From contig JAIBDD010000010.1 in assembly GCA_024679565.1 (NCBI GenBank), positions 29,396 to 93,395 on the forward strand: DNA of 64,000 bases, given 5' to 3'. This document shows, piece after piece, positions 1-64,000 of the stretch (positions are counted from its first letter, which is position 1; each line of letters opens with the position of its first letter). The DNA is from Bacteroidota bacterium. Its GTDB lineage: Bacteria; Bacteroidota; Bacteroidia; NS11-12g; UBA9320. Made by a program: the position numbers and the translations under genes. Below the pieces are notes generated by a model. The model had not been told where the DNA came from, did no database searches, and saw nothing but the letters and a program-made list of their open reading frames with translations.

Positions 1-409
1 TCACTCCTAATTTTTTGCAAAGACCTATGTATTGATTAACTTGGTCTTTGTCAACGCTATTGTTCTTGTTTTTCATTTCAAAGACTGTTGCATCTTTTAT
101 AACGCCTTTTGAAACAACTATAATCAATCCATCAATTCTCGATCTTTCATCAACATCTTTAAACACAACTTCTGTAAAGAAATGTGGAGTGCCTCCGCGA
201 CTAATTTTCAGTTCTTTAAATATGGAATCCCTGTATTCTTTTATTAATCGTACTGCAGTCAGAAAGATTGAGGTTAATGCAGCCTCATCTCCAGTCTTAA
301 GTAGCGGGATTAATCTTGCATCTTGGGCAATTATGACACCAGATTTTCGATATGATATAAAATCTTCAAATGACAGGCCAATTAGTTTGGTGAATTTCTT
401 TTTAATCAT
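1..409 (-). CDS. PD-(D/E)xK nuclease-like protein (partial, runs off the window start; not in the supplied ORF track)
   Basis: Manual translation from ATG at 409 is open to base 1: MIKKKFTKLIGLSFEDF...DARLIPLLKTGDEAALTSIF...FTEVVF...SRIDGLIIV...VFEMK...DQVNQY. It has an E...D...ExK...QxxxY restriction-endonuclease-like pattern. Confidence 0.7.
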   Translation of the reverse strand, partial: MIKKKFTKLIGLSFEDFISYRKSGVIIAQDARLIPLLKTGDEAALTSIFLTAVRLIKEYRDSIFKELKISRGGTPHFFTEVVFKDVDERSRIDGLIIVVSKGVIKDATVFEMKNKNNSVDKDQVNQYIGLCKKLGV

Positions 410-621
410 GAATTGGTTTTTCTGTTGCACAAGATACTAAAAGAAAAATTTTATTCATTGTGATTCCTGTCCAGCTCTATTTTACTAAAGAGGTATAAAC
501 GTCAAAAGTTTTATGGTTAAACCAATAACCCACATCTAAGATGTAAATTCAATGTGTACACATGTTGTCCCTAAATGAAATTATACTTTCTCTATATGGC
601 GAGCCTAGGAGAGTGTAAAAA

Positions 622-656
622 GCAATTAAAAATTAAACATTAAGCATTAAAAATTA
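622..656 (+). repeat. Degenerate heptamer tandem array (5 x NNNATTA)
   Basis: GCAATTA AAAATTA AACATTA AGCATTA AAAATTA read directly. Confidence 0.7.
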
Positions 657-683
657 GGAAATGCCTATGTTTGGTCCTTACCC

Positions 684-2102
684 ATGAAAGGTAGTTTCAA
701 CCAGTTCGTAAAACCCTTTTTTAAAGACATCCGCTTTTGGCTGTTGTTGTTCTTTGTTGTCCGGTTGATAGGTATCACCAACCCGCCGCTGGAATCTGGG
801 CATAACTGGCGACAGTCACTCACCAATATGGTGGCACGTAACTTTTATGAAGATAAAGCCGACATCCGCTACCCTACGATTGATATAGCAGGGGAGAAGT
901 CAGGAATTATGACGTCAGAGTTTCCGGTATATAATTACCTGATCTATGGTGTGTCAAAGTTGTTTGGATTCAATCATTGGACCGGCCGTTGGGTCAATCT
1001 AATCGTTTCTACCATTGGGCTCTTTTATTTCCATCAGCTGATCATCAAACTGCTCAATAAAAATATTGCCTTTTATGCCACGCTAATCACCTTAACATCG
1101 CTCTGGTTTGCCTATAGCCGCAAAATCATGCCAGATACCTTTAGTGTGTCACTCGTTTTTGTAGGATTGTATGGGGGACATGCTTACCTCAAGGAGGGTA
1201 AGTGGTTTCAGCTTGTACTGTTTTTTGTATTTACCACATTAGGCGTGCTTAGCAAAATACCGGCGCTCAGTTTATGTGCAGGTTTGGTAATTGTGCCATG
1301 GATTACTTCAGTCAAACGTGCCCGAATCTTTCATGTGGCTTTTGCTGGATTAATTGGTTTATGCTTTGTGTGGCTATGGTACTTCTATTGGTTGCCGCAC
1401 GTGTATGCTGCCTACGATTACCAATTGTTTTTCCCCAAAACCTTGCGCCAAGGTTTCCAAGAAATCAGCACGGTGTTGCCCAATCTATTTGAAAAGTTTT
1501 ATTTCTCGTCACTCAATTCCTTTGTTGCGTTTGGTTGCTTTTTGTTGGGTTTGTTCTATGTAGTCAAAGGTCGCAATCGGTTGTTACAATTGGCGTTAGT
1601 TTCAATAAGCGTCGTTTTTGTTTTTTTTATTTTAAAAACCGGCAGTGTGTTTCCAACACATAGTTATTACATCGTTCCGTTCGCACCTATTATGGCATTG
1701 GTTGCAGCGTGTTTTTTAGCAGAGCTGCCAAAAAATATTGGTTACGTTATACTTGGTGTTGTCGTTATTGAAGGTATAGCCAACCAACAGCATGATTTTT
1801 TCTTACGTGATTCAGAATTGTATAAGCTCGAACTTGAGTCGACACTAGAAAATGTTGTACCCAACGATAATCTTGTAATTATAAATGGGGGCACAACACC
1901 ACAAAACATGTATTTCGCTCACCGCAAGGGTTGGGCCATACGAAACTCGGAGGTGAATGTCAAGTTTGTTGATTCATTGCATCAATTGGGAGCGGAGTAT
2001 TTGATTATTGATAAACATCAAACTAACGTACGTGAATTACAGTATAAGGTGGTTTTGAGGTCGGAGCATTATTATGTTTATGGGTTGTCAATTGATAATT
2101 GA
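684..2102 (+). CDS. ArnT/PMT-like (GT-C fold) membrane glycosyltransferase
   Basis: 472 aa polytopic membrane protein with N-terminal H-x-W-R-Q motif, EFPVY, 'SRKIMPD' and 'K-IP' motifs; TATGTTTG -7 box at 666-673. Confidence 0.7.
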   Translation: MKGSFNQFVKPFFKDIRFWLLLFFVVRLIGITNPPLESGHNWRQSLTNMVARNFYEDKADIRYPTIDIAGEKSGIMTSEFPVYNYLIYGVSKLFGFNHWTGRWVNLIVSTIGLFYFHQLIIKLLNKNIAFYATLITLTSLWFAYSRKIMPDTFSVSLVFVGLYGGHAYLKEGKWFQLVLFFVFTTLGVLSKIPALSLCAGLVIVPWITSVKRARIFHVAFAGLIGLCFVWLWYFYWLPHVYAAYDYQLFFPKTLRQGFQEISTVLPNLFEKFYFSSLNSFVAFGCFLLGLFYVVKGRNRLLQLALVSISVVFVFFILKTGSVFPTHSYYIVPFAPIMALVAACFLAELPKNIGYVILGVVVIEGIANQQHDFFLRDSELYKLELESTLENVVPNDNLVIINGGTTPQNMYFAHRKGWAIRNSEVNVKFVDSLHQLGAEYLIIDKHQTNVRELQYKVVLRSEHYYVYGLSIDN

Positions 2103-2130
2103 CAATTGAGAGTTGAGATGTGGGAATGTG
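2089..2130 (+). repeat. Degenerate heptamer tandem array (NANTTGA)
   Basis: CAATTGA TAATTGA CAATTGA GAGTTGA, then degenerate units; overlaps the stop codon of the glycosyltransferase gene. Confidence 0.6.
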
Positions 2131-2140
2131 ATTTAAACCG

Positions 2141-2352
2141 CTTATCTGTCATTGAATAAGAGCGAGGCCTGCCAAAAATGGGGGGCGGCGATGGGTGGAG
2201 CGAAGGGAGTCATATTTTTGGGAAGACTTTTTGTTTAGTTTTTGGTCTCAAAAATGAAAATCGGTTATAGGCTGATAAGCCTAAGCGAGTAAAAACTAAG
2301 TCATCCCGATAACAATCAGGAAAGCCAAGGTTAAAGGGGTGGCAACCCCTTA
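2141..2352. other. Multi-hairpin intergenic element (REP/MITE-like or structured RNA)
   Basis: Stems at 2172-2179/2214-2221, 2235-2243/2291-2299, 2268-2283, 2304-2321 (one mismatch) and 2334-2351. Confidence 0.4.
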
Positions 2353-2395
2353 TAGAAAAAATAAATATTTATTTAAAATATTTCTAATAAATTTT

Positions 2396-2403
2396 TACCT
2401 TTG
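2396..2403 (+). promoter_or_regulatory. Bacteroidota primary-sigma -7 element for tRNA-Leu/tig
   Basis: TACCTTTG matches TAnnTTTG, 20 nt upstream of the tRNA. Confidence 0.7.
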
Positions 2404-2423
2404 CGACCCTTAAAAATAACACT

Positions 2424-2505
2424 GCGGGTGTGGTGAAATTGGTAGACACGCTAGACTTAGGATCTAGTGCTTAACCGCGTGAAGGTTCGAGTCCTTTCAC
2501 CCGCA
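2424..2505 (+). tRNA. tRNA-Leu(TAG)
   Basis: GCGGGTG/CACCCGC acceptor stem, D-loop TGGTAGAC, anticodon arm CTAGA-CTTAGGA-TCTAG, long variable arm, GGTTCGAGTCC T-arm; no encoded CCA. Confidence 0.97.
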
Positions 2506-2549
2506 CTTTTTTTCTTAACACAACTCAACTTTAACTATTTCATTAAGAC

Positions 2550-3932
2550 GTGAACGTAACATTTGAAGAAAAAGACGCTTTGAATGCGTTGCTAACGATT
2601 GAGCTAAATCCAGCGGATTATCAACCAAAAGTAGACGCAGAATTAAAGAAGTATCGCACCCGTGCAAACATTCCTGGTTTTAGACCTGGTAAAGCACCAA
2701 TGGGCGTAATCAAAAAAATGGTTGGACCATCTATGCTTGTTGACGAAATCAACAAACTGGCTAGTGAGTCTTTGTTTAAACATCTTGAGGATAATAAGAT
2801 TGACGTGTTAGGTCAGCCTTTGGCTTCTGATGACCAGAGCGATATGGACTTCGAAAATCCTAGTGACTTTACTTTTAAATTTGACCTAGGTTTAGCACCG
2901 AAGTTTGATTTAAACATCAGCGCAAAAGACAAGTTAAGCCGTTACCAAATTACTATTCCTGAAGACGAAGTAGAAAAGGAAGTGGACAACAACTTGCGTC
3001 GTTTTGGTAAAATGTTGGAAATCGACAAAACGGAAGGCGATCAAGATACGGTAAAAGGTATTTTAACTGAGCTCGACAAAAAAGGTGAATCTTTTGAGGG
3101 AGGAGTAGCAGAAAAAGAATCTACGGTTTTATTAGAAATGGTAAAACACAAGCCAACGCAAAAGGCACTTATTGGTAAAAAAGTAGGTGATGTTGTTAAC
3201 GTTGACATTTTTAAATTCTTTAACGATAACGAAAAAGTGTTGGCCAGCACGGTTGAACTTCCAGCAGAAGGCATAAAGGATTTAAATAAAGACTTCAAGT
3301 TAGAAATCACTGAAGTTAAAAGATTCGAAAAAGCGACCTTAGGTCAAGATCTATACGATCAGGTTTTAGGTAAAGACACCGTTAAAACTGAAGACGAGTT
3401 TAAGGCCAAGTTGTCTGAAAACATCGAACAGTACTATAAATCTGAGGCAGAGAATCAGTTGGATCACTCTGTGTCACATCTTATTTCTGACAAACATGAA
3501 TCAATCAGCTTGCCAGACGCATTCTTGAAGCGTTGGTTGGTTAAAACATATCCAGACAATTACAATACGGAAAACATTGACGAATTGTACGGTAAGGAGT
3601 CAGACCAATTACGTCGCCAGTTAATCATGGAGAAGGTAGTTGCTGAGTTTAAATTGGAAGTAACACAAGAAGACGTTAACCAAATTTCTGTAGGTTATAC
3701 GGCTCAAATGTTACGTCAGTATGGTATGAACAATCCTGACTTGGAAACTATTCGATACTTCGAAGAGAAAAACAAGGAAGATAAAAACTACATGCGTAAG
3801 ATTGGCGATATCGCTATCGACCGTAAAGTTACAGATCACGTAAAAACGATGATCACTGTTAAAGACAAAAAAATCGCGTTAGACGCTTTCTATAAAATGA
3901 TTGAGAAACACAATCATGAACATAATCACTAG
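2550..3932 (+). CDS. tig: Trigger factor
   Basis: GFRPGKAP ribosome-binding signature; tRNA-Leu-tig-clpP-clpX order; GTG start. Confidence 0.95.
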   Translation: MNVTFEEKDALNALLTIELNPADYQPKVDAELKKYRTRANIPGFRPGKAPMGVIKKMVGPSMLVDEINKLASESLFKHLEDNKIDVLGQPLASDDQSDMDFENPSDFTFKFDLGLAPKFDLNISAKDKLSRYQITIPEDEVEKEVDNNLRRFGKMLEIDKTEGDQDTVKGILTELDKKGESFEGGVAEKESTVLLEMVKHKPTQKALIGKKVGDVVNVDIFKFFNDNEKVLASTVELPAEGIKDLNKDFKLEITEVKRFEKATLGQDLYDQVLGKDTVKTEDEFKAKLSENIEQYYKSEAENQLDHSVSHLISDKHESISLPDAFLKRWLVKTYPDNYNTENIDELYGKESDQLRRQLIMEKVVAEFKLEVTQEDVNQISVGYTAQMLRQYGMNNPDLETIRYFEEKNKEDKNYMRKIGDIAIDRKVTDHVKTMITVKDKKIALDAFYKMIEKHNHEHNH

Positions 3933-4063
3933 GCATTTGTTTTTTATCTAAAACAACGCCTTTTTGTAGACTGTTCAGTTGACCATCAATTGTCTATTTT
4001 TTCAGATAAGCGCACTGTGCTTTAATGAAAAAAAATACGTTGTTTTGGTAAAAATTATATACT

Positions 4064-4753
4064 ATGGATTACGGTAAAGAGTTTAAAAAATACGCTACAC
4101 AACATATGGGGATGAATAGCATGCATGTAGATCACTACATCGAAAGCAGCATGCAACCAATTGGTTTAACCCCAAATATTATTGAAGAACGACAACTAAA
4201 TGTTGCTTCAATGGATATCTTCTCTCGATTAATGATGGATCGCATCATCTTTTTAGGTGTTCCTATCAACGATCAAGTTGCCAATATCATTATGGGTCAA
4301 TTGTTGTTCTTAGATTCAACAGATCCTAACAGAGATATTCAGATTTACATTAATAGCCCAGGTGGTTCTGTATACGCAGGTTTAGGTATTTATGATACCA
4401 TGCAGTACATCAATTCTGATGTAGCGACAATATGTACAGGTATCGCTGCAAGTATGGCTGCCGTATTATTATGTGCAGGCACAACAGGTAAGCGTACAGC
4501 GCTGAAGCATTCACGTACTATGATTCACCAGCCTTTGGGTGGTGCACAAGGTCAGGCAACTGATATGGAGATAACAGTGAATGAAATCAAGAAGCTGAAG
4601 AAAGAGTTATACGACATCATTGCACATCACAGTGGTCAAACGTTCAAGAAAGTATCTGCAGATTCTGACAGAGATTACTGGATGACTTCCGACGAAGCAA
4701 AGAAATATGGTATGGTTGACGACATACTGATGCGCGCAAAACCTAAATCATAA
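4064..4753 (+). CDS. clpP: ATP-dependent Clp protease proteolytic subunit
   Basis: [21 protein letters not shown] (catalytic Ser), MIHQP, DRDYWM. Confidence 0.98.
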
Positions 4754-4758
4754 GTAAA

Positions 4759-5997
4759 ATGAGCAAAGACGATATCATTTGTTCGTTTTGTGGTAGAAAA
4801 AGCGGAGAGGTTGGCCTCTTGGTTTCTGGTATCGATGCACACATTTGTAATGAGTGCATCGAGCAAGGCCATCGTATTTTAGGCGAGGAAGAATCTCACA
4901 AAAAGAAGATTGGCGAGAAGAGCGGATTTAAAGTTGACCTTCTCAAACCAAAAGAAATTACCACCCATCTTAACGAGTATGTAATCGGTCAAGACGATGC
5001 AAAAAAAGTGTTGTCTGTAGCGGTGTATAACCATTACAAAAGACTGATGGCAACAAAAAAGAACGATCAAGATGATGTAGACATCGAAAAGTCGAACATC
5101 TTGATGGTTGGGCAAACTGGTACTGGTAAAACATTGATTGCTAAAACCTTAGCACGAGTTTTGAAGGTTCCTTTTTGTATTGCCGATGCAACCGTTCTAA
5201 CAGAAGCAGGTTATGTGGGTGAAGACGTAGAGAGCATTATTACACGGCTTCTTCAAGCTTCAGATTATGATGTGGAAGCTGCGGAGCGTGGCATCGTATA
5301 TATCGATGAAATGGATAAAATCACCCGTAAAAGTGATAACCCAAGCATCACACGTGATGTAAGTGGTGAAGGCGTTCAGCAAGGTTTGTTGAAGTTGTTG
5401 GAAGGTACCATAACCAATGTGCCGCCACAAGGTGGACGTAAACACCCAGACCAAAAATACATTGCCGTAGATACACGCAATATTTTGTTTATCTGTGGAG
5501 GTGCTTTTGAGGGTATTGAATCAATTATTCAAAGACGTGTGGCTACTTCTAAAGTTGGCTTTAAGAAAAAATCGGAGCAGTTGGTTACCAACGATCGTGA
5601 TCATATATTACAATTCTTGTCACCTTTTGATTTACGAAGTTTTGGTTTAATTCCTGAAATTATTGGAAGACTTCCGGTACTCACCAATTTAGAGGCGTTG
5701 GATAGAGATGCATTGTTGCAGATTTTGACAAAGCCTAAAAATGCGTTGGTGAAGCAGTATCAACGTTTGTTTGAGCTTGAAGGTAAAACCTTAGAAATGG
5801 GTGAAGACGTGCTTGATTATATCGTAGACAAAGCATTGCAATACAAGTTGGGTGCAAGAGGGCTGCGTTCTATGTGCGAAGCACTTTTGCTAGACTACAT
5901 GTATGAGTCACCTTCGGATGAGTCAACCAAGGTCATTAAGGTGTCGCTAAAGGATGCTGAAACCAAACTAAATAAGTTTCAACAACAGGCGGCCTAG
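4759..5997 (+). CDS. clpX: ATP-dependent Clp protease ATP-binding subunit
   Basis: CSFC...CNEC zinc domain, GQTGTGKT Walker [28 protein letters not shown]. Confidence 0.98.
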
Positions 5998-6007
5998 TTT
6001 TCTAGGA

Positions 6008-6096
6008 AAATAGAAAACAGATAAGAGAGAATAGACTTGAATAAGTCGAAGTCGTACAACTCATTTATTCTATTATTCAGTAATTCTGTTATTCAA
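6008..6096. repeat. Heptamer array (4 x NAANAGA) facing an octamer array (4 x TWATTCNN)
   Basis: AAATAGA AAACAGA TAAGAGA GAATAGA at 6008-6035; TTATTCTA TTATTCAG TAATTCTG TTATTCAA at 6065-6096. Confidence 0.55.
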
Positions 6097-6140
6097 AAAT
6101 TAATTGCGTAGTTCGGGTACAAAGACTTTCTTTGACCTAG

Positions 6141-7496
6141 ATGATAGTTAAAAACGATTCCAAAATTATAAATGGTTGGACTTTTTATGATTGGGCAAAT
6201 TCGGTCTACAATTTAGTCATTACTTCCGTTGTATTTCCAAAGTTCTTCTTGGCTCAAACGGAGTCATTGCCAGGTTTACCAGCTAATACAGTCGAGTTTT
6301 TTGGAAGAGAATTTAATAACGTTGAGCTGTACTCATACGTTTTTTCAGTTTCGTTCATTGTCGTTTCGTTTCTTGTCCCGCTGCTAAGTGGTATTGCCGA
6401 TTACTTGGGGAATAAGAAAAGGTTTATGCAGTTCTTCTGCTATTTGGGAGCATTGTCGTGTATTTCCATGTTCTTTTTCGACGTTAACCACCTTGAAATA
6501 AGTATGTTATCTCCGTTCTTTGCCAGCATCGGTTTCTGGGGAAGCTTGGTGTTTTATAATTCTTATTTACCCGAAATCGCTACACCAGATCAGCACGATA
6601 GAATTAGTGCGAAAGGGTTTTCGTTAGGATATGTCGGAAGTATTCTGTTGCTCATATCCATCATTGTAGCACTCAAGATATTCCCTGAAGATGGTGGTCG
6701 CGTTACCCGATTAGGCTTTATTGCTGTTGGTTTGTGGTGGGCTGGTTTTGCACAATTCACCTACCTGAGATTACCAAATAACGTATACGACAAAAAGCCA
6801 GACAAAGAAAAAGGGTATATCTACAAAGGTTTCCGAGAGTTACAAAAGGTGTGGAACCAATTGACAGAACAGCCTCAATTAAAACGATTCTTATTTTCGT
6901 TTTTCATCTACAACATGGGGGTTCAAACCATCATGCTCTTAGCCGTGGTCTTTGCCGACACAGAGATCAATTGGCCAATTGATGAGGCGACTGGAGAACC
7001 TGATAAAACAGGTTTGATCGTGAGTATTATTCTGATTCAACTTGTTGCGGTTCTGGGAGCACTCGTCATGTCGCGATTGTCTAAGAAAATTGGAAACATC
7101 GCTGTAATTAAGATATCCGTAGTGTTTTGGTTCCTAATTTGCGTGAGGGCCTACTTCATAACTGAACCGGGTCAGTTTTATGTGCTAGCTGCTGGAGTAG
7201 GATTTGTAATGGGCGGAATACAATCAATGAGTAGATCTACATATTCAAAGATGCTACCTGAAACAACAGACCATGCTTCATACTTCAGTTTTTACGATGT
7301 ATTAGAAAAGATAGGCTTAATCATTGGGCCTTTTCTATTTGGTTTTGCAAACGGCCACTTAGGAGGTATGCGTAACGCAATAATTATTTTAGGTACCATA
7401 TTTATACTTGGTTTCATAAGTCTGTTTTGGGTGAAATCGGTTAAACCCAAGTCGTTTGACGGAATGAAGGCCATATCTGACACTAACTTGGTTTAA
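6141..7496 (+). CDS. MFS transporter, UMF1/ATG22-like family
   Basis: WTFYDWANS motif, about 12 TM segments, FYNSYLP, GGIQSMSRS. Confidence 0.85.
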   Translation: MIVKNDSKIINGWTFYDWANSVYNLVITSVVFPKFFLAQTESLPGLPANTVEFFGREFNNVELYSYVFSVSFIVVSFLVPLLSGIADYLGNKKRFMQFFCYLGALSCISMFFFDVNHLEISMLSPFFASIGFWGSLVFYNSYLPEIATPDQHDRISAKGFSLGYVGSILLLISIIVALKIFPEDGGRVTRLGFIAVGLWWAGFAQFTYLRLPNNVYDKKPDKEKGYIYKGFRELQKVWNQLTEQPQLKRFLFSFFIYNMGVQTIMLLAVVFADTEINWPIDEATGEPDKTGLIVSIILIQLVAVLGALVMSRLSKKIGNIAVIKISVVFWFLICVRAYFITEPGQFYVLAAGVGFVMGGIQSMSRSTYSKMLPETTDHASYFSFYDVLEKIGLIIGPFLFGFANGHLGGMRNAIIILGTIFILGFISLFWVKSVKPKSFDGMKAISDTNLV

Positions 7497-7502
7497 ACAC
7501 CT

Positions 7503-8204
7503 ATGCACCATTTCTATAGTCAAAATATCACGAATGCAGTCGTAGAGCTTAGCGAAGAGGAGAGTCGCCATTGCACTATAGTAATGCGCCTATCTGTGGG
7601 TGACGAAATACTTGTGTTTGATGGCGTTGGTAAAAAGTTGAAGTGTCGTATCACCGAAGCTAAAAAGCATGTTGTTGCCGAGGTAATTGAAGTGGAGGAA
7701 GAGGAATCCTCAGCGAAAATGGCACTTACCTTGGCTGTTAGTCCTACCAAAAGTGCTGATCGTATGGAATGGATGGTAGAGAAGCTAGTAGAAATTGGTG
7801 TATCGCACATTGTGTTTATCAAAACTGAAAAAGGAGAACGTTCTAGACTCAACGAAAAACGACTTTGGAAAAAAGCCGTTTCGGCTATGAAGCAGTCTGG
7901 AAACCTTTGGTTGCCAAAAATAGAAACTGAAGTAAAGTTTAAAGACTTTTTAGAAACTGACCAATCAAGTCAGAAATTTATAGCACACTGCTTCGATAAA
8001 TCGAAGACGATATTAGATGCCAAAGCCACTCATCCTTCTGTGACCATTTGTATAGGCCCGGAAGGAGATTTTTCCGAATCAGAAGTTAGTGCCGCAGAAG
8101 CAGCAAATTTTGTCCCATTATCCTTAGGTTTGCCAAGATATAGGACTGAAACAGCTGCTGTTGTTGCAGGTACTTTATTCAACCACTTTTACGTTACCCT
8201 ATAG
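7503..8204 (+). CDS. rsmE: 16S rRNA (uracil-1498-N3)-methyltransferase
   Basis: H...VMRL, EKLVEIG, AMKQS, IGPEGDFS, LG..YRTETA. Confidence 0.93.
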   Translation: MHHFYSQNITNAVVELSEEESRHCTIVMRLSVGDEILVFDGVGKKLKCRITEAKKHVVAEVIEVEEEESSAKMALTLAVSPTKSADRMEWMVEKLVEIGVSHIVFIKTEKGERSRLNEKRLWKKAVSAMKQSGNLWLPKIETEVKFKDFLETDQSSQKFIAHCFDKSKTILDAKATHPSVTICIGPEGDFSESEVSAAEAANFVPLSLGLPRYRTETAAVVAGTLFNHFYVTL

Positions 8205-8208
8205 TTGT

Positions 8209-8868
8209 ATGAAATATAGAATTTTCATTGTTGGATGTTTGATTTTGTTTGGGAGTAGCTCATTTACCAAACGACATTCATTTCAAATTGCTAAGGTAAA
8301 ATATAGTGGTGGGGGAGACTGGTATGCGAATCGGACTGCGTTGCCCAACCTTATTCAATTTTGCAACAACTATTTAGCCACTAACATCGACCCACAAGAC
8401 CAAGTGGTTGAACTGTCGAGTACAGATATTTACAACTATCCATTTATATACCTGACAGGCCATGGTAACGTGGTTTTCTCAGATAAAGACGTTGATAATT
8501 TGCGCAGTTATCTTGAGGCTGGAGGATTTTTACATATCGACGATAATTATGGATTAGAGAAGTACATCAGACCACAAATGAAGAAGGTTTTTCCTGAACT
8601 CGATTTTGTGGAACTTCCTTTTACCCACGACATTTATAAAAAGAAATACGAGTTCCCTAATGGCTTACCTAAAATCCACGAACATGATGGGGAATCACCC
8701 AAAGGGTATGGATTATTGTACAAAGGAAGACTGGTATGTTTTTTCGATGTAGAATGTGATTTGGGAAATGGTTGGGAAGACGCGGGTGTATACAACGATT
8801 CGGAAGAAACGCGTCAAAAAGCGTTGAAAATGGGTGCCAACTTGGTGCAGTATGCCCTAACTCACTAA
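8209..8868 (+). CDS. DUF4159 family protein
   Basis: YSGGGDWY, YPFIYLTGHG, GGFLHIDDNYG, DLGNGWED; start moved to the ATG at 8209, which gives a signal peptide. Confidence 0.8.
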   Translation: MKYRIFIVGCLILFGSSSFTKRHSFQIAKVKYSGGGDWYANRTALPNLIQFCNNYLATNIDPQDQVVELSSTDIYNYPFIYLTGHGNVVFSDKDVDNLRSYLEAGGFLHIDDNYGLEKYIRPQMKKVFPELDFVELPFTHDIYKKKYEFPNGLPKIHEHDGESPKGYGLLYKGRLVCFFDVECDLGNGWEDAGVYNDSEETRQKALKMGANLVQYALTH

Positions 8869-8871
8869 GTA

Positions 8872-9744
8872 ATGGCAGGCAAGAAACCTCTTCTGTTTGT
8901 TGTTAATCCAATTTCTGGTGGTAAATCTAAACAGCGTGTTCCAGCGCTAATCAAAAAATATCTTAACCATGCCATCTATTCGCATGAAGTATATACCTGG
9001 GAGATTATTGACGATTTACCCAATGCCATTCAAGTCTTTAAAGATAATAATGGCTATGCCGTTGTGGCGATAGGTGGAGATGGAACCATTAATGCCGTTG
9101 CTTCTTGTCTTATAGATTCCGGAGTTAAAATGGCAATAATTCCACAGGGGAGTGGAAATGGATTTGCAAGAGAATTCAAAATTTCGACAAAGATAGAGAC
9201 AGCTTTGCGTCAACTCAATACGGCAACGGAGCACGCGATAGATGTTGGCAAAATGAATGGGAAAGTATTCGTAAACGTGGCAGGCTGGGGCTTTGATGCC
9301 AAAGTGAGTCATTCTTTTGCTCAGCTCAGTAAACGTGGGTTGAAGTCGTACGCCCGAGCTATAATGAAAGATTTTGGTGGCGCAGAAAACTTGCATTTTG
9401 AGGTAAAAACGGAAGAAGGGTCTTTTGAATCTGACGGCTTTTTGTTAAGTATTGCCAATGGACGGCAATGGGGGAATAATTTCTATGTAGCGCCAAAAGC
9501 GTCATTCTCAGACGGCATATTGGATTTGGTTTTTTTGCAAAAGCCCAAAGTCTATCAAGCGCCTTATTTAGCTCTTTGTTTGTTTATGAAGTGGGATAAC
9601 GTTCTGATAACTAGGCGTCAAATAAGAAAAGCATCAATTCGGCTTAATCGAATGATTTACACGCATTTAGATGGAGAGCCAAGCGAAAAAGTGGATCAAG
9701 TGTCGGTAGAAGTTTTACCTAATGCTTTGAAAGTACTCGCTTAA
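8872..9744 (+). CDS. Diacylglycerol/lipid kinase family protein (YegS/DAGK)
   Basis: NPISG, GGDGT, PQGSGNGFA, GFDA, LDGE. Confidence 0.9.
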   Translation: MAGKKPLLFVVNPISGGKSKQRVPALIKKYLNHAIYSHEVYTWEIIDDLPNAIQVFKDNNGYAVVAIGGDGTINAVASCLIDSGVKMAIIPQGSGNGFAREFKISTKIETALRQLNTATEHAIDVGKMNGKVFVNVAGWGFDAKVSHSFAQLSKRGLKSYARAIMKDFGGAENLHFEVKTEEGSFESDGFLLSIANGRQWGNNFYVAPKASFSDGILDLVFLQKPKVYQAPYLALCLFMKWDNVLITRRQIRKASIRLNRMIYTHLDGEPSEKVDQVSVEVLPNALKVLA

Positions 9745-9808
9745 CAAAGCGGTAACCAATAGGACGAATGTCAATTGTTTCATGCAAACAATCAGACATT
9801 CAAAATCA

Positions 9809-10642
9809 TCAAGGTATCCACTTGTCTTTACCGAAGTCTGGTTTTCGTTTCTCAAGAAATGCGTTACGGCCTTCTTTCGCTTCATCAGTCATATAGGCTA
9901 GTCGCGTTGCCTCTCCTGCAAAAACCTGCTGCCCAACCATACCATCGTCAGTCAGGTTCATGGCAAACTTTAACATTTTGATACTTGTTGGTGATTTGGC
10001 CAACACTTCTTGCGCCCATTGATAGGCAGTGTCTTCCAATTCTTTGTGGGGCACAACGGCATTTACCATTCCCATTTCGTATGCTTCTTGGGCATTGTAG
10101 TTTCTGCCCAAAAAGAATATTTCACGTGCTTTCTTTTGACCAACCATTTTAGCCAAGTAAGCAGAGCCGTATCCACCATCAAAACTTGTGACGTCGGCAT
10201 CCGTTTGTTTAAAAATAGCGTGTTCCTTGCTGGCTAAGGTCATGTCACATACCACATGTAAACTATGTCCTCCACCTACAGCCCATCCTGGCACTACAGC
10301 GATTACAACCTTTGGCATAAAACGTATGAGTCGTTGAACGTCTAAAATATTTAGTCGGTGGTAATTGTCGTCTCCAACATAACCCTGGTGTCCACGGGCT
10401 TTTTGGTCGCCACCACTGCAAAACGAGTAAACCCCATCTTTGGTGCTTGGGCCTTCTGCCGAAAGCAAAACAACACCTATGCTTGTGTCTTCTTGTGCAT
10501 CGTGAAATGCATCTAGCAGCTCACTTGTCGTTTTTGGTCGGAAGGCATTACGCACATCCGGACGGTTAAAAGCAATTCGTGCTACTCCATCACATTTTTT
10601 GTAGGTGATGTCTTCGTATTCTTTAACGGTTTCCCAGATCAT
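9809..10642 (-). CDS. menB: 1,4-dihydroxy-2-naphthoyl-CoA synthase
   Basis: NRPDVRNAFRP, FCSGGDQ, GWAVGGGH, SFDGGYG, EGRNAFLEKR. Confidence 0.96.
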   Translation of the reverse strand: MIWETVKEYEDITYKKCDGVARIAFNRPDVRNAFRPKTTSELLDAFHDAQEDTSIGVVLLSAEGPSTKDGVYSFCSGGDQKARGHQGYVGDDNYHRLNILDVQRLIRFMPKVVIAVVPGWAVGGGHSLHVVCDMTLASKEHAIFKQTDADVTSFDGGYGSAYLAKMVGQKKAREIFFLGRNYNAQEAYEMGMVNAVVPHKELEDTAYQWAQEVLAKSPTSIKMLKFAMNLTDDGMVGQQVFAGEATRLAYMTDEAKEGRNAFLEKRKPDFGKDKWIP

Positions 10643-10676
10643 ATTTCTTTGAAAAAGTGTTTGGCAAATGTAAAGC

Positions 10677-10856
10677 CAATTAATAATTAACGATTAATAA
10701 TTAACAAGGTTGAATGGTGCCTTTAAAGAGCATTTATTTCTAGGAATTAGGGGCGAGTCAATAGGAGAAAGCATGTCAAAATCTAATGTGGTTCCGCAGA
10801 TTAAATGTCAATTATCAATTCTTAACTTTCAATTAATAATTATTAATCATCAATTG
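10677..10856. repeat. Two heptamer arrays in inverted orientation flanking a 96-bp spacer
   Basis: CAATTAA TAATTAA CGATTAA TAATTAA at 10677-10704; eight roughly TYAATTN units at 10801-10856, the reverse complement of the first consensus. Confidence 0.7.
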
Positions 10857-10857
10857 T

Positions 10858-11724
10858 TCATTCAAGTATGTCTTCCACATTTGCTTTGATTTTGCCACAT
10901 AATTCATCCAACGGTAAATCATTATCATCTTTGCCAAAAGGGTCTTCAATTTCTTCTGCCAAAAGTTCCATGCTTACCAGTACATAAAAGATAAAAACAG
11001 AAATCAGTATGGTGCCATATTGGAAAGTGGAAACGAATCCAATCGGAAGCGTAACTACATATATAAATATAAACTTCTTCAAAAAGATGCTGTAGGAATA
11101 GGGCATCGGTGTGTTAAGTATGCGCTCGCAAGCCCCAGTAATATTCGAAAAGTTGTTGAGGTTGGTATCCAAGGTTAGGTAATCGTTGTCGGAGATGCTG
11201 TTCTCTTTTAACATCTTTTGAAGCCGGCCGTACATCTTTTGAGCAACGTGGCTAGGCTTGTGTGAAGAATCATTGAACCGCTTAAGTTCTACATCATTCA
11301 TACTGTGAGGCAACTCGTCCTGTTGTTTTCGTAGGTGCCATTTTAGTGTATATACGTAGTCTACAATAGCCTGTTTGAAGAATGCCCTGTCTTCTTCATT
11401 GCCTCGTGATACAGATACCTTCAAGGCTAAACTGCGTGTGTCATTTACCAGTTCACCCCATTTTTTGCGTCCTTCCCACCAGCGGTCGTAGGCCGTGTTG
11501 GTTCTAAAAACCAACAAAAGAGAAAGTACAAATCCAATGAGTGAGTATACGGCAATGGCATCCTTAAAAATATGGAGGTCTTCCATGTATTTGAGCTCGA
11601 CATAGGTTAAGCCAAAAACGAATAAAGAGAGAATGATCATCTCAGGCAGCAAAACGCGTAGCGTATCGCCTTTCGTAAATTTAAAAATGTGCCTGAACCA
11701 AATTTTGGGGTTGTACTTAATCAT
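10858..11724 (-). CDS. Bestrophin-family (YneE-like) ion channel
   Basis: LLVFRTNTAYDRWWEGRK, GACERILNTP, EIEDPFG.D.NDLP; ATG at 11724 preferred. Confidence 0.92.
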   Translation of the reverse strand: MIKYNPKIWFRHIFKFTKGDTLRVLLPEMIILSLFVFGLTYVELKYMEDLHIFKDAIAVYSLIGFVLSLLLVFRTNTAYDRWWEGRKKWGELVNDTRSLALKVSVSRGNEEDRAFFKQAIVDYVYTLKWHLRKQQDELPHSMNDVELKRFNDSSHKPSHVAQKMYGRLQKMLKENSISDNDYLTLDTNLNNFSNITGACERILNTPMPYSYSIFLKKFIFIYVVTLPIGFVSTFQYGTILISVFIFYVLVSMELLAEEIEDPFGKDDNDLPLDELCGKIKANVEDILE

Positions 11725-11792
11725 GTTGGACAAAAATAGTAGAAGGAATGAAAACCCATAATGAAAACTGCATTTGGGCGTTATCTTTGAAT

Positions 11793-12791
11793 ATGCAGTT
11801 CAGGCAATCAATCGTTTTTATTTTTCTAATTCTGGGTCCATTTTCTGCTGCATTTTGTCAAGACGAGATTGTATTTACTTACGAGAATCCATTTTATGAA
11901 GACTGTCGTCTCGTAGATCAACCTACACATCAGTACATCAAAAACAACGACATTAAATACCTCAAAAAAACCATTAAAATAGGTCGCGATATAGCCCATG
12001 TTACTCAGCATTTTTACAACGAAAGGGCGGTCTTAGATTCTGTCGTAGAAACAAATGAAACAGGAGAGAAAAAATTATCCGTTTATACGTATGACTCTCT
12101 TTTTAGGTTAACATCAAAAATTGATTCTTTTAAAAATAAAACAGGATGGGACAGCCTATTCGTGCATCATTGGATTTATGGAGAAAGCGGGACCATTCAA
12201 CGTATTGAACAAGGCTGGTCTTTTTTTGATCAACCTGATTTTCAGAGATATACGTTTATGCCAACCATCATTTTTGATACAGTAATCAGCGATATGGTTA
12301 GGTATAAAATGGTAGGACCAATGCTCGATGAGCAGGCTAAACTCATGGTTGATAAGGATCCCACTTTGCTTTGGGTAAGGGATGGTAGACTTGTTTTGTA
12401 TGGAACTGATTCTGTGTATTCATCCATCGATGTATCCGACATTGGGGATGAATATGAAATGAGGTATCACTTGTATAAAGGCGATAGTGTAACCTTAATG
12501 CGCATTAGTCGGTACGACATTAAGTGGCAAATAAAAGCCAGTAAGGTGTTTTACAAAGGCGAGTGGGTGTTGTTGCAAGATCACCGTTATGATAGAAGTG
12601 GGTATGAGCTGATGAATACAAAATATGATCCGGTTTCTGGTATTAAATCGACAACCACATTCATCCGCGATCAAGCAAACGGCAGAATTGATAAAGAACT
12701 TTCGCCGGTAACCTATACTACCTTAGAAGGAAAGCCACCGCGAATTTCTGTTACAGAAGTAACATATTTCTACTCCTCACATATAGAGTAA
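11793..12791 (+). CDS. Exported hypothetical protein with Tyr-rich beta repeats
   Basis: Signal peptide from the ATG at 11793 (TATCTTTG box 3 nt upstream); recurrent YxYD-like segments; family not recognised. Confidence 0.6.
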   Translation: MQFRQSIVFIFLILGPFSAAFCQDEIVFTYENPFYEDCRLVDQPTHQYIKNNDIKYLKKTIKIGRDIAHVTQHFYNERAVLDSVVETNETGEKKLSVYTYDSLFRLTSKIDSFKNKTGWDSLFVHHWIYGESGTIQRIEQGWSFFDQPDFQRYTFMPTIIFDTVISDMVRYKMVGPMLDEQAKLMVDKDPTLLWVRDGRLVLYGTDSVYSSIDVSDIGDEYEMRYHLYKGDSVTLMRISRYDIKWQIKASKVFYKGEWVLLQDHRYDRSGYELMNTKYDPVSGIKSTTTFIRDQANGRIDKELSPVTYTTLEGKPPRISVTEVTYFYSSHIE

Positions 12792-12809
12792 CGGCTTAAC
12801 AAGGTTGGG

Positions 12810-15800
12810 TTACATATTTCTTCTGTATTGCCCACCAACTTCAAACAGCGCTTCGGTAATTTCTCCTAACGAGCAATATTTACATACTTCCATGAGCTTG
12901 TCAAACACGTTTTCGTTTCGTAAAGCACTTTGTTGTAAGTTTTTTAGTAGGTCTTTTGATTCACCTTCGTTTCTCTTATGTAGTGACGTCAAGGTGTCTA
13001 TCTGTAATTCCTTTTCTTCTGTTGTTGCGCGAATAACTTCTTTGGGTAAGATGGTAGGCGAACCTTTGCTGCTTAGGAATGTATTTACACCAATGATCGG
13101 GAATTCTCCTGTGTGTTTTAGGGTTTCATAATACAGGCTTTCTTCTTGAATTTTAGAACGTTGGTACATGGTTTCCATGGCACCAAGTACACCACCTCTG
13201 TCTGTTATTTTGTCAAATTCAGTCAAAACAGCTTCCTCTACCAAGTCGGTCAATTCTTCAATGATAAAAGAACCTTGTAATGGGTTTTCGTTTTTCGCTA
13301 AACCAAGTTCACGGTTTATAATTAACTGAATGGCGACAGCCCTTCTTACACTTTCTTCGGTTGGCGTAGTAATAGCCTCATCATAGGCATTGGTATGCAG
13401 GCTGTTGCAGTTGTCGTAAATGGCGTAAAGTGCTTGTAGTGTGGTGCGTATGTCGTTAAAATCTATTTCTTGTGCGTGCAAACTGCGACCACTTGTTTGA
13501 ATATGATACTTCAACATTTGACTTCGTTCGTCAGCACCATATTTGAGTTTCATGGCTTTTGCCCATATGCGTCTTGCCACACGTCCAATCACGGCATATT
13601 CTGGGTCAATACCGTTCGAAAAGAAGAACGACAAGTTTGGACCAAAGTCGTTTATATCCATGCCACGACTCAAGTAATATTCTACGTAAGTGAATCCGTT
13701 GGCAAGTGTGAATGCAAGTTGGGAAATCGGATTCGCGCCAGCTTCAGCGATGTGGTATCCTGATATCGAAACTGAATAAAAGTTTCTAACCTTGCTCTGG
13801 ATGAAATATTCTTGTACATCACCCATTAAGCGCAATGCAAATTCAGTAGAGAAGATGCACGTATTTTGTGCTTGATCTTCTTTTAATATGTCTGCTTGAA
13901 CAGTACCACGAACCTGACTTAAAGTCTTGTTTTTTAATTCATTATATATGTCTGCTGGCAATACCTTGTCGCCCGTTAGGCCTAATAGCATTAAGCCAAG
14001 ACCATCATTACCTTCAGGTAGCTCACCATTGTATGTCGGTTGAGCTGTACCCTTGACTTTAAAGTAGTCCGAAATGTTTGTTTTAACGTCTGCTTCAAGG
14101 TTATTTTCCTTTATGTACAGTTCACATTGCTGGTCAATGGCAGCGTTCATGAAATATCCCAATAACATGGGAGCCGGGCCGTTTATGGTCATAGAAACCG
14201 ACGTCATTTGATGTGCCAAATTAAAGCCTGAGTATAGCTTTTTGGCGTCATCCAAACAGCAAATGCTAACGCCAGCGTTACCTATTTTGCCATAGATGTC
14301 AGGCCTGTAGTCTGGATCATTACCGTATAAAGTAACTGAGTCAAATGCGGTGCTCAATCGTTTGGCTGGCATGTCGCTACTTAGGTAATGAAAACGCTTG
14401 TTGGTTCTTTCGGGTCCACCTTCTCCGGCGAACATCCGTGTTGGGTCTTCACCTTGTCTCTTAAAAGGATAAATGCCTGCTGTGTACGGGAACTTGCCTG
14501 GTACGTTTTCCTGTAAATTCCATTGTAAAACGTCTCCCCAAGCTTCATATTTAGGCAACGATACCTTGCTGATTTTTTGGTGAGATAGAGATGTTGTTTT
14601 TGTCTCTACTTTAATTTCTTTATTACGAACAAAGTAGGAGTAAATATCATTGGCGTAGGCCTCTTTAACTTTAGGCCATTCATCCAACAATACCTGTAAT
14701 TTAGGGTCAAAATCTAATGAAACCTTTGCGTAGGTTTCGTCCAAATCTTTGATAATACGGTCAGCGTCTGAAACAGCTGTCTCACGTATCGTCTCGATTG
14801 TTTTTCGAATGCCGAATAGTTTCTGTGCGATACCGGCTTGTGTTTTAGCCCATTTGTCGTAGCCTCTGTTGTTCTCTGAAATCTCAGACAGGTATCTTAC
14901 GCGCTGTGGCGGTATGATGTATATTTTTTCCGATTCTGACACCTCTTCTCCATATGAAGAAGTAAACGTCGATTTTGTGTTAGAATTTATTGTGTCAATC
15001 AATGTGCCATATAGGGCATTGACACCAGGGTCGTTAAACTGACTGGCAATCGTGCCATAAACCGGCATATCGTCCACATTCGCTTCGAATAATTTATGAT
15101 TGCGTTGAAATTGCTTCTTTACGTCGCGGAGCGCATCTAGTGCTCCACGCTTGTCAAATTTGTTAATGGCAATAACATCGGCAAAATCGAGCATGTCGAT
15201 TTTTTCTAGTTGTGTTGCGGCACCGTATTCAGGTGTCATCACATACAAGCTAACGTCACTATGGTCGGTTATTTCTGTATCGCTTTGGCCAATCCCAGAG
15301 GTTTCTAGGATGATTAAGTCATAACCAGCAACCTTAAGTATGTCTTTCGCTGTATCAATGTGAGCCGATAAAGCTAAATTGGCTTGACGGGTTGCTAAAG
15401 AACGCATGTATACACGTTCATTACGTATGCTGTTCATGCGAATTCTATCTCCAAGCAAAGCACCTCCAGTCTTTCTTTTACTTGGGTCTACAGAGATAAT
15501 GGCAATTGATTTGTCTGAGAAGTCGTTTAGAAATCTACGCACCAATTCATCAACCAAACTACTCTTTCCTGCACCGCCTGTTCCTGTTATTCCCAATACG
15601 GGAGTCGTAATCGATTGAGCCTCAGACTTTATCGATTCAAGTAAGTCTTTATTTTCTTCAGGGAAGTTCTCTGCCGCAGAAATGACACGTGCAATAGACA
15701 TTTTATTCTGCTTACGGAATGATTCTACTTCTCCATTTAGGCCATAACCCGTTGGGTAATCAGATTGTTCAACTAAATCATTAATCATTCCTTGAAGACC

Positions 15801-16190
15801 CATTGATCTTCCATCGTCTGGATGATAGATCTTAGTTATTCCATACGCTTGTAGGTCTGCAATTTCTGAGGGAAGAATTGTACCCCCGCCGCCGCCAAAC
15901 AATTTGATGTGGCTCGCACCTTTTTCTTTAAGTAGGTCGTACATATACTTAAAGTATTCATTATGACCACCTTGGTAGCTGGTCATTGCAATAGCGTTTG
16001 CATCTTCCTGTATTGCGGTATTCACTACTTCTTCGGCGCTTCTGTCGTGCCCTAAGTGTATGACTTCGCAACCCGTTGATTGTATGATGCGTCGCATAAC
16101 GTTGATTGCTGCGTCATGTCCATCAAATAGTGATGCTGCAGTAACAATCCGAACTTTATTTTTGGGTATGTAGGGAGACTGATTTTCCAT
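12810..16190 (-). CDS. icmF: Fused isobutyryl-CoA mutase (B12-binding + MeaB-like GTPase + mutase)
   Basis: [11 protein letters not shown]12-binding motif, GTGGAGKS P-loop, VDPS...[33 protein letters not shown]; ATG at 16190 with its own TATCTTTG box at 16209-16216. Confidence 0.93.
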
Positions 16191-16235
16191 AATTACAAAA
16201 GCGAGTGGCAAAGATATTCTTTTCGGATTTGACAT

Positions 16236-16268
16236 AAAAGAAAAGGCCGCTTAGTTAAAGCGGCCTTT
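16236..16268 (-). terminator. Intrinsic terminator of candidate sRNA copy 1
   Basis: 11-bp stem AAAGGCCGCTT/AAGCGGCCTTT, read on the minus strand as ...GCGGCC-UUUUCUUUU. Confidence 0.85.
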
Positions 16269-16377
16269 AAGCTCTTAATTAGAGCATGGTAGTACTTAGT
16301 GGTTAGTTTTACTTGTCCCTTACGGGCTTAAGCTAATAGTAGTACAAATAGTAAAAACAGAATTTTAAATAATTTTC

Positions 16378-16418
16378 AAGTAGTAAGTAATAAGTAGTGT
16401 AGTGTAGTATTTATCAAA
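16378..16418. repeat. 41-nt direct repeat, copy 1 (40/41 identical to 16763-16803)
   Basis: AAGTAGTAAGTAATAAGTAGTGTAGTGTAGTATTTATCAAA. Confidence 0.95.
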
Positions 16419-16457
16419 TGTTTTAATTTCTTTGTTCGTGTTGAACGATTTACATAT

Positions 16458-16473
16458 TGCAATGCGTGTGCCA
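16458..16473 (-). promoter_or_regulatory. sigma54 (RpoN) -24/-12 promoter
   Basis: Minus strand TGGCAC-ACGCA-TTGCA with canonical GG-N10-GC spacing. Confidence 0.8.
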
Positions 16474-16515
16474 ACGAATATGTAAATGGTGTAAAAAGTA
16501 TGTTAAAATATTGTT

Positions 16516-16528
16516 AATCAATGACTTA
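16516..16528 (+). promoter_or_regulatory. IHF-consensus site upstream of sigma54 promoter 1
   Basis: AATCAATGACTTA matches WATCAANNNNTTR; the equivalent site lies at the same distance in copy 2. Confidence 0.5.
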
Positions 16529-16642
16529 AAATGTTGTTTTGTTATTTGCAATGGTATGCCAACAATAGGAATATGATTCATAATGGGATTTAATTATCAA
16601 AAGTATAATTAGTCTCGAATTCAACAAAAATGTCATGAAATG

Positions 16643-16669
16643 AAAAAGCCACCTGGTGAGGTGGCTTTT
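16643..16669 (-). terminator. Intrinsic terminator of candidate sRNA copy 2
   Basis: 11-bp stem AAAAGCCACCT/AGGTGGCTTTT with 4-nt loop; U-tract on the minus strand (could act bidirectionally). Confidence 0.85.
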
Positions 16670-16762
16670 CTGCTCGAGTTGAGCGATGGTTAATAATAAA
16701 GTTAAATTAATTTAAAACGCTTGTCGTTTTTGTTTAGTAGTAGATCAGTAATTAATAACTTT

Positions 16763-16803
16763 AAGTAGTAAGTAATAAGTAGTGTAGTATAGTATTTATC
16801 AAA
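16763..16803. repeat. 41-nt direct repeat, copy 2
   Basis: AAGTAGTAAGTAATAAGTAGTGTAGTATAGTATTTATCAAA. Confidence 0.95.
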
Positions 16804-16837
16804 AGTCTTTATCGATCATTCGATGTGATATGTATAT

Positions 16838-16853
16838 TCCAATACTTGTGCCA
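16838..16853 (-). promoter_or_regulatory. sigma54 (RpoN) -24/-12 promoter (variant -12)
   Basis: Minus strand TGGCAC-AAGTA-TTGGA; positionally equivalent to the copy 1 promoter. Confidence 0.65.
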
Positions 16854-16894
16854 CAACCAGGATGTCGGAATTACCTTTGAGTTAAAAGACTTAT

Positions 16895-16907
16895 AATCAA
16901 TGTATTG
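16895..16907 (+). promoter_or_regulatory. IHF-consensus site upstream of sigma54 promoter 2
   Basis: AATCAATGTATTG matches WATCAANNNNTTR. Confidence 0.5.
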
Positions 16908-17042
16908 GTGTTTTATATTTCGTTTTGGCACACTGTTACATATATTGGATATTTTCCCAAAAAGTATAAATAGTATCAAAAAGAGACAATATTCTTGTGA
17001 TTTTGAGGTTTCACGTATTCCATTTTTTTGCACCTTTGCCCG

Positions 17043-18380
17043 ATGTACATACTAAAAGGATTATTTGGCCTTATCGTACTATTGGCCATTGCGTTTATTT
17101 CAAGTAGTCATAGAAAATCAATCAACTGGCGTTTGGTTTTGTCTGGCGTTGGTATGCAATTGATTTTAGCACTCCTAATTTTTAAAGTACCTGGTTTTGA
17201 TAAAGTATTTGAAATATTAGCTGCATCCTTTACCAAATTGTTGTCGTTTACCGATGAAGGGGCTCAGTTCATTTTCGGGAAATGGCCTGATGTTGCGCAA
17301 TTATTTTCAATGGAAAATGTAAACGGCAATCCAACCCAGGTAACACATACCATCGGATATGTTTTTGCTTTTAAAGTTTTGCCAACCATTGTTTTCTTTT
17401 CTGCGCTTACGTCTTTATTGTACTATTTAGGGGTCCTACAAAAAATAGTTTACGGTTTTGCCTGGATATTGAGCAAGACCATGCGTTTAAGTGGAGCAGA
17501 AAGTCTTGCAGCCGCAGCCAACGTATTTGTTGGTCAAACCGAAGCTCCCCTTGTTGTTAAGCCTTATATTAAAAGCATGACTAAGTCTGAGATACTTTGT
17601 CTTATGACTGGAGGTATGGCAACGATTGCGGGTGGGGTATTTGCCGCCTTTATTGGTTTGCTTGGAGGTGATAGTATTGAAATGCAGCAGATGTTTGCTA
17701 AACACTTGTTAACGGCGTCAGTATTGAGTGCGCCAGCAGCAATCGTATTCAGTAAAATGTTACTTCCAGAAAAGGAAAACGTTGATAAGAACCTAAATAT
17801 AGACAAAACCAAAATTGGGAGTGGGCCATTGGAGGCAATTTCTAACGGAACAACTGAGGGTATCAAGCTAGCCGTTAACGTTGGAGGAATGATCCTTGTC
17901 TTTTTGGCATTCATCGCAATGATTAATTATTTGCTGGCGAATGTTATTGGTCATCATACGGGGTTAAATGAGTGGGTAAAAGCTGTTAGTGACGGCACAT
18001 ATACAGAGTTTAAATTGCAGATGATATTAGGGTATGTATTTGCACCCGTGGCTTGGGTAATTGGAATCCCATGGAATGATACACTACTCGCGGGTCAGTT
18101 GCTAGGAGAAAAAACAGTGATTAACGAATTCATTGCGTATATCTCTTTGGGGAATATGCAATCCAATGGTTTAATAGCCAACAATAGAACAGTGGTCATC
18201 ATGACCTACGCACTTTGTGGGTTTTCAAATTTTGCTTCTATAGGTATTCAAATTGGTGGAATTGGTACCATCGCCCCAAATCAACGCCCAACCTTGGCAA
18301 AACTAGGTATGCGGGCTTTATTGGGTGGTACATTAGCCTGCCTAATGACAGCAGCAGTTGCAGGCATCTTCTATGGCTAA
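17043..18380 (+). CDS. Concentrative nucleoside transporter (CNT/NupC family)
   Basis: VLPTIVFFSAL, ANVFVGQTEAP, GMATIAG, KTVINEFIAY, ALCGFSNFASIGI; ATG at 17043 preferred. Confidence 0.93.
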   Translation: MYILKGLFGLIVLLAIAFISSSHRKSINWRLVLSGVGMQLILALLIFKVPGFDKVFEILAASFTKLLSFTDEGAQFIFGKWPDVAQLFSMENVNGNPTQVTHTIGYVFAFKVLPTIVFFSALTSLLYYLGVLQKIVYGFAWILSKTMRLSGAESLAAAANVFVGQTEAPLVVKPYIKSMTKSEILCLMTGGMATIAGGVFAAFIGLLGGDSIEMQQMFAKHLLTASVLSAPAAIVFSKMLLPEKENVDKNLNIDKTKIGSGPLEAISNGTTEGIKLAVNVGGMILVFLAFIAMINYLLANVIGHHTGLNEWVKAVSDGTYTEFKLQMILGYVFAPVAWVIGIPWNDTLLAGQLLGEKTVINEFIAYISLGNMQSNGLIANNRTVVIMTYALCGFSNFASIGIQIGGIGTIAPNQRPTLAKLGMRALLGGTLACLMTAAVAGIFYG

Positions 18381-19119
18381 CTTTAATACATCTAATCGCG
18401 GCTTTTTGTACGGAGATGGTTTTTTTGAAACCATGCGTATCGATAACAACGATATACCGCTATGGTCTCTTCATATTGAGCGCGCCAAAAGGGCTGGAGA
18501 TTTTCTCGAATTCACTTGGCCCGATACTTCGACTGTAGAAAGCTTGAAAGCAGAGATTCTTCAAAACCAACCAGACGGGAGTGACATCGTTAGGCTAGAC
18601 TTTTTTCGAGAGGGAGGAGGTACGTATATCCCGAATTCTTCTGAAGTAGGTATGGTGTACAGCTATAGATCTTTGCCCGATAAACCAAGCGCATTTGTAG
18701 TAGACCTGAATCAAATAGAGCCGGCGATAGCATCACTACAACCCATATCCATTGGCTTCTACAAAGAATTGACCAAATCGTCAAATGCTTTATCTACATT
18801 TAAAACCACCTCAGCATTGTTATTGGTTAAAGCGGGATTGTATCTTAAGAATCAACCTGGGATTGACGACATAATATTGTTTAACGACAAGGGGTTAATT
18901 TGTGAAGCGCTTTCTAGTAATATTCTAATAAAAAAAGCAGGTAAATGGTATGGTGTTTCCGCAGAACATGGCCCAGTTCAGGGTGTATATCAAGGTTACA
19001 TCACCAAAACGTTAGGGGTTGAGTTTACTTCAATAACACTAGAAGATGTTGTTCAAGCGGATAAAATTATTCTAACCAATGCAGCTACAGGCATCACCGC
19101 TGCTCAATTAATTGGCTAA
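18373..19119 (+). CDS. PLP-dependent aminotransferase class IV (PabC/IlvE-like)
   Basis: NRGFLYGDGFFETMR, H..R, FKT (PLP Lys), E...SN. Confidence 0.8.
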   Translation: MANFNTSNRGFLYGDGFFETMRIDNNDIPLWSLHIERAKRAGDFLEFTWPDTSTVESLKAEILQNQPDGSDIVRLDFFREGGGTYIPNSSEVGMVYSYRSLPDKPSAFVVDLNQIEPAIASLQPISIGFYKELTKSSNALSTFKTTSALLLVKAGLYLKNQPGIDDIILFNDKGLICEALSSNILIKKAGKWYGVSAEHGPVQGVYQGYITKTLGVEFTSITLEDVVQADKIILTNAATGITAAQLIG

Positions 19120-20091
19120 GATCTCGGCCATTCTAATTAAATCAGGGTTAACCTGTTTTGATTTTCCAATAGCCACTTCAAAGTCAGTCAAAATTACTTC
19201 CCCACCAACAATACCAACAGCCTTAGAAACTTCGCCTTTTCTCAAAGCTTCTACGGCTTCATAGCCCAGTTGACTGGCCAATACTCTATCTCTTGCGGTT
19301 GGGCTACCACCTCGTTGTATATGTCCTAGTATAGTTGTGCGTACATCAATGTCGTCAAATTCAGTTTCTAGCCTGTCTTGAATGGCTAAGGCTCCGCCTT
19401 GTCTGTCCCCTTCAGCAACCACCACTATCGAAAACGATTTTGTTCTTCTTGAAGTGTCTTTAAAGTGATCCATAAGCTGTGACATTTCACCCTTTTGTTC
19501 TGGGATAAAAATAGCCTCGGCGCCTCCCGAAATTCCAACGGCAAGTGCAATAAATCCTGCGTCTCTTCCCATTACTTCTACCAAAAACACGCGATTGTGC
19601 GACCCTGCTGTGTCACGAATTTTATCGATGGCGTCACAAGCCGTGTTTATTGCGGTGTCGTAACCAATAGTAAAATCGGTTCCGTATAAGTCATTATCAA
19701 TAGTGCCAGGGAGGCCTATTGTTGGTATACGATGTTCTTCATATAGTTTCATTGCTCCGGTGTAAGAGCCATTCCCACCAATACAAACCAGTGCATCAAT
19801 CTGCTGAGTTTTTAAGTTTTTGGCAGCCAATGCACGACCTTCAGGCGTGCGAAAATCATCACATCTCGCTGTTTTTAAAACGGTGCCACCCAATTGAATA
19901 ATATTCGCTACCGATCTAGATTTTAACTCGACAAAGTCATTGTCAATCATCCCTTGATACCCACGTCGAATACCATACACATCTATGTGGCTATAAGCAG
20001 CTGTTCGAACAACCGCTCTTATAGCCGCATTCATTCCTGGAGCGTCTCCACCAGAAGTGAATACCCCTATTCTTTTTATTTCGTCACTCAC
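19108..20091 (-). CDS. pfkA: ATP-dependent 6-phosphofructokinase
   Basis: TSGGDAPGMNA, PGTIDND, EVMGRDAG, LGHIQRGG; start uncertain (GTG at 20091 assumed). Confidence 0.95.
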   Translation of the reverse strand: MSDEIKRIGVFTSGGDAPGMNAAIRAVVRTAAYSHIDVYGIRRGYQGMIDNDFVELKSRSVANIIQLGGTVLKTARCDDFRTPEGRALAAKNLKTQQIDALVCIGGNGSYTGAMKLYEEHRIPTIGLPGTIDNDLYGTDFTIGYDTAINTACDAIDKIRDTAGSHNRVFLVEVMGRDAGFIALAVGISGGAEAIFIPEQKGEMSQLMDHFKDTSRRTKSFSIVVVAEGDRQGGALAIQDRLETEFDDIDVRTTILGHIQRGGSPTARDRVLASQLGYEAVEALRKGEVSKAVGIVGGEVILTDFEVAIGKSKQVNPDLIRMAEILAN

Positions 20092-20104
20092 TGTACAAAT
20101 AAGC

Positions 20105-20138
20105 AAAAAAAAGACCGATGAGCAATCATCGGTCTTTT
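20105..20138 (-). terminator. Intrinsic terminator after the lipoprotein gene
   Basis: AAAAGACCGATG/CATCGGTCTTTT stem with an 8-U tract on the minus strand. Confidence 0.85.
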
Positions 20139-20157
20139 CAATTTTATTAACTATTTT

Positions 20158-21051
20158 CTAATCGTCTTCAACTAAGATTTCAAAAGAAATTGTATTGTCA
20201 ACTCCAATTGAGCTTACTTTAACTAAAGCAAATTTACCAGAAGCACTAACAGGGCTTACGAATAATACATCACCAGATTTGATTTCTGTGTATTGCGTTG
20301 TAGCCGCACTGCTAGTAAACTCAGCCAATAACTCTTTAGAGTCACTCATTGAACTGAATTGCCCTACGGTAATGTTTGTTTGACGGAGTTTTGTAGCATT
20401 TCTAGTTGTCCAATCAGAAGTCTTTAAGAATGTGTTGACATCGTCAGAACTTGGAGAACCAAAGTAAGATGAACCAGATCCGTCAACGATATAAATTAAA
20501 TCCATATTCTCAGATGCGCTTCTTGCGCCAGCCAATAAATTAACTGACATGTCCGACATATTTAAAGTCGACCCAACGTTAGAAGAATTTTGATTTCCTA
20601 AAACGATGTCGATCTTTCTAATGGCCTTAGGTACTGCAGTTCTGTTAAATGTGATTGATTCTGTTGTAGAGTTACCATCCTTGTCTGCAATTGTAAAAAA
20701 CCAAGTTTCTGTACCAGGCTTGTTCTCAACTGCATTTGTGAAATCGATTGTAAACGAATTTTCGTTGATTGTCGTATCACATAAAGTACAGTTTAAAGGA
20801 GCAACTTGTGTTCCTCCGTCATAACTAACAGTGATTACCAATGTCTCGATTTTTGAATCATGAGAGGCACTCAAACCAACTGTAAAATCTGAACCAGATA
20901 CAATGTCACCATCTGTTGATGTATATCCTGCACCAGCAAGAAAGTTTAATTTAGGTTTTGTCGCTTCAGGTTCGTCTGTAGTACATGAGTTGAAAGTCAA
21001 TGCACTAACTGCCAAAAGTCCAATTAACAGTTTGAATTTTACGTTTTTCAT
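20158..21051 (-). CDS. Hypothetical lipoprotein, probably surface-exposed
   Basis: Lipobox FNS-C followed by acidic TTDEPE; Ser/Thr-rich beta protein. Confidence 0.75.
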   Translation of the reverse strand: MKNVKFKLLIGLLAVSALTFNSCTTDEPEATKPKLNFLAGAGYTSTDGDIVSGSDFTVGLSASHDSKIETLVITVSYDGGTQVAPLNCTLCDTTINENSFTIDFTNAVENKPGTETWFFTIADKDGNSTTESITFNRTAVPKAIRKIDIVLGNQNSSNVGSTLNMSDMSVNLLAGARSASENMDLIYIVDGSGSSYFGSPSSDDVNTFLKTSDWTTRNATKLRQTNITVGQFSSMSDSKELLAEFTSSAATTQYTEIKSGDVLFVSPVSASGKFALVKVSSIGVDNTISFEILVEDD

Positions 21052-21142
21052 TATCTATTGTCTATAAGTTTTGGGCAAAGATACATTTCACTCAAGAAAA
21101 AAATAAGTAATTGCTCAAACTTACCTTATTATTACAAGCATC

Positions 21143-22981
21143 ATGGTTTTAAGTTGGATTGATTGGCTCATTATTGGCGCCTTTTTTGCCCTCTCAATAG
21201 GTATTAGTTTTCGTTACAAGCAACTTGGCGAATCTGGGTTAACTGGGTTTTTTCTTGGGGGAAGAAACTTGCCTTGGTATTTAGCTGGTTTAAGCATGGT
21301 GGCCACAACTTTTGCCGCCGATACGCCTTTGGCAGTTACCGAACTTGTGGCGCAGGGTGGTGTAGCGAAAAACTGGCTGTGGTGGAATGCATTGTCTGGA
21401 GGTCTGTTAACGACTATCTTTTTTACCAGACTATGGAGAAGGTCCGGTGTTCTTACCGAAGTAGAATTTATTAATATCCGATACAGTGGTAAAGCGGCTA
21501 AGTTTTTAAGAAGCTTTAAAGCGGTATACCTTGGGTTGTTTATCAATGCCATGATTATCGCATGGGTGAATTTAGCCTTTATGGCACTCATTCAAGTATT
21601 TTTTGGCGTTGAAGGAACAAACCTATATCTCATCACTGCGGCGGCCATGGTATTTGTTTTTGCTTACTCGTCAATTTCAGGGTTAAAAGGCATAGCGGTA
21701 ACAGATGCAGTTCAATTTATCATTGCCATTGTCGGCTGTATAATTCTTGCCGTTTTGGTTTTACAAAGCGAGAAGGTCGGCGGCATAGCTGGTCTAAAAG
21801 AGAAATTGCCGCCTTCGGCATTTAAGTTATTTCCTTCGATTGGCGATGGTGCTGATGGGGTAGGAGGTGTTATGAATGCAGGTAAGCAACTCACGCTTAC
21901 GCTAACTACATTTTTAACTTACGTCGGCGTGTTATGGTGGAGTAGCTGGTATCCTGGCGCAGAACCCGGCGGCGGAGGCTATGTAGCACAACGTATAATG
22001 GCTGCAAAGGATGAGAAGAATTCGGTTTTTGCAACACTGTTCTTTCAAATTGCTCATTTCTGTTTAAGACCTTGGCCTTGGATTATTGTAGCATTGGCCG
22101 CTTTAGTCCTTTACCCAGATTTAAGCCCAGCAGATCAGAAACTGGGATATGTAATGGCCATGAAAGACTTTCTTCCGACAGGATTGCGCGGGATGTTGCT
22201 TGTGGCCTTCTTGGGAGCTTATATGAGCACCATATCTACGCAATTGAACTGGGGAGCTAGTTATTTAATCAATGACCTCTATGTGCCGCTTGATAAGAAG
22301 AAACAGACTAGTGAAGACGAACCGTCTTACAATAAAAAACTTGTTAAAGCGAGTCGCATTGCCACCTTTTTCATTATGGCTTTTGGATTGCTGGTTACCA
22401 CCCAAATTACAACAATTACTAGTGTTTGGGAGTTTATTTTCCAATGTGGAAGTGGACTCGGCCTTGTCCTCATTTTGCGATGGTTTTGGCATAGAATTAA
22501 CGTGTGGAGCGAAATTACTGCCACAATAGCACCCTTTGTGGCTTACGGGTATATTCAATTTAAGCGTTTCGTTTTCGAGAGTCAAATTACAACCACGGTA
22601 AAAACACTTGATGAGTTGACTCAAGATATTTGGTACTACGATTTTGCCAACGGGGTTTTATTTTCGGTAGGTATTACTACTGTGGCGTGGTTAATTGTTA
22701 CTTACTTGACTAAACCAACCGATACGATAAAACTCCAAGCATTTTATGACAAGGTGAAGCCCACAGGGGTTTGGGGGGATTTTGGCACTCCAGACAACAA
22801 GCCTATGCGGTGGTTATCGGGTGCGTGGTTAACGGGTATTATAATGGTGTATAGTTTGCTGTTTTGCAGTGGCAAAGTAATCTTTCAAGAGTGGGACTCA
22901 GCACTACTTTACGGTGTGACAGCTGTAGGGAGTTTTGTTTTGTTTCGCTGGTTTGCTACAAAAGGAAAACTGTTCCAATAG
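21143..22981 (+). CDS. Sodium:solute symporter (SSS family)
   Basis: FFLGGRNLPW, SMVATTFAADT, QRIMAAK, AYMSTIST. Confidence 0.9.
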   Translation: MVLSWIDWLIIGAFFALSIGISFRYKQLGESGLTGFFLGGRNLPWYLAGLSMVATTFAADTPLAVTELVAQGGVAKNWLWWNALSGGLLTTIFFTRLWRRSGVLTEVEFINIRYSGKAAKFLRSFKAVYLGLFINAMIIAWVNLAFMALIQVFFGVEGTNLYLITAAAMVFVFAYSSISGLKGIAVTDAVQFIIAIVGCIILAVLVLQSEKVGGIAGLKEKLPPSAFKLFPSIGDGADGVGGVMNAGKQLTLTLTTFLTYVGVLWWSSWYPGAEPGGGGYVAQRIMAAKDEKNSVFATLFFQIAHFCLRPWPWIIVALAALVLYPDLSPADQKLGYVMAMKDFLPTGLRGMLLVAFLGAYMSTISTQLNWGASYLINDLYVPLDKKKQTSEDEPSYNKKLVKASRIATFFIMAFGLLVTTQITTITSVWEFIFQCGSGLGLVLILRWFWHRINVWSEITATIAPFVAYGYIQFKRFVFESQITTTVKTLDELTQDIWYYDFANGVLFSVGITTVAWLIVTYLTKPTDTIKLQAFYDKVKPTGVWGDFGTPDNKPMRWLSGAWLTGIIMVYSLLFCSGKVIFQEWDSALLYGVTAVGSFVLFRWFATKGKLFQ

Positions 22982-22983
22982 GT

Positions 22984-22999
22984 TGGCACGACAATTGTC
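22984..22999 (+). promoter_or_regulatory. Possible sigma54 promoter of lon
   Basis: TGGCACG-ACAA-TTGT: perfect -24 element, variant -12 element. Confidence 0.5.
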
Positions 23000-23045
23000 A
23001 ATTGGTATTACCAATTAGAATAAGATTTAATCTGACACATTGACA

Positions 23046-25505
23046 ATGTTTGACAAAACGAACGGTTATTTCCACTTGGAAAATGACGACGATATAGACA
23101 ACCCTGGATTCGTTACGCTAATGACCCAGGATGAGGAGAACGAGATAAATAAACAAGAATTCCCTGATGAGCTACCGGTTCTACCGTTGAGAAATACGGT
23201 TCTTTTTCCTGGGGTGGTGTTTCCCATCACGTTAGGTAGAGATAAATCAATCAAGCTGATTAAAGACGCATACAAATCCACTAAAACGATAGGTGTTGTT
23301 TCGCAAAAGGATGCCAAGATTGAAGATCCTTCCATTGGTGATTTGCATACCATCGGAACGATGGCACACATAGTGAAAATGATACGTATGCCAGATGGTA
23401 ATACGACGGCCATTATTCAAGGAAAACGAAAGTTTAGAATCGAGGAGTTTTCTACTACCGAGCCCTATTTTAAGGCACGTGTGGTATCTGAGCCAGAAGA
23501 AAAGTATAAAGCGGACAAGAATTTTAATGCACTATTAAGCTCGGTGAAGGAATTGGCGACACAAATTGTGGAACTGTCTCCGAACATACCAACAGAAGCT
23601 AATTTTGCGCTGAAAAATATTGACAGTCCTAATTTTCTAATCAATTTTATTGCCTCGAACCTGAATGTTGGAATTGACGAGAAACAAACCATTCTAGAGC
23701 TTAAGAGTCTTCCTCAAAAGGCAGAAGAAGTACTGCAGCACCTTACAAAGGAATTGCAAATGCTTGAACTAAAGACTCAAATACAGTCTAAGGTGAAAGT
23801 TGATTTAGATAAGCAACAGCGTGAGTATTTCCTACATCAACAAATTCGTGCTATCCAAGAAGAACTAGGGCAGGAGTCGCCAGACAAGGAAATTGAAAAT
23901 TTAAGGCTCAAAGGAAAGCAAAAGGATTGGCCAGAGTCGGTATCAAAAATATACTTTAAGGAGCTTGATAAGCTCCAACGTACCAACCCGGCCGCACCAG
24001 ACTATTCGGTTAGTTTGAACTACGTTGAGCTGTTACTTGAACTTCCTTGGAATACCTATTCAAAAGACAATTTCGACATACAAAGAGCTAAGAAAACCTT
24101 AGACGCCGATCATTTTGGTTTAGAAAAGGTTAAAGATAGGATTTTAGAATACTTGGCGGTACTTAAGCTTAAAGGGGACATGAAGAGTCCAATTTTGTGC
24201 TTATACGGCCCTCCAGGAGTTGGTAAAACATCACTTGGTAAGTCAATTGCTCGAGCGGTTGGAAGAAAATATGTACGTATGTCTCTAGGTGGATTACACG
24301 ATGAGGCAGAACTGCGTGGCCACAGAAAAACCTATATCGGTGCGATGCCTGGCCGTATAATTCAATCACTCAAAAAAGCTCAAACGTCTAATCCAATCTT
24401 TGTTCTTGATGAGATTGATAAGATAGGCAATGATTTTAGAGGTGATCCTTCTTCCGCATTATTGGAAATATTGGACCCTGAACAAAACAATTCTTTTCAT
24501 GACAACTACGTAGATATCGATTACGATTTGTCTAAGATTATGTTTGTTGCCACAGCAAACCGCCTAGACACCATACAGCCTGCCCTACTTGATAGAATGG
24601 AAATCATTGAGATTAATGGATATACGCAGGAAGAGAAGATCGAAATCGCAAAGAAATATTTGGTTCCTAAGCAACGCAAAGAACATGGGTTGAAATCGAA
24701 TCAGTTCAAATTGTCAGATGCCATCCTTGGTAAAATAGTGGACGAATACACGCGTGAAAGTGGTGTTCGTGGATTGGAAAAAAAAATCGCCTCACTCGCC
24801 CGGTATAGAGCCAAACAAATTGTTGGCAATGAAGAGATGTCTTCAAAGGTTACCGCTAAAGATGTTGTGACTATTCTAGGAAATCAAAGAATCGAAAAAG
24901 AGCAGTATCAAAACAATGATACCGCTGGTGTTGTAACTGGTTTAGCTTGGACGTCGGTTGGTGGTGAGATTTTGTTTGTCGAAAGTTCAATGACCAAAGG
25001 CAAAGGGAAACTTACGCTGACGGGTCAATTGGGTGATGTGATGAAAGAGTCCGCAATTACCGCTTTGACCTATCTTAAAGCAAATAGTGACTACCTGGAC
25101 ATAGACTATCACGTTTTTGATCAATACGATTTTCATATTCACTTTCCAGCAGGAGCTGTACCCAAAGATGGACCTTCCGCAGGTATTACAATCCTGACCT
25201 CTTTGGCAAGTATGATAACACAACGTAAGGTGAAATCGCATTTAGCCATGACTGGTGAAATTACCTTGAGAGGTAAGGTGCTTCCAGTAGGAGGGATTAA
25301 AGAAAAGATTCTGGCAGCGAAACGTGCTGGAATTAAAGATATCATACTGTCCGAAACCAATAGAAAGGACATTCAAGATATCCCTGAACAGTATGTGAAG
25401 GATTTAAGTTTCCATTATGTAAAGAATATGTTGAATGTGCTGGATGTAGCTTTAACAAACGACAAAGTGGACAATCACAAAACTTGGGTTATAGAAACCA
25501 AGTAA
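23046..25505 (+). CDS. lon: Lon protease
   Basis: [28 protein letters not shown] catalytic Ser, GGIKEK. Confidence 0.98.
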
Positions 25506-25523
25506 TTGATAATAGAAGACAAC

Positions 25524-25556
25524 AAAAAAGGCCTCGTGATTCACGAGGCCTTTTTT
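25524..25556. terminator. Bidirectional intrinsic terminator between lon and porV
   Basis: AAAAAAGGCCTCGTG-ATT-CACGAGGCCTTTTTT between convergent genes. Confidence 0.9.
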
Positions 25557-25573
25557 AATTTGGGTTATTTTTT

Positions 25574-26821
25574 TTATCGTGTCGTTGACGTCGAATTTTG
25601 CTTTGTAAATGCATCCATGTCAAATAACAAGGTAAACCTAATTGTATTTTGAAGTGGATGTTGTGTTTTAAAAGGCATTAGATAAGAAATGTCTAAACCG
25701 AAAACATTATAGTGAATACCTGCACCTAAGGTAAGGTACTTTCTGCCACCTTTGGTTTCTGCTTCGTGGAAGTAACCAGCTCTTATCGCAAAGCTTTCGT
25801 CGTACCAGTATTCCATACCAATATTGGTGATGAATTCTTTTAATTCTTCCTTAAGACCACCTGGTGCATCACCAAATGAATTAAACATGCCAGTAATAGG
25901 AGGTGCGTCTGAAGTTTTCCAACCTACAATTACTCTTGACCCGTCAGCAAAAACAGAATCTTGTCCTGCGCTATTCTCAAGGTATAAAGGCTGTGGTGTT
26001 GGTACCATCAATTTGTTAAAATCAATACCGAAACCAATCTTGTTGTGTTCGTCGATTTCAGTTTCCCAATATGTTCCGATTCTTAAGTTAACAGGGATGA
26101 AATCTCTGTTGGCGTCATTGGTATACGTGATTTTAGATCCCATATTGGTGATACTCGCACCAATGGCGTAGTTCCAATCTCTGTCTTGGATTTTTATTTC
26201 ATCCTTATAGTAAGCGCCAATGTCTCCTGCAACGGCTTGGCCTGGGCGAATATTTGCGCCGGTGAGTCTTTTAGAAATTAATCGACTATTGATATATCTT
26301 GTAGCAATACCAAGTGAGAACTTTTTTGATAACTGCAAAGAATAAGACACGTCAAACGAGAATTCTTTTGGTTCGTCATTTCCAGTAGGATTCCCAGATT
26401 CGTCTGTGAATTGGATACTACCTAAACTGAAATATCTTAAAGAGGCCGCAACAGTGCCACGTTTTTTGTCGCCGACTTTAGCATACCCAGATAAATAGTA
26501 AAACCAAATGTCTGGAACCAAACGCTTAAGCCAAGGTGCTGCTCCTAAAGACAACCCCGCATCGTCTTCAATAAAAGCCATTTTCCCAGGATTCCAATGA
26601 AGGCCATTAGCGTCTGGAGATGTAGCAACGCCTATGTCACCCATACCTGCCGCACGTGCGTCTGGTGTGATGGTAAGGAATGGAACGGCCGTTGTGATTG
26701 TATTCAACTGGCCAAGTAGGTTTTTATCAGTCTGCAAACCTCCTTGAGCGAAGGTCATTTGAGACGATGACAGCAATACGATTGCTATTAGGTACGATTT
26801 CACTTTACTTGTAACTTTCAC
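25574..26821 (-). CDS. porV: T9SS outer-membrane shuttle PorV
   Basis: ITTAVPFLTITPDARAAGMGD, SLRYFSLG, RAGYFHE...KG.RKY; directly follows porU. Confidence 0.93.
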   Translation of the reverse strand: MKVTSKVKSYLIAIVLLSSSQMTFAQGGLQTDKNLLGQLNTITTAVPFLTITPDARAAGMGDIGVATSPDANGLHWNPGKMAFIEDDAGLSLGAAPWLKRLVPDIWFYYLSGYAKVGDKKRGTVAASLRYFSLGSIQFTDESGNPTGNDEPKEFSFDVSYSLQLSKKFSLGIATRYINSRLISKRLTGANIRPGQAVAGDIGAYYKDEIKIQDRDWNYAIGASITNMGSKITYTNDANRDFIPVNLRIGTYWETEIDEHNKIGFGIDFNKLMVPTPQPLYLENSAGQDSVFADGSRVIVGWKTSDAPPITGMFNSFGDAPGGLKEELKEFITNIGMEYWYDESFAIRAGYFHEAETKGGRKYLTLGAGIHYNVFGLDISYLMPFKTQHPLQNTIRFTLLFDMDAFTKQNSTSTTR

Positions 26822-26878
26822 TATGTTCGTTTTTAAAGGAACGATAAAGGCAAATTTATATTTTTATTTCGAGACCAT

Positions 26879-29800
26879 CTATTTTAAGATGACCAATTTC
26901 TGAGTCACATCGGCCTTATTTCCGTCCTCAGTTTTTACTGATAATTTGTATAGATAAACACCTCTGGCGAGTTGGTCGCCGTAATCATCTTTTCCATTCC
27001 ACGAAATACCACTAAAGTGACTGTTGGCAGCAATCATCTGCTCGTTAAAGGTTTTTACAATTCGACCAGTAGGCGTAATAATTTGAAGCAAAACATCCAT
27101 TTGTTGCCCTACTTTATTGTGGTCGAAATGAAACGCCGTGGAAGAAGTAAATGGATTCGGGAAGTTGATAACATTGTTTAAGGTTAAATCGGCATCGTCA
27201 GCCACCACAAACTCAGTTTCATCTTCCGAAACATTGTTGTAAACATCCCAAACACGGATCTTTAATGTGTGTACCCCTGGCTCAATAGGTTCCATTTGGT
27301 ATTCTACCTCGCCTGCTTGATATGAGTCGAGTTTCGATTGGTAAAAATCGTTTAGTACAATAGTCTGTTCTTGTTCGGTTCCTGCGTCAATAATTGCGGT
27401 AATGTCTCGCCCAATGCCGTTACCAACGGTGTTAATACCATTTTCGTCAAACACCTTGCACAATAGCAGCGGTGTTGGGTCGGTAGTGCCGCCAAACACC
27501 CAAGATTCGTCATCTAAAAACAATTCAACTTCAGGACCGGTTTTATCATCGGCAATCTCTGTAATCGAACCACCGACCGTAATTGAGGTATCGTAACCAT
27601 GTGCGTCGATAACACCGTTATCGGCAAAATAGGAAATCTTACCATCTCCAAAGTTGTAAGAAATGTCTTTTGGGACAACAAATTGGAAAGAAAAATCTCC
27701 ATTTGTTACCGAAACTTTTCCTCGGTATAAAACACTATTTTGTAGTTGGTATTTACGTATATAGCTAAGTTCATCATTTCCTAATGATTCGAAATCCAAA
27801 AATTTATCAAATATAGTGGGGTACACAAATCCGTTAAAATCTGTTGCTTTTTGACCAGATTCGTCGTGCACTTCACCATCAATTTTTATTCTTGAAAACG
27901 CTTTCAACGTGTCAATAGCTTGTACACCAATCGTAGAATCATTAATCTTTGTTGTTACTACTTCGTATTGCGGGAATGCCAGTGTCATTGCCGGGTCGCC
28001 GAGCAAGGAGAAATTTCGTTGGTTAACCGCCCGTTGCGTTTCATTTTTTGTATCTCTAAAAAATATACCAAGAGATTTTGGTCCTCCTTGTAGAGCAACA
28101 ATATTGTTATCCCAAATTTGAACACTTAACCTGGTGTTTAAACTTATTTGCACGAGACGCATGGTTGTGACAAGTCCAACCGCTCCACCATTTGCATTGA
28201 AAAGCATGAGTTCGCCAGGTGAGTCTTGTGCAGGATCGTCGAAGCGGCTTAACTCACAAGTGGCCGTAACCATTAAGGCTAATTTGTCGAGGTTGTCCCA
28301 TGATCTAATGTCATCGCGAGTTACCACACGCTCGTGTGCCATACCTGAGGTACCGCCGTGGCCTAAATAATTAAATATTAAAGTTCCCTTTTCTAATGCT
28401 TTGGTAATAGCAATATTCACATCAGGGTATTTCTCACCACTGCCAAAGCTTTTCTGCTCGTATGCGTCAAGATATATCTTATTTATATTGAAGACCGGTT
28501 CTTGTGATTTAACATAGTTTGACATGGTCTCTGAGTCATCTAGGTGTATTGCACCGTCTTCATCATCACCCAAAAAAGTAATCGTATTTTGCCAATCACC
28601 ATGTGACGACGGGTCGTGATACTTCACAATCTTATCAACCATTATCTTGGCTTGAGCAATAGAGTTGCATGGTATTCTTCCAATGCCAATGTCCAAATCT
28701 TCTGCAGATAGGGTAAGGTCGTAATATCCTTCGCTGTCGTCTAAAATAGCATAGAAGTCGTCTGATGAGTACGAGTTTACAGGGTCTGTTGTGTTACGAC
28801 TTTGAAATGTTGGAATGAAGTTCGTGTTTTCTTCTACTCGATTTTGAAAATCATAACTTCCGTCGCCCATTAGTAGTACATTTTCCAATGGTTTTCCAGA
28901 TGCTAAGCCACGCGTATAAAACATTCTGATGTATTCTCGAATAGCTACAGGGTCTTGCCGACCTCCCGAAAACTCGTTGTAGATATGTCTTACGTTAGTT
29001 ACCCGTACATTTTGGTTGTATTCCGTTCGATGCAAGGCGGCAAGTCTTTCTGCCTCTGGTGCAAAATCTGGATGGGTGATAATAATAAAATCAATATCAG
29101 CCGCCTGATGAATGTTTTGATTTGTGACAGTCTCAACAAATTCAGCAGATTTTTCGTCTCCAGGTTGAAAAAGCACAAACTGCACTTGCTGGCTATCTGA
29201 TGCAACAATGGCATTTTTTAAACCTGATTCATCGAATGTTTCTTGAACACGTGGGTTGAAGTAATTTGAAATATCCCAAATATTATAAGAGGTGCCAGAA
29301 AACTGGTATCTAACCTTGGTATATAGAGCAGCTTCTTTGCTTCGAACAACTTTTTGTGTACCACTTAAACCCAAATTAACGGGCACAGCAAGGCTGTAGT
29401 AATCAATCCAAGCATTTCCCTCATTTGAAGGTAAATTGTAGGTATAGTTTAGTGAAACATTATCTCCAGTTACCTGAAATACACCAGATTTACTAGCTAT
29501 GCGTCCAAATGTATCATCGTAGTCGCCACTTACAGCGCCGAAGAACATATTATGCCAGTTCTGACCATTAACATCAAGAGCACATGAGGCATTTGCACCA
29601 ATAGCTCTTGCCGCAAACCGATGTGAAATATAAGCGTTGTACGTTGGGTCTACATTGGAAAAATTATGGTTAAAAGTTTGCGTTTTATTGACCCGAAACT
29701 CGTCGCCATACCAAATTCTCCCACTCTGAATGAAGTTTAACTCATCCTGTTCGTGATGAACAAGGTCAAAATAGTAATCTAGGTTTTCGTCAAAACTATT

Positions 29801-30697
29801 GCCTTGATTGCTTGGTGATACTCCTACCTTTTTGGCTGCGTTTCCACTATGCGTAAGAAAAACAAATGCACTGTTGCTGTACACATTTTGTTGATGAACG
29901 TATTGGCCATTGCTCAATTTCCATCCATGTGGTCCTTGCGCATAGAATCTAATGAAGTCGTCAGCATCTATTCGGTTATTACTGTTTAAATCGACAAGCT
30001 CGGCGCCAAATTGCTCTAAATCGTTGCTCCTGTAATCCGGAATAGCTTCTGATAATGGGCCTCCTTCAAAACCATAAATTTTAAAGGTATTGGCATCAAT
30101 ATTTGCGATGTCAATTCCAACACTAGCTAATTGGTTCCCAGAGATTTTGTATATGCCGTCCGCGTTTACTTTGAATTTATACCAGTCTCCTTGTTGTAAC
30201 ACACTTGATGACTTAAAGGTGTTTGCTTTCTTATGCGAATATTGAATGGATTTGGAGGCTGTGCTGAATTTGAAGGTGAAAGATTCTATAAGCATCAACT
30301 CACCAGTCAAACCCTTTATTATAGGTGTAAATTCAATGTTTAAAATTGGCCGCCCTTGTTGAAATGAAATATACTGTTTTACATCAAGTTGTTGGTTTAC
30401 AACAGATTCGACTTGGTTGTCGTCAATTCGGTTTTTAGCATATTGAATGTTGGTGACGGAAGCCTTAACCCACTGGCTACTAACAGGTATACGTTCGAAG
30501 TAAATGGGAAGCGTAACCTCGTTGGTTACATCGTAGTAGCAATCATTAAAAGATAATTGGGTGCTTTTTTCTTTAGTAGACCCGTGCAGCGTATTATCCC
30601 ATTTGAGTGTCCTACTATCACCAGTGCGTATTTGACCAAAGGCAAAATTGCACAGGAAGCTAAGTACTACAATAGAAACGACTTTTTTACGATTCAT
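26879..30697 (-). CDS. porU: T9SS sortase PorU (peptidase C25)
   Basis: IYNEFSGG..DP.AIR, NYLGHG and ATC His/Cys dyad, LLGDP, C-terminal NFPNPF...GVYLYKL CTD. Confidence 0.93.
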   Translation of the reverse strand: MNRKKVVSIVVLSFLCNFAFGQIRTGDSRTLKWDNTLHGSTKEKSTQLSFNDCYYDVTNEVTLPIYFERIPVSSQWVKASVTNIQYAKNRIDDNQVESVVNQQLDVKQYISFQQGRPILNIEFTPIIKGLTGELMLIESFTFKFSTASKSIQYSHKKANTFKSSSVLQQGDWYKFKVNADGIYKISGNQLASVGIDIANIDANTFKIYGFEGGPLSEAIPDYRSNDLEQFGAELVDLNSNNRIDADDFIRFYAQGPHGWKLSNGQYVHQQNVYSNSAFVFLTHSGNAAKKVGVSPSNQGNSFDENLDYYFDLVHHEQDELNFIQSGRIWYGDEFRVNKTQTFNHNFSNVDPTYNAYISHRFAARAIGANASCALDVNGQNWHNMFFGAVSGDYDDTFGRIASKSGVFQVTGDNVSLNYTYNLPSNEGNAWIDYYSLAVPVNLGLSGTQKVVRSKEAALYTKVRYQFSGTSYNIWDISNYFNPRVQETFDESGLKNAIVASDSQQVQFVLFQPGDEKSAEFVETVTNQNIHQAADIDFIIITHPDFAPEAERLAALHRTEYNQNVRVTNVRHIYNEFSGGRQDPVAIREYIRMFYTRGLASGKPLENVLLMGDGSYDFQNRVEENTNFIPTFQSRNTTDPVNSYSSDDFYAILDDSEGYYDLTLSAEDLDIGIGRIPCNSIAQAKIMVDKIVKYHDPSSHGDWQNTITFLGDDEDGAIHLDDSETMSNYVKSQEPVFNINKIYLDAYEQKSFGSGEKYPDVNIAITKALEKGTLIFNYLGHGGTSGMAHERVVTRDDIRSWDNLDKLALMVTATCELSRFDDPAQDSPGELMLFNANGGAVGLVTTMRLVQISLNTRLSVQIWDNNIVALQGGPKSLGIFFRDTKNETQRAVNQRNFSLLGDPAMTLAFPQYEVVTTKINDSTIGVQAIDTLKAFSRIKIDGEVHDESGQKATDFNGFVYPTIFDKFLDFESLGNDELSYIRKYQLQNSVLYRGKVSVTNGDFSFQFVVPKDISYNFGDGKISYFADNGVIDAHGYDTSITVGGSITEIADDKTGPEVELFLDDESWVFGGTTDPTPLLLCKVFDENGINTVGNGIGRDITAIIDAGTEQEQTIVLNDFYQSKLDSYQAGEVEYQMEPIEPGVHTLKIRVWDVYNNVSEDETEFVVADDADLTLNNVINFPNPFTSSTAFHFDHNKVGQQMDVLLQIITPTGRIVKTFNEQMIAANSHFSGISWNGKDDYGDQLARGVYLYKLSVKTEDGNKADVTQKLVILK

Positions 30698-31078
30698 TCA
30701 AATTGGGTTTAAACTATTGGTTTTTACGACACACAATGTTAAGATGATAAACAAGAAACGCCTTAAAATATTGTTGATTTTAAGTAATATTTTGAACATT
30801 AGTCGTTGCCGATTTAACATATTGACTTTAGTAAAAGGGTGACACTTGTAGAAAAGGAACTTATAATACGAATAAAATAATTGTAGGTTGAACACCGTTT
30901 TGAAAAAACAAAACCGTGTATTTGTGAAATGATATATCAGAAAACAATGATAGCCAGGCAATAAAGTCATCGAAATATTGTTTAAATTTTAACAATATTT
31001 TGCTTGGAATATTGAAACAGGCTATCTTTACAAGATATTTTGCAACATACAGAGTAAAAGAAGATTTAAAAGAACAAG

Positions 31079-32089
31079 ATGATAAAAAGAATACTTCTCA
31101 GTGCATTAACAATCGGACTTCTATTTGGGTTGGGCCGTGACAGTGCATCTGGTCAGGATCCAGAATTCTCGCAGTTTTACGCAACACCTGTTTACACTAA
31201 CCCTGCGATGGCAGGTACAGGCCAATGTCAAAGAGGTGGCGGCGGAGGTCGTGCGGTAATAAATTATAGAAACCAATGGCCAAGTTTGCCAGGTACATTT
31301 GTTACAACGGCATTTTCTTACGATCAACATTTTGACAAGATAAACGGTGGTTTAGGGTTATTAGCTGTAAGAGATGTTGCCGGTGAAGGTTTGTTGACGA
31401 CTACACAATTAAGTGCTATATATTCTTACCAGTTAGTCGTAAGCCGAAAAGTATTTATGAGATTTGGTCTGGAAGGTCAAGTAATGCAACGCGGTTTAGA
31501 TTGGTCTAAATTACGTTGGGAAGATCAAATAGATGCAACACGTGGTTTTGTGAATGCAACTTCTGAGCCTATTCCTCCTGCTAAAATAACCACACCTAAT
31601 TTTAGTACAGGTTGGTTGATTTATACTGAAAAATTTTATGGTGGTGTTGCTGTACATAACATGATTGAACCTGTTCAGTCGTTTTATGGTGATCCTGAAG
31701 CAAAATTGCCTAGACGCTATACGGCGCATTTAGGTTCTGTAATTCCATTGGACAAAAGACGTAACCCAAATAGCACGTTTAGTCCTAATGCTTTATTCAT
31801 GATGCAAGGTCAATTTACACAATTGAATGTTGGATTTTACTTAAACAGAGGGCCACTTGTTTCGGGTCTTTGGTTCCGACAAACACTGGGTGAAGTAAAG
31901 AACTCAGACGCATTGATGCTGTTAGTAGGATTTAGAAAAGACAAATTTAAATTTGGATATAGTTTCGATTTAACTGTAGATTCAAAGAAAGCCGCAGCAC
32001 GTGGTTCTCACGAAATAAGTACAGCAATTGAATGGTGTCCAAGACGACCTGTCATTAAACACAAACCACTACACTGCCCTGATTTTTAA
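31079..32089 (+). CDS. PorP/SprF family T9SS membrane protein
   Basis: QDPEFSQFY...NPAMAG, YRNQW, GYSFD, GSHEIS. Confidence 0.9.
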   Translation: MIKRILLSALTIGLLFGLGRDSASGQDPEFSQFYATPVYTNPAMAGTGQCQRGGGGGRAVINYRNQWPSLPGTFVTTAFSYDQHFDKINGGLGLLAVRDVAGEGLLTTTQLSAIYSYQLVVSRKVFMRFGLEGQVMQRGLDWSKLRWEDQIDATRGFVNATSEPIPPAKITTPNFSTGWLIYTEKFYGGVAVHNMIEPVQSFYGDPEAKLPRRYTAHLGSVIPLDKRRNPNSTFSPNALFMMQGQFTQLNVGFYLNRGPLVSGLWFRQTLGEVKNSDALMLLVGFRKDKFKFGYSFDLTVDSKKAAARGSHEISTAIEWCPRRPVIKHKPLHCPDF

Positions 32090-32162
32090 TCAAATAATAG
32101 AATTTTAGACAATAATTCGGTAGAATTGCAGTTTAGTAGAAAGACGATATTTTCGAAAAAAT

Positions 32163-33581
32163 ATGAAACGAAATAACTTAGTTTTTTTATTTGCATGTAG
32201 TTTGATCATATTTCAAACAGCATGTAAAAAGGAAAAGTCATCCATCACAGGGTGGAATTATAACGACGCTAAATGGGGCGGATTCGAGACTTACGACTAT
32301 GCAGGTCAAGAAACAGGTCCTGGATTGGTGTACGTTAAAGGTGGTAATTTTACCATGGGTTCATCTGAGCAAGACGTACTTTATGATCGAAACAATTTCG
32401 AGCGAAAAGTTACGGTTGCCTCATTCTATATGGATGAAACCGAAGTAAGTAACTTACATTATCTAGAGTATTTATACTGGTTAAAGCGAATTTTTGCTGA
32501 TTTGCCAGAAGTTTATGAAACGGCTTTGCCAGACACAAACTGCTGGAGAGACAAGCTTGCGTATAACGAGCCTTACGTTGAGTATTACTTACGTCACCCA
32601 GCATACAAGAACTATCCAGTTGTTGGTGTTAGCTGGTTGCAAGCAACTGAGTTTGCTAAGTGGAGAACAGATCGTGTAAATGAGATGATTCTTATCCGTG
32701 AAGGAATTCTTGAGCCGGATATTAACCAGATGAATGAAGAAAACTTTGTTACTGGGGCGTATTTGGTAGGTCAATACCAAGGTATGGACGGAAAGCATTT
32801 GGTGAAAGACATCAATGTGAAGAAGGGGACACGTAACGTAAAAATGGAGGATGGAATTTTCCTTCCTGATTACAGACTACCAACAGAGGCCGAGTGGGAA
32901 TATGCTGCTACAGCAAACGTTGGTTCATCTTTATATGAAAACGTAAATGATAAGAAGATTTATTCTTGGGGTGGTTTGACTGTAAGAAATCAGACTGGAA
33001 AAGAAAAAGATCGTGGTCTTATCAATGCGAACTTTAAAAGAGGAAAAGGTGATCAAGGTGGTATCGCAAGTTGGTTAAACGATGGAGCGCTTATTACTAC
33101 GGAAGTTAAGGCTTACTGGCCAAATGATTACGGTCTATATAATATGAGTGGTAACGTAAGTGAGTGGGTGATGGATATATATCGTGCACTTTCACTTGAT
33201 GATAACACTGACTTTAATCCATTTAGAGGAAACGATTACCAAAAACCTAAGTTAGACCAGTGGGGTGTAATTGACGTGAAAGATAGTCTTGGACGAATTG
33301 TTTACGAAGATGTTGAAACGGTTGATGTTCAAGAAAGACGTAACTACCAAAAAGCCGACAACGTTGGTTTCCTAGACGAAGAGGTATATAACGGTGATAA
33401 CCAAATGTATGAATACGGCGTGTCGTCACTTGTTAACGATCAAGCACATGTATACAAAGGTGCATCATGGAATGATCGTGGTTATTGGATGTCTCCAGGA
33501 ACAAGACGTTTCTTAGACCAAAGACAATCACTATCAACGCTAGGCTTCAGATGTGCTATGCACAGAGTTGGGGCACCTTGA
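32163..33581 (+). CDS. gldJ: Gliding motility lipoprotein GldJ (SUMF1/FGE-like)
   Basis: Lipobox, TGW.YND, ETEVSN..Y.EYL.W, YPVVGVSW.QA, RLPTEAEWEYAA; divergent from porU-porV. Confidence 0.85.
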   Translation: MKRNNLVFLFACSLIIFQTACKKEKSSITGWNYNDAKWGGFETYDYAGQETGPGLVYVKGGNFTMGSSEQDVLYDRNNFERKVTVASFYMDETEVSNLHYLEYLYWLKRIFADLPEVYETALPDTNCWRDKLAYNEPYVEYYLRHPAYKNYPVVGVSWLQATEFAKWRTDRVNEMILIREGILEPDINQMNEENFVTGAYLVGQYQGMDGKHLVKDINVKKGTRNVKMEDGIFLPDYRLPTEAEWEYAATANVGSSLYENVNDKKIYSWGGLTVRNQTGKEKDRGLINANFKRGKGDQGGIASWLNDGALITTEVKAYWPNDYGLYNMSGNVSEWVMDIYRALSLDDNTDFNPFRGNDYQKPKLDQWGVIDVKDSLGRIVYEDVETVDVQERRNYQKADNVGFLDEEVYNGDNQMYEYGVSSLVNDQAHVYKGASWNDRGYWMSPGTRRFLDQRQSLSTLGFRCAMHRVGAP

Positions 33582-33599
33582 TAAAACTAAAAGACATTA

Positions 33600-33631
33600 A
33601 AAAAGGGTCCGCCAGTTGGCGGACCCTTTTT
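33600..33631. terminator. Bidirectional intrinsic terminator
   Basis: AAAAAGGGTCCGCC-AGTT-GGCGGACCCTTTTT between convergent genes. Confidence 0.9.
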
Positions 33632-33649
33632 ATTTAATAAAGTTTTTGA

Positions 33650-34063
33650 TTAACAGAAATTCTGATAAGCTGCTTGTAAGTTTTGAGCAATCATTTCAGC
33701 AGAACGTCCTTCAATATGGTGTCGTTCAACCATATGAACCAATTCACCATCCTTAAACAAAGCAATAGATGGAGATGAAGGTGGATATGGTGCCATTTGA
33801 GATCTTGCCGTGTCTGTTGCTTCTTTCTCTTGACCAGCAAATACGGTAAATAGATTATCTGGACTTTTTTCACCTCCTAATGAGTGAACCACGCCAGGTC
33901 GAGCAGTGCCTGCAGCACACCCACAAACCGAGTTTACAACAACGAGTGTTGTTCCTTTTGCGTTATCCATTGCACTGGTTACATCATCAGCAGATTTAAG
34001 CTCTGTGAAACCATTGCTTGTTAATTCTGACCTCATAGGTCTTACTAATTCTTCTGGGTACAT
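33650..34063 (-). CDS. BrxA/BrxB family bacilliredoxin
   Basis: MYPEELVRPMR.EL, NSVCGCAAG.ARP, TVFAGQ, PPSSPS.ALFKDG. Confidence 0.92.
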   Translation of the reverse strand: MYPEELVRPMRSELTSNGFTELKSADDVTSAMDNAKGTTLVVVNSVCGCAAGTARPGVVHSLGGEKSPDNLFTVFAGQEKEATDTARSQMAPYPPSSPSIALFKDGELVHMVERHHIEGRSAEMIAQNLQAAYQNFC

Positions 34064-34178
34064 ATAAATTTATAAAGTTTTACAAATATTATTACATACT
34101 CAAAACAAACCCCAATTGGAATTGTTTTTATAAGCGTTTTAAAAGTATAACTTTGCAAAAAATTTCAACAACATAAAT

Positions 34179-35489
34179 ATGACTACGTTGACAACAACAA
34201 ATTACAAGGTAAAAGACATCAATCTATCAGATTGGGGTAGAAAAGAAATGAACTTAGCGGAGGCAGAAATGCCAGGACTAATGTCCTTACGTGAAGAGTT
34301 CGGTGACAGTAAGCCTCTTGCTGGTGCAAGAATTGCGGGTTGTTTACACATGACTATCCAAACTGCAGTGCTGATTGAAACACTTACAGCGTTAGGTGCT
34401 GAAGTGACTTGGTCTTCATGTAATATCTTCTCAACTCAAGATCAAGCAGCTGCAGCTATTGCGACTACAGGTGTTCCGGTATTTGCTTGGAAAGGTATGA
34501 ACGAAGAAGAGTTTGATTGGTGTATCGAACAAACACTTACCGCCTTTGAAGGTGGCAAGCCTTTGAATATGATCTTAGACGACGGTGGAGATTTGACTAA
34601 CATGGTGTTAGACAGATTCCCTGAGTTGGTTCCAAACATTAAAGGTGTTTCGGAAGAAACAACTACTGGTGTTTTGAGATTATACGACAGAGTTAAAAAT
34701 GGGACACTTCCTATGCCAGCAATCAATATTAATGATTCTGTAACGAAGTCAAAATTTGACAACAAATACGGTTGTAAAGAATCAGCGGTTGACGCGATTC
34801 GTCGTGCTACAGACATCATGATGGCAGGTAAAGTTGCTGTTGTTGCAGGATATGGTGACGTAGGAAAAGGAACTGCTCTTTCTTTAAGAGGTGCAGGAGC
34901 TAGAGTTATCGTAACTGAAATTGATCCAATTTGTGCTTTGCAAGCTGCAATGGACGGTTTTGAAGTGAAGAAAATGGAAAACGCTATTCCACGTGCTGAT
35001 ATCGTTGTTACTGCTACTGGTAATAAAGACATTGTTACTGGAGAGCATTTCAAAATGATGCATGACAAAACTATCGTTTGTAACATTGGTCACTTTGATA
35101 ACGAAATTGACATGGCTTGGATTGAAGACAACCATGGTGCTTCAAAATATGAAGTTAAACCACAAGTTGACGTGTATAATGTAGACGGAAACGAAATCAT
35201 AATTTTAGCACAAGGTAGACTTGTAAACTTAGGTTGTGCAACAGGACACCCTTCGTTTGTTATGTCTAACAGTTTTACGAATCAAACTTTAGCTCAAATG
35301 GAGCTATGGGCTAATTCAGCTAATTACGACAATGAGGTGTACACCTTGCCAAAACACTTAGACGAAAAAGTAGCTAGACTACACTTGGCTAAGATTGGTG
35401 TTGAATTAGAGGAGTTAACTGCAGATCAAGCATCTTACATTGGTGTTAATCCAGCAGGTCCATACAAATCAGACATGTACAGATACTAA
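34179..35489 (+). CDS. ahcY: Adenosylhomocysteinase
   Basis: [51 protein letters not shown]. Confidence 0.98.
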
Positions 35490-35508
35490 TCTGTTATTAG
35501 ATATTATC

Positions 35509-35546
35509 AATCCCTCTTGAACTTAGGTTTTAGAGGGATTTTTTTT
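35509..35546 (+). terminator. Intrinsic terminator after ahcY
   Basis: AATCCCTCT/AGAGGGATT stem followed by a T run. Confidence 0.75.
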
Positions 35547-35599
35547 GAAATTAATCGACAACAAAATCAAAACTCAAAGCGAGATAACTACGTTTGCAT

Positions 35600-36343
35600 A
35601 TGGGTATAGAAAAGTGGATAGGAGCCGGCCTAGGTTGGGCTTTTGGAGGACCAATTGGCGCATTGATTGGCTTCAGTGTCGGAAGCTGGTTAGGTAACGA
35701 CAAGCAACCCAAACGGCTACAAGGCGGTGGAAGTTATGATACACGAGGCCGAAGAACAACGGTGTTTGATTTTAAAGCATCATTACTTGTTCTTACAGCT
35801 GCCGTCATGAAAGCGGATGGCAAAATTTTAAAGTCGGAACTAGATTACGTTAAGCGCTTTTTTATTCAAAATTTCGGGACAGAAGAAACCAAACGTGATA
35901 TGCTTATGCTTCGCGACCTTCTGAAAAAAGAAATACCCCTTGACGATGTTTTAAATCAAGTCCGAAGAGCAATGACCATTGCAAATCGACGACAACTATT
36001 TTATTATTTAGTGGGTATTGCAACCGCTGATGGGCATGTTGACGAAAAGGAACGTCAGGTACTGTATCAAATTTCAAACTATTTTGGTTTAAGCATTCAA
36101 GAGTTCAATTCAGCATTTGCCAGTTATAAACCAGCCTCTGATGTATCTCCTTATACCTTGTTAGAGATTGAATCGTCTGCAACGAATGAGGAAGTGAAAA
36201 AGGCATATAGGAAGCTTGCTCGAAAATATCATCCTGACCTCGTAGCAAATCTAGGACCAGCTCAGGTCAAATCTGCTGAAGATCATTTTAAGAAAATGAA
36301 GAATGCCTACGAGGATATTAAAAAAATGCGTGGGATGCGTTAA
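35600..36343 (+). CDS. DjlA-like co-chaperone (TerB-like + J domain)
   Basis: Gly-rich TM GGPIGA, MKADG TerB-like region, C-terminal J domain KKAYRKLARKYHPD. Confidence 0.85.
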   Translation: MGIEKWIGAGLGWAFGGPIGALIGFSVGSWLGNDKQPKRLQGGGSYDTRGRRTTVFDFKASLLVLTAAVMKADGKILKSELDYVKRFFIQNFGTEETKRDMLMLRDLLKKEIPLDDVLNQVRRAMTIANRRQLFYYLVGIATADGHVDEKERQVLYQISNYFGLSIQEFNSAFASYKPASDVSPYTLLEIESSATNEEVKKAYRKLARKYHPDLVANLGPAQVKSAEDHFKKMKNAYEDIKKMRGMR

Positions 36344-36981
36344 TTACCCCATGTAGTTGGGTCTTTACGCCACTCGTTTAAGGTTGGAAGATCTGATTCA
36401 GTTATAATCCCGTCAGACATGGCTTGTGTCAACAAGTCATTGTATCCACCTAAACTAAAGTGTTTGCAATTTGCTTGTTTAAAGTTGTCATCCGCTAACT
36501 GGAAACTATACGTGAATATGGATATCAGTCCTACCACTTGATATCCGTTCTCTCTTAAATATTCTACCACTTTTAAACTGCTTCCTCCTGTGGATATAAG
36601 ATCTTCAACCAATAATACTTTTGAGTTTTTATCTAATCGTCCTTCTAGCTGATTTTTCATCCCATGCGCTTTCGGTTTTGGACGACAATACGAATAAGGC
36701 ATATCCAATGCGTCAGCAACTAAACCACCGATTGCAATTCCTGCAGTAGCTACGCCACATAAAGCATTGGCTTCTGGGAATTCTCGCTTAATCGCCGCAG
36801 CCATCTCGTTCTTTATGAAGTTTCTTACGTTTGGGTAAGACAGGGTAACTCGATTGTCACAATAAATCGGAGAATTCCATCCACTTGACCATTGAAAAGG
36901 TTGATTTGGTTGTAATTTAACCGCCTTTATTTTCAGCAGAAATTCGGCTAATTTTACAGAAGTATTTGGTTGCGCATCCAT
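36340..36981 (-). CDS. pyrE: Orotate phosphoribosyltransferase
   Basis: WSSGWNSPIYCDNR, K.HG, VEDLISTGGS PRPP motif. Confidence 0.95.
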   Translation of the reverse strand: MDAQPNTSVKLAEFLLKIKAVKLQPNQPFQWSSGWNSPIYCDNRVTLSYPNVRNFIKNEMAAAIKREFPEANALCGVATAGIAIGGLVADALDMPYSYCRPKPKAHGMKNQLEGRLDKNSKVLLVEDLISTGGSSLKVVEYLRENGYQVVGLISIFTYSFQLADDNFKQANCKHFSLGGYNDLLTQAMSDGIITESDLPTLNEWRKDPTTWGN

Positions 36982-37573
36982 GGGACAAAAGTATAAAATA
37001 TTCTATCGGAGACACTACTTTGTTTTCGACCAAAAGCTTGGTAAACAACAAGTAAATCTTGTGCTTAACGACATCAACGTTGACTTGCTAAGTGCTATTC
37101 TTTTTTATCTGAAAGAAACGAAGTCACCGCACATTATTCAGGTGACCCAAGAAAATGGATTTGAGACTTTCAAGAGGCTATTCAAAATTATTGTAGCAGC
37201 TGGAGGAGCCGTGTTTAATACGGAAGGAAACCTCCTGCTAATGAAACGTAAGGGCGTGTGGGATTTGCCTAAGGGTAAGTTAGATAAAGGGGAGAAGATT
37301 GAAACAGCGGCCATTAGAGAGGTCGAGGAAGAATGTAATGTGTTCGATCTGAAGATTAAAAATTCGCTTAGCATCACCTATCATATTTATTATGAGAGGA
37401 AGTGGTTGCTCAAAGAAACGCACTGGTACAATATGAAGTCGAAGGACTGGAAGAACGCTAAACCACAAATAGAAGAAGATATTGAAAAAGTTAAATGGGT
37501 AGCCCCTGACGACTTAGACATTGAGGGCTTAAATACCTATCAAAATGTTAGACAGGTTTTACGTCAATTGTAA
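36980..37573 (+). CDS. NUDIX hydrolase
   Basis: AAGG, WDLPKGK...AIREVEEEC Nudix box. Confidence 0.9.
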   Translation: MGQKYKIFYRRHYFVFDQKLGKQQVNLVLNDINVDLLSAILFYLKETKSPHIIQVTQENGFETFKRLFKIIVAAGGAVFNTEGNLLLMKRKGVWDLPKGKLDKGEKIETAAIREVEEECNVFDLKIKNSLSITYHIYYERKWLLKETHWYNMKSKDWKNAKPQIEEDIEKVKWVAPDDLDIEGLNTYQNVRQVLRQL

Positions 37574-38018
37574 CGGCTTTTGGCAAGTAAGGGGCGTAGT
37601 TACCTCCATGTAAAATCAAATCTCTGATGACGGTAGAACTCACGGCCGTATATTTTTGTTCGCTCAGAACAAACACACTTTGAACTGAAGGGTCAAGATC
37701 TGCATTAACCATAGCAATTTGTTTTTCATATTCGAAGTCACCTATTGTACGTAGGCCACGCAAAATAAATGTTGCATTGACTTCATTACAAAACTGAATA
37801 GTCAAACCTGAGTATTGAGTTACCTTCACACGCGGTTCGTTTTCAAAACACTTCGATATCCATTTCATCCTTGTTTCAAGGTCAAACATTGTTTTTTTGC
37901 TCGCATTTTCGCCAACGGCGACAACAACTTGATCAAAAAGACCTAGGCCTTTTTCTACAATATCTAAATGCCCATTTGTAAACGGGTCGAATGTTCCTGG
38001 AAACAGTGCAATTCTCAT
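37548..38018 (-). CDS. coaD: Phosphopantetheine adenylyltransferase
   Basis: FPGTFDPFTNGH, RGLR...DFEYE, SST.IR. Confidence 0.96.
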   Translation of the reverse strand: MRIALFPGTFDPFTNGHLDIVEKGLGLFDQVVVAVGENASKKTMFDLETRMKWISKCFENEPRVKVTQYSGLTIQFCNEVNATFILRGLRTIGDFEYEKQIAMVNADLDPSVQSVFVLSEQKYTAVSSTVIRDLILHGGNYAPYLPKAVTIDVKPV

Positions 38019-38563
38019 TAAGTCAAAGATACATCAAATTGAAATAGGCTAAAAACGGACTGACCGTAGTTCCGACTTTCCACCAAATACGTTGTGTCCC
38101 AACCCAAATTAGATTCGTGCTCAACAATTAACAGCCCTTTTGGATTTAAAAGCTGCTGCTCTTGAATTAACTCAGGTAAGCGCTGAATCGTTTTTAAGTG
38201 ATAGGGAGGGTCGGCGAAAATCACATCATAGGTATCGTTACAGCGTTTGATGTATTGAAAAACATCCATGCAACGAAACGACATGTGTTCGATATTTTTT
38301 GATTTCGTGAATTCTTCGGATTGTTTTATAACACGTCTGTTTTTTTCGACGGATGTGACATGCAAACAACCGCGAGAAACAAATTCAAATCCAATGTTCC
38401 CGCTTCCTGCAAACAAATCAAGGACCGTAATGTCTTCGAAGTCAAACCTACTTGTCAATATGCTAAACAGCGCTTCTTTCGCTCGATCTGTTGTAGGCCT
38501 TATCTCGCCTCCTTTTGGCATCGGAATGCTTAACCCTTTATGCTTTCCTGCAATTATGCGCAT
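38018..38563 (-). CDS. rsmD: 16S rRNA (guanine-966-N2)-methyltransferase
   Basis: MRIIAG, RPTTDRAKEALF, LDLFAGSG, DPPY. Confidence 0.93.
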   Translation of the reverse strand: MRIIAGKHKGLSIPMPKGGEIRPTTDRAKEALFSILTSRFDFEDITVLDLFAGSGNIGFEFVSRGCLHVTSVEKNRRVIKQSEEFTKSKNIEHMSFRCMDVFQYIKRCNDTYDVIFADPPYHLKTIQRLPELIQEQQLLNPKGLLIVEHESNLGWDTTYLVESRNYGQSVFSLFQFDVSLT

Positions 38564-39318
38564 GTTATAGCTGTTGACAGAGCGCTGGATATACTCGGGT
38601 GCAAGTCAATTTTTGAGATCTTTTTGATATAAGAGGCAAACATGTCTGCAATACCATTGTAACTCTTATCATCACTTGCGTCCACCCAATTTAGGGTTAA
38701 ATGTTCAATGTCTAATTCCAATTGCTCTACTGCCAACATAACAAAATAGAACACGTCATCTAAATCTTTGGTGTCGTACCGGTTAATCAATTTTAATTGT
38801 TGACCATTTTTTACAATCATCAAGGTTTGAGTGGTGTCGCAGCAAATTACTATTGATTCGCCTGAAGCTTTAAGTTCGGCGTGCGTATACTTAAACAAAG
38901 ACTCAATCTCATGGTGGTACGTAACATTTGGAAATTTCGATTTGACCAATTGCAGCAGGTCATAAGTTGCAGCATAGGTTAACGCAATATCAGCATTAAG
39001 GGTTCCAGTCTCTAATCGGTCGCTAGCGCGTAGTTTATGACTGACTTTATACAAATCCCTTTGATCATTGCTGCTCGTAAAGGCTTGAGGGTAGGTTACA
39101 AAAGAAGTGTGAGACCAAATGAGATCTACAGTGCTAAAAATTTCAGATAAAGGAGGCGTGTTGGCAAGTACGTCGGCAAGCATTGCCTTATCCGTTACTG
39201 CAGCTTTGCCAAAAGTGACTACTTGTCTGTCGTTATTGGTAACTACATATTCTAAATCGTCACCGCTGAGAACTATAAAAAGTCTGTTGCGTATGGAGTG
39301 GGAATATTCAGTTGTCAA
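38554..39318 (-). CDS. DUF3822 family protein
   Basis: Usual neighbour of rsmD in Bacteroidota; stop overlaps the rsmD start; N.Y.....D.FYF.....EQL motif. Confidence 0.7.
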   Translation of the reverse strand: MTTEYSHSIRNRLFIVLSGDDLEYVVTNNDRQVVTFGKAAVTDKAMLADVLANTPPLSEIFSTVDLIWSHTSFVTYPQAFTSSNDQRDLYKVSHKLRASDRLETGTLNADIALTYAATYDLLQLVKSKFPNVTYHHEIESLFKYTHAELKASGESIVICCDTTQTLMIVKNGQQLKLINRYDTKDLDDVFYFVMLAVEQLELDIEHLTLNWVDASDDKSYNGIADMFASYIKKISKIDLHPSISSALSTAITCA

Positions 39319-39323
39319 GATAT

Positions 39324-39872
39324 TTATTTCCAGTTACCCGAATATGAAGCCTCTGAAATAGAGCCTACTTGTAATGCCTTCTTTGGGTGATTAGGGTTTG
39401 CACGTTGCTTGTCAAAAGGCCATGGATCGGTTACTTGAAAAACAGGTACTTCCACATTACCTTGGATGACACGGCTTGCTAATAAAACAAACTTGGCTGT
39501 ATCACTAGGTGGTACAAATGCAATAGAATCAACGTTGAAATCACTAAACATGCTGTCAAGAATACTAACCTCTTCTACTTCTTGTCGGAAAACAGAAGTT
39601 GAATCGTCTTTGTCGCCATATTCAACAAGAATCTTTAGCTTACCCGTTTTTATGAAGTTTATTAAGGTGTCATAATCTCCTGTAAACTCACCTTTAACAT
39701 CTTTATAGGCAAGTTCCGCTTCTCGGATTTTTTCCAATTTGCCAATGACTAATTCTTCTACGCGATCTACTTCCGCTCGGTATTCAATTTCCCCTTTTAT
39801 TGATCTGTATAATAGGAACGCAAATAGAATTGCTAAGAAAAAGAAAATTACTTTTAAAATATTGTTAACCAT
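39324..39872 (-). CDS. Conserved hypothetical membrane-anchored protein
   Basis: N-terminal TM, L..IR.A..AYK, C-terminal VGS......GNW. Confidence 0.75.
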   Translation of the reverse strand: MVNNILKVIFFFLAILFAFLLYRSIKGEIEYRAEVDRVEELVIGKLEKIREAELAYKDVKGEFTGDYDTLINFIKTGKLKILVEYGDKDDSTSVFRQEVEEVSILDSMFSDFNVDSIAFVPPSDTAKFVLLASRVIQGNVEVPVFQVTDPWPFDKQRANPNHPKKALQVGSISEASYSGNWK

Positions 39873-39970
39873 TTTGTTTATGACTTACGGCAATATTAAT
39901 GAATTCAAATATATAATCTACACTGTCGGTGAAACGGATTTACGATGTTATTCGTCTGGTTTACCACCGG

Positions 39971-41629
39971 TTATTTCGCAAATCTGTTTCCAACCCAAAC
40001 AAAACGTTTGTTGACGTATTCAGGATTTGTAAAACTCGCATTTCCTGCAGGATTACCTCCTGTAACGTGGAAGTCGCTAAACGCCGCATGTTGATTAACA
40101 AATGCTGCTCCTCCAAAGTTGAAGGAAACTGGGGTGAATGTAGCATTCATTGTTTCCTCAATTTGACTCATCATGTCTTCGTCTGTGCAGTACGCTAAAC
40201 AAGTCAGTGCTCCTTTAGTTGCAGCCATAGTTGCCGCAAGTTCTAAAGAGTGATTTCTGTCTTTCGTTTTAACAATAAAAATAATTGGACCGAAACACTC
40301 TTCGCCAAAGGATGAGCTGTTGTTGTAGTCTGTTGCCACAACTCTTGGTGTAAAGAGTCTAGCGTTTTCAAATTCTGGATTAGAGATTTCTTGTCCATCT
40401 AAAACCAAGTCTCCACCAAAACTACCACCATCACTGATACGTTTGATTGTATTGTCATTCTGAATTCCTCCAAGTGTACCTGCACCCATTTTAGGATGAT
40501 TCACTAGTCCTTCTACACCTTTTGCAATGTGTGCAACTACGTCGTCGTAAGATACATGGCCCTCAGCCGTTTCTACACCGCCTTCTGGTACATAAACATT
40601 CTGCGGCGCTGTACACATCTGGCCTGAATATAGAGAGGCAGAAAAGGCAATATTTTGAGCAACAGATTTGATGTCTTTTGGTGAATCTATAATCACACCA
40701 TTAACCCCAGCTTTTTCAGTGAAGGTTATTTTGTCTAAAGATTCAATGTAATCACCAAAGGCGTTTCCACCTGTGTAATCAATAAGGGTTACGTCTTTGT
40801 GTTCTGCCAGTTTTTTGGTTACAGGGTCTTTGGTGGTGTCAACAGCTAATTGAATAACATTAGGGTCGATGTTATGTGCTTTTAAGACTTTTCTCAATTC
40901 TGCGATAACTATTGCGATAGGTAAAACAGCTTTTGGGTGAGGTTTTACGATAACTGGGTTTCCAGTAATTAAACTTGCATACATTCCAGGTACTGTGTTC
41001 CAAGTTGGGAATGTGGAGCAACCAATAACTAAGCCAATACCACGAGGTTGTGCTTTCCATGTTTTGTGTAAAGACAAATCAAATTTCCCCATTGGTTTAA
41101 CCCAATTCACTTCTGAAGGAAAACGGTTTATTTCGTGGTAACCCATTGCGATTGCTTCCAAAGCGCGATCATTTGCATGAGGCCCTGAGGCCTGAAAGGC
41201 CATCATAAAACTTTGACCCGTTGTATGCATGGTGGCGTAGGCTATATCAAAGTAACGTTTCACAACGCACTCCAACGATTCCATTAACAAAGCAGCACGT
41301 TCTTTAACCGCTACATTTTTCCATGAACGAGCAGTGTTTGCATTGGCAATCAATGTGTCCAAGTCAACCTGAGGGTAGCTCACGCCTATCCCAGTTTGAA
41401 AATATGGCGACACCTCTTCGCTTACCCAATTATCAGCATCTATATCCAATTCGGTGAACTCATGGTTCATAGAAGAAGCAAACCAATTACGTCCGGCTTC
41501 ATTATCTTCTGCTGGGTATGCTTTTGGGTGTTCAGGATATGGAGTGAAATAATCTCGTGTATGCAAAGCCGCCACCGCTTTCTCTAGCAATTCGGCATGT
41601 TTCTCGTATAAACTCATCGCTGTTGTCAT
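39971..41629 (-). CDS. paaN: PaaN-like aldehyde dehydrogenase family protein
   Basis: HTTGQ.FMMAFQA.GPHA.DR.LEA, IGCSTFPTWN, DYTGG, LYSGQMCTAPQN, FSDFH.TG.NPA. Confidence 0.85.
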   Translation of the reverse strand: MTTAMSLYEKHAELLEKAVAALHTRDYFTPYPEHPKAYPAEDNEAGRNWFASSMNHEFTELDIDADNWVSEEVSPYFQTGIGVSYPQVDLDTLIANANTARSWKNVAVKERAALLMESLECVVKRYFDIAYATMHTTGQSFMMAFQASGPHANDRALEAIAMGYHEINRFPSEVNWVKPMGKFDLSLHKTWKAQPRGIGLVIGCSTFPTWNTVPGMYASLITGNPVIVKPHPKAVLPIAIVIAELRKVLKAHNIDPNVIQLAVDTTKDPVTKKLAEHKDVTLIDYTGGNAFGDYIESLDKITFTEKAGVNGVIIDSPKDIKSVAQNIAFSASLYSGQMCTAPQNVYVPEGGVETAEGHVSYDDVVAHIAKGVEGLVNHPKMGAGTLGGIQNDNTIKRISDGGSFGGDLVLDGQEISNPEFENARLFTPRVVATDYNNSSSFGEECFGPIIFIVKTKDRNHSLELAATMAATKGALTCLAYCTDEDMMSQIEETMNATFTPVSFNFGGAAFVNQHAAFSDFHVTGGNPAGNASFTNPEYVNKRFVWVGNRFAK

Positions 41630-41784
41630 AGTGGGCAAATTTACATAAATGCTATATCTTATATTGGTTTTATGACACCAAAACTAATTGACTGTTATGG
41701 TGGGAAATGTCAGCCAAAATAAATTGAAGTAGAAATGTCATTTTATAAAACTTCTACTATATTGCCGCTCGATAGTAGTCTAAT

Positions 41785-42471
41785 ATGCCAGGTAAAATAA
41801 ACATAGCGATTGATGGCCATTCCAGTTGTGGAAAGGGAACATTGGCTAAAAACATAGCGAAGGAGCTAGGCTATATGTTTATAGATTCGGGCGCTATGTA
41901 TCGTGCAGTTACGTTGTATTTGTTAGATAACGAAATTGGCTTAGATGAAGTAGAACAGAATCCTGGACTTTTATTGGATATTGATATTGACTTTCGTTTA
42001 GATCCGATGAAGGGATTTTACAATACTTTTTTAAATGGAGAGAGTGTAGAAGGTGAGATTCGAGGTATGCGCGTGTCTAAGTGGGTAAGTGAGGTGAGTG
42101 CTGTAAAACAGATTCGAGAGTTTTTGGTTAATAAACAAAAACACATGGGTGCTGAAAAAGGTGTTGTAATGGACGGGCGTGACATTGGAACAGTTGTATT
42201 TCCTGATGCGGAGCTGAAAATTTTTATGACCGCCGAACCAATGGTAAGAGCCAAACGGCGTTACCTTGATCTAAAAAGCAAAAACATCGTTGCCGATCTT
42301 CAAGAAATTTACGAAAACGTGCTCCACCGCGATCGCTTCGATTCAACACGTGAGATAAGTCCTTTGATGCAAGCACCAGATGCGATAGTTTTAAATAATA
42401 CAGAAATGACGCGCGAGGAGCAAGCACGTATTGCCTTAACGTGGGCGAAGGGTGTAATTATGGCAAGTTGA
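41785..42471 (+). CDS. cmk: Cytidylate kinase
   Basis: IAIDGHSSCGKGT, DSGAMYRA, MDGRDIGTVVFP. Confidence 0.96.
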   Translation: MPGKINIAIDGHSSCGKGTLAKNIAKELGYMFIDSGAMYRAVTLYLLDNEIGLDEVEQNPGLLLDIDIDFRLDPMKGFYNTFLNGESVEGEIRGMRVSKWVSEVSAVKQIREFLVNKQKHMGAEKGVVMDGRDIGTVVFPDAELKIFMTAEPMVRAKRRYLDLKSKNIVADLQEIYENVLHRDRFDSTREISPLMQAPDAIVLNNTEMTREEQARIALTWAKGVIMAS

Positions 42472-44209
42472 GTGAGGTGATCTTGCTCGCTATACCGTCA
42501 GCGTCTAATCCATACATATGCAGTAATTCTTCTCTACTGGCATGGTCAATGAATTCATCAGGGTAGCCTAAAACATGCACTTTCCCGTTGTAGCCTTTTT
42601 CGTGGGCATACGAAACGATTGCTGATCCAAAACCTCCAGTTTTAGCTCCGTCCTCGACAGTAACGACACAATCAAAGTTGTCTAAAATATTGTCAATGCT
42701 TTTGGTGTCTAAGGGCTTTACGAAACGAGCATTTATTACTTGAACCGATACATCGTTTTCGAGGAGAATTTCAGCAGCCTGCATCGCCTCATCCAATAGT
42801 GTACCTAATGCTATAATGCAACAGTCTTTTCCTGTTTTTGTTACGACACTTTCTCCAATGTTTAAGGCTTTAAATGGGACATTCCAAGGTTGGTTACCAC
42901 CAGACCCTTTTGGATAACGTATTATCACCGGCTGTTTGCAATCCACTGCAGTGTACATCATCTGCCGGAGTTCAGCATTATTCGCTGGCGCCATAATGAT
43001 GCAATTTGGAATAGCTTGGGCTAAGGAAATGTCAAATACGCCATGGTGAGTAGCCCCGTCTTCTCCAACTACTCCTGCTCGGTCTAAGCAAAAAATAACA
43101 GGCAGATTTTGCAGACATACATCATGGATAAACTGATCTAAGCCACGCTGAAAAAAGGTACTGTAAATATTGCAGAACGGAATCATACCGTTTGTTGCAA
43201 GCCCAGCCGAGAAAGTAATGGCGTGTTGTTCGGCAATACCGACATCAAAGCATTGTTCGGGCAATGCGTCCATTAATATTTTCATTGAACAACCCGACGG
43301 CATTGCTGGAGTGATTCCAACTATGTTTTTGTTTGATCTGGCTAGCTCTAATAGGGTATGGCCAAAAACATCCTGAAATTTGTCACCAGGACTTGGCGTC
43401 TCAACATCATCAATTTTTACATATTTGACAGAATGCCACTTGGTCTGCTCATTTTCTGCCTGCTTGTACCCTTTTCCTTTAACTGTTTTAACATGCCAAA
43501 TTTTAGGGCCGCTTACTGTAGTTAGATTTTTAAGTTGAGATACAAGAACATCTATATCATGACCATCGCTCGTATGATAATAGGTGAACCCCATGTCGGT
43601 AAAGAAATTTGGGACATCCTTCAGATCATTTAAATATTGGTTCAAAGCACCAGCATTTGGGTCTATTCCCATCTGATTGTCGTTGATCACAATCAAAATA
43701 TTGGTGTGGCTATGTGCCGCGTTGTTTAAGGCTTCCCAAGCCATTCCGCCGGTTAAGCTACCATCTCCAATTACAGCAATGTGCTGTCTTTGTATAGACC
43801 GTAGTTTATCTGCTTCTGCCAAACCTAAAACGGCACTAATCGACGTAGAGGAGTGACCTGTACCAAACACATCGAATTCACTTTCTGATTGCCTCGGGAA
43901 TCCACTCAGTCCATCTTTTTTTCGAATAGTACCAAAGTCAGCTTTTCTTCCAGTCAACACTTTATGCAGGTATGCTTGATGTCCTACATCCCATACCAGT
44001 TGATCTTCTGGGGTATTCAGCACATAGTGCAACGCAACAGTGAGCTCAATGGTGCCTAGATTAGCACTAAAATGACCACCATGTTGTAACACTTCATCTA
44101 TAATGAACTGCCGATAATGTGCACATAACGCTTCCAATTCAGTGCGGTGTGTTTCTCTGAGCTGTTGAAGTTCGAGCGGTATGGTAGGCCTGTTTTTCAA
44201 ACAGGGCAA
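42458..44209 (-). CDS. dxs: 1-deoxy-D-xylulose-5-phosphate synthase
   Basis: GGHF..NLG.IEL, WDVGHQ, GHSSTSIS, GDG..TGG...EA.N, DVGIAEQHA, DRAG.VGEDG.TH; start codon uncertain. Confidence 0.93.
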   Translation of the reverse strand: MPCLKNRPTIPLELQQLRETHRTELEALCAHYRQFIIDEVLQHGGHFSANLGTIELTVALHYVLNTPEDQLVWDVGHQAYLHKVLTGRKADFGTIRKKDGLSGFPRQSESEFDVFGTGHSSTSISAVLGLAEADKLRSIQRQHIAVIGDGSLTGGMAWEALNNAAHSHTNILIVINDNQMGIDPNAGALNQYLNDLKDVPNFFTDMGFTYYHTSDGHDIDVLVSQLKNLTTVSGPKIWHVKTVKGKGYKQAENEQTKWHSVKYVKIDDVETPSPGDKFQDVFGHTLLELARSNKNIVGITPAMPSGCSMKILMDALPEQCFDVGIAEQHAITFSAGLATNGMIPFCNIYSTFFQRGLDQFIHDVCLQNLPVIFCLDRAGVVGEDGATHHGVFDISLAQAIPNCIIMAPANNAELRQMMYTAVDCKQPVIIRYPKGSGGNQPWNVPFKALNIGESVVTKTGKDCCIIALGTLLDEAMQAAEILLENDVSVQVINARFVKPLDTKSIDNILDNFDCVVTVEDGAKTGGFGSAIVSYAHEKGYNGKVHVLGYPDEFIDHASREELLHMYGLDADGIASKITSLNLP

Positions 44210-44230
44210 AGAAACGAAAAACTAACGGTG

Positions 44231-44668
44231 TTAGAGTTTCTTTATCATCTTAAAATGAGGTATCCCAATTTCAAGAAACGACTCTCCAATTTGGTCGTAA
44301 TCTTGCGACAAATAGAAGGCCAAAGCAACCTGTCTTGCATTTAACTCAATGCGAGCAAATCCCATACTCTTGCATAACGACTCGCAAAACTGAACCATTT
44401 GTTTGCCAACACCTTTGCCTTGATAAACTTCTTTGACCGCCACTTGTCGCATTTTCACAAGGTGATCAGACAAAGGGCGAAGCAGCAAAACACCAATGAG
44501 TTGCTCCCCATCTGTAGCAGCAATATGCATTTCGTTGGCATCATTGGTCATGTTTTCTTTGGTGAATTTTAGACCCAGCGGTGTTCGCAGTACATCTTGT
44601 CTTAAAGCAACAGACTCGATGTATTGTTCGGAGTCATATTCTATAAGACCGATTTTGATGGTTGACAT
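44231..44668 (-). CDS. GNAT family N-acetyltransferase (ElaA/YjcF-like)
   Basis: RQVAV...QGKGVG acetyl-CoA motif, LNAR, FY, E.GIPH..M.K. Confidence 0.88.
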   Translation of the reverse strand: MSTIKIGLIEYDSEQYIESVALRQDVLRTPLGLKFTKENMTNDANEMHIAATDGEQLIGVLLLRPLSDHLVKMRQVAVKEVYQGKGVGKQMVQFCESLCKSMGFARIELNARQVALAFYLSQDYDQIGESFLEIGIPHFKMIKKL

Positions 44669-44670
44669 AG

Positions 44671-45513
44671 CTATATAAAATCAGAAAGTGCGAACGTTTG
44701 GTCTGCTTTAAATTTCCCGTTTTCTTGTTTTACGGTGGCACATTCAATATGTAAATCGTGTTCGAAAAACAAGGTGTAGTTCTGATCTATGGCTTCCTTT
44801 AAAAATCGTGCATTTTCATCCATTCTTACAAGCGGGCGGATGTCATACCCCATGGCATAATGCGGGGGTATATGTGCAGCAGAAGGGATCATGTCTGCTG
44901 CAAAAACCAACGTTTTGTCTTGGTATTGGATTTTAGGACACATCATCTTTTCGGTATGTCCGTTAGCCATAATTACCGACATATTTTCTGTTATTTTAAG
45001 GTCTTCTCCAACAAAAGTAAGCTGACCGCTTTCTTGAATCGGTAAGATGTTTTCAGCAATGAATGATGCCTTTTCTCTCGCGTTTGGCTTAATGGCATGA
45101 TTCCAATGCGCTTCGTGGCTCCAGTATTTTGCGTTTTTAAAAACAGGTTCGAGATGTGTTTTACCAGAATTCCATTTTACACTACCACCGCAATGATCGA
45201 AATGCAAGTGTGTGAGCACTACATCAGTAATGTCATTAAAGTCGACACCTGCCGCATGTAATGATTTTTCTAATGAATGGTCTCCGTTGAGATAGTAATA
45301 ACCAAAGAACTTTTCGCTCTGCTTGTTGCCGATGCCATTGTCGATTAATATTAGCCTATTGCCGTCTTCAACCAATAAACAGCGCATAGCCCAATTGCAG
45401 AGATTATTTGCATCGGGTTCGGTGTAGCGCTGCCAAATCACTTTTGGTACAACGCCAAACATAGCTCCTCCGTCCAGTTTAAAGTTTCCGGTATGAATTG
45501 CTGCTAACCTCAT
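44671..45513 (-). CDS. MBL-fold metallo-hydrolase (YtnP-like)
   Basis: FKLDGGAMFGVVPK, THLHFDHCGG, GHT, FEHD. Confidence 0.9.
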   Translation of the reverse strand: MRLAAIHTGNFKLDGGAMFGVVPKVIWQRYTEPDANNLCNWAMRCLLVEDGNRLILIDNGIGNKQSEKFFGYYYLNGDHSLEKSLHAAGVDFNDITDVVLTHLHFDHCGGSVKWNSGKTHLEPVFKNAKYWSHEAHWNHAIKPNAREKASFIAENILPIQESGQLTFVGEDLKITENMSVIMANGHTEKMMCPKIQYQDKTLVFAADMIPSAAHIPPHYAMGYDIRPLVRMDENARFLKEAIDQNYTLFFEHDLHIECATVKQENGKFKADQTFALSDFI

Positions 45514-45516
45514 GGT

Positions 45517-46011
45517 TTAAATAATTACAAATTTTATAACCTTGCTTACGTTTCCAGAAATAACAAAACAGTAATATATGCCAGGTTCGTAGCCTGTTCG
45601 TGCTATACTGAATTGCCTCGATGTTAAGGATAAATAATTTTGGCTAAACATAACATTGCCATAACTATTTCTGATTTGAATCAAAGCAGATCCTTTGTCG
45701 TAAAACTGCAAATACAAAGTGATTGCATCGGCTACAAAGGTTGGGTAAATCGTAGCGAAAATGTAGTCGTTTTGACATACACCTGTGTAGTTAATCTGAT
45801 TGACGCCGCCATTCCTAAACGCCACACATTCGTTTCTATAAGTAACTTGGTCGCAGCCACAAACAGGTATGAAACTAGGGTCATTGCACTGGTAAAAGGG
45901 GTCTACTCTTCCTGGGTCGACACATGGTTGATTGAACTGAGCGACTGCAACGTTGAATAAAAGTAGCAGTCCTAAGACAGATAAACAGTGTTTGAGTAGG
46001 TGCCACTTCAT
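45517..46011 (-). CDS. Small secreted protein with Kazal-like Cys motif and T9SS C-terminal domain
   Basis: Signal peptide; PVCGCD.VTY.NEC.A; IYPT...G...PGIYY...KFVII CTD-like end. Confidence 0.75.
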   Translation of the reverse strand: MKWHLLKHCLSVLGLLLLFNVAVAQFNQPCVDPGRVDPFYQCNDPSFIPVCGCDQVTYRNECVAFRNGGVNQINYTGVCQNDYIFATIYPTFVADAITLYLQFYDKGSALIQIRNSYGNVMFSQNYLSLTSRQFSIARTGYEPGIYYCFVISGNVSKVIKFVII

Positions 46012-46147
46012 TGTTCAAATGTACTTCTCAGATTTCAAAGGTTGGCAACGTTTATTCACGAATGTTGAATCATTTTTTCGTCACAGTAATGAAACGTACC
46101 AACGTTTATAATGTGCAACCCGTGTATAGAGGCAAAAGATAAACAGT

Positions 46148-47090
46148 ATGAAAAAAGTGAAAAATGTATTGATGCTCGTTTCATTATTCGGGATGATGGG
46201 CTGCAACGATGAACTGGTGACTGACGTAACGACTTCTAATCAATCAAACAAAGACAGAGAGTTTGTAGAAACCTTCCTCAGAAAGAAAGCCCCTCAAGCC
46301 CAAAAAAATTAAGCGCAACAGTGATAAGGCAATTGAAATAAGAACAAATGGACAGTTGTTATTTCAATTTGAACCTAATGCTTTTAAAGACAATAAGGGA
46401 AATGTAGTTTCTGGAGACGTGGATATTTCCATTACTGAGTATCTGTCAAACGCAGCTATCATTTATGGTGGAGTAACGACAACGACGGCACAGAAAATCC
46501 TTCAGTCTGGTGGTATGTTTCAGATAAATGTGAGTCAAAATGGGGCGGTTTTGTCATTGAATACCAAACAATATGATGTCCAATTTCCGACCAAATCTGT
46601 CGATTGGTCAATGCGCTTGTTTGAAGGTAAAGAATTGACCAACGAAAACCGTGATCAAGATATTTCGTGGGAAGAAAATTATGATTCTTGGTTGGCTGAC
46701 GATTCCATTAACCGTGATACGGTTTATCGAACAAAACTCGGATTTTTGAACTGGGGTAATCTGGATAAATATCTTCTAAATACCAACGGATCTACTGTTC
46801 ATTTAAAACTGCCAGAGATTTACACGAATAAAAACACATTGGTGTACACCGTATTGGCAGACCGCAGTATTACCTATATGTATTCTAGCCAAGCCAAAAA
46901 GGAGTTTAATTCAAAACAATACAAGTTACCCGCCGACTTAGACTTTAAGATTTTAGTAATATCAAGTGCTGACGGTGTGTTAAAGTATAAACTACTTCAA
47001 TCCAAAGTGGTTCCCAACCATCTAGAAATTGTTACTGCTTTAGATGCAATAAGCCAATCGGATTTGGATAAAATTATTGAAGATATTTAA
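46148..47090 (+). pseudogene. Lipoprotein gene interrupted by a +1 frameshift in an A7 tract
   Basis: 46148-46312 encodes MKKVKNVLMLVSLFGMMG-CNDE...PQAQKN*. Removing one A from 46302-46308 fuses it in frame to the 46356-47090 ORF (313 aa; contains LQSGGMF.I). Confidence 0.75.
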
Positions 47091-47132
47091 GTGCTATTGC
47101 TAGGGTGTGATACACCTTACCAACCGTGAAAT

Positions 47133-47166
47133 AAGTCACTTTCTTTAAAGAAGGTGGCTTTTATTT
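47133..47166 (+). terminator. Probable intrinsic terminator
   Basis: AAGTCACTTTCT-TTAA-AGAAGGTGGCTT stem with G-U pairs, followed by TTATTT. Confidence 0.6.
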
Positions 47167-47189
47167 GTCGAACAAATTACATTTGAGTT

Positions 47190-47741
47190 ATGCGCATTGG
47201 TAATAAAACATACCCAAGCAAACTCAAATCAGAAGTGGAAAAGGCACTGTCGTACTATCCGGAGTTAACAGATGTGCCCATAGAGTTCAAATGGGGGTTA
47301 TTTACACAGCATTCTTTCATGCTTGCTCAACCTAAAATACCAACACTATTTAGAAATAAAGCGAAACGCGAATACCACATTATTATGCGTAAGAAGTTCT
47401 TTCTCAAAAATAAACGTGTGCCTCATATGCGCATACCGTTCAACGTTATTGTAGGTTGGCTGGGCCATGAATTAGGCCACATAATGGATTATAAACCCCG
47501 CACAAATTGGAATTTGACTTGGTTTGGTGTCCGTTATTATTTTAGTAAATCGTTTTTAAAACGCGCTGAAATTGCCGCTGACCGTAATGCAGTAAAACAT
47601 GGATTAATTAAAGAATTGGTCGAGTCCAAAAGGTTTGGAAGAAATCCAAAGTTCTTTCCATGGACTTACATCAATAAATTGAACAAACTATACCCAAGTG
47701 TTGATCAGGTGGTACAATGGGCTGAGGAAGAGTCGAGTTAA
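47190..47741 (+). CDS. Hypothetical protein with HExxH zincin-like motif
   Basis: GWLGHELGHIMDY followed by E..AD..A. Confidence 0.65.
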   Translation: MRIGNKTYPSKLKSEVEKALSYYPELTDVPIEFKWGLFTQHSFMLAQPKIPTLFRNKAKREYHIIMRKKFFLKNKRVPHMRIPFNVIVGWLGHELGHIMDYKPRTNWNLTWFGVRYYFSKSFLKRAEIAADRNAVKHGLIKELVESKRFGRNPKFFPWTYINKLNKLYPSVDQVVQWAEEESS

Positions 47742-49006
47742 TCTATACGATCAAAACCCAAATAAGGCCGTAATACTTCAGGCATTTCAATGCCATTCTC
47801 CGTTTGGTTGTTCTCTAATAGAGCCGCCACAATTCGAGGCAAAGCAAGTGCACTACCATTAAGTGTATGTGCGTACTGCATTTTTCCATCGTCGTTTTTA
47901 AAACGTAATTTTAGACGATTACTTTGGTATGTTTCAAAGCACGAAACTGAGCTGACTTCTAACCATTTCTCTTGTGCCCCTGAATAAACTTCCATGTCGT
48001 ACGTTAAGGCACTCGTAAAGCCCATGTCTCCTCCACATAGCTTTAGTACACGATAATTCAATCCTAGTTTTTGCAATAGGCCTTGTACATATGCGCTCAT
48101 GTCATCCAGTATTTGGTAGGATTGACTTGGATGTGCAATCTGCACGATTTCTACCTTGTCAAATTGGTGAAGTCTGTTCAAACCGCGAACATCCTTTCCA
48201 TAGCTACCAGCTTCACGTCTAAAGCACGGCGTGTAGCCCATATTTTTAATCGGGAAATCTTCTTTTTTTACAATGACATCGCGATACAGGTTGGTAATAG
48301 GCACTTCTGCCGTTGGGATGGCAAAAAGATTATCAACGGTCATATGATACATTTGACCTTCTTTGTCGGGTAATTGACCCGTGCCAAACCCTGATGCTTC
48401 GTTAATGAAAATGGGTGGTTGCACTTCGTTGTATCCGTGTTTCAATCCTTCATCAAGAAAGAAGTTAATTAACGCACGCTGCAATCTTGCACCCTTGCCT
48501 TTGTATACTGGGAAACCAGCACCGGTAACCTTAACACCCAATTCAAAATCGATCAGGTCGTATTGTTCACATAGCTCCCAATGAGGTTTGTTGTGTTTGA
48601 GCTCAGGCATTTCGCCATGCGTAAACACAATTTCGTTGTCTTCTGGCGTTTTTCCAGCAGGCACTAGAGTGCTAGGCACATTTGGAATTTGTGTTAAAAC
48701 GTCTGTTAAATCTGTTATGGCTTGTTTGAGGTCAACTTCTAAGGCTTTGCTCTGATCTTTTATCTCAACGGTTTGCGCTTTCAGCTTTTCAGCCTCTTCA
48801 CGATTTCCTGATTTAAAGCATTCGCCAATTTGTTTAGAAACGGTATTTAAGTTGGCCAATAAATTGTCTAAAGATGTTTGCGTTTGTTTACGCTTGTCAT
48901 CAAGTGCAATAACCTGATTTAATTCGTTCTCGAAACTCTTGCCTCTTTTTGCCAAACGGGTATTAATTCCGTCAAAATCGTTGCGTATATCCTGTACCTG
49001 TAACAT
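47738..49006 (-). CDS. serS: Serine--tRNA ligase
   Basis: N-terminal coiled coil, IPTAEVP, FRREAGS.G, RLHQFDKVE, HTLNGSALA.PR; start at ATG 49006. Confidence 0.97.
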   Translation of the reverse strand: MLQVQDIRNDFDGINTRLAKRGKSFENELNQVIALDDKRKQTQTSLDNLLANLNTVSKQIGECFKSGNREEAEKLKAQTVEIKDQSKALEVDLKQAITDLTDVLTQIPNVPSTLVPAGKTPEDNEIVFTHGEMPELKHNKPHWELCEQYDLIDFELGVKVTGAGFPVYKGKGARLQRALINFFLDEGLKHGYNEVQPPIFINEASGFGTGQLPDKEGQMYHMTVDNLFAIPTAEVPITNLYRDVIVKKEDFPIKNMGYTPCFRREAGSYGKDVRGLNRLHQFDKVEIVQIAHPSQSYQILDDMSAYVQGLLQKLGLNYRVLKLCGGDMGFTSALTYDMEVYSGAQEKWLEVSSVSCFETYQSNRLKLRFKNDDGKMQYAHTLNGSALALPRIVAALLENNQTENGIEMPEVLRPYLGFDRID

Positions 49007-49134
49007 GGTGTGTATTAATACTGCAAAAATCAAACAATTACACTGAACTTTAAAGCAGACATGATGAAAAGTGTATAACAACCTGAGCAATCTTTAAAAT
49101 CTTGATGTTGTATGTTTGCCACACAATCATTTAG

Positions 49135-52002
49135 GTGAAGGAAGAAAAGGAAATATCAATAGAAAGTAACACGCCATTTTGGCTAAGAACTGGGCTGTTT
49201 CTTTGGTTTTTATTATCTGTGGTTTTACTACTTATAACATTAAAACCGTATAACAAAGCGTATGTAACGGCTAATGCGTCAAGCTATGCATTCTACAATC
49301 AAACAGACTCTGCTACAGGATATGTAGTTGATTATTCTGGCGTCATCGACTTCGTTGCTTACCATAATGGTAAAGCGCAAGCCGAAATATTGGTTAACCA
49401 ATCCAATACGTACAAGGTAAGTGTACGCAGTAAGCTAGGTGGCCAAAACGTGGTTACGTTATTTATCAATGGGGTAGAAGAGGCTCATATCCAGGCAAGC
49501 AAAAAACGAAAAACAAATAAGTTTACGCTTAGGAAAAACGACTATTTCAAGGTTCGCGTTGTATCGGAGGGAGACTCGAAAAACGAAGTTGAAGTCAAGA
49601 TAGAATTAGACAACGGAAAGCAACAACGCCGAATTTATAGCATTGTCTTCCTATGGCTGGTGTTTGGAATTTGGCTCATTACTTCTACATCAGGGATTCA
49701 TTTGATATTGCCAAGTGTACTTTTAGTTGTTGCCTGTTATAATGAGCATTTGTATGTCCACCAATCGTGGTGGTTGCCTATGGTTGGTTTTATCTCAGGT
49801 GTTGTAGTGCTCGCGTTAATACGATTTTTTATCGCCAAGATCCGTGTATTTGGACGCTTTATAAATCTAATTTTAGACTTTGTGTTGGTGTTAACAGCAG
49901 TTGGTTTAAGTGGATTTGTGTGGAACTACAAACGTTATGGGTATAAAATGGATTATGACACCATAATCGCTGTTTTGCAATCCAATTTTTCAGAAACCAT
50001 TGAATTTGCTTTTTCAGAAGCGGGAGTGTGGCCAATCTTAGGTGTCATTGTGTTGGTTCTTGTTCCATTAGTGCTGTTTCTAGTAGGCAAAAAAGTTTCG
50101 GACAAGCCTTTGGTTCCAAACCATATATATTGGTTTATCATCAGTGCAACGCTTTCCTATCTGTGCATTCAAGAGAGTAAATTCATTGGCGAATCTTTTC
50201 AAGCGTATACCCAATACTACGAGGAAATTGAGAAATTTAATGAAGTACAACAAAGGTTTAACAAACAGTCGAATGTAGAAGCAGTAAAATCAGAGACAGG
50301 TGAAACATACGTCTTTGTTATTGGTGAATCACAGAGTAAAGAGCACATGTCTGTTTATGGTTATCACAGACCTACAACGCCTTTCTTAGACTCTATTGCG
50401 TCTAAAGGTGAAATTGCTTTGTTTCAAAATGCCTATTCGTCGCACACACATACGATTATGGTTTTGCGCGATGCGCTCACACAATCCAACCAGTACAACA
50501 GTTTAAAATATACCGATGTTCCGAGCTTAATCAATGTGTTAAACTCAGCGGATTTTGAGACGGTATGGCTCAGTAATCAGGTTATGCTCAGCAATTGGGA
50601 CAATATCGTTTCGGCAATTGCGGCAAGCTGCGAAAAGAAAGTATATGTGAACAAGAACATAGGAGAGTCTATGCGAAATAGTCCATTCGACGAACGATTA
50701 CTACCAGAATTTGAGGCACTAGTCGAAAAACCATCAAAACGCAATAGAGCCATTTTTGTACATGTACTGGGTAATCACGGTCAGTACAGTGAACGTTATC
50801 CAAATTCATTTATGGGTTTGCCTTCTCGTGGTAAGGCTGATTTTGGAGGTGACAAAGACGTTAAGGTTTGGGAGGCATATGATAATTCTATCTTATACAG
50901 CGATTTTATACTTTCTCAATTTCACAAATATTTAGATGAGGCTCCTGGAGAGGTGAAAATATTGACTTACTTCTCAGACCATGCTGAAGATTTAAGTGGA
51001 GGGCGCGGACATAACTCAGGTCAATTTACTTATAGAATGACCCAAATCCCAATGTACGTTTGGGCAAATGACGGATACAAACAACGATATAAAAACAAGT
51101 GGAATAGGGTGGTGCAGGCAAAAGACCGTTTGTTCTCTAACGATCTCTTTTTTCAATTGGCACTAGATTTAACTGATGTTGAATCGAACCTTATGGATAG
51201 TAAGTTCAACGTTATTCATCCTGCTTATCAAATTGATACGTTTAAAACGAAAAGTGGAGCAGTTCAATACATTAATGCGAACAACCCATATGCAAATGCT
51301 TCAATTAACGTCAATCAATTAGAAATGCTTGACACTCTGGGTAGGGTAGGTATACATCGGGTTAATAGTCTAGGCAAACTTAATGAGGTACAGCGAGATG
51401 GTTTTAAAACGATCGAGCTTGACATTAAAATCGTTGATGGTAAGTTAATGGTTGGTCATGGTGAAGACGGTGTGATGTCGGGCGTGACATTAGCAGACTA
51501 CTTTGGAGAGCTCAATCTGATTAACATCCATAAAATTTGGTTGGATGTTAAAAATTTAAATCGTGAAAATATTTCAAACGTTATTACTGAGCTAAGTGAA
51601 ATTGAGGAACGTTTTAAAGTGAAATCAAAGCTGGTGGTTGAGACACAATCTAAGGATTACAATATTTCTCTTTTGGCACAGCAAGGATATAATACGAGTT
51701 ATTATTTGCCAACTTACATTGCAGATATGGATGAGGATGGACAAATGCAAGCCGCTATAAAAATTGCCAAACAACTTAAATATCAGAAAGTTAGCTCTAT
51801 TTCTTTCGACTCGAAACTGTATGATTTTGTTAAAACAAGACTTGAAAAAAGAATGTCTCCAAACATAGATTATCATACTTGGAATCTGAAGTTGGATGTG
51901 CGTCTTGGAAGCTTTATAAACGATTTTAAACAAGAACCTTACCTGTTGGATAAAAGGTTAAAAACAATACTGGTGACCTATCCTTCGGTGTTTGATTTAT
52001 AA
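49135..52002 (+). CDS. Phosphoethanolamine transferase (EptA/CptA-like) with extra N-terminal domain and C-terminal phosphodiesterase-like domain
   Basis: TM block, VIGES, YGY.RPTTP, catalytic Thr in SHTHT, H.LG.H, YDNSI.Y.D, SDH; C-terminal HRVNS...ELD...VGH...WLD.K. Confidence 0.8.
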   Translation: MKEEKEISIESNTPFWLRTGLFLWFLLSVVLLLITLKPYNKAYVTANASSYAFYNQTDSATGYVVDYSGVIDFVAYHNGKAQAEILVNQSNTYKVSVRSKLGGQNVVTLFINGVEEAHIQASKKRKTNKFTLRKNDYFKVRVVSEGDSKNEVEVKIELDNGKQQRRIYSIVFLWLVFGIWLITSTSGIHLILPSVLLVVACYNEHLYVHQSWWLPMVGFISGVVVLALIRFFIAKIRVFGRFINLILDFVLVLTAVGLSGFVWNYKRYGYKMDYDTIIAVLQSNFSETIEFAFSEAGVWPILGVIVLVLVPLVLFLVGKKVSDKPLVPNHIYWFIISATLSYLCIQESKFIGESFQAYTQYYEEIEKFNEVQQRFNKQSNVEAVKSETGETYVFVIGESQSKEHMSVYGYHRPTTPFLDSIASKGEIALFQNAYSSHTHTIMVLRDALTQSNQYNSLKYTDVPSLINVLNSADFETVWLSNQVMLSNWDNIVSAIAASCEKKVYVNKNIGESMRNSPFDERLLPEFEALVEKPSKRNRAIFVHVLGNHGQYSERYPNSFMGLPSRGKADFGGDKDVKVWEAYDNSILYSDFILSQFHKYLDEAPGEVKILTYFSDHAEDLSGGRGHNSGQFTYRMTQIPMYVWANDGYKQRYKNKWNRVVQAKDRLFSNDLFFQLALDLTDVESNLMDSKFNVIHPAYQIDTFKTKSGAVQYINANNPYANASINVNQLEMLDTLGRVGIHRVNSLGKLNEVQRDGFKTIELDIKIVDGKLMVGHGEDGVMSGVTLADYFGELNLINIHKIWLDVKNLNRENISNVITELSEIEERFKVKSKLVVETQSKDYNISLLAQQGYNTSYYLPTYIADMDEDGQMQAAIKIAKQLKYQKVSSISFDSKLYDFVKTRLEKRMSPNIDYHTWNLKLDVRLGSFINDFKQEPYLLDKRLKTILVTYPSVFDL

Positions 52003-52069
52003 TCATAAATGGTAGGCAAACGCGCTGTCAATTACTTTAGATATTGATACATTTGCAAAAAATTTAAAA

Positions 52070-53455
52070 ATGGCATACGATTTATTAGTGATAGGGAGTG
52101 GTCCTGGCGGTTATGTAGCTGCAATTAGAGGAGCACAACTTGGAATGAAAGTAGGCATAGTTGAGAAAGCTGAGCTTGGTGGTGTTTGTTTGAACTGGGG
52201 CTGTATCCCAACAAAGGCGCTATTGAAGTCTGCTCAAGTGTTTGATTACATTAACCATGCTTCAAATTATGGAATATCAGTTAAAGAAGCTTCGGCAGAT
52301 TTTGGTGCCGTAGTAAAAAGAAGTCGTGAGGTCGCAAACGGAATGAGCAAAGGAATTCAATTCTTGATGAAGAAAAACAAGATTGAAGTACTTACCGGTT
52401 TTGGTAAACTCGTTGGCAAAGGAAAAGTTGAAGTCGACAACGATGGAAAGAAGTCAATTGCAGAAGCAAAAAATATTGTGTTGGCAACCGGTGCTAGAGA
52501 GCGTGAATTACCTCACTTAAAAATAGACAAGAAAAAAGTAATTGGTTATCATGAAGCAATGGTTTTGCCCAAACTGCCAAAGTCAATGGTAATTGTGGGT
52601 AGTGGGGCGATTGGAAGTGAGTTCGCTTATTTCTATAACGCCATGGGAACAGACGTAACATTGGTTGAGTTCTTACCTAATATAGTGCCAAATGAAGACG
52701 TTGATGTGTCTAAAGCTTTAGCGAAAGAATTTAAAAAGCAAGGCATCAATGTGATGACATCTTCTTCCGTTGAGAAAGTGGATACGTCAGGCAAGGATTG
52801 TAAGGTATCCATCAAAACAGCTAAAGGCATGGAAGAAATGTCAGCCGAAATTGTTTTGTCGGCTGTTGGTGTGCAAACTAATATTCAAGGCATCGGTTTA
52901 GAAACCATGGGTATTAAAACCGATAAAGGCCATGTAGTTGTTGACGATTATTATCAAACCAACGTTCCTGGTGTTTATGCCATCGGCGACATCGTTGCTG
53001 GCCCAGCTTTAGCGCACGTTGCCAGTGCTGAAGGGATTATTTGCGTCGAGAAAATCGCAGGTGAAAATCCTGAACCGTTAGACTACGGTAATATCCCTGG
53101 ATGTACGTATTGTTCTCCAGAAATAGCTTCTGTTGGTATGACCGAGGCTAAGGCAAAGGAAGCGGGTTACGAATTGAAGATTGGTAAATTCCCCTTCTCT
53201 GCAAGTGGTAAGGCAAGCGCGGCTGGAGCTAAAGAAGGTTTTGTCAAAGTAATATTCGATGCTAAATATGGAGAGTTCTTAGGAGCACATATGATTGGTA
53301 TGAATGTAACAGAAATGATTGCGGAAGTTGTTGCTGCACGTAAGCTAGAGACAACTGGACACGAAATAATTAAAACCGTACACCCTCACCCAACCATGAG
53401 TGAAGCGGTTATGGAAGCTGCAGCTGCAGCATATGGTGAAGTCATTCACCTGTAG
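52070..53455 (+). CDS. lpdA: Dihydrolipoyl dehydrogenase
   Basis: GSGPGGY, GGVCLNWGCIPTK, HPHPTMSE. Confidence 0.97.
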   Translation: MAYDLLVIGSGPGGYVAAIRGAQLGMKVGIVEKAELGGVCLNWGCIPTKALLKSAQVFDYINHASNYGISVKEASADFGAVVKRSREVANGMSKGIQFLMKKNKIEVLTGFGKLVGKGKVEVDNDGKKSIAEAKNIVLATGARERELPHLKIDKKKVIGYHEAMVLPKLPKSMVIVGSGAIGSEFAYFYNAMGTDVTLVEFLPNIVPNEDVDVSKALAKEFKKQGINVMTSSSVEKVDTSGKDCKVSIKTAKGMEEMSAEIVLSAVGVQTNIQGIGLETMGIKTDKGHVVVDDYYQTNVPGVYAIGDIVAGPALAHVASAEGIICVEKIAGENPEPLDYGNIPGCTYCSPEIASVGMTEAKAKEAGYELKIGKFPFSASGKASAAGAKEGFVKVIFDAKYGEFLGAHMIGMNVTEMIAEVVAARKLETTGHEIIKTVHPHPTMSEAVMEAAAAAYGEVIHL

Positions 53456-53473
53456 ATGAACATATTTTTGATC

Positions 53474-53509
53474 AAAGCCCTAATCGAGAATTCGATTAGG
53501 GCTTTTTTT
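53474..53509. terminator. Intrinsic terminator after lpdA
   Basis: AAAGCCCTAATCGA-GAAT-TCGATTAGGGC followed by T7. Confidence 0.9.
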
Positions 53510-53545
53510 ATGAGAACTGCAATTACGCTATGTTCATCAAAACGA

Positions 53546-53857
53546 CTACTGTAAATTGTGCAAGGCGTTTAAAACAAAAGGCAACATACCTTCTGGTCCA
53601 GAATTCCAATCCTTCATATGTACGGTTGTTGATTTACTATGGTCAAAAATATATTTAACAATGTCTAGTCTATTGTCTAAAGCTAAGCCGGCACCCATTA
53701 TAACCGTATCTACTGAATGCTCGTTAAATGCCTGCTTCACATCATCAAAATTCGTCCCTTCTAAAATGGTAATACCATTGTAGTGGATTTCTTGACTGAC
53801 CTGCTTGACAATCGTTCCTTTGCGACCAAGAATAAGGCATGTTTTGCTTTCAGACAT
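53546..53857 (-). CDS. Small hypothetical alpha/beta protein
   Basis: Open 103-codon frame from the ATG at 53857 with a globular-looking sequence (LILGR...DTVIMGAGL...GPEGMLPFV); fills the gap between lpdA and the next gene. Confidence 0.65.
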   Translation of the reverse strand: MSESKTCLILGRKGTIVKQVSQEIHYNGITILEGTNFDDVKQAFNEHSVDTVIMGAGLALDNRLDIVKYIFDHSKSTTVHMKDWNSGPEGMLPFVLNALHNLQ

Positions 53858-53927
53858 AACCAAAGGTCTAACTTTTTTTTTTCAAGTGCTATTCCTTGTC
53901 AAACTTTTAATGCTAATTCGAAGAGAT

Positions 53928-55061
53928 ATGAGTAAAATAGTCGTTTTAGGCGCAGGAATGGTTGGCAGTGCAATGGCAATTGATTTAGCAAGTACCCATC
54001 AAGTCACATTGACCGATAAAAGTTTACATGTTCTTCAGCGTGCACAAGAAAGAGATGCTCATGTAGCCATTCAAACGTTAGACGTTACTGACTATTCGGC
54101 GTTACAAAGTACTATTGCAGGGTTTGACTTGGTTGTATGTGCGGTTCCTGGGTTCCTTGGTTATCAGACACTTAAGGTGATAATTGAGGCAGGTAAAGAC
54201 GTCGTTGATATTTCATTTTTTCCTGAGAATTCGCTGGAACTTGATGCCTTGGCCAAGCAACATGGAGTAACTGCCATAGTAGACTGTGGTGTTGCTCCCG
54301 GAATGGGGAATTTTATATTAGGCTATTACAATAGTCAATTAAAACTTACTGATTTCGAATGCCTGGTAGGTGGTTTGCCGAAGGTAAAGAAGTGGCCGTT
54401 TAACTACAAAGCACCATTTTCGCCAATGGATGTTATTGAAGAATATACACGACCAGCCCGTTATGTTGAAAACGGAAAAGTCATTGTGCGAGAGGCACTC
54501 ACGGATTGTGAATTTGTAGAATTTGATGCGGTCGGAACATTGGAATCCTTCAATTCTGACGGTCTGCGTTCTATTATCCATACGATGCCACATATACCAA
54601 ACATGAAGGAAAAAACACTACGTTATCCTGGGCATGTGGAGTACGTTAAGGTGCTGAAGGCCTCTGGGTTTTTTAATGCCGAGCCTATTGACGTAAAAGG
54701 TAAAACAGTTTCTCCATTAGAATTTACCAGCGAGTTATTGTTTAAAGAATGGAAGCTTGGGCAGGAGGAGGAAGAGTTTACGGTGATGCGTATAACGCTT
54801 AAAGGTATGAACGATGGTGGTGAAAACATTCAGGTTCAATACGACCTCCACGATGCATATGATGCACCAACAAAAACCTCATCAATGGCCAGAACCACAG
54901 GGTATACCGCTACTGCAGCAGCCAATATGATGTTGGATGGTTTGTTTGACGAAAAGGGTGTTTTTCCACCAGAATTAGTTGGTGGCGTCAACGGTTGTTT
55001 TGCCTATATAGTCAAGTATTTATCCGACAGGGGAGTACGATACAATAAAACCACTAGTTAA
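53928..55061 (+). CDS. Saccharopine dehydrogenase family (lysine 6-dehydrogenase-like)
   Basis: VLGAGMVG Rossmann motif, DCGVAPG, VGGLP, EKTLRYPGH, SMARTTG; start at ATG 53928. Confidence 0.88.
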   Translation: MSKIVVLGAGMVGSAMAIDLASTHQVTLTDKSLHVLQRAQERDAHVAIQTLDVTDYSALQSTIAGFDLVVCAVPGFLGYQTLKVIIEAGKDVVDISFFPENSLELDALAKQHGVTAIVDCGVAPGMGNFILGYYNSQLKLTDFECLVGGLPKVKKWPFNYKAPFSPMDVIEEYTRPARYVENGKVIVREALTDCEFVEFDAVGTLESFNSDGLRSIIHTMPHIPNMKEKTLRYPGHVEYVKVLKASGFFNAEPIDVKGKTVSPLEFTSELLFKEWKLGQEEEEFTVMRITLKGMNDGGENIQVQYDLHDAYDAPTKTSSMARTTGYTATAAANMMLDGLFDEKGVFPPELVGGVNGCFAYIVKYLSDRGVRYNKTTS

Positions 55062-55100
55062 GACTAATTTTAAGTCCTGAACCATCCGTATTTTCGCAGC

Positions 55101-55754
55101 ATGATTCACCTTCATCGATTCACGTTTAATGCCTTCCAAGAGAATACCTATGTAGTCTGGGATGATACACTGGATTGCCTTATTGTCGATCCGGGGTGTT
55201 CAAATGCCACAGAGCAAATGGAATTGTGTACGTTTATCGCGGGTCACAATCTTAAACCGGTTCAGCTCATTAACACCCATTGCCATATCGACCATATCCT
55301 TGGTAATTCATTCTGTGTTCAGAAATACAACATACCGTTTTACATGCACGAGCTCGACCTTCCAGTACTTGATAGCGGCACGCCTACAGCCATGATGTAT
55401 CAAATACCATATGACACGTCACCTCGGCCAACAGCCTACCTTAAAGAGGGAATAAACTTAAAATTTGGAGAATCGGAATTGGAGATTGTGTTTACTCCAG
55501 GTCATTCACCTGGCAGTATTTCTTTTATTGCCAGAGAAGAAAAGTTTGTTATTTCAGGAGATGTGCTGTTTCGACATAGTGTAGGGCGAGTTGATTTGCC
55601 TGGTGGCGATAAAGACGTCTTGCTCAAGTCAATAGAGGAGCAATTGCTTACCTTGCCAGCTGAGTTTTTAGTGTACTCCGGACATGGTCCAGAAACGACT
55701 ATTGGTCATGAAAAGAAATACAACCCTTTTCTGAACGGCAACTATTCACTTTGA
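55101..55754 (+). CDS. MBL-fold metallo-hydrolase (glyoxalase II-like, YcbL type)
   Basis: THCHIDH, PGHSPG, GD.LF..SVGR.DLPGG, GHG..TTIG.E...NPF. Confidence 0.9.
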   Translation: MIHLHRFTFNAFQENTYVVWDDTLDCLIVDPGCSNATEQMELCTFIAGHNLKPVQLINTHCHIDHILGNSFCVQKYNIPFYMHELDLPVLDSGTPTAMMYQIPYDTSPRPTAYLKEGINLKFGESELEIVFTPGHSPGSISFIAREEKFVISGDVLFRHSVGRVDLPGGDKDVLLKSIEEQLLTLPAEFLVYSGHGPETTIGHEKKYNPFLNGNYSL

Positions 55755-56143
55755 TTATCTATTTCCGAACTGTCTAGTTCCTGCTGGGCTTTTTCTGATT
55801 TCTTCTTTGCTGTACGACCAACAATGGCTGCTATCACGGTAACAACCAATAACAATCCTCGAAACAAATTCCAACGATCACGTTTTTTTTGCTCTTCTTT
55901 CCTTTTGGCCACAAGGCGTTCTAAAGTACGCTGATTGTTGCGCATGCTACGTTCAAACTGTTCTTGCCTAATTTTTTCTGTGCCTTCTTCTAGTGAAGTG
56001 TTTAATTCCTGAATCTGGCTGTCTAGTTTAGCCATATTGGCTTTGAGTTGATCTTGTTCCACTTTAAGAACAGGTTCTTCAGCATTTACGCCATAGGAAT
56101 ACAAAACAAAGCTTATCAGAGTGAAGGCCAGTAAACGTTGCAT
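55742..56143 (-). CDS. Hypothetical coiled-coil protein with signal peptide and C-terminal TM
   Basis: Signal peptide, heptad-rich middle region, hydrophobic segment near the C-terminus. Confidence 0.6.
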   Translation of the reverse strand: MQRLLAFTLISFVLYSYGVNAEEPVLKVEQDQLKANMAKLDSQIQELNTSLEEGTEKIRQEQFERSMRNNQRTLERLVAKRKEEQKKRDRWNLFRGLLLVVTVIAAIVGRTAKKKSEKAQQELDSSEIDNQSE

Positions 56144-57202
56144 TTAAAAGTTTTCAGGTTTTGCTTTTTTGAAATCCGAAATGTTTTTGGATACGGTAAA
56201 GTAAGAAATGTTTATCCCTGGGAAATAGGTAACCATAGCATAATCCACCTTAAATTTTCTGATTCCAATTCCCAAACCCCACGAGAAACCTGCTGCACCT
56301 TTGGCAGTTTCTGGGGCAAGCTCTTTGCGCCGCATATGATTATATCCTCCGCGTAATTGGAAGTTATCCGAGAATACAAGTTCTGCCCCAAAATTAAAAT
56401 GCCGCATGACTTTATCTCCAAACGGAACCGTTTCATTGCGAACTTGTCCTGTCTCTAAGTCTATGTTTTTATTTCTGGAGTTGACATTTACGTAGCTGAT
56501 ATCAAACTGTTGAAGATTGTGTGCAACAACGGTCATTTTCAATGGGTTGTGTTGTAGCTTTTTGGAGAACCCCATTTGAATATCAAAGGGTAAATCAACC
56601 CGTTCAGTAACGTAAGGGATTACATTGTAGCCCAAATTTCGTATCAATAAGGAGGCATGGAATTTTTTATCGGGTCGGTGATAGGCGCCTGCAAAATCTA
56701 CGGCAAATGCTGTGGCCACATATTTCTCGTATACCGAATACAGGAACTTTACATTGGTTCCATAAGTGAAGTGCGTATCACGTTCCCATACATTCCCGTA
56801 TCCCAATTGAAACACGTAGTCTTGGGCCCAAAATTGACCTATAATTTTTCCCGTTTCATCGGTCTCATCAAAGTGCCCATAATCGGTATAGGTGATGGCA
56901 CCGCTCACCGTTCCGTGAGATTTGAAATGTTTTACGAATCCACCAAATCCACTATTGATGTCAGCAAAATAATTGTTGTACGATAAGCCAGCTATGTTAT
57001 CCATAGATGCATTTAATCCAGCCGGGTTGTGGTATCCGATTCCAATGTCATTTTTGAAATCTGCCATGGTGCTAGAGCCCAAAGCTGCGGTTCGTGCAGT
57101 AGGGTCAATATTTACAAAGGCAAATGATTGACTTCCCCCAAGTTGAGCAAAGCTTGAAAGGTGGATAATTGTCAATGCTGTGACTATAAAAAGTCGGAAC
57201 AT
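56144..57202 (-). CDS. porQ: T9SS protein PorQ (PorV/PorQ family)
   Basis: QLGG...F.F.N....ARTAALG, NPA.L, Y..YFADI, DYG.F, GYN..RR.EL. Confidence 0.8.
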   Translation of the reverse strand: MFRLFIVTALTIIHLSSFAQLGGSQSFAFVNIDPTARTAALGSSTMADFKNDIGIGYHNPAGLNASMDNIAGLSYNNYFADINSGFGGFVKHFKSHGTVSGAITYTDYGHFDETDETGKIIGQFWAQDYVFQLGYGNVWERDTHFTYGTNVKFLYSVYEKYVATAFAVDFAGAYHRPDKKFHASLLIRNLGYNVIPYVTERVDLPFDIQMGFSKKLQHNPLKMTVVAHNLQQFDISYVNVNSRNKNIDLETGQVRNETVPFGDKVMRHFNFGAELVFSDNFQLRGGYNHMRRKELAPETAKGAAGFSWGLGIGIRKFKVDYAMVTYFPGINISYFTVSKNISDFKKAKPENF

Positions 57203-57255
57203 AGATTACTAGTTTTACGTAGTCAAATAACGTAAAAGTTAGCCGATTATTTCTG

Positions 57256-58521
57256 TTAATATAACAGGTATTTAGATCTGACTGTATGAAATTTCACAAG
57301 GCCAGGTTCCCAACTTTTGTAAATATCTGATTGTGAAACACCAGTTTCAATTTGCTTTTGTAGCTCTGGACTACCTGTTAATTTGGTGAAAAATGATTTA
57401 AAGAATGGACCCACGACGGCGGTATTATTTGTTTGATATAAATCAATAATCCAGTTTAGATAAATGCGTTTAGATGGGACTAAGTGGGTATTTGTGTAAT
57501 CTGTTAATTGTAACCCAAAACACTCAACTCCCTCATGTTTAGGGTGGTCGGATACCCCGGGTATTGATTTTGGAGTAAATGAATACGGGGCTTTTGTGCT
57601 TTCTGAAGTATGTGCGTCTTTGTCCTTAGAATACTTTAATGGTCGACCAATTACCTCAAATGGTTTGTCGGTACCTCTGCCGATGCTAATATTCGTTCCT
57701 TCAAATAAACCGAGTGATGGATATAGATAAATAGACTCCATAGTTGGTAAGTTTGGTGAAGGTCGAATAGGCAATCTAAACATGGAATCGTGGGTGTAAT
57801 TTTGACATTTTATTACCGTCAATTTACATGTGTCACCTCCAGTCAGCCACCTTTCTCCGTTTATCATGGTCGCAAACTCTCCTACAGTCATACCGTGTAC
57901 CAACGGGACAGGGTGCATACCAATAAATGATTTGTATTTAATGTCCAATACGGGGCCGTCAACGTAATGACCATTTGGGTTTGGACGATCTAATACCATC
58001 ATTTCTAAGTTGTTTTCTTGGCATGCTTCCATCAGGTAGTGCATACTAGAAATATAGGTGTAAAACCGTACCCCAACATCTTGAATGTCGAATACCACAA
58101 CGTCGATTCCTTCCATCATGGCCGCTGATGGTTTCCGAGATTTACCATATAGCGAGACTATGGGTAAACCTGTTTTTGTGTCCACTGTGCTTTTAACATG
58201 AGCTCCAGCGCTATGATCACCTCTAAATCCATGTTCAGGAGCAAATATTTTTACAATGTCAACGCCCCATTGAAGTAGCGTGTCTACCACATGCGATTGG
58301 CCAACCATACTCGTTTGATTCACCATCATTGCCACCTTTTTTCCCTCTAATAAGGGTAAGTATGTTTCAAGTTGCGATGCACCAACTTGAATTGTAGGTG
58401 TAATTTTGTCGGAAACCTCAGGTAGATTGGTTCTATGTTCTGTGGTCGAATTTTTCAATTCTCCGCAGGCAGAAAAATTAAAGGCGAAAAGAATGGAAGC
58501 TAAAAGGCCAATTTTATGCAT
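57256..58521 (-). CDS. DUF1343/NamZ-like exo-beta-N-acetylmuramidase family lipoprotein
   Basis: NQTS, FAPEHGFRG, SLYG, FDIQDVGVRFYTY, LDRPNP, HGMT.GE, PSPNLP, R.KYLLY. Confidence 0.9.
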   Translation of the reverse strand: MHKIGLLASILFAFNFSACGELKNSTTEHRTNLPEVSDKITPTIQVGASQLETYLPLLEGKKVAMMVNQTSMVGQSHVVDTLLQWGVDIVKIFAPEHGFRGDHSAGAHVKSTVDTKTGLPIVSLYGKSRKPSAAMMEGIDVVVFDIQDVGVRFYTYISSMHYLMEACQENNLEMMVLDRPNPNGHYVDGPVLDIKYKSFIGMHPVPLVHGMTVGEFATMINGERWLTGGDTCKLTVIKCQNYTHDSMFRLPIRPSPNLPTMESIYLYPSLGLFEGTNISIGRGTDKPFEVIGRPLKYSKDKDAHTSESTKAPYSFTPKSIPGVSDHPKHEGVECFGLQLTDYTNTHLVPSKRIYLNWIIDLYQTNNTAVVGPFFKSFFTKLTGSPELQKQIETGVSQSDIYKSWEPGLVKFHTVRSKYLLY

Positions 58522-58558
58522 TTTTGAACGCTGAGCGCATTTTGTACATTTCGAAAGT

Positions 58559-59779
58559 ATGGATTTTAGCTATTTCGTCGGGAAAAAATTAGCCACTGAT
58601 TCTGGTAAATCGTTCACTCGGTTAATCATACGTTTGGCCATCGCAGCCGTTGGCATCAGTTTGGCTGTTATGCTCTTGGCTGTAGGGGTGGTTAAAGGTT
58701 TTCAATCAGAGATAAAAAACAAAATTGTAGGGTTCGACGGACATATTCATGTGCGTAACTTAGATTTAAACCAAAGCAGAGAGCTGCGTTTAATACCACT
58801 TGATCAAGAATTTATTCCGATAGTAAAGGCGCATCCAGAAGTGACTTCGGTTGCTCCATTTTGCTTGAAGGCAGGGATAATCAATACCCAAAAGGAAATT
58901 GAGGGTATGGTGTTTAAAGGTGTAGGAGTTGAGTATGATTGGTCATTTATTGCTTCAAACCTACAACGAGGTCGGTTGCCTTTGTTGTCTGATACGGTAG
59001 ATACCTATGAGTTTGTTTTGTCTCAAAAAGTTGCTGAAAAGCTACAAATAGACACAGGGCAAAATTTAGAAGTGTTTTTTATCCAGGATACAAAAGTGAG
59101 AAGACGACGAATGCGTCTTGTCGGTATTTTTAGCACGGGGTTAGGGGAGTTTGATAAAACAATTTGTTTTACAGATTTACGTGTAATTCAACGCATTTAT
59201 ACAACAGATTATAGCCAAGTAAGTGGCTTCGAGATCAATATTAAAGATTTAACACAAATGGAAGCCATGACCGATTGGGTTGACGACCAAATTGGAATAA
59301 AACTAAGGGCTGAAAATATTGAAGAAAAACACGGAGTTATATTCAAGTGGTTACAAATTGTTGACTCTAATGCGCTTATTATCATCATTTTAATGACCAT
59401 AGTTTCTGTGGTTAATCTGATAACGGCATTCCTTATTCTCATTGTAGATAGAACTCAAATGATTGGAATTCTAAAGAGTTTAGGGGCTAATAATGGTCAA
59501 GTTGTTCGCGTGTTTTTACTAAAAGGGCTGTCGATGGTTATTCCTGGGTTAATCATTGGAAATGCCTTGGGTCTTGGCTTAGCATGGCTACAGTTAAAAA
59601 CTGGACTGATAACCCTGCCTGAAGAAACGTATTATATGGCTACAGTGCCCGTTCAAATATCGTGGGAAACTATAGCATATCTCAATGTAGGGACGCTTGT
59701 GATAAGTATGTTAATGATGCTTATACCTGCTGTTATGGTACGCGTTATTTCGCCGGTAAAGGCAATTCGGTTTAACTAA
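58559..59779 (+). CDS. LolC/E (FtsX-like) lipoprotein-releasing ABC transporter permease
   Basis: N-terminal TM then GF..EI, large periplasmic domain, R..MIGILKSLGA, YY...VP, I.PV.AIRF. Confidence 0.88.
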   Translation: MDFSYFVGKKLATDSGKSFTRLIIRLAIAAVGISLAVMLLAVGVVKGFQSEIKNKIVGFDGHIHVRNLDLNQSRELRLIPLDQEFIPIVKAHPEVTSVAPFCLKAGIINTQKEIEGMVFKGVGVEYDWSFIASNLQRGRLPLLSDTVDTYEFVLSQKVAEKLQIDTGQNLEVFFIQDTKVRRRRMRLVGIFSTGLGEFDKTICFTDLRVIQRIYTTDYSQVSGFEINIKDLTQMEAMTDWVDDQIGIKLRAENIEEKHGVIFKWLQIVDSNALIIIILMTIVSVVNLITAFLILIVDRTQMIGILKSLGANNGQVVRVFLLKGLSMVIPGLIIGNALGLGLAWLQLKTGLITLPEETYYMATVPVQISWETIAYLNVGTLVISMLMMLIPAVMVRVISPVKAIRFN

Positions 59780-59932
59780 TTACCTGCGCCACCGGGGCAC
59801 ATTCACGTGCTCGTAAGGACAATGTTTGCATTTTTTACCACAACATGTTCCACGTTTTAAGTGGTATGCTTCAGTCATTACCAACAATCCATCAGCGTTG
59901 ATGTAATAATCTTCGTTTTCCTTTAAATCCAT
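59780..59932 (-). CDS. DUF5522-like small Cys-rich protein (50 aa; not in the ORF track)
   Basis: MDLKENEDYYINADGLLVMTEAYHLKRGTCCGKKCKHCPYEHVNVPRWRR; RGxCCxxxCxHCPY motif. Confidence 0.85.
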   Translation of the reverse strand: MDLKENEDYYINADGLLVMTEAYHLKRGTCCGKKCKHCPYEHVNVPRWRR

Positions 59933-59943
59933 GAAATCGATAA

Positions 59944-60798
59944 CTATGGCGTATTCGACATTGACTCGCCACAGTTTTTACAAAACAACGCATCCTTTTC
60001 ATTGTTTGTTTCACAATGTCTACACGGATTTTTGCCACGCTTCTGATCAGCGAATTCTACGGTTACAATGCCCGTAGGCACTGTAATGATGGCATAACCA
60101 ATTATCATTAAGGCTGATGATAAGATTTTGCCTAAAATGGTACTTGGGGTGATGTCGCCATAACCCACGGTGGTAACTGTTACGACGGCCCAATAGATAC
60201 TTGCAGGTATGCTCGAAAATTTGTTTTCCTCGTTCAACTCATAGTTGTGTTCGGCCCCTTCAATGATATACATCACTGTACCCATCAAGATTACTAGAAT
60301 AAGAATGAATCCAAAAAACACGGTAATTTTATTACTGCTTGCTTTCAAGGCTTTGCCAAGACTATTGGCTTCTTTACTATAACGACTAAGCCGGAAAATT
60401 CTGAATACACGTAATAACCTTAAAACCCGAATAATGAGTAAGTATTTCGTGCCGCTAATAAATAAGCTTAAATAAGTGGGTATCGTGCTAAGTAAATCAA
60501 TAATTCCCCAAAAGCTTAGGATATACTTCCTTGGTTTTTTGCTCAGATAAATACGTAAGAAATATTCAATGCTAAAAACAATAGTGAAAAACCATTCGAG
60601 ATATTGAAGAACTCGAGACACAGGTGCAGAGATAGTTTGCACACTGTCCAACATAATGACGAATACACTGATAACAATTCCCCATAAAAGGATTACGTCA
60701 AATAGCCTTGCGTCAGGGGTGTCGGCTTCAAAGATTATTTCTCGCCACTTTTCCCTTCTCGTAAGGTGGTTTTTATCTAGCGTTCTCTGTTTTTTCAA
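59944..60798 (-). CDS. Voltage-gated-type potassium channel (ion transporter)
   Basis: S4-like RVLRLLRVFRIFRL, TTVGYGD selectivity filter, C-terminal CxxC...CxxC. Confidence 0.92.
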   Translation of the reverse strand: MKKQRTLDKNHLTRREKWREIIFEADTPDARLFDVILLWGIVISVFVIMLDSVQTISAPVSRVLQYLEWFFTIVFSIEYFLRIYLSKKPRKYILSFWGIIDLLSTIPTYLSLFISGTKYLLIIRVLRLLRVFRIFRLSRYSKEANSLGKALKASSNKITVFFGFILILVILMGTVMYIIEGAEHNYELNEENKFSSIPASIYWAVVTVTTVGYGDITPSTILGKILSSALMIIGYAIITVPTGIVTVEFADQKRGKNPCRHCETNNEKDALFCKNCGESMSNTP

Positions 60799-60831
60799 AT
60801 CGTTATACTATTCAAAGTAACAATAAGTTTG

Positions 60832-61605
60832 TCACATAGTTTCTTCTTCTGCATCCAAAAAGTAACGGAAACCGATATTAAATTGAAGACTTGTACCAGT
60901 GGTAAATATCGAATTTTTCACCGATGCGTGATTTGGCGTTCTATGCGTAATATCGAAATAATTGTTACCCGCAATACCAAGTTTCGAATTCATGCCAACG
61001 TTTATGTTAACCACTTCATTTATAGGGTATTGGTAACTTATGTTCAGATTTAGCATAACTATCTTAGCATCAAAGGTGTTGTCGGATATGACATACGCTA
61101 TTGAACCAGCTGATGCGTTTAAAGGATTGATAGGTACTTCTGGACTAAAGAAGGTTTCAGTCAACCCCATTTTTGTTCCCGCCAACAGCGTAACTCCAGT
61201 ACCGTAAATCAGATGCCGTGGTTCGTATTTTCCCTGCCATGTCTTAACAGCGTTAAAATTAAATGGGATCATGTAGGAGGTGAAAGTATTGATTGGTGTA
61301 TTGGCAAAATACACGTCACCACTTTCTGTTAAGAGGTCGATGTTTACCCGATAGTCTGATTTGTAAATGCCGACCTCAACTTGGTATTTTTCCTCTACTA
61401 AAGCTCCAGCAACAACGCCAAAAGTGGCTGCCATTTGATTGTATATTTTAATACTGGGGTGATAAGGCCGGGCGCCTCCTGTAGCCAGTTTATAGTAGTC
61501 AAATTTAGGTCCTATATCTAAACCGATGTAATAATCGTTTTGAGCAGTAGCTGCCTGAGATAAAACGCTGAGGATAAGAATTATGAGGATTTTTCTTTTG
61601 TCCAT
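60832..61605 (-). CDS. Hypothetical outer-membrane beta-barrel-like protein
   Basis: Signal peptide, alternating beta strands, terminal FNIGFRYF strand. Confidence 0.6.
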   Translation of the reverse strand: MDKRKILIILILSVLSQAATAQNDYYIGLDIGPKFDYYKLATGGARPYHPSIKIYNQMAATFGVVAGALVEEKYQVEVGIYKSDYRVNIDLLTESGDVYFANTPINTFTSYMIPFNFNAVKTWQGKYEPRHLIYGTGVTLLAGTKMGLTETFFSPEVPINPLNASAGSIAYVISDNTFDAKIVMLNLNISYQYPINEVVNINVGMNSKLGIAGNNYFDITHRTPNHASVKNSIFTTGTSLQFNIGFRYFLDAEEETM

Positions 61606-62195
61606 AACTTGAGCTGTGGGTCAGTTGTTTTGAATGATTTTCTATGATGCTGCGTTAAACCGAATTGAATTACCGCGATGCGATGCTCCACGGTTGGGTA
61701 GCCTTTGTTTTTTTGCCAATTGTATTCAGGAAAATTTTCATGCAGATCTTTCATATAGGCATCCCGATGTGTTTTGGCTAATACTGATGCTGCAGCGATA
61801 TGGAGATATTTACCATCGCCTTTTATAATAGTCTCATGTGGAATTGTAGCGTAGGGTTTAAAGCGATTTCCATCAACAGCAATAAATTCGGGTTTTGCCT
61901 CTAAACCGTCTAAGGCAATATGCATCGCTTTGATAGAGGCATTAAGAATGTTTATCTGATCAATTTCTTTTTCCCAAACCATGGCAACAGACCATGCGAT
62001 TGCTTTTTTTTCGATTTGAGAACGTAGTTTGTCTCGTTTGGATTTAGACAGTTTCTTAGAATCGTTTAGTCCAACAATTCCGTGCTTTTCTGGTAGAATA
62101 ACTGCAGCGGCACAAACCGGTCCAGCAATGCATCCACGTCCGGCTTCATCGCAGCCAGCTTCAATTCTATTTTCCTGTATTGCCAAACGAAGCAT
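61581..62195 (-). CDS. rnhB: Ribonuclease HII
   Basis: GCDEAGRG..AGPV, DSKKL, DGN, KGD, AAS.LAK..RD, KGYPT..H. Confidence 0.96.
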   Translation of the reverse strand: MLRLAIQENRIEAGCDEAGRGCIAGPVCAAAVILPEKHGIVGLNDSKKLSKSKRDKLRSQIEKKAIAWSVAMVWEKEIDQINILNASIKAMHIALDGLEAKPEFIAVDGNRFKPYATIPHETIIKGDGKYLHIAAASVLAKTHRDAYMKDLHENFPEYNWQKNKGYPTVEHRIAVIQFGLTQHHRKSFKTTDPQLKLWTKEKSS

Positions 62196-62230
62196 AGGCA
62201 AAAATAAGCTATGTTTGCAAACGATTCGAC

Positions 62231-62974
62231 ATGCATAAATATCGCGAAACGTTATATCAAAATTATTACTCTACCCATTCAGGGAAGCAGGATCAATCGG
62301 TTCAAATTCAACACTTTAATCAACAAGTGCGATATTTTGAACGTGAGTTTAAACACTTAATGCCTTCAAATAAGGAAGCAAAGATTTTGGACATTGGTTG
62401 TGGCACAGGCTCTTTGATTAAAGCACTAAATAATTTAGGGTATTCAAAAACAAATGGCATTGATTTAAGTGTCGAGCAAGTGAAGATGGCTGGTGTTTTT
62501 GGCGTAACAGGAATTGAACAGGCTGATGTGAACGATTATCTGAAGGATAAGCAAGAAACGTATGATGTGATTTTCGCTGTTGATTTGATTGAACACCTTG
62601 CTAAAGACGAATTGGTCAATTTTTTAAAGATGGTTCGTTCAGGTCTAAATGCCGGTGGTCAAGTTATTTTTAGAACGCCCAATATGGATGCCCCTTTGGC
62701 TTCAGTTTTTGCATTTGCCGACTTTACCCATGAGGTTTTTCTAAATAAAAGTTCTGCGAAACAATTGTTGCAATCTTGTGGTTATCAGAGCGTTGAAGTC
62801 TCTGAGGGGATTGTCTTTATCGAAAATTCTGTAAAGGAAATTGTGCGTAAAGTGGGTTGGGCAATCACGAAAATATTGTTAAAAATGCAGTTGTTCTTTT
62901 CTGCCCGTACATGGGGTGAAGTCTTGTTTACACCCAATATTGTTATTGTCGGAAATAAAGACGCTAAAGCGTAA
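62231..62974 (+). CDS. Class I SAM-dependent methyltransferase
   Basis: ILDIGCGTG, GIDLS, D.IEHL, L..GG....RTPN, D.TH. Confidence 0.88.
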   Translation: MHKYRETLYQNYYSTHSGKQDQSVQIQHFNQQVRYFEREFKHLMPSNKEAKILDIGCGTGSLIKALNNLGYSKTNGIDLSVEQVKMAGVFGVTGIEQADVNDYLKDKQETYDVIFAVDLIEHLAKDELVNFLKMVRSGLNAGGQVIFRTPNMDAPLASVFAFADFTHEVFLNKSSAKQLLQSCGYQSVEVSEGIVFIENSVKEIVRKVGWAITKILLKMQLFFSARTWGEVLFTPNIVIVGNKDAKA

Positions 62975-64000
62975 ACGGAATATCCATTTCTTTACAAATA
63001 GATTTTAGATCTAAAAACACTGGATCTATCAATGGAATGCCCTCATTTTTTCGTTTCGTATACATTCGTGCTTCTGGTTCTCCAGGGATAATAACCTCAT
63101 TTTGTCCTTCTATTGTGTCGGATGCTTTGAAACGGTTTATCCATTGGTCCATATTGTTTTTAAAATCATCAATGGGTCTGAATCCATCTACCCGCATAGC
63201 GCCAACAAAATGGCCTATTCCCTTACCAGGCATATCTGGTGCAAGAGGTAAAAACGAAACAAATGGTGGAACCCAAGGCCCGTAATTGGCGCCACTCAAA
63301 ACGCCACTAAATATGTCGACAAATGCCGATAGGCCATATCCTTTATGACTTCCCATTTCTTTTGTGCTGCCTAACGTTAGTAAACTTCCTCCACCTTTTA
63401 AGTCTTCCGGATTGTTGGTGTCTTGTCCAGCTTTGTTTTGCAGCCAGCCAGTTGGGATTTGATCACCTTTTCGTTTGGCAATTTCAAGTTTACCGTTAGC
63501 GGCAGCGGAAGTAGCCATATCAATAACAACAGGTTCACATTTGCCTGCAGGGATTGCATAACAAATTGGATTCGTCCCTAATAAGCGTTCTTTACTGAAT
63601 GTTGGCGCCACTAAAGGACTTGCATTGGTTAATGCCATCCCGATCATGTCGTGTTCAAGTGCTTTCATTGCATGGTATCCGGCAATTCCAAAATGATTTG
63701 AATTTTGGATGGCAACCCAACCACTTCCATGCTCTTTCGCTTTTTGGATGGCAATATCCATGGCTTTGGCCGCATTGGTTAAACCCAAACCACCATCACC
63801 ATCAAGGGTAGCTGTGGTGTTGGTTTCGTGAACAATGGAAGGTTGTGCTTTGGCGTTTATACGATTTGCATTCCAGAGACGTACATATCCGCTTAGTCGT
63901 GCTACACCATGCGAATCGATTCCCCTTAAATCGGCGCTTTGAAGAACGTCGGAAGCCAATTCTGCGTCAGACAATGAGCAGCCCATTTTGGAGAATATGG
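62964..64000 (-). CDS. Ldh_2 family (malate/L-lactate/L-sulfolactate) oxidoreductase, 5'-partial
   Basis: ADLRGIDSHG..RL, NSNHFG, LGTNPI, DMATS, GSHKGYGL, IPGE; start lies beyond the window end. Confidence 0.9.
   Translation of the reverse strand, partial: IFSKMGCSLSDAELASDVLQSADLRGIDSHGVARLSGYVRLWNANRINAKAQPSIVHETNTTATLDGDGGLGLTNAAKAMDIAIQKAKEHGSGWVAIQNSNHFGIAGYHAMKALEHDMIGMALTNASPLVAPTFSKERLLGTNPICYAIPAGKCEPVVIDMATSAAANGKLEIAKRKGDQIPTGWLQNKAGQDTNNPEDLKGGGSLLTLGSTKEMGSHKGYGLSAFVDIFSGVLSGANYGPWVPPFVSFLPLAPDMPGKGIGHFVGAMRVDGFRPIDDFKNNMDQWINRFKASDTIEGQNEVIIPGEPEARMYTKRKNEGIPLIDPVFLDLKSICKEMDIPFTL

What the first reader, a model, noticed from the sequence alone, without database searches (positions are those of the whole stretch)
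16236..16980. Tandem pair of paralogous sigma54-driven small RNA genes with an ACUAC-repeat core
Seen: the gap between icmF and the CNT transporter contains two copies (period about 380-400 bp) of the same minus-strand layout. In order: TGGCAC-N5-TTG(C/G) promoter; short 5' hairpin (16434-16446; 16811-16824); 41-nt core UUUGAUAAAUACUA(C/U)ACUACACUACUUAUUACUUACUACUU, 40/41 identical while the flanks diverge; a shared UACUACUA block; a middle hairpin of unrelated sequence (CCC-GUAA-GGG vs AAAACG/CGUUUU); a GCUC/GAGC hairpin; an intrinsic terminator. The core has a single G, so it should be unpaired. ACUA occurs about 10 times in copy 1 (outside the terminator) and 6 times in copy 2. icmF has its own -7 box downstream of terminator 1, so these units are not its leader. 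Established: activator-controlled paralogous sRNAs exist as sigma54-driven Qrr RNAs, and repeated single-stranded motifs titrate proteins in CsrB/RsmY/Z; Bacteroidota generally lack Hfq and CsrA. Inference: a possibly undescribed family of protein-sponge or base-pairing sRNAs, with an ACUAC-binding partner such as an RRM, cold-shock or KH protein.
Basis: partly seen in the sequence, partly recalled or inferred. Interest (0 to 1): 0.9.

Follow-up and report, generated by a model that had tools for sequence, protein, structure and literature searches.

The report
Sigma-54 small RNAs with UACUAC repeats
Two neighbouring genes for small non-coding RNAs, each with a sigma-54-type promoter and many copies of a UACUAC motif that also sits in front of several envelope-protein genes, look like a new family of decoy regulators in uncultured marine Bacteroidia.

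Summary
Two minus-strand units (16236-16447 and 16643-16827) each have a TGGCAC-N5-TTG(C/G) promoter, a 5' hairpin, a 41-nt core that is 40/41 identical, internal hairpins and an intrinsic terminator.

I found 30 such units in 8 genera of one family of uncultured Bacteroidia. They occur as 1-3 tandem copies, and every one whose downstream side was read lies just upstream of icmF. Nothing in Rfam 15 or in the papers I searched matches them.

- **Promoter support:** the genome has rpoN and four enhancer-binding proteins. A pair of 15-nt upstream sites sits at fixed positions (-135/-116) before the promoters.
- **Structure:** the hairpins covary. The UACUAC motifs are more than 10-fold enriched and predicted unpaired.
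- **Not coding:** indels of 5, 7 and 14 nt among close relatives exclude a reading frame.

New here: the same hairpin-plus-ACUAC module lies in the 5'UTR, 5-25 nt before the start codon, of envelope, secreted and receiver-protein mRNAs. It is conserved there across species and genera.

The most likely mechanism (about 0.4) is that the sRNAs mimic these leaders and titrate an unknown ACUAC-binding factor, as CsrB and CrcZ do for their partners. Base-pairing remains a serious rival (about 0.3). Transcript ends, RpoN dependence and the binding partner are all untested.

The parts
16973..16987 (-). Upstream site A of copy 2 (GTCTCTTTTTGATAC), 134 nt before TGGCAC
   Evidence: the best-scoring 15-mers lie at about -135 and -116 (or about -125 and -106) in most of the 16 genus g1 units. 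Sequence.
16953..16967 (-). Upstream site B of copy 2 (ATACTTTTTGGGAAA)
   Evidence: the pair scores 20.4 bits in the genome scan.
16839..16853 (-). Sigma-54-type promoter of copy 2 (TGGCAC-AAGTA-TTGG)
16643..16827 (-). sRNA copy 2 (distal, about 185 nt): 5' hairpin 16824-16811, core 16803-16763, AAAACG/CGUUUU hairpin, AUUAUUAACCAU box, GCUC/GAGC hairpin, terminator 16669-16643
   Evidence: (R1 scores 55.8 bits).
16557..16607 (-). Upstream sites of copy 1: TATACTTTTGATAAT 16607-16593, ATCCCATTATGAATC 16589-16575, TTCCTATTGTTGGCA 16571-16557
   Evidence: the pair scores 18.2 bits.
16459..16473 (-). Sigma-54-type promoter of copy 1 (TGGCAC-ACGCA-TTGC)
16236..16447 (-). sRNA copy 1 (next to icmF, about 212 nt): 5' hairpin 16447-16434, core 16418-16378, GAAAAUUAUU block, hairpin 16326-16317, AAACUAAC and UACUAC blocks, hairpin 16285-16271, terminator 16268-16242 plus U-tract
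   Evidence: (R1 scores 261.6 bits). RNA-library contigs cover 16278-16415 and 16299-16424.
16209..16216 (-). -7 box TATCTTTG of icmF's own promoter, between terminator 1 and the icmF start at 16190
   Evidence: The same box is seen in the relatives read.
12810..16190 (-). icmF (fused isobutyryl-CoA mutase), the conserved downstream neighbour
   Evidence: B12-binding, MeaB, MM_CoA_mutase. Synteny.
17043..18380 (+). CNT nucleoside transporter, divergent upstream neighbour in this genome

Best explanation
The gap holds two paralogous genes for trans-acting small RNAs of about 185 and 212 nt.

**Transcription.** Each is transcribed from its own sigma-54 (RpoN) promoter. An enhancer-binding protein is expected to bind the paired 15-nt sites about 115-135 nt upstream. 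Each RNA ends at its own intrinsic terminator.

**The RNA.** Each RNA presents a long, G-poor, unpaired stretch. It starts with the box UUUGAUAAAUACUA, carries many UACUAC-type motifs and ends in GAAAAUUAUU. Short hairpins keep this stretch open.

**The link to mRNAs.** The same arrangement (hairpin, ACUAC repeats, then AUGAAAAUU...) forms the translation start region of a small set of mRNAs. These encode envelope or secreted proteins and a receiver protein.

**Proposed mechanism.** The sRNAs imitate these leaders and compete for a factor that binds them. That factor is most simply a single-strand RNA-binding protein, such as one of the two RRM proteins or two cold-shock-domain proteins of the genome. 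When the enhancer-binding protein is active, the factor would be drawn off its mRNA targets and their translation or stability would change.

**Shown:** the anatomy, its conservation, hairpin covariation, motif enrichment and predicted openness, the promoter and upstream sites, the presence of rpoN and enhancer-binding proteins, and the shared module in mRNA leaders.

**Inferred:** transcription from these promoters, action in trans, the existence of an ACUAC-binding factor, and titration.

My confidence that this is a real, functional sRNA gene family is about 0.85. The figure given below (0.4) is for the decoy mechanism.
For: **Family and conservation**
- The pattern promoter-N28-58-TTGATAAATAC occurs in 10 of 66 genomes of the family. 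All 10 are in genus g1 (G000 plus 9 of 10 others). There were 0 hits in reversed controls.
- Model R1 recovers every g1 unit in the 12 loci I gave it.
- Diverged units with the same layout, upstream of icmF, occur in genera g3, g8, g9, g13, g2 and g4. That gives 30 units in 8 genera.

**Promoter**
- TGGCA(C/T)-N5-TTG is present in 30 of 30 units.
- The upstream site pair sits at fixed positions.
- The genome has 1 rpoN and 4 strong enhancer-binding proteins.

**Structure**
- 91.4% of cells are paired, against 68.5% in shuffles.
- 24 of 25 pairs show changes on both sides.
- 0 of 500 shuffles and no slid register reach these values.

**Motif**
- In 9 representative units, UACUA occurs 34 times (3.5 expected), ACUAC 27 times (2.1 expected) and CUACU 25 times (1.7 expected).
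- Mean unpaired probability at ACUA positions is 0.81, against 0.48 elsewhere, over 30 units.

**Motif number varies as in sponge RNAs**
- Close relatives differ by a 5-nt loss and a 14-nt gain of repeat units.
- One unit has the whole core duplicated.
- Genomes carry 1-3 tandem copies.

**Same module in mRNA leaders**
- ACUAC stands before the start codon in 7 of 8 genes read from the family of L243 (G000 and five best-matching genes of other g1 species, plus weaker paralogue matches in G010 and G001).
- A UACUAC-type repeat stands there in 7 of 7 DUF6089 orthologues: ACUAC itself in 6, and UUACUACUU in G009. The flanks have diverged in both families.
- Only 58 of 1797 genes (3.2%) have any ACUAC in -40..-1.
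- The module also precedes a DUF6089-like gene in genus g5, a receiver gene in g7, and a sigma-54-type-promoter secreted-protein gene in g3.

**No long antisense target**
- The genome has 837 sites complementary to 9-mers of the core, against 1000 for the reversed core.

**Candidate binders**
- No Hfq or CsrA was found. Two RRM_1 and two CSD proteins are present.

**Weak expression hint**
- RNA-library contigs from two studies cover the body of copy 1.
- One of them continues past 16424 as a relative's 5' part and ends, after extra G's, 1-2 nt from the predicted start.
Against: - **No binding factor:** no binding protein is identified, and no experiment or raw-read data show the RNA ends, strand or level. 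Contigs cannot show these. One RNA library also covers the spacer and icmF, so DNA carry-over is possible.
- **Weak -12 element:** it is TTGC in only 8 of 30 units (TTGA 14, TTGG 6, TTGT 2). This is weaker than the textbook GC.
- **Inconsistent 5' hairpin:** 6 of 30 units have no predicted 5' hairpin.
- **Confounded upstream-site matrix:** it partly resembles the Bacteroidota -7 box (TAnnTTTG). Its genome scan is only modestly above control (64 against 42 pairs), and some sites at mRNA genes may simply be promoters.
- **Small target set:** single ACUAC is not enriched before start codons in general (68 occurrences, mid-range among 30 permuted 5-mers), so the mRNA set is small.
- **A seed-like box:** the invariant box UUUGAUAAAUACUA is what a base-pairing seed would look like.
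- **Biased unit selection:** units were partly selected by ACUA content, which inflates motif counts somewhat.
- **Fitted alignment:** the alignment used for covariation was fitted to the model and includes 3 weak matches.
- **No autoregulation sign:** the leaders of the RRM and CSD genes carry no ACUAC.
Confidence: 0.4

Rival explanations
1. These are classical base-pairing sRNAs. The invariant 5' box UUUGAUAAAUACUA and the ACUAC stretch act as an unpaired seed. It pairs with G/A/U-rich sites (GUAGU...) in target mRNAs, perhaps helped by an RRM protein as with GibS/FopS and RbpB in Bacteroides.
For: - The 14-nt box is invariant in every g1 unit found with it, and the core is predicted unpaired.
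- Anatomy of a 5' single strand plus terminator resembles the FopS consensus, which pairs with translation start regions (PMC11697453, passages read).
- RRM proteins are present.
Against: - There is no excess of complementary 9-mers (837 against 1000 in the control). No outstanding duplex was found apart from the genes' own antisense strand.
- Repeat number changes freely between close relatives, which is unusual for a seed.
- The mRNA leaders carry the same sequence as the sRNA, not its complement.
- The target search used crude ORF calls in one genome that is 91% complete.
Confidence: 0.3
2. The units act in cis on icmF. Sigma-54 transcripts would read through the terminator under some condition, so that each unit serves as a conditional leader or attenuator that couples icmF to the activator.
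For: - Every unit whose downstream side was read lies on the same strand directly upstream of icmF, in genera g1, g2, g3, g4, g8, g9 and g13.
- In one RNA library, separate short contigs cover parts of copy 1 and the start of icmF.
Against: - Each unit ends in a strong terminator.
- A conserved -7 box lies between the terminator and icmF.
- icmF keeps its place, without any unit, in 19 of 28 sampled genomes of the family and in the 12 sampled genomes of the sister family.
- Tandem copies, each with its own promoter and terminator, are not what a leader looks like.
- No Rfam riboswitch or leader family matches.
Confidence: 0.08
3. The units are decaying remnants or duplicated leaders of former ACUAC-leader genes. 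They would be promoter plus 5'UTR left behind after gene loss, with no function of their own, or they would encode a tiny peptide.
For: - The module is shared with real mRNA leaders.
- The block after the repeats resembles a start region (UUG/AUG-AAA-AUU-AUU).
- Short frames such as AUG-CUC-UAA recur at the last hairpin (my reading).
Against: - The units are kept across 8 genera, with covarying hairpins and their own terminators.
- The promoter and upstream sites are kept at fixed spacing.
- Indels of 5, 7 and 14 nt, and loss of the start codon in relatives, exclude a conserved peptide.
Confidence: 0.07

Closest known systems
CrcZ/CrcY (Pseudomonas; recalled from memory, not read here)
   Same: - Paralogous sRNAs driven by a sigma-54 promoter with an enhancer-binding activator (CbrB).
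- Several unpaired copies of a short motif that also marks the translation start regions of target mRNAs.
- They act by titrating the protein that binds those sites.
   Different: - The CrcZ motif is A-rich (AAnAAnAA) and the partner is Hfq/Crc.
- Here the motif is UACUAC, no Hfq gene was found, and there is no sequence or Rfam relation.
- The phylum is different, and the partner here is unknown.
CsrB/RsmY/RsmZ sponges of CsrA/RsmA
   Same: The logic is the same: many copies of the mRNA-leader motif on a small RNA, variable motif number, and paralogues.
   Different: - The GGA motifs sit in hairpin loops, whereas here the motifs lie in an open, G-poor strand.
- No CsrA gene was found.
- Those promoters are sigma-70 promoters under GacA-type control.
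Qrr1-5 (Vibrio)
   Same: They are multiple paralogous sRNAs from sigma-54 promoters that depend on an activator (LuxO).
   Different: - Qrr RNAs are Hfq-dependent base-pairing RNAs with one conserved seed and four stem-loops.
- There is no Rfam match here and no repeated motif in Qrr.
FopS/GibS sRNAs with RbpB (Bacteroides thetaiotaomicron; PMC11697453, passages read)
   Same: They belong to the same phylum. They form a multicopy paralogous sRNA family with a conserved single-stranded 5' stretch and a terminator. They are bound by an RRM-1 protein in single-stranded regions and act at translation start regions.
   Different: - FopS has canonical sigma-ABfr promoters, one seed (R1), and acts by base-pairing.
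- It was deposited in Rfam according to the paper, yet Rfam 15 gives no match here.
- There are no ACUAC repeats in what I read.
Rfp36 of Flavobacterium psychrophilum (PMC9723704, passages read)
   Same: It is a putative regulatory RNA listed downstream of the sigma-54-type motif SM4 in another member of the class.
   Different: Only its name and position were seen. Its sequence is in supplements that are closed, so relatedness could not be tested.

Membership tests
Sigma-54-dependent promoter | GG at -24 and GC at -12 with fixed spacing (TGGCAC-N5-TTGC) | tested here: inconclusive
   The -24 element and the spacing are present in 30 of 30 units. The -12 element is TTGC in only 8 of 30 (TTGA 14, TTGG 6, TTGT 2). 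In the window, copy 1 is canonical and copy 2 has TTGG.
Sigma-54-dependent promoter | rpoN and at least one enhancer-binding protein in the genome | tested here: met
   One Sigma54_DBD match (175.8 bits). Four strong Sigma54_activat proteins: three with a receiver domain and one without a sensor domain.
Sigma-54-dependent promoter | Upstream activator sites about 100-150 nt from the promoter | tested here: met
   Paired 15-mers (kTCyCnTTwTGrrAy) lie at about -135/-116 or -125/-106 in the 16 g1 units examined. Binding itself was not tested.
Sigma-54-dependent promoter | Transcription lost in an rpoN mutant | not testable with these tools
   The genus is known here only from uncultured genome records.
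Protein-sponge sRNA (CsrB/CrcZ kind) | Multiple accessible copies of a motif that also marks target mRNA leaders | tested here: met
   Motif enrichment and predicted openness. The same motif stands before start codons and is conserved in two gene families and in other genera.
Protein-sponge sRNA (CsrB/CrcZ kind) | A cognate RNA-binding protein that is titrated | not testable with these tools
   There are only candidates: 2 RRM_1 and 2 CSD proteins.
CsrB/RsmZ family proper | GGA motifs in loops, and CsrA present | tested here: not met
   The core has one G, G content is 10-15% in g1 units, and there is no CsrA match.
Qrr family | Match to the Rfam Qrr model, and Hfq present | tested here: not met
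   No Qrr match even at E <= 10, and no Hfq match in a genome that is 91% complete.
FopS/GibS family | Match to the Rfam models for Bacteroides sRNAs | tested here: not met
   The only Bacteroides family listed is BTnc231, at 15.2 bits against a cut-off of 80.4, on the other strand.
Cis leader or riboswitch of icmF | One transcript from the leader start into the gene, with no separate promoter | tested here: not met
   There is a terminator and then a conserved -7 box before icmF. Transcripts themselves were not measured.

The most novel reading that the evidence does not exclude
An Hfq- and CsrA-less lineage of Bacteroidota may have its own Csr/Crc-like circuit.

- An unidentified protein would recognise UACUAC repeats in the translation start regions of mRNAs for envelope, secreted and receiver proteins.
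- Sigma-54/activator-induced sRNAs that are start-region mimics (hairpin, GAUAAAUACUA, ACUAC repeats, GAAAAUU) would titrate it.
- Paired sites resembling those of the sRNA promoters, most of them top scorers in the matrix scan, also stand before the sigma-54-type promoters of gldLM and a receiver gene, and at promoters of ACUAC-leader genes. One signal could therefore set both transcription and translation of a surface/motility regulon.
Probability: 0.3. Interest if true: 0.85.

Novelty: new variant of a known kind. Interest (0 to 1): 0.72.

Why it matters
Bacteroidota lack Hfq, ProQ and CsrA, and the identity of their global post-transcriptional regulators is an open question. So far the main case is RbpB with the FopS/GibS RNAs in gut Bacteroides.

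This locus gives a concrete, testable system:
- a defined repeat motif;
- a set of sRNAs that carry it many times;
- a set of mRNAs that carry it at the start codon;
- a defined promoter with activator sites.

If the decoy model holds, pull-downs with these RNAs should deliver the missing RNA-binding protein. They would also link sigma-54 signalling to surface-protein and possibly gliding/T9SS expression in abundant marine Bacteroidia.

If the RNAs turn out to base-pair instead, they are still, as far as I could find, the first conserved sRNA family with a sigma-54-type promoter described in the phylum with its anatomy and distribution.

The main limit is that all carriers seen are uncultured genomes.

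Tried and rejected
**Rfam.** At gathering thresholds only a tRNA at 2424-2505 matched. At E <= 10 over 16100-17100 there were 17 weak matches. The best, Phe_leader (33.7 and 30.8 bits against a cut-off of 55), aligns only the last two hairpins. Rejected as family matches.

**BLAST in the own genome.** It found only the two copies. It missed the related modules on C18 and C6, which I found later by motif.

**All-species pattern scan.**
- 8 units with 5 or more ACUA lay in 5 stretches, and one further unit was cut at a contig end.
- It therefore cannot show absence elsewhere.

**MAFFT plus RNAalifold on 11 units.** This gave only 4 pairs because the hairpins were misaligned. I replaced it with a model-guided alignment.

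**Antisense target search.** No enrichment was found.

**ACUAC before start codons in general.** Not enriched.

**Pattern ACTACTAC-N4-22-ATG over 191 genomes of the order against the reversed control.**
- By my own arithmetic the ratios are about 0.5 in g1, 0.7 in g3, 0.3 in g4 and 0.15-0.35 in most of the sister family.
- Two sister-family genera are high (about 0.7 and 2.5).
- This is too noisy to show that leaders and sRNAs co-occur.

**Upstream-site matrix scan.** It gave 64 pairs against 42 in the control and is confounded by -7 boxes. The strict palindrome TCYC-N5-GRGA does not match the window's own sites.

**Leaders of the RRM and CSD genes.** No ACUAC.

**Assigning one of the four enhancer-binding proteins to the sites.** Not attempted beyond domain reading.

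**RNA libraries.**
- X16 and X18 gave no cover over copy 1. X19 gave no cover over copy 2. X17 gave no cover between 16451 and 16491.
- X16 and X17 contigs over 16762-16864 belong to a relative with a different 150-nt spacer.

**Closed material.**
The relation to Rfp36 is therefore untested.

**Literature.**
- Searches found no description of such RNAs. For these I saw listings only.
- I read passages of PMC9723704 and PMC11697453.
- What I say about CrcZ, CsrB, Qrr and NtrC is recalled, not read.
Full report
**1. What is in the window.** Read on the minus strand, the 850-bp gap between icmF and a divergent CNT transporter holds two units 380 bp apart. Both flanking genes were confirmed by Pfam.
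- Copy 1, next to icmF, has TGGCAC-ACGCA-TTGC at 16473-16459. By the usual spacing this predicts a start at 16447.
- It then has a 4-bp hairpin, the 41-nt core (16418-16378), the block GAAAAUUAUU, three further ACUA-rich stretches, two small hairpins and a strong terminator (16268-16242).
- Copy 2 has TGGCAC-AAGTA-TTGG at 16853-16839, with a predicted start at 16827. It has its own hairpin, the core (16803-16763, one difference from copy 1), other internal hairpins and a terminator (16669-16643).
- The two stretches aligned (each unit with its promoter) are 76% identical overall, so the core stands out.
- Both units fold better than shuffles (z = -3.1 and -5.5), with the core left open.
- A -7 box (TATCTTTG, 16216-16209) lies between terminator 1 and the icmF start at 16190.

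**2. It is not a known RNA family.**
- Rfam 15 gives no match at curated thresholds.
- Below them it gives only terminator look-alikes.
- Four literature searches found nothing comparable (listings only).
- The nearest precedent in print is the mention of a putative RNA, Rfp36, behind a sigma-54-type motif in Flavobacterium psychrophilum (PMC9723704, passages). I could not see its sequence.

**3. It is a conserved gene family.**
- BLAST and a pattern made of the promoter plus TTGATAAATAC find the units in 10 of the 11 genomes of the genus (G000 included). The one without is 69% complete. There are none in 55 genomes of 12 other genera and none in reversed controls.
- Genomes carry one to three tandem copies.
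- A covariance model built from four copies recovers all units of the genus in the 12 loci I gave it. It also gave weak hits elsewhere. Two of these, in genera g3 and g8, are true relatives: promoter, ACUAC-rich RNA, terminator, -7 box, icmF.
- I then located icmF in 172 of 191 genomes of the order and read its upstream region in 40 of them.
- A TGGCAY-N5-TTG promoter 200-380 nt upstream, followed by a related RNA, was present in 9 of 28 sampled genomes of the family (genera g2, g3, g4, g8, g9, g13).
- In the sister family, 1 of 12 regions matched the looser pattern used (TGGTAT..., no ACUA downstream), and I read it as chance.
- A class-wide pattern search (400 further genomes, 84 families) hit 3 of 9 genomes of the family and 10 of 391 outside it. 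The latter look like coding repeats, and the reversed control hit other genomes in the same table as well. One of these hits is in an unpublished genome.
- The all-species scan was cut off and is uninformative about absence.
- The named records that carry true hits are titled as uncultured Bacteroidetes/Bacteroidia genomes.

**4. Evidence that the RNA, not a protein, is selected.**
- Close relatives differ by a 5-nt loss, a 14-nt gain of repeat units and a duplication of the whole core. No reading frame survives this.
- On the model-guided alignment, 91.4% of cells pair (shuffles 68.5%), 24 of 25 pairs show double changes, and neither 500 shuffles nor slid registers come near.
- Caveat: the alignment was fitted to the structure and contains three weak matches.
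- The GCUC/GAGC hairpin varies little, whereas the 5', middle and terminator hairpins vary freely.

**5. The promoter.**
- The -24 element and the spacing are present in 30 of 30 units. The -12 element is TTGC in only 8, with TTGA in 14, TTGG in 6 and TTGT in 2. That is a real weakness.
- In its favour, the genome has only 18 such sites in all (6 in the control), among them one directly before dnaK. This fits the chaperone genes listed in the sigma-54 regulon of F. psychrophilum.
- rpoN and four enhancer-binding proteins are present.
- In the 16 units of the genus examined, two 15-mers of the type kTCyCnTTwTGrrAy lie at about -135 and -116 from TGGCAC, or one helical turn closer in three species.
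- This fixed geometry is what activator sites of sigma-54 promoters look like. That comparison is established knowledge recalled from NtrC-type systems.

**6. The repeat.**
- Across nine representative units from eight genera, UACUA, ACUAC and CUACU are 10-15 times more frequent than in shuffles.
- ACUA positions have a mean predicted unpaired probability of 0.81, against 0.48 for the rest.
- The units contain 10-15% G in the genus.

**7. The new lead.**
- Scanning the genome with the upstream-site matrix brought up the two sRNA promoters and the sigma-54-type promoters of gldL-gldM and of a lone receiver gene (GldL_N and Response_reg confirmed).
- It also brought up several loci without a sigma-54 promoter where an ACUAC-rich stretch follows within about 60-130 nt.
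- These stretches are 5'UTRs. In the family of L243 (a 730-aa membrane or secreted protein) the order is -7 box, hairpin, CUACUAUUACUACUACUACUUAAUUAUUGAUGAA, AUG.
- In the DUF6089 outer-membrane-type gene the order is -7 box, hairpin, GACUACUACUAC, 9 nt, AUG.
- Further cases precede a 1609-aa PKD protein, two small secreted proteins and the receiver gene.
- Among the genes of other species read, ACUAC is kept in 7 of 8 (L243 family, paralogues included). A UACUAC-type repeat is kept in 7 of 7 DUF6089 orthologues (ACUAC itself in 6), although the surrounding sequence has diverged. The background is 58 of 1797 genes with any ACUAC in -40..-1.
- The same is seen in other genera: before a DUF6089-like gene in g5, a receiver gene in g7, and a secreted-protein gene in g3 that has a sigma-54-type promoter and upstream-site-like repeats.
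- A third, sigma-70-type RNA module keeps about 41 nt unchanged in three genera behind a covarying hairpin. That stretch reads UCAAAGAUAAAAUACUAAACUACUACUUAUGAUGAAAAU.
- The sRNA 5' part (hairpin, GAUAAAUACUA, ACUAC repeats, GAAAAUUAUU) is therefore the same kind of sequence as these start regions, only without a conserved start codon.

**8. Mechanism.**
- A small RNA that carries many open copies of a motif that marks the start regions of a set of mRNAs is the signature of a decoy. I recall CsrB for CsrA and CrcZ for Hfq/Crc as examples, and CrcZ is also sigma-54 driven.
- Free variation in repeat number, tandem paralogues and the lack of complementary targets (837 sites against 1000 in the control) fit this better than a seed model.
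- The genome offers two RRM and two cold-shock-domain proteins and no Hfq or CsrA.
- I put the decoy model at about 0.4 and base-pairing at about 0.3. A cis role for icmF and a non-functional relic are below 0.1 each, and the rest is unassigned.
- The strict linkage to icmF in seven genera remains unexplained by any of these models.

**9. Expression.**
- Only assembled contigs of metatranscriptomes were available.
- Contigs from two studies cover the body of copy 1 (16278-16415 and 16299-16424).
- One of them runs on as a relative's 5' part. Read in the RNA sense, it ends with extra G's followed by UUCAACACGAAC, which is 1-2 nt from the predicted start.
- This is only a hint, because contigs cannot prove ends. 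One library also covers the spacer and icmF, so DNA may be present.

**10. Verdict.** The reading as an undescribed sRNA family with sigma-54-type promoters is well supported by comparative evidence. The sponge reading gains a concrete basis but is not proven. The closest known systems are analogues, not relatives.

Noticed in passing
G000 contig C53, about 19181 downwards (locus L253): gldL-gldM (GldL_N confirmed by Pfam) is preceded by TGGCATATTCGTTGC. A pair of upstream sites (TTCCCATAGTGGGAT / TTCCAATATTGTAAC) lies 162 nt before that promoter and resembles the sites of the sRNA promoters. The gliding/T9SS core may share the activator.
   Followed up: partly
G000 contig C18, about 30890-32205 (locus L248): This region is a hub with three elements. 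First, a sigma-70-type RNA module with a 5' hairpin and the stretch GAUAAAAUACUAAACUACUACUUAUGAUGAAAAUUAUUAACCAUG, of which about 41 nt are conserved in genera g12 and g5. Second, a high-scoring pair of upstream sites. Third, a sigma-54-type promoter before a lone receiver-domain gene whose start is preceded by ACUACUACGACU.
   Followed up: partly
G000 contig C6, about 7456-7690 (locus L245): Another sRNA-like unit: upstream-site-like pair overlapping a -7 box, then ...AUUACUACUACUACUUUGACC..., then a GC-rich terminator.
   Followed up: no
G000 contig C47, about 14609: A perfect TGGCAC-N5-TTGC lies about 30 nt before the dnaK start. This matches the chaperone genes listed in the sigma-54 regulon of Flavobacterium psychrophilum (PMC9723704).
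   Followed up: no
G000 contig C41, 21033-21533 and downstream (loci L175, L243): One of the four enhancer-binding-protein genes stops after 292 aa, inside its AAA+ domain, with an in-frame TAG. The L243-family gene with its ACUAC leader follows directly. This could be a broken gene or an assembly error.
   Followed up: no
window 16547-16561, minus strand: TGGCAT-ACCA-TTGCA, a promoter look-alike with a spacer one base too short, overlaps the third upstream site of copy 1. Relatives have TTGGCAC at the same place.
   Followed up: no
L009:1136-1335 (G006) and L047:1524-1769 (G004): The distal copy of G006 has 14 extra nt of ACUUACU repeats. The distal copy of G004 has the whole box-plus-core duplicated in tandem.
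   Followed up: partly
window 16287-16279, minus strand, and homologous places in relatives: A start-Leu-stop mini-frame (AUG-CUC-UAA, or UUG/GUG-CUC-UAA in some relatives) recurs at the foot of the GCUC/GAGC hairpin. In the distal type this place is preceded by a conserved AUUAUUAACC box.
   Followed up: no
L216 (G065) and L219 (G012), genus g3: The icmF-linked units of these species carry three or four extra hairpins with similar loops (UGAUUAC / GUGAUGAC) between the ACUAC part and the terminator.
   Followed up: no
window 2424-2505, plus strand: A tRNA gene, the only Rfam match of the window at curated thresholds.
   Followed up: no
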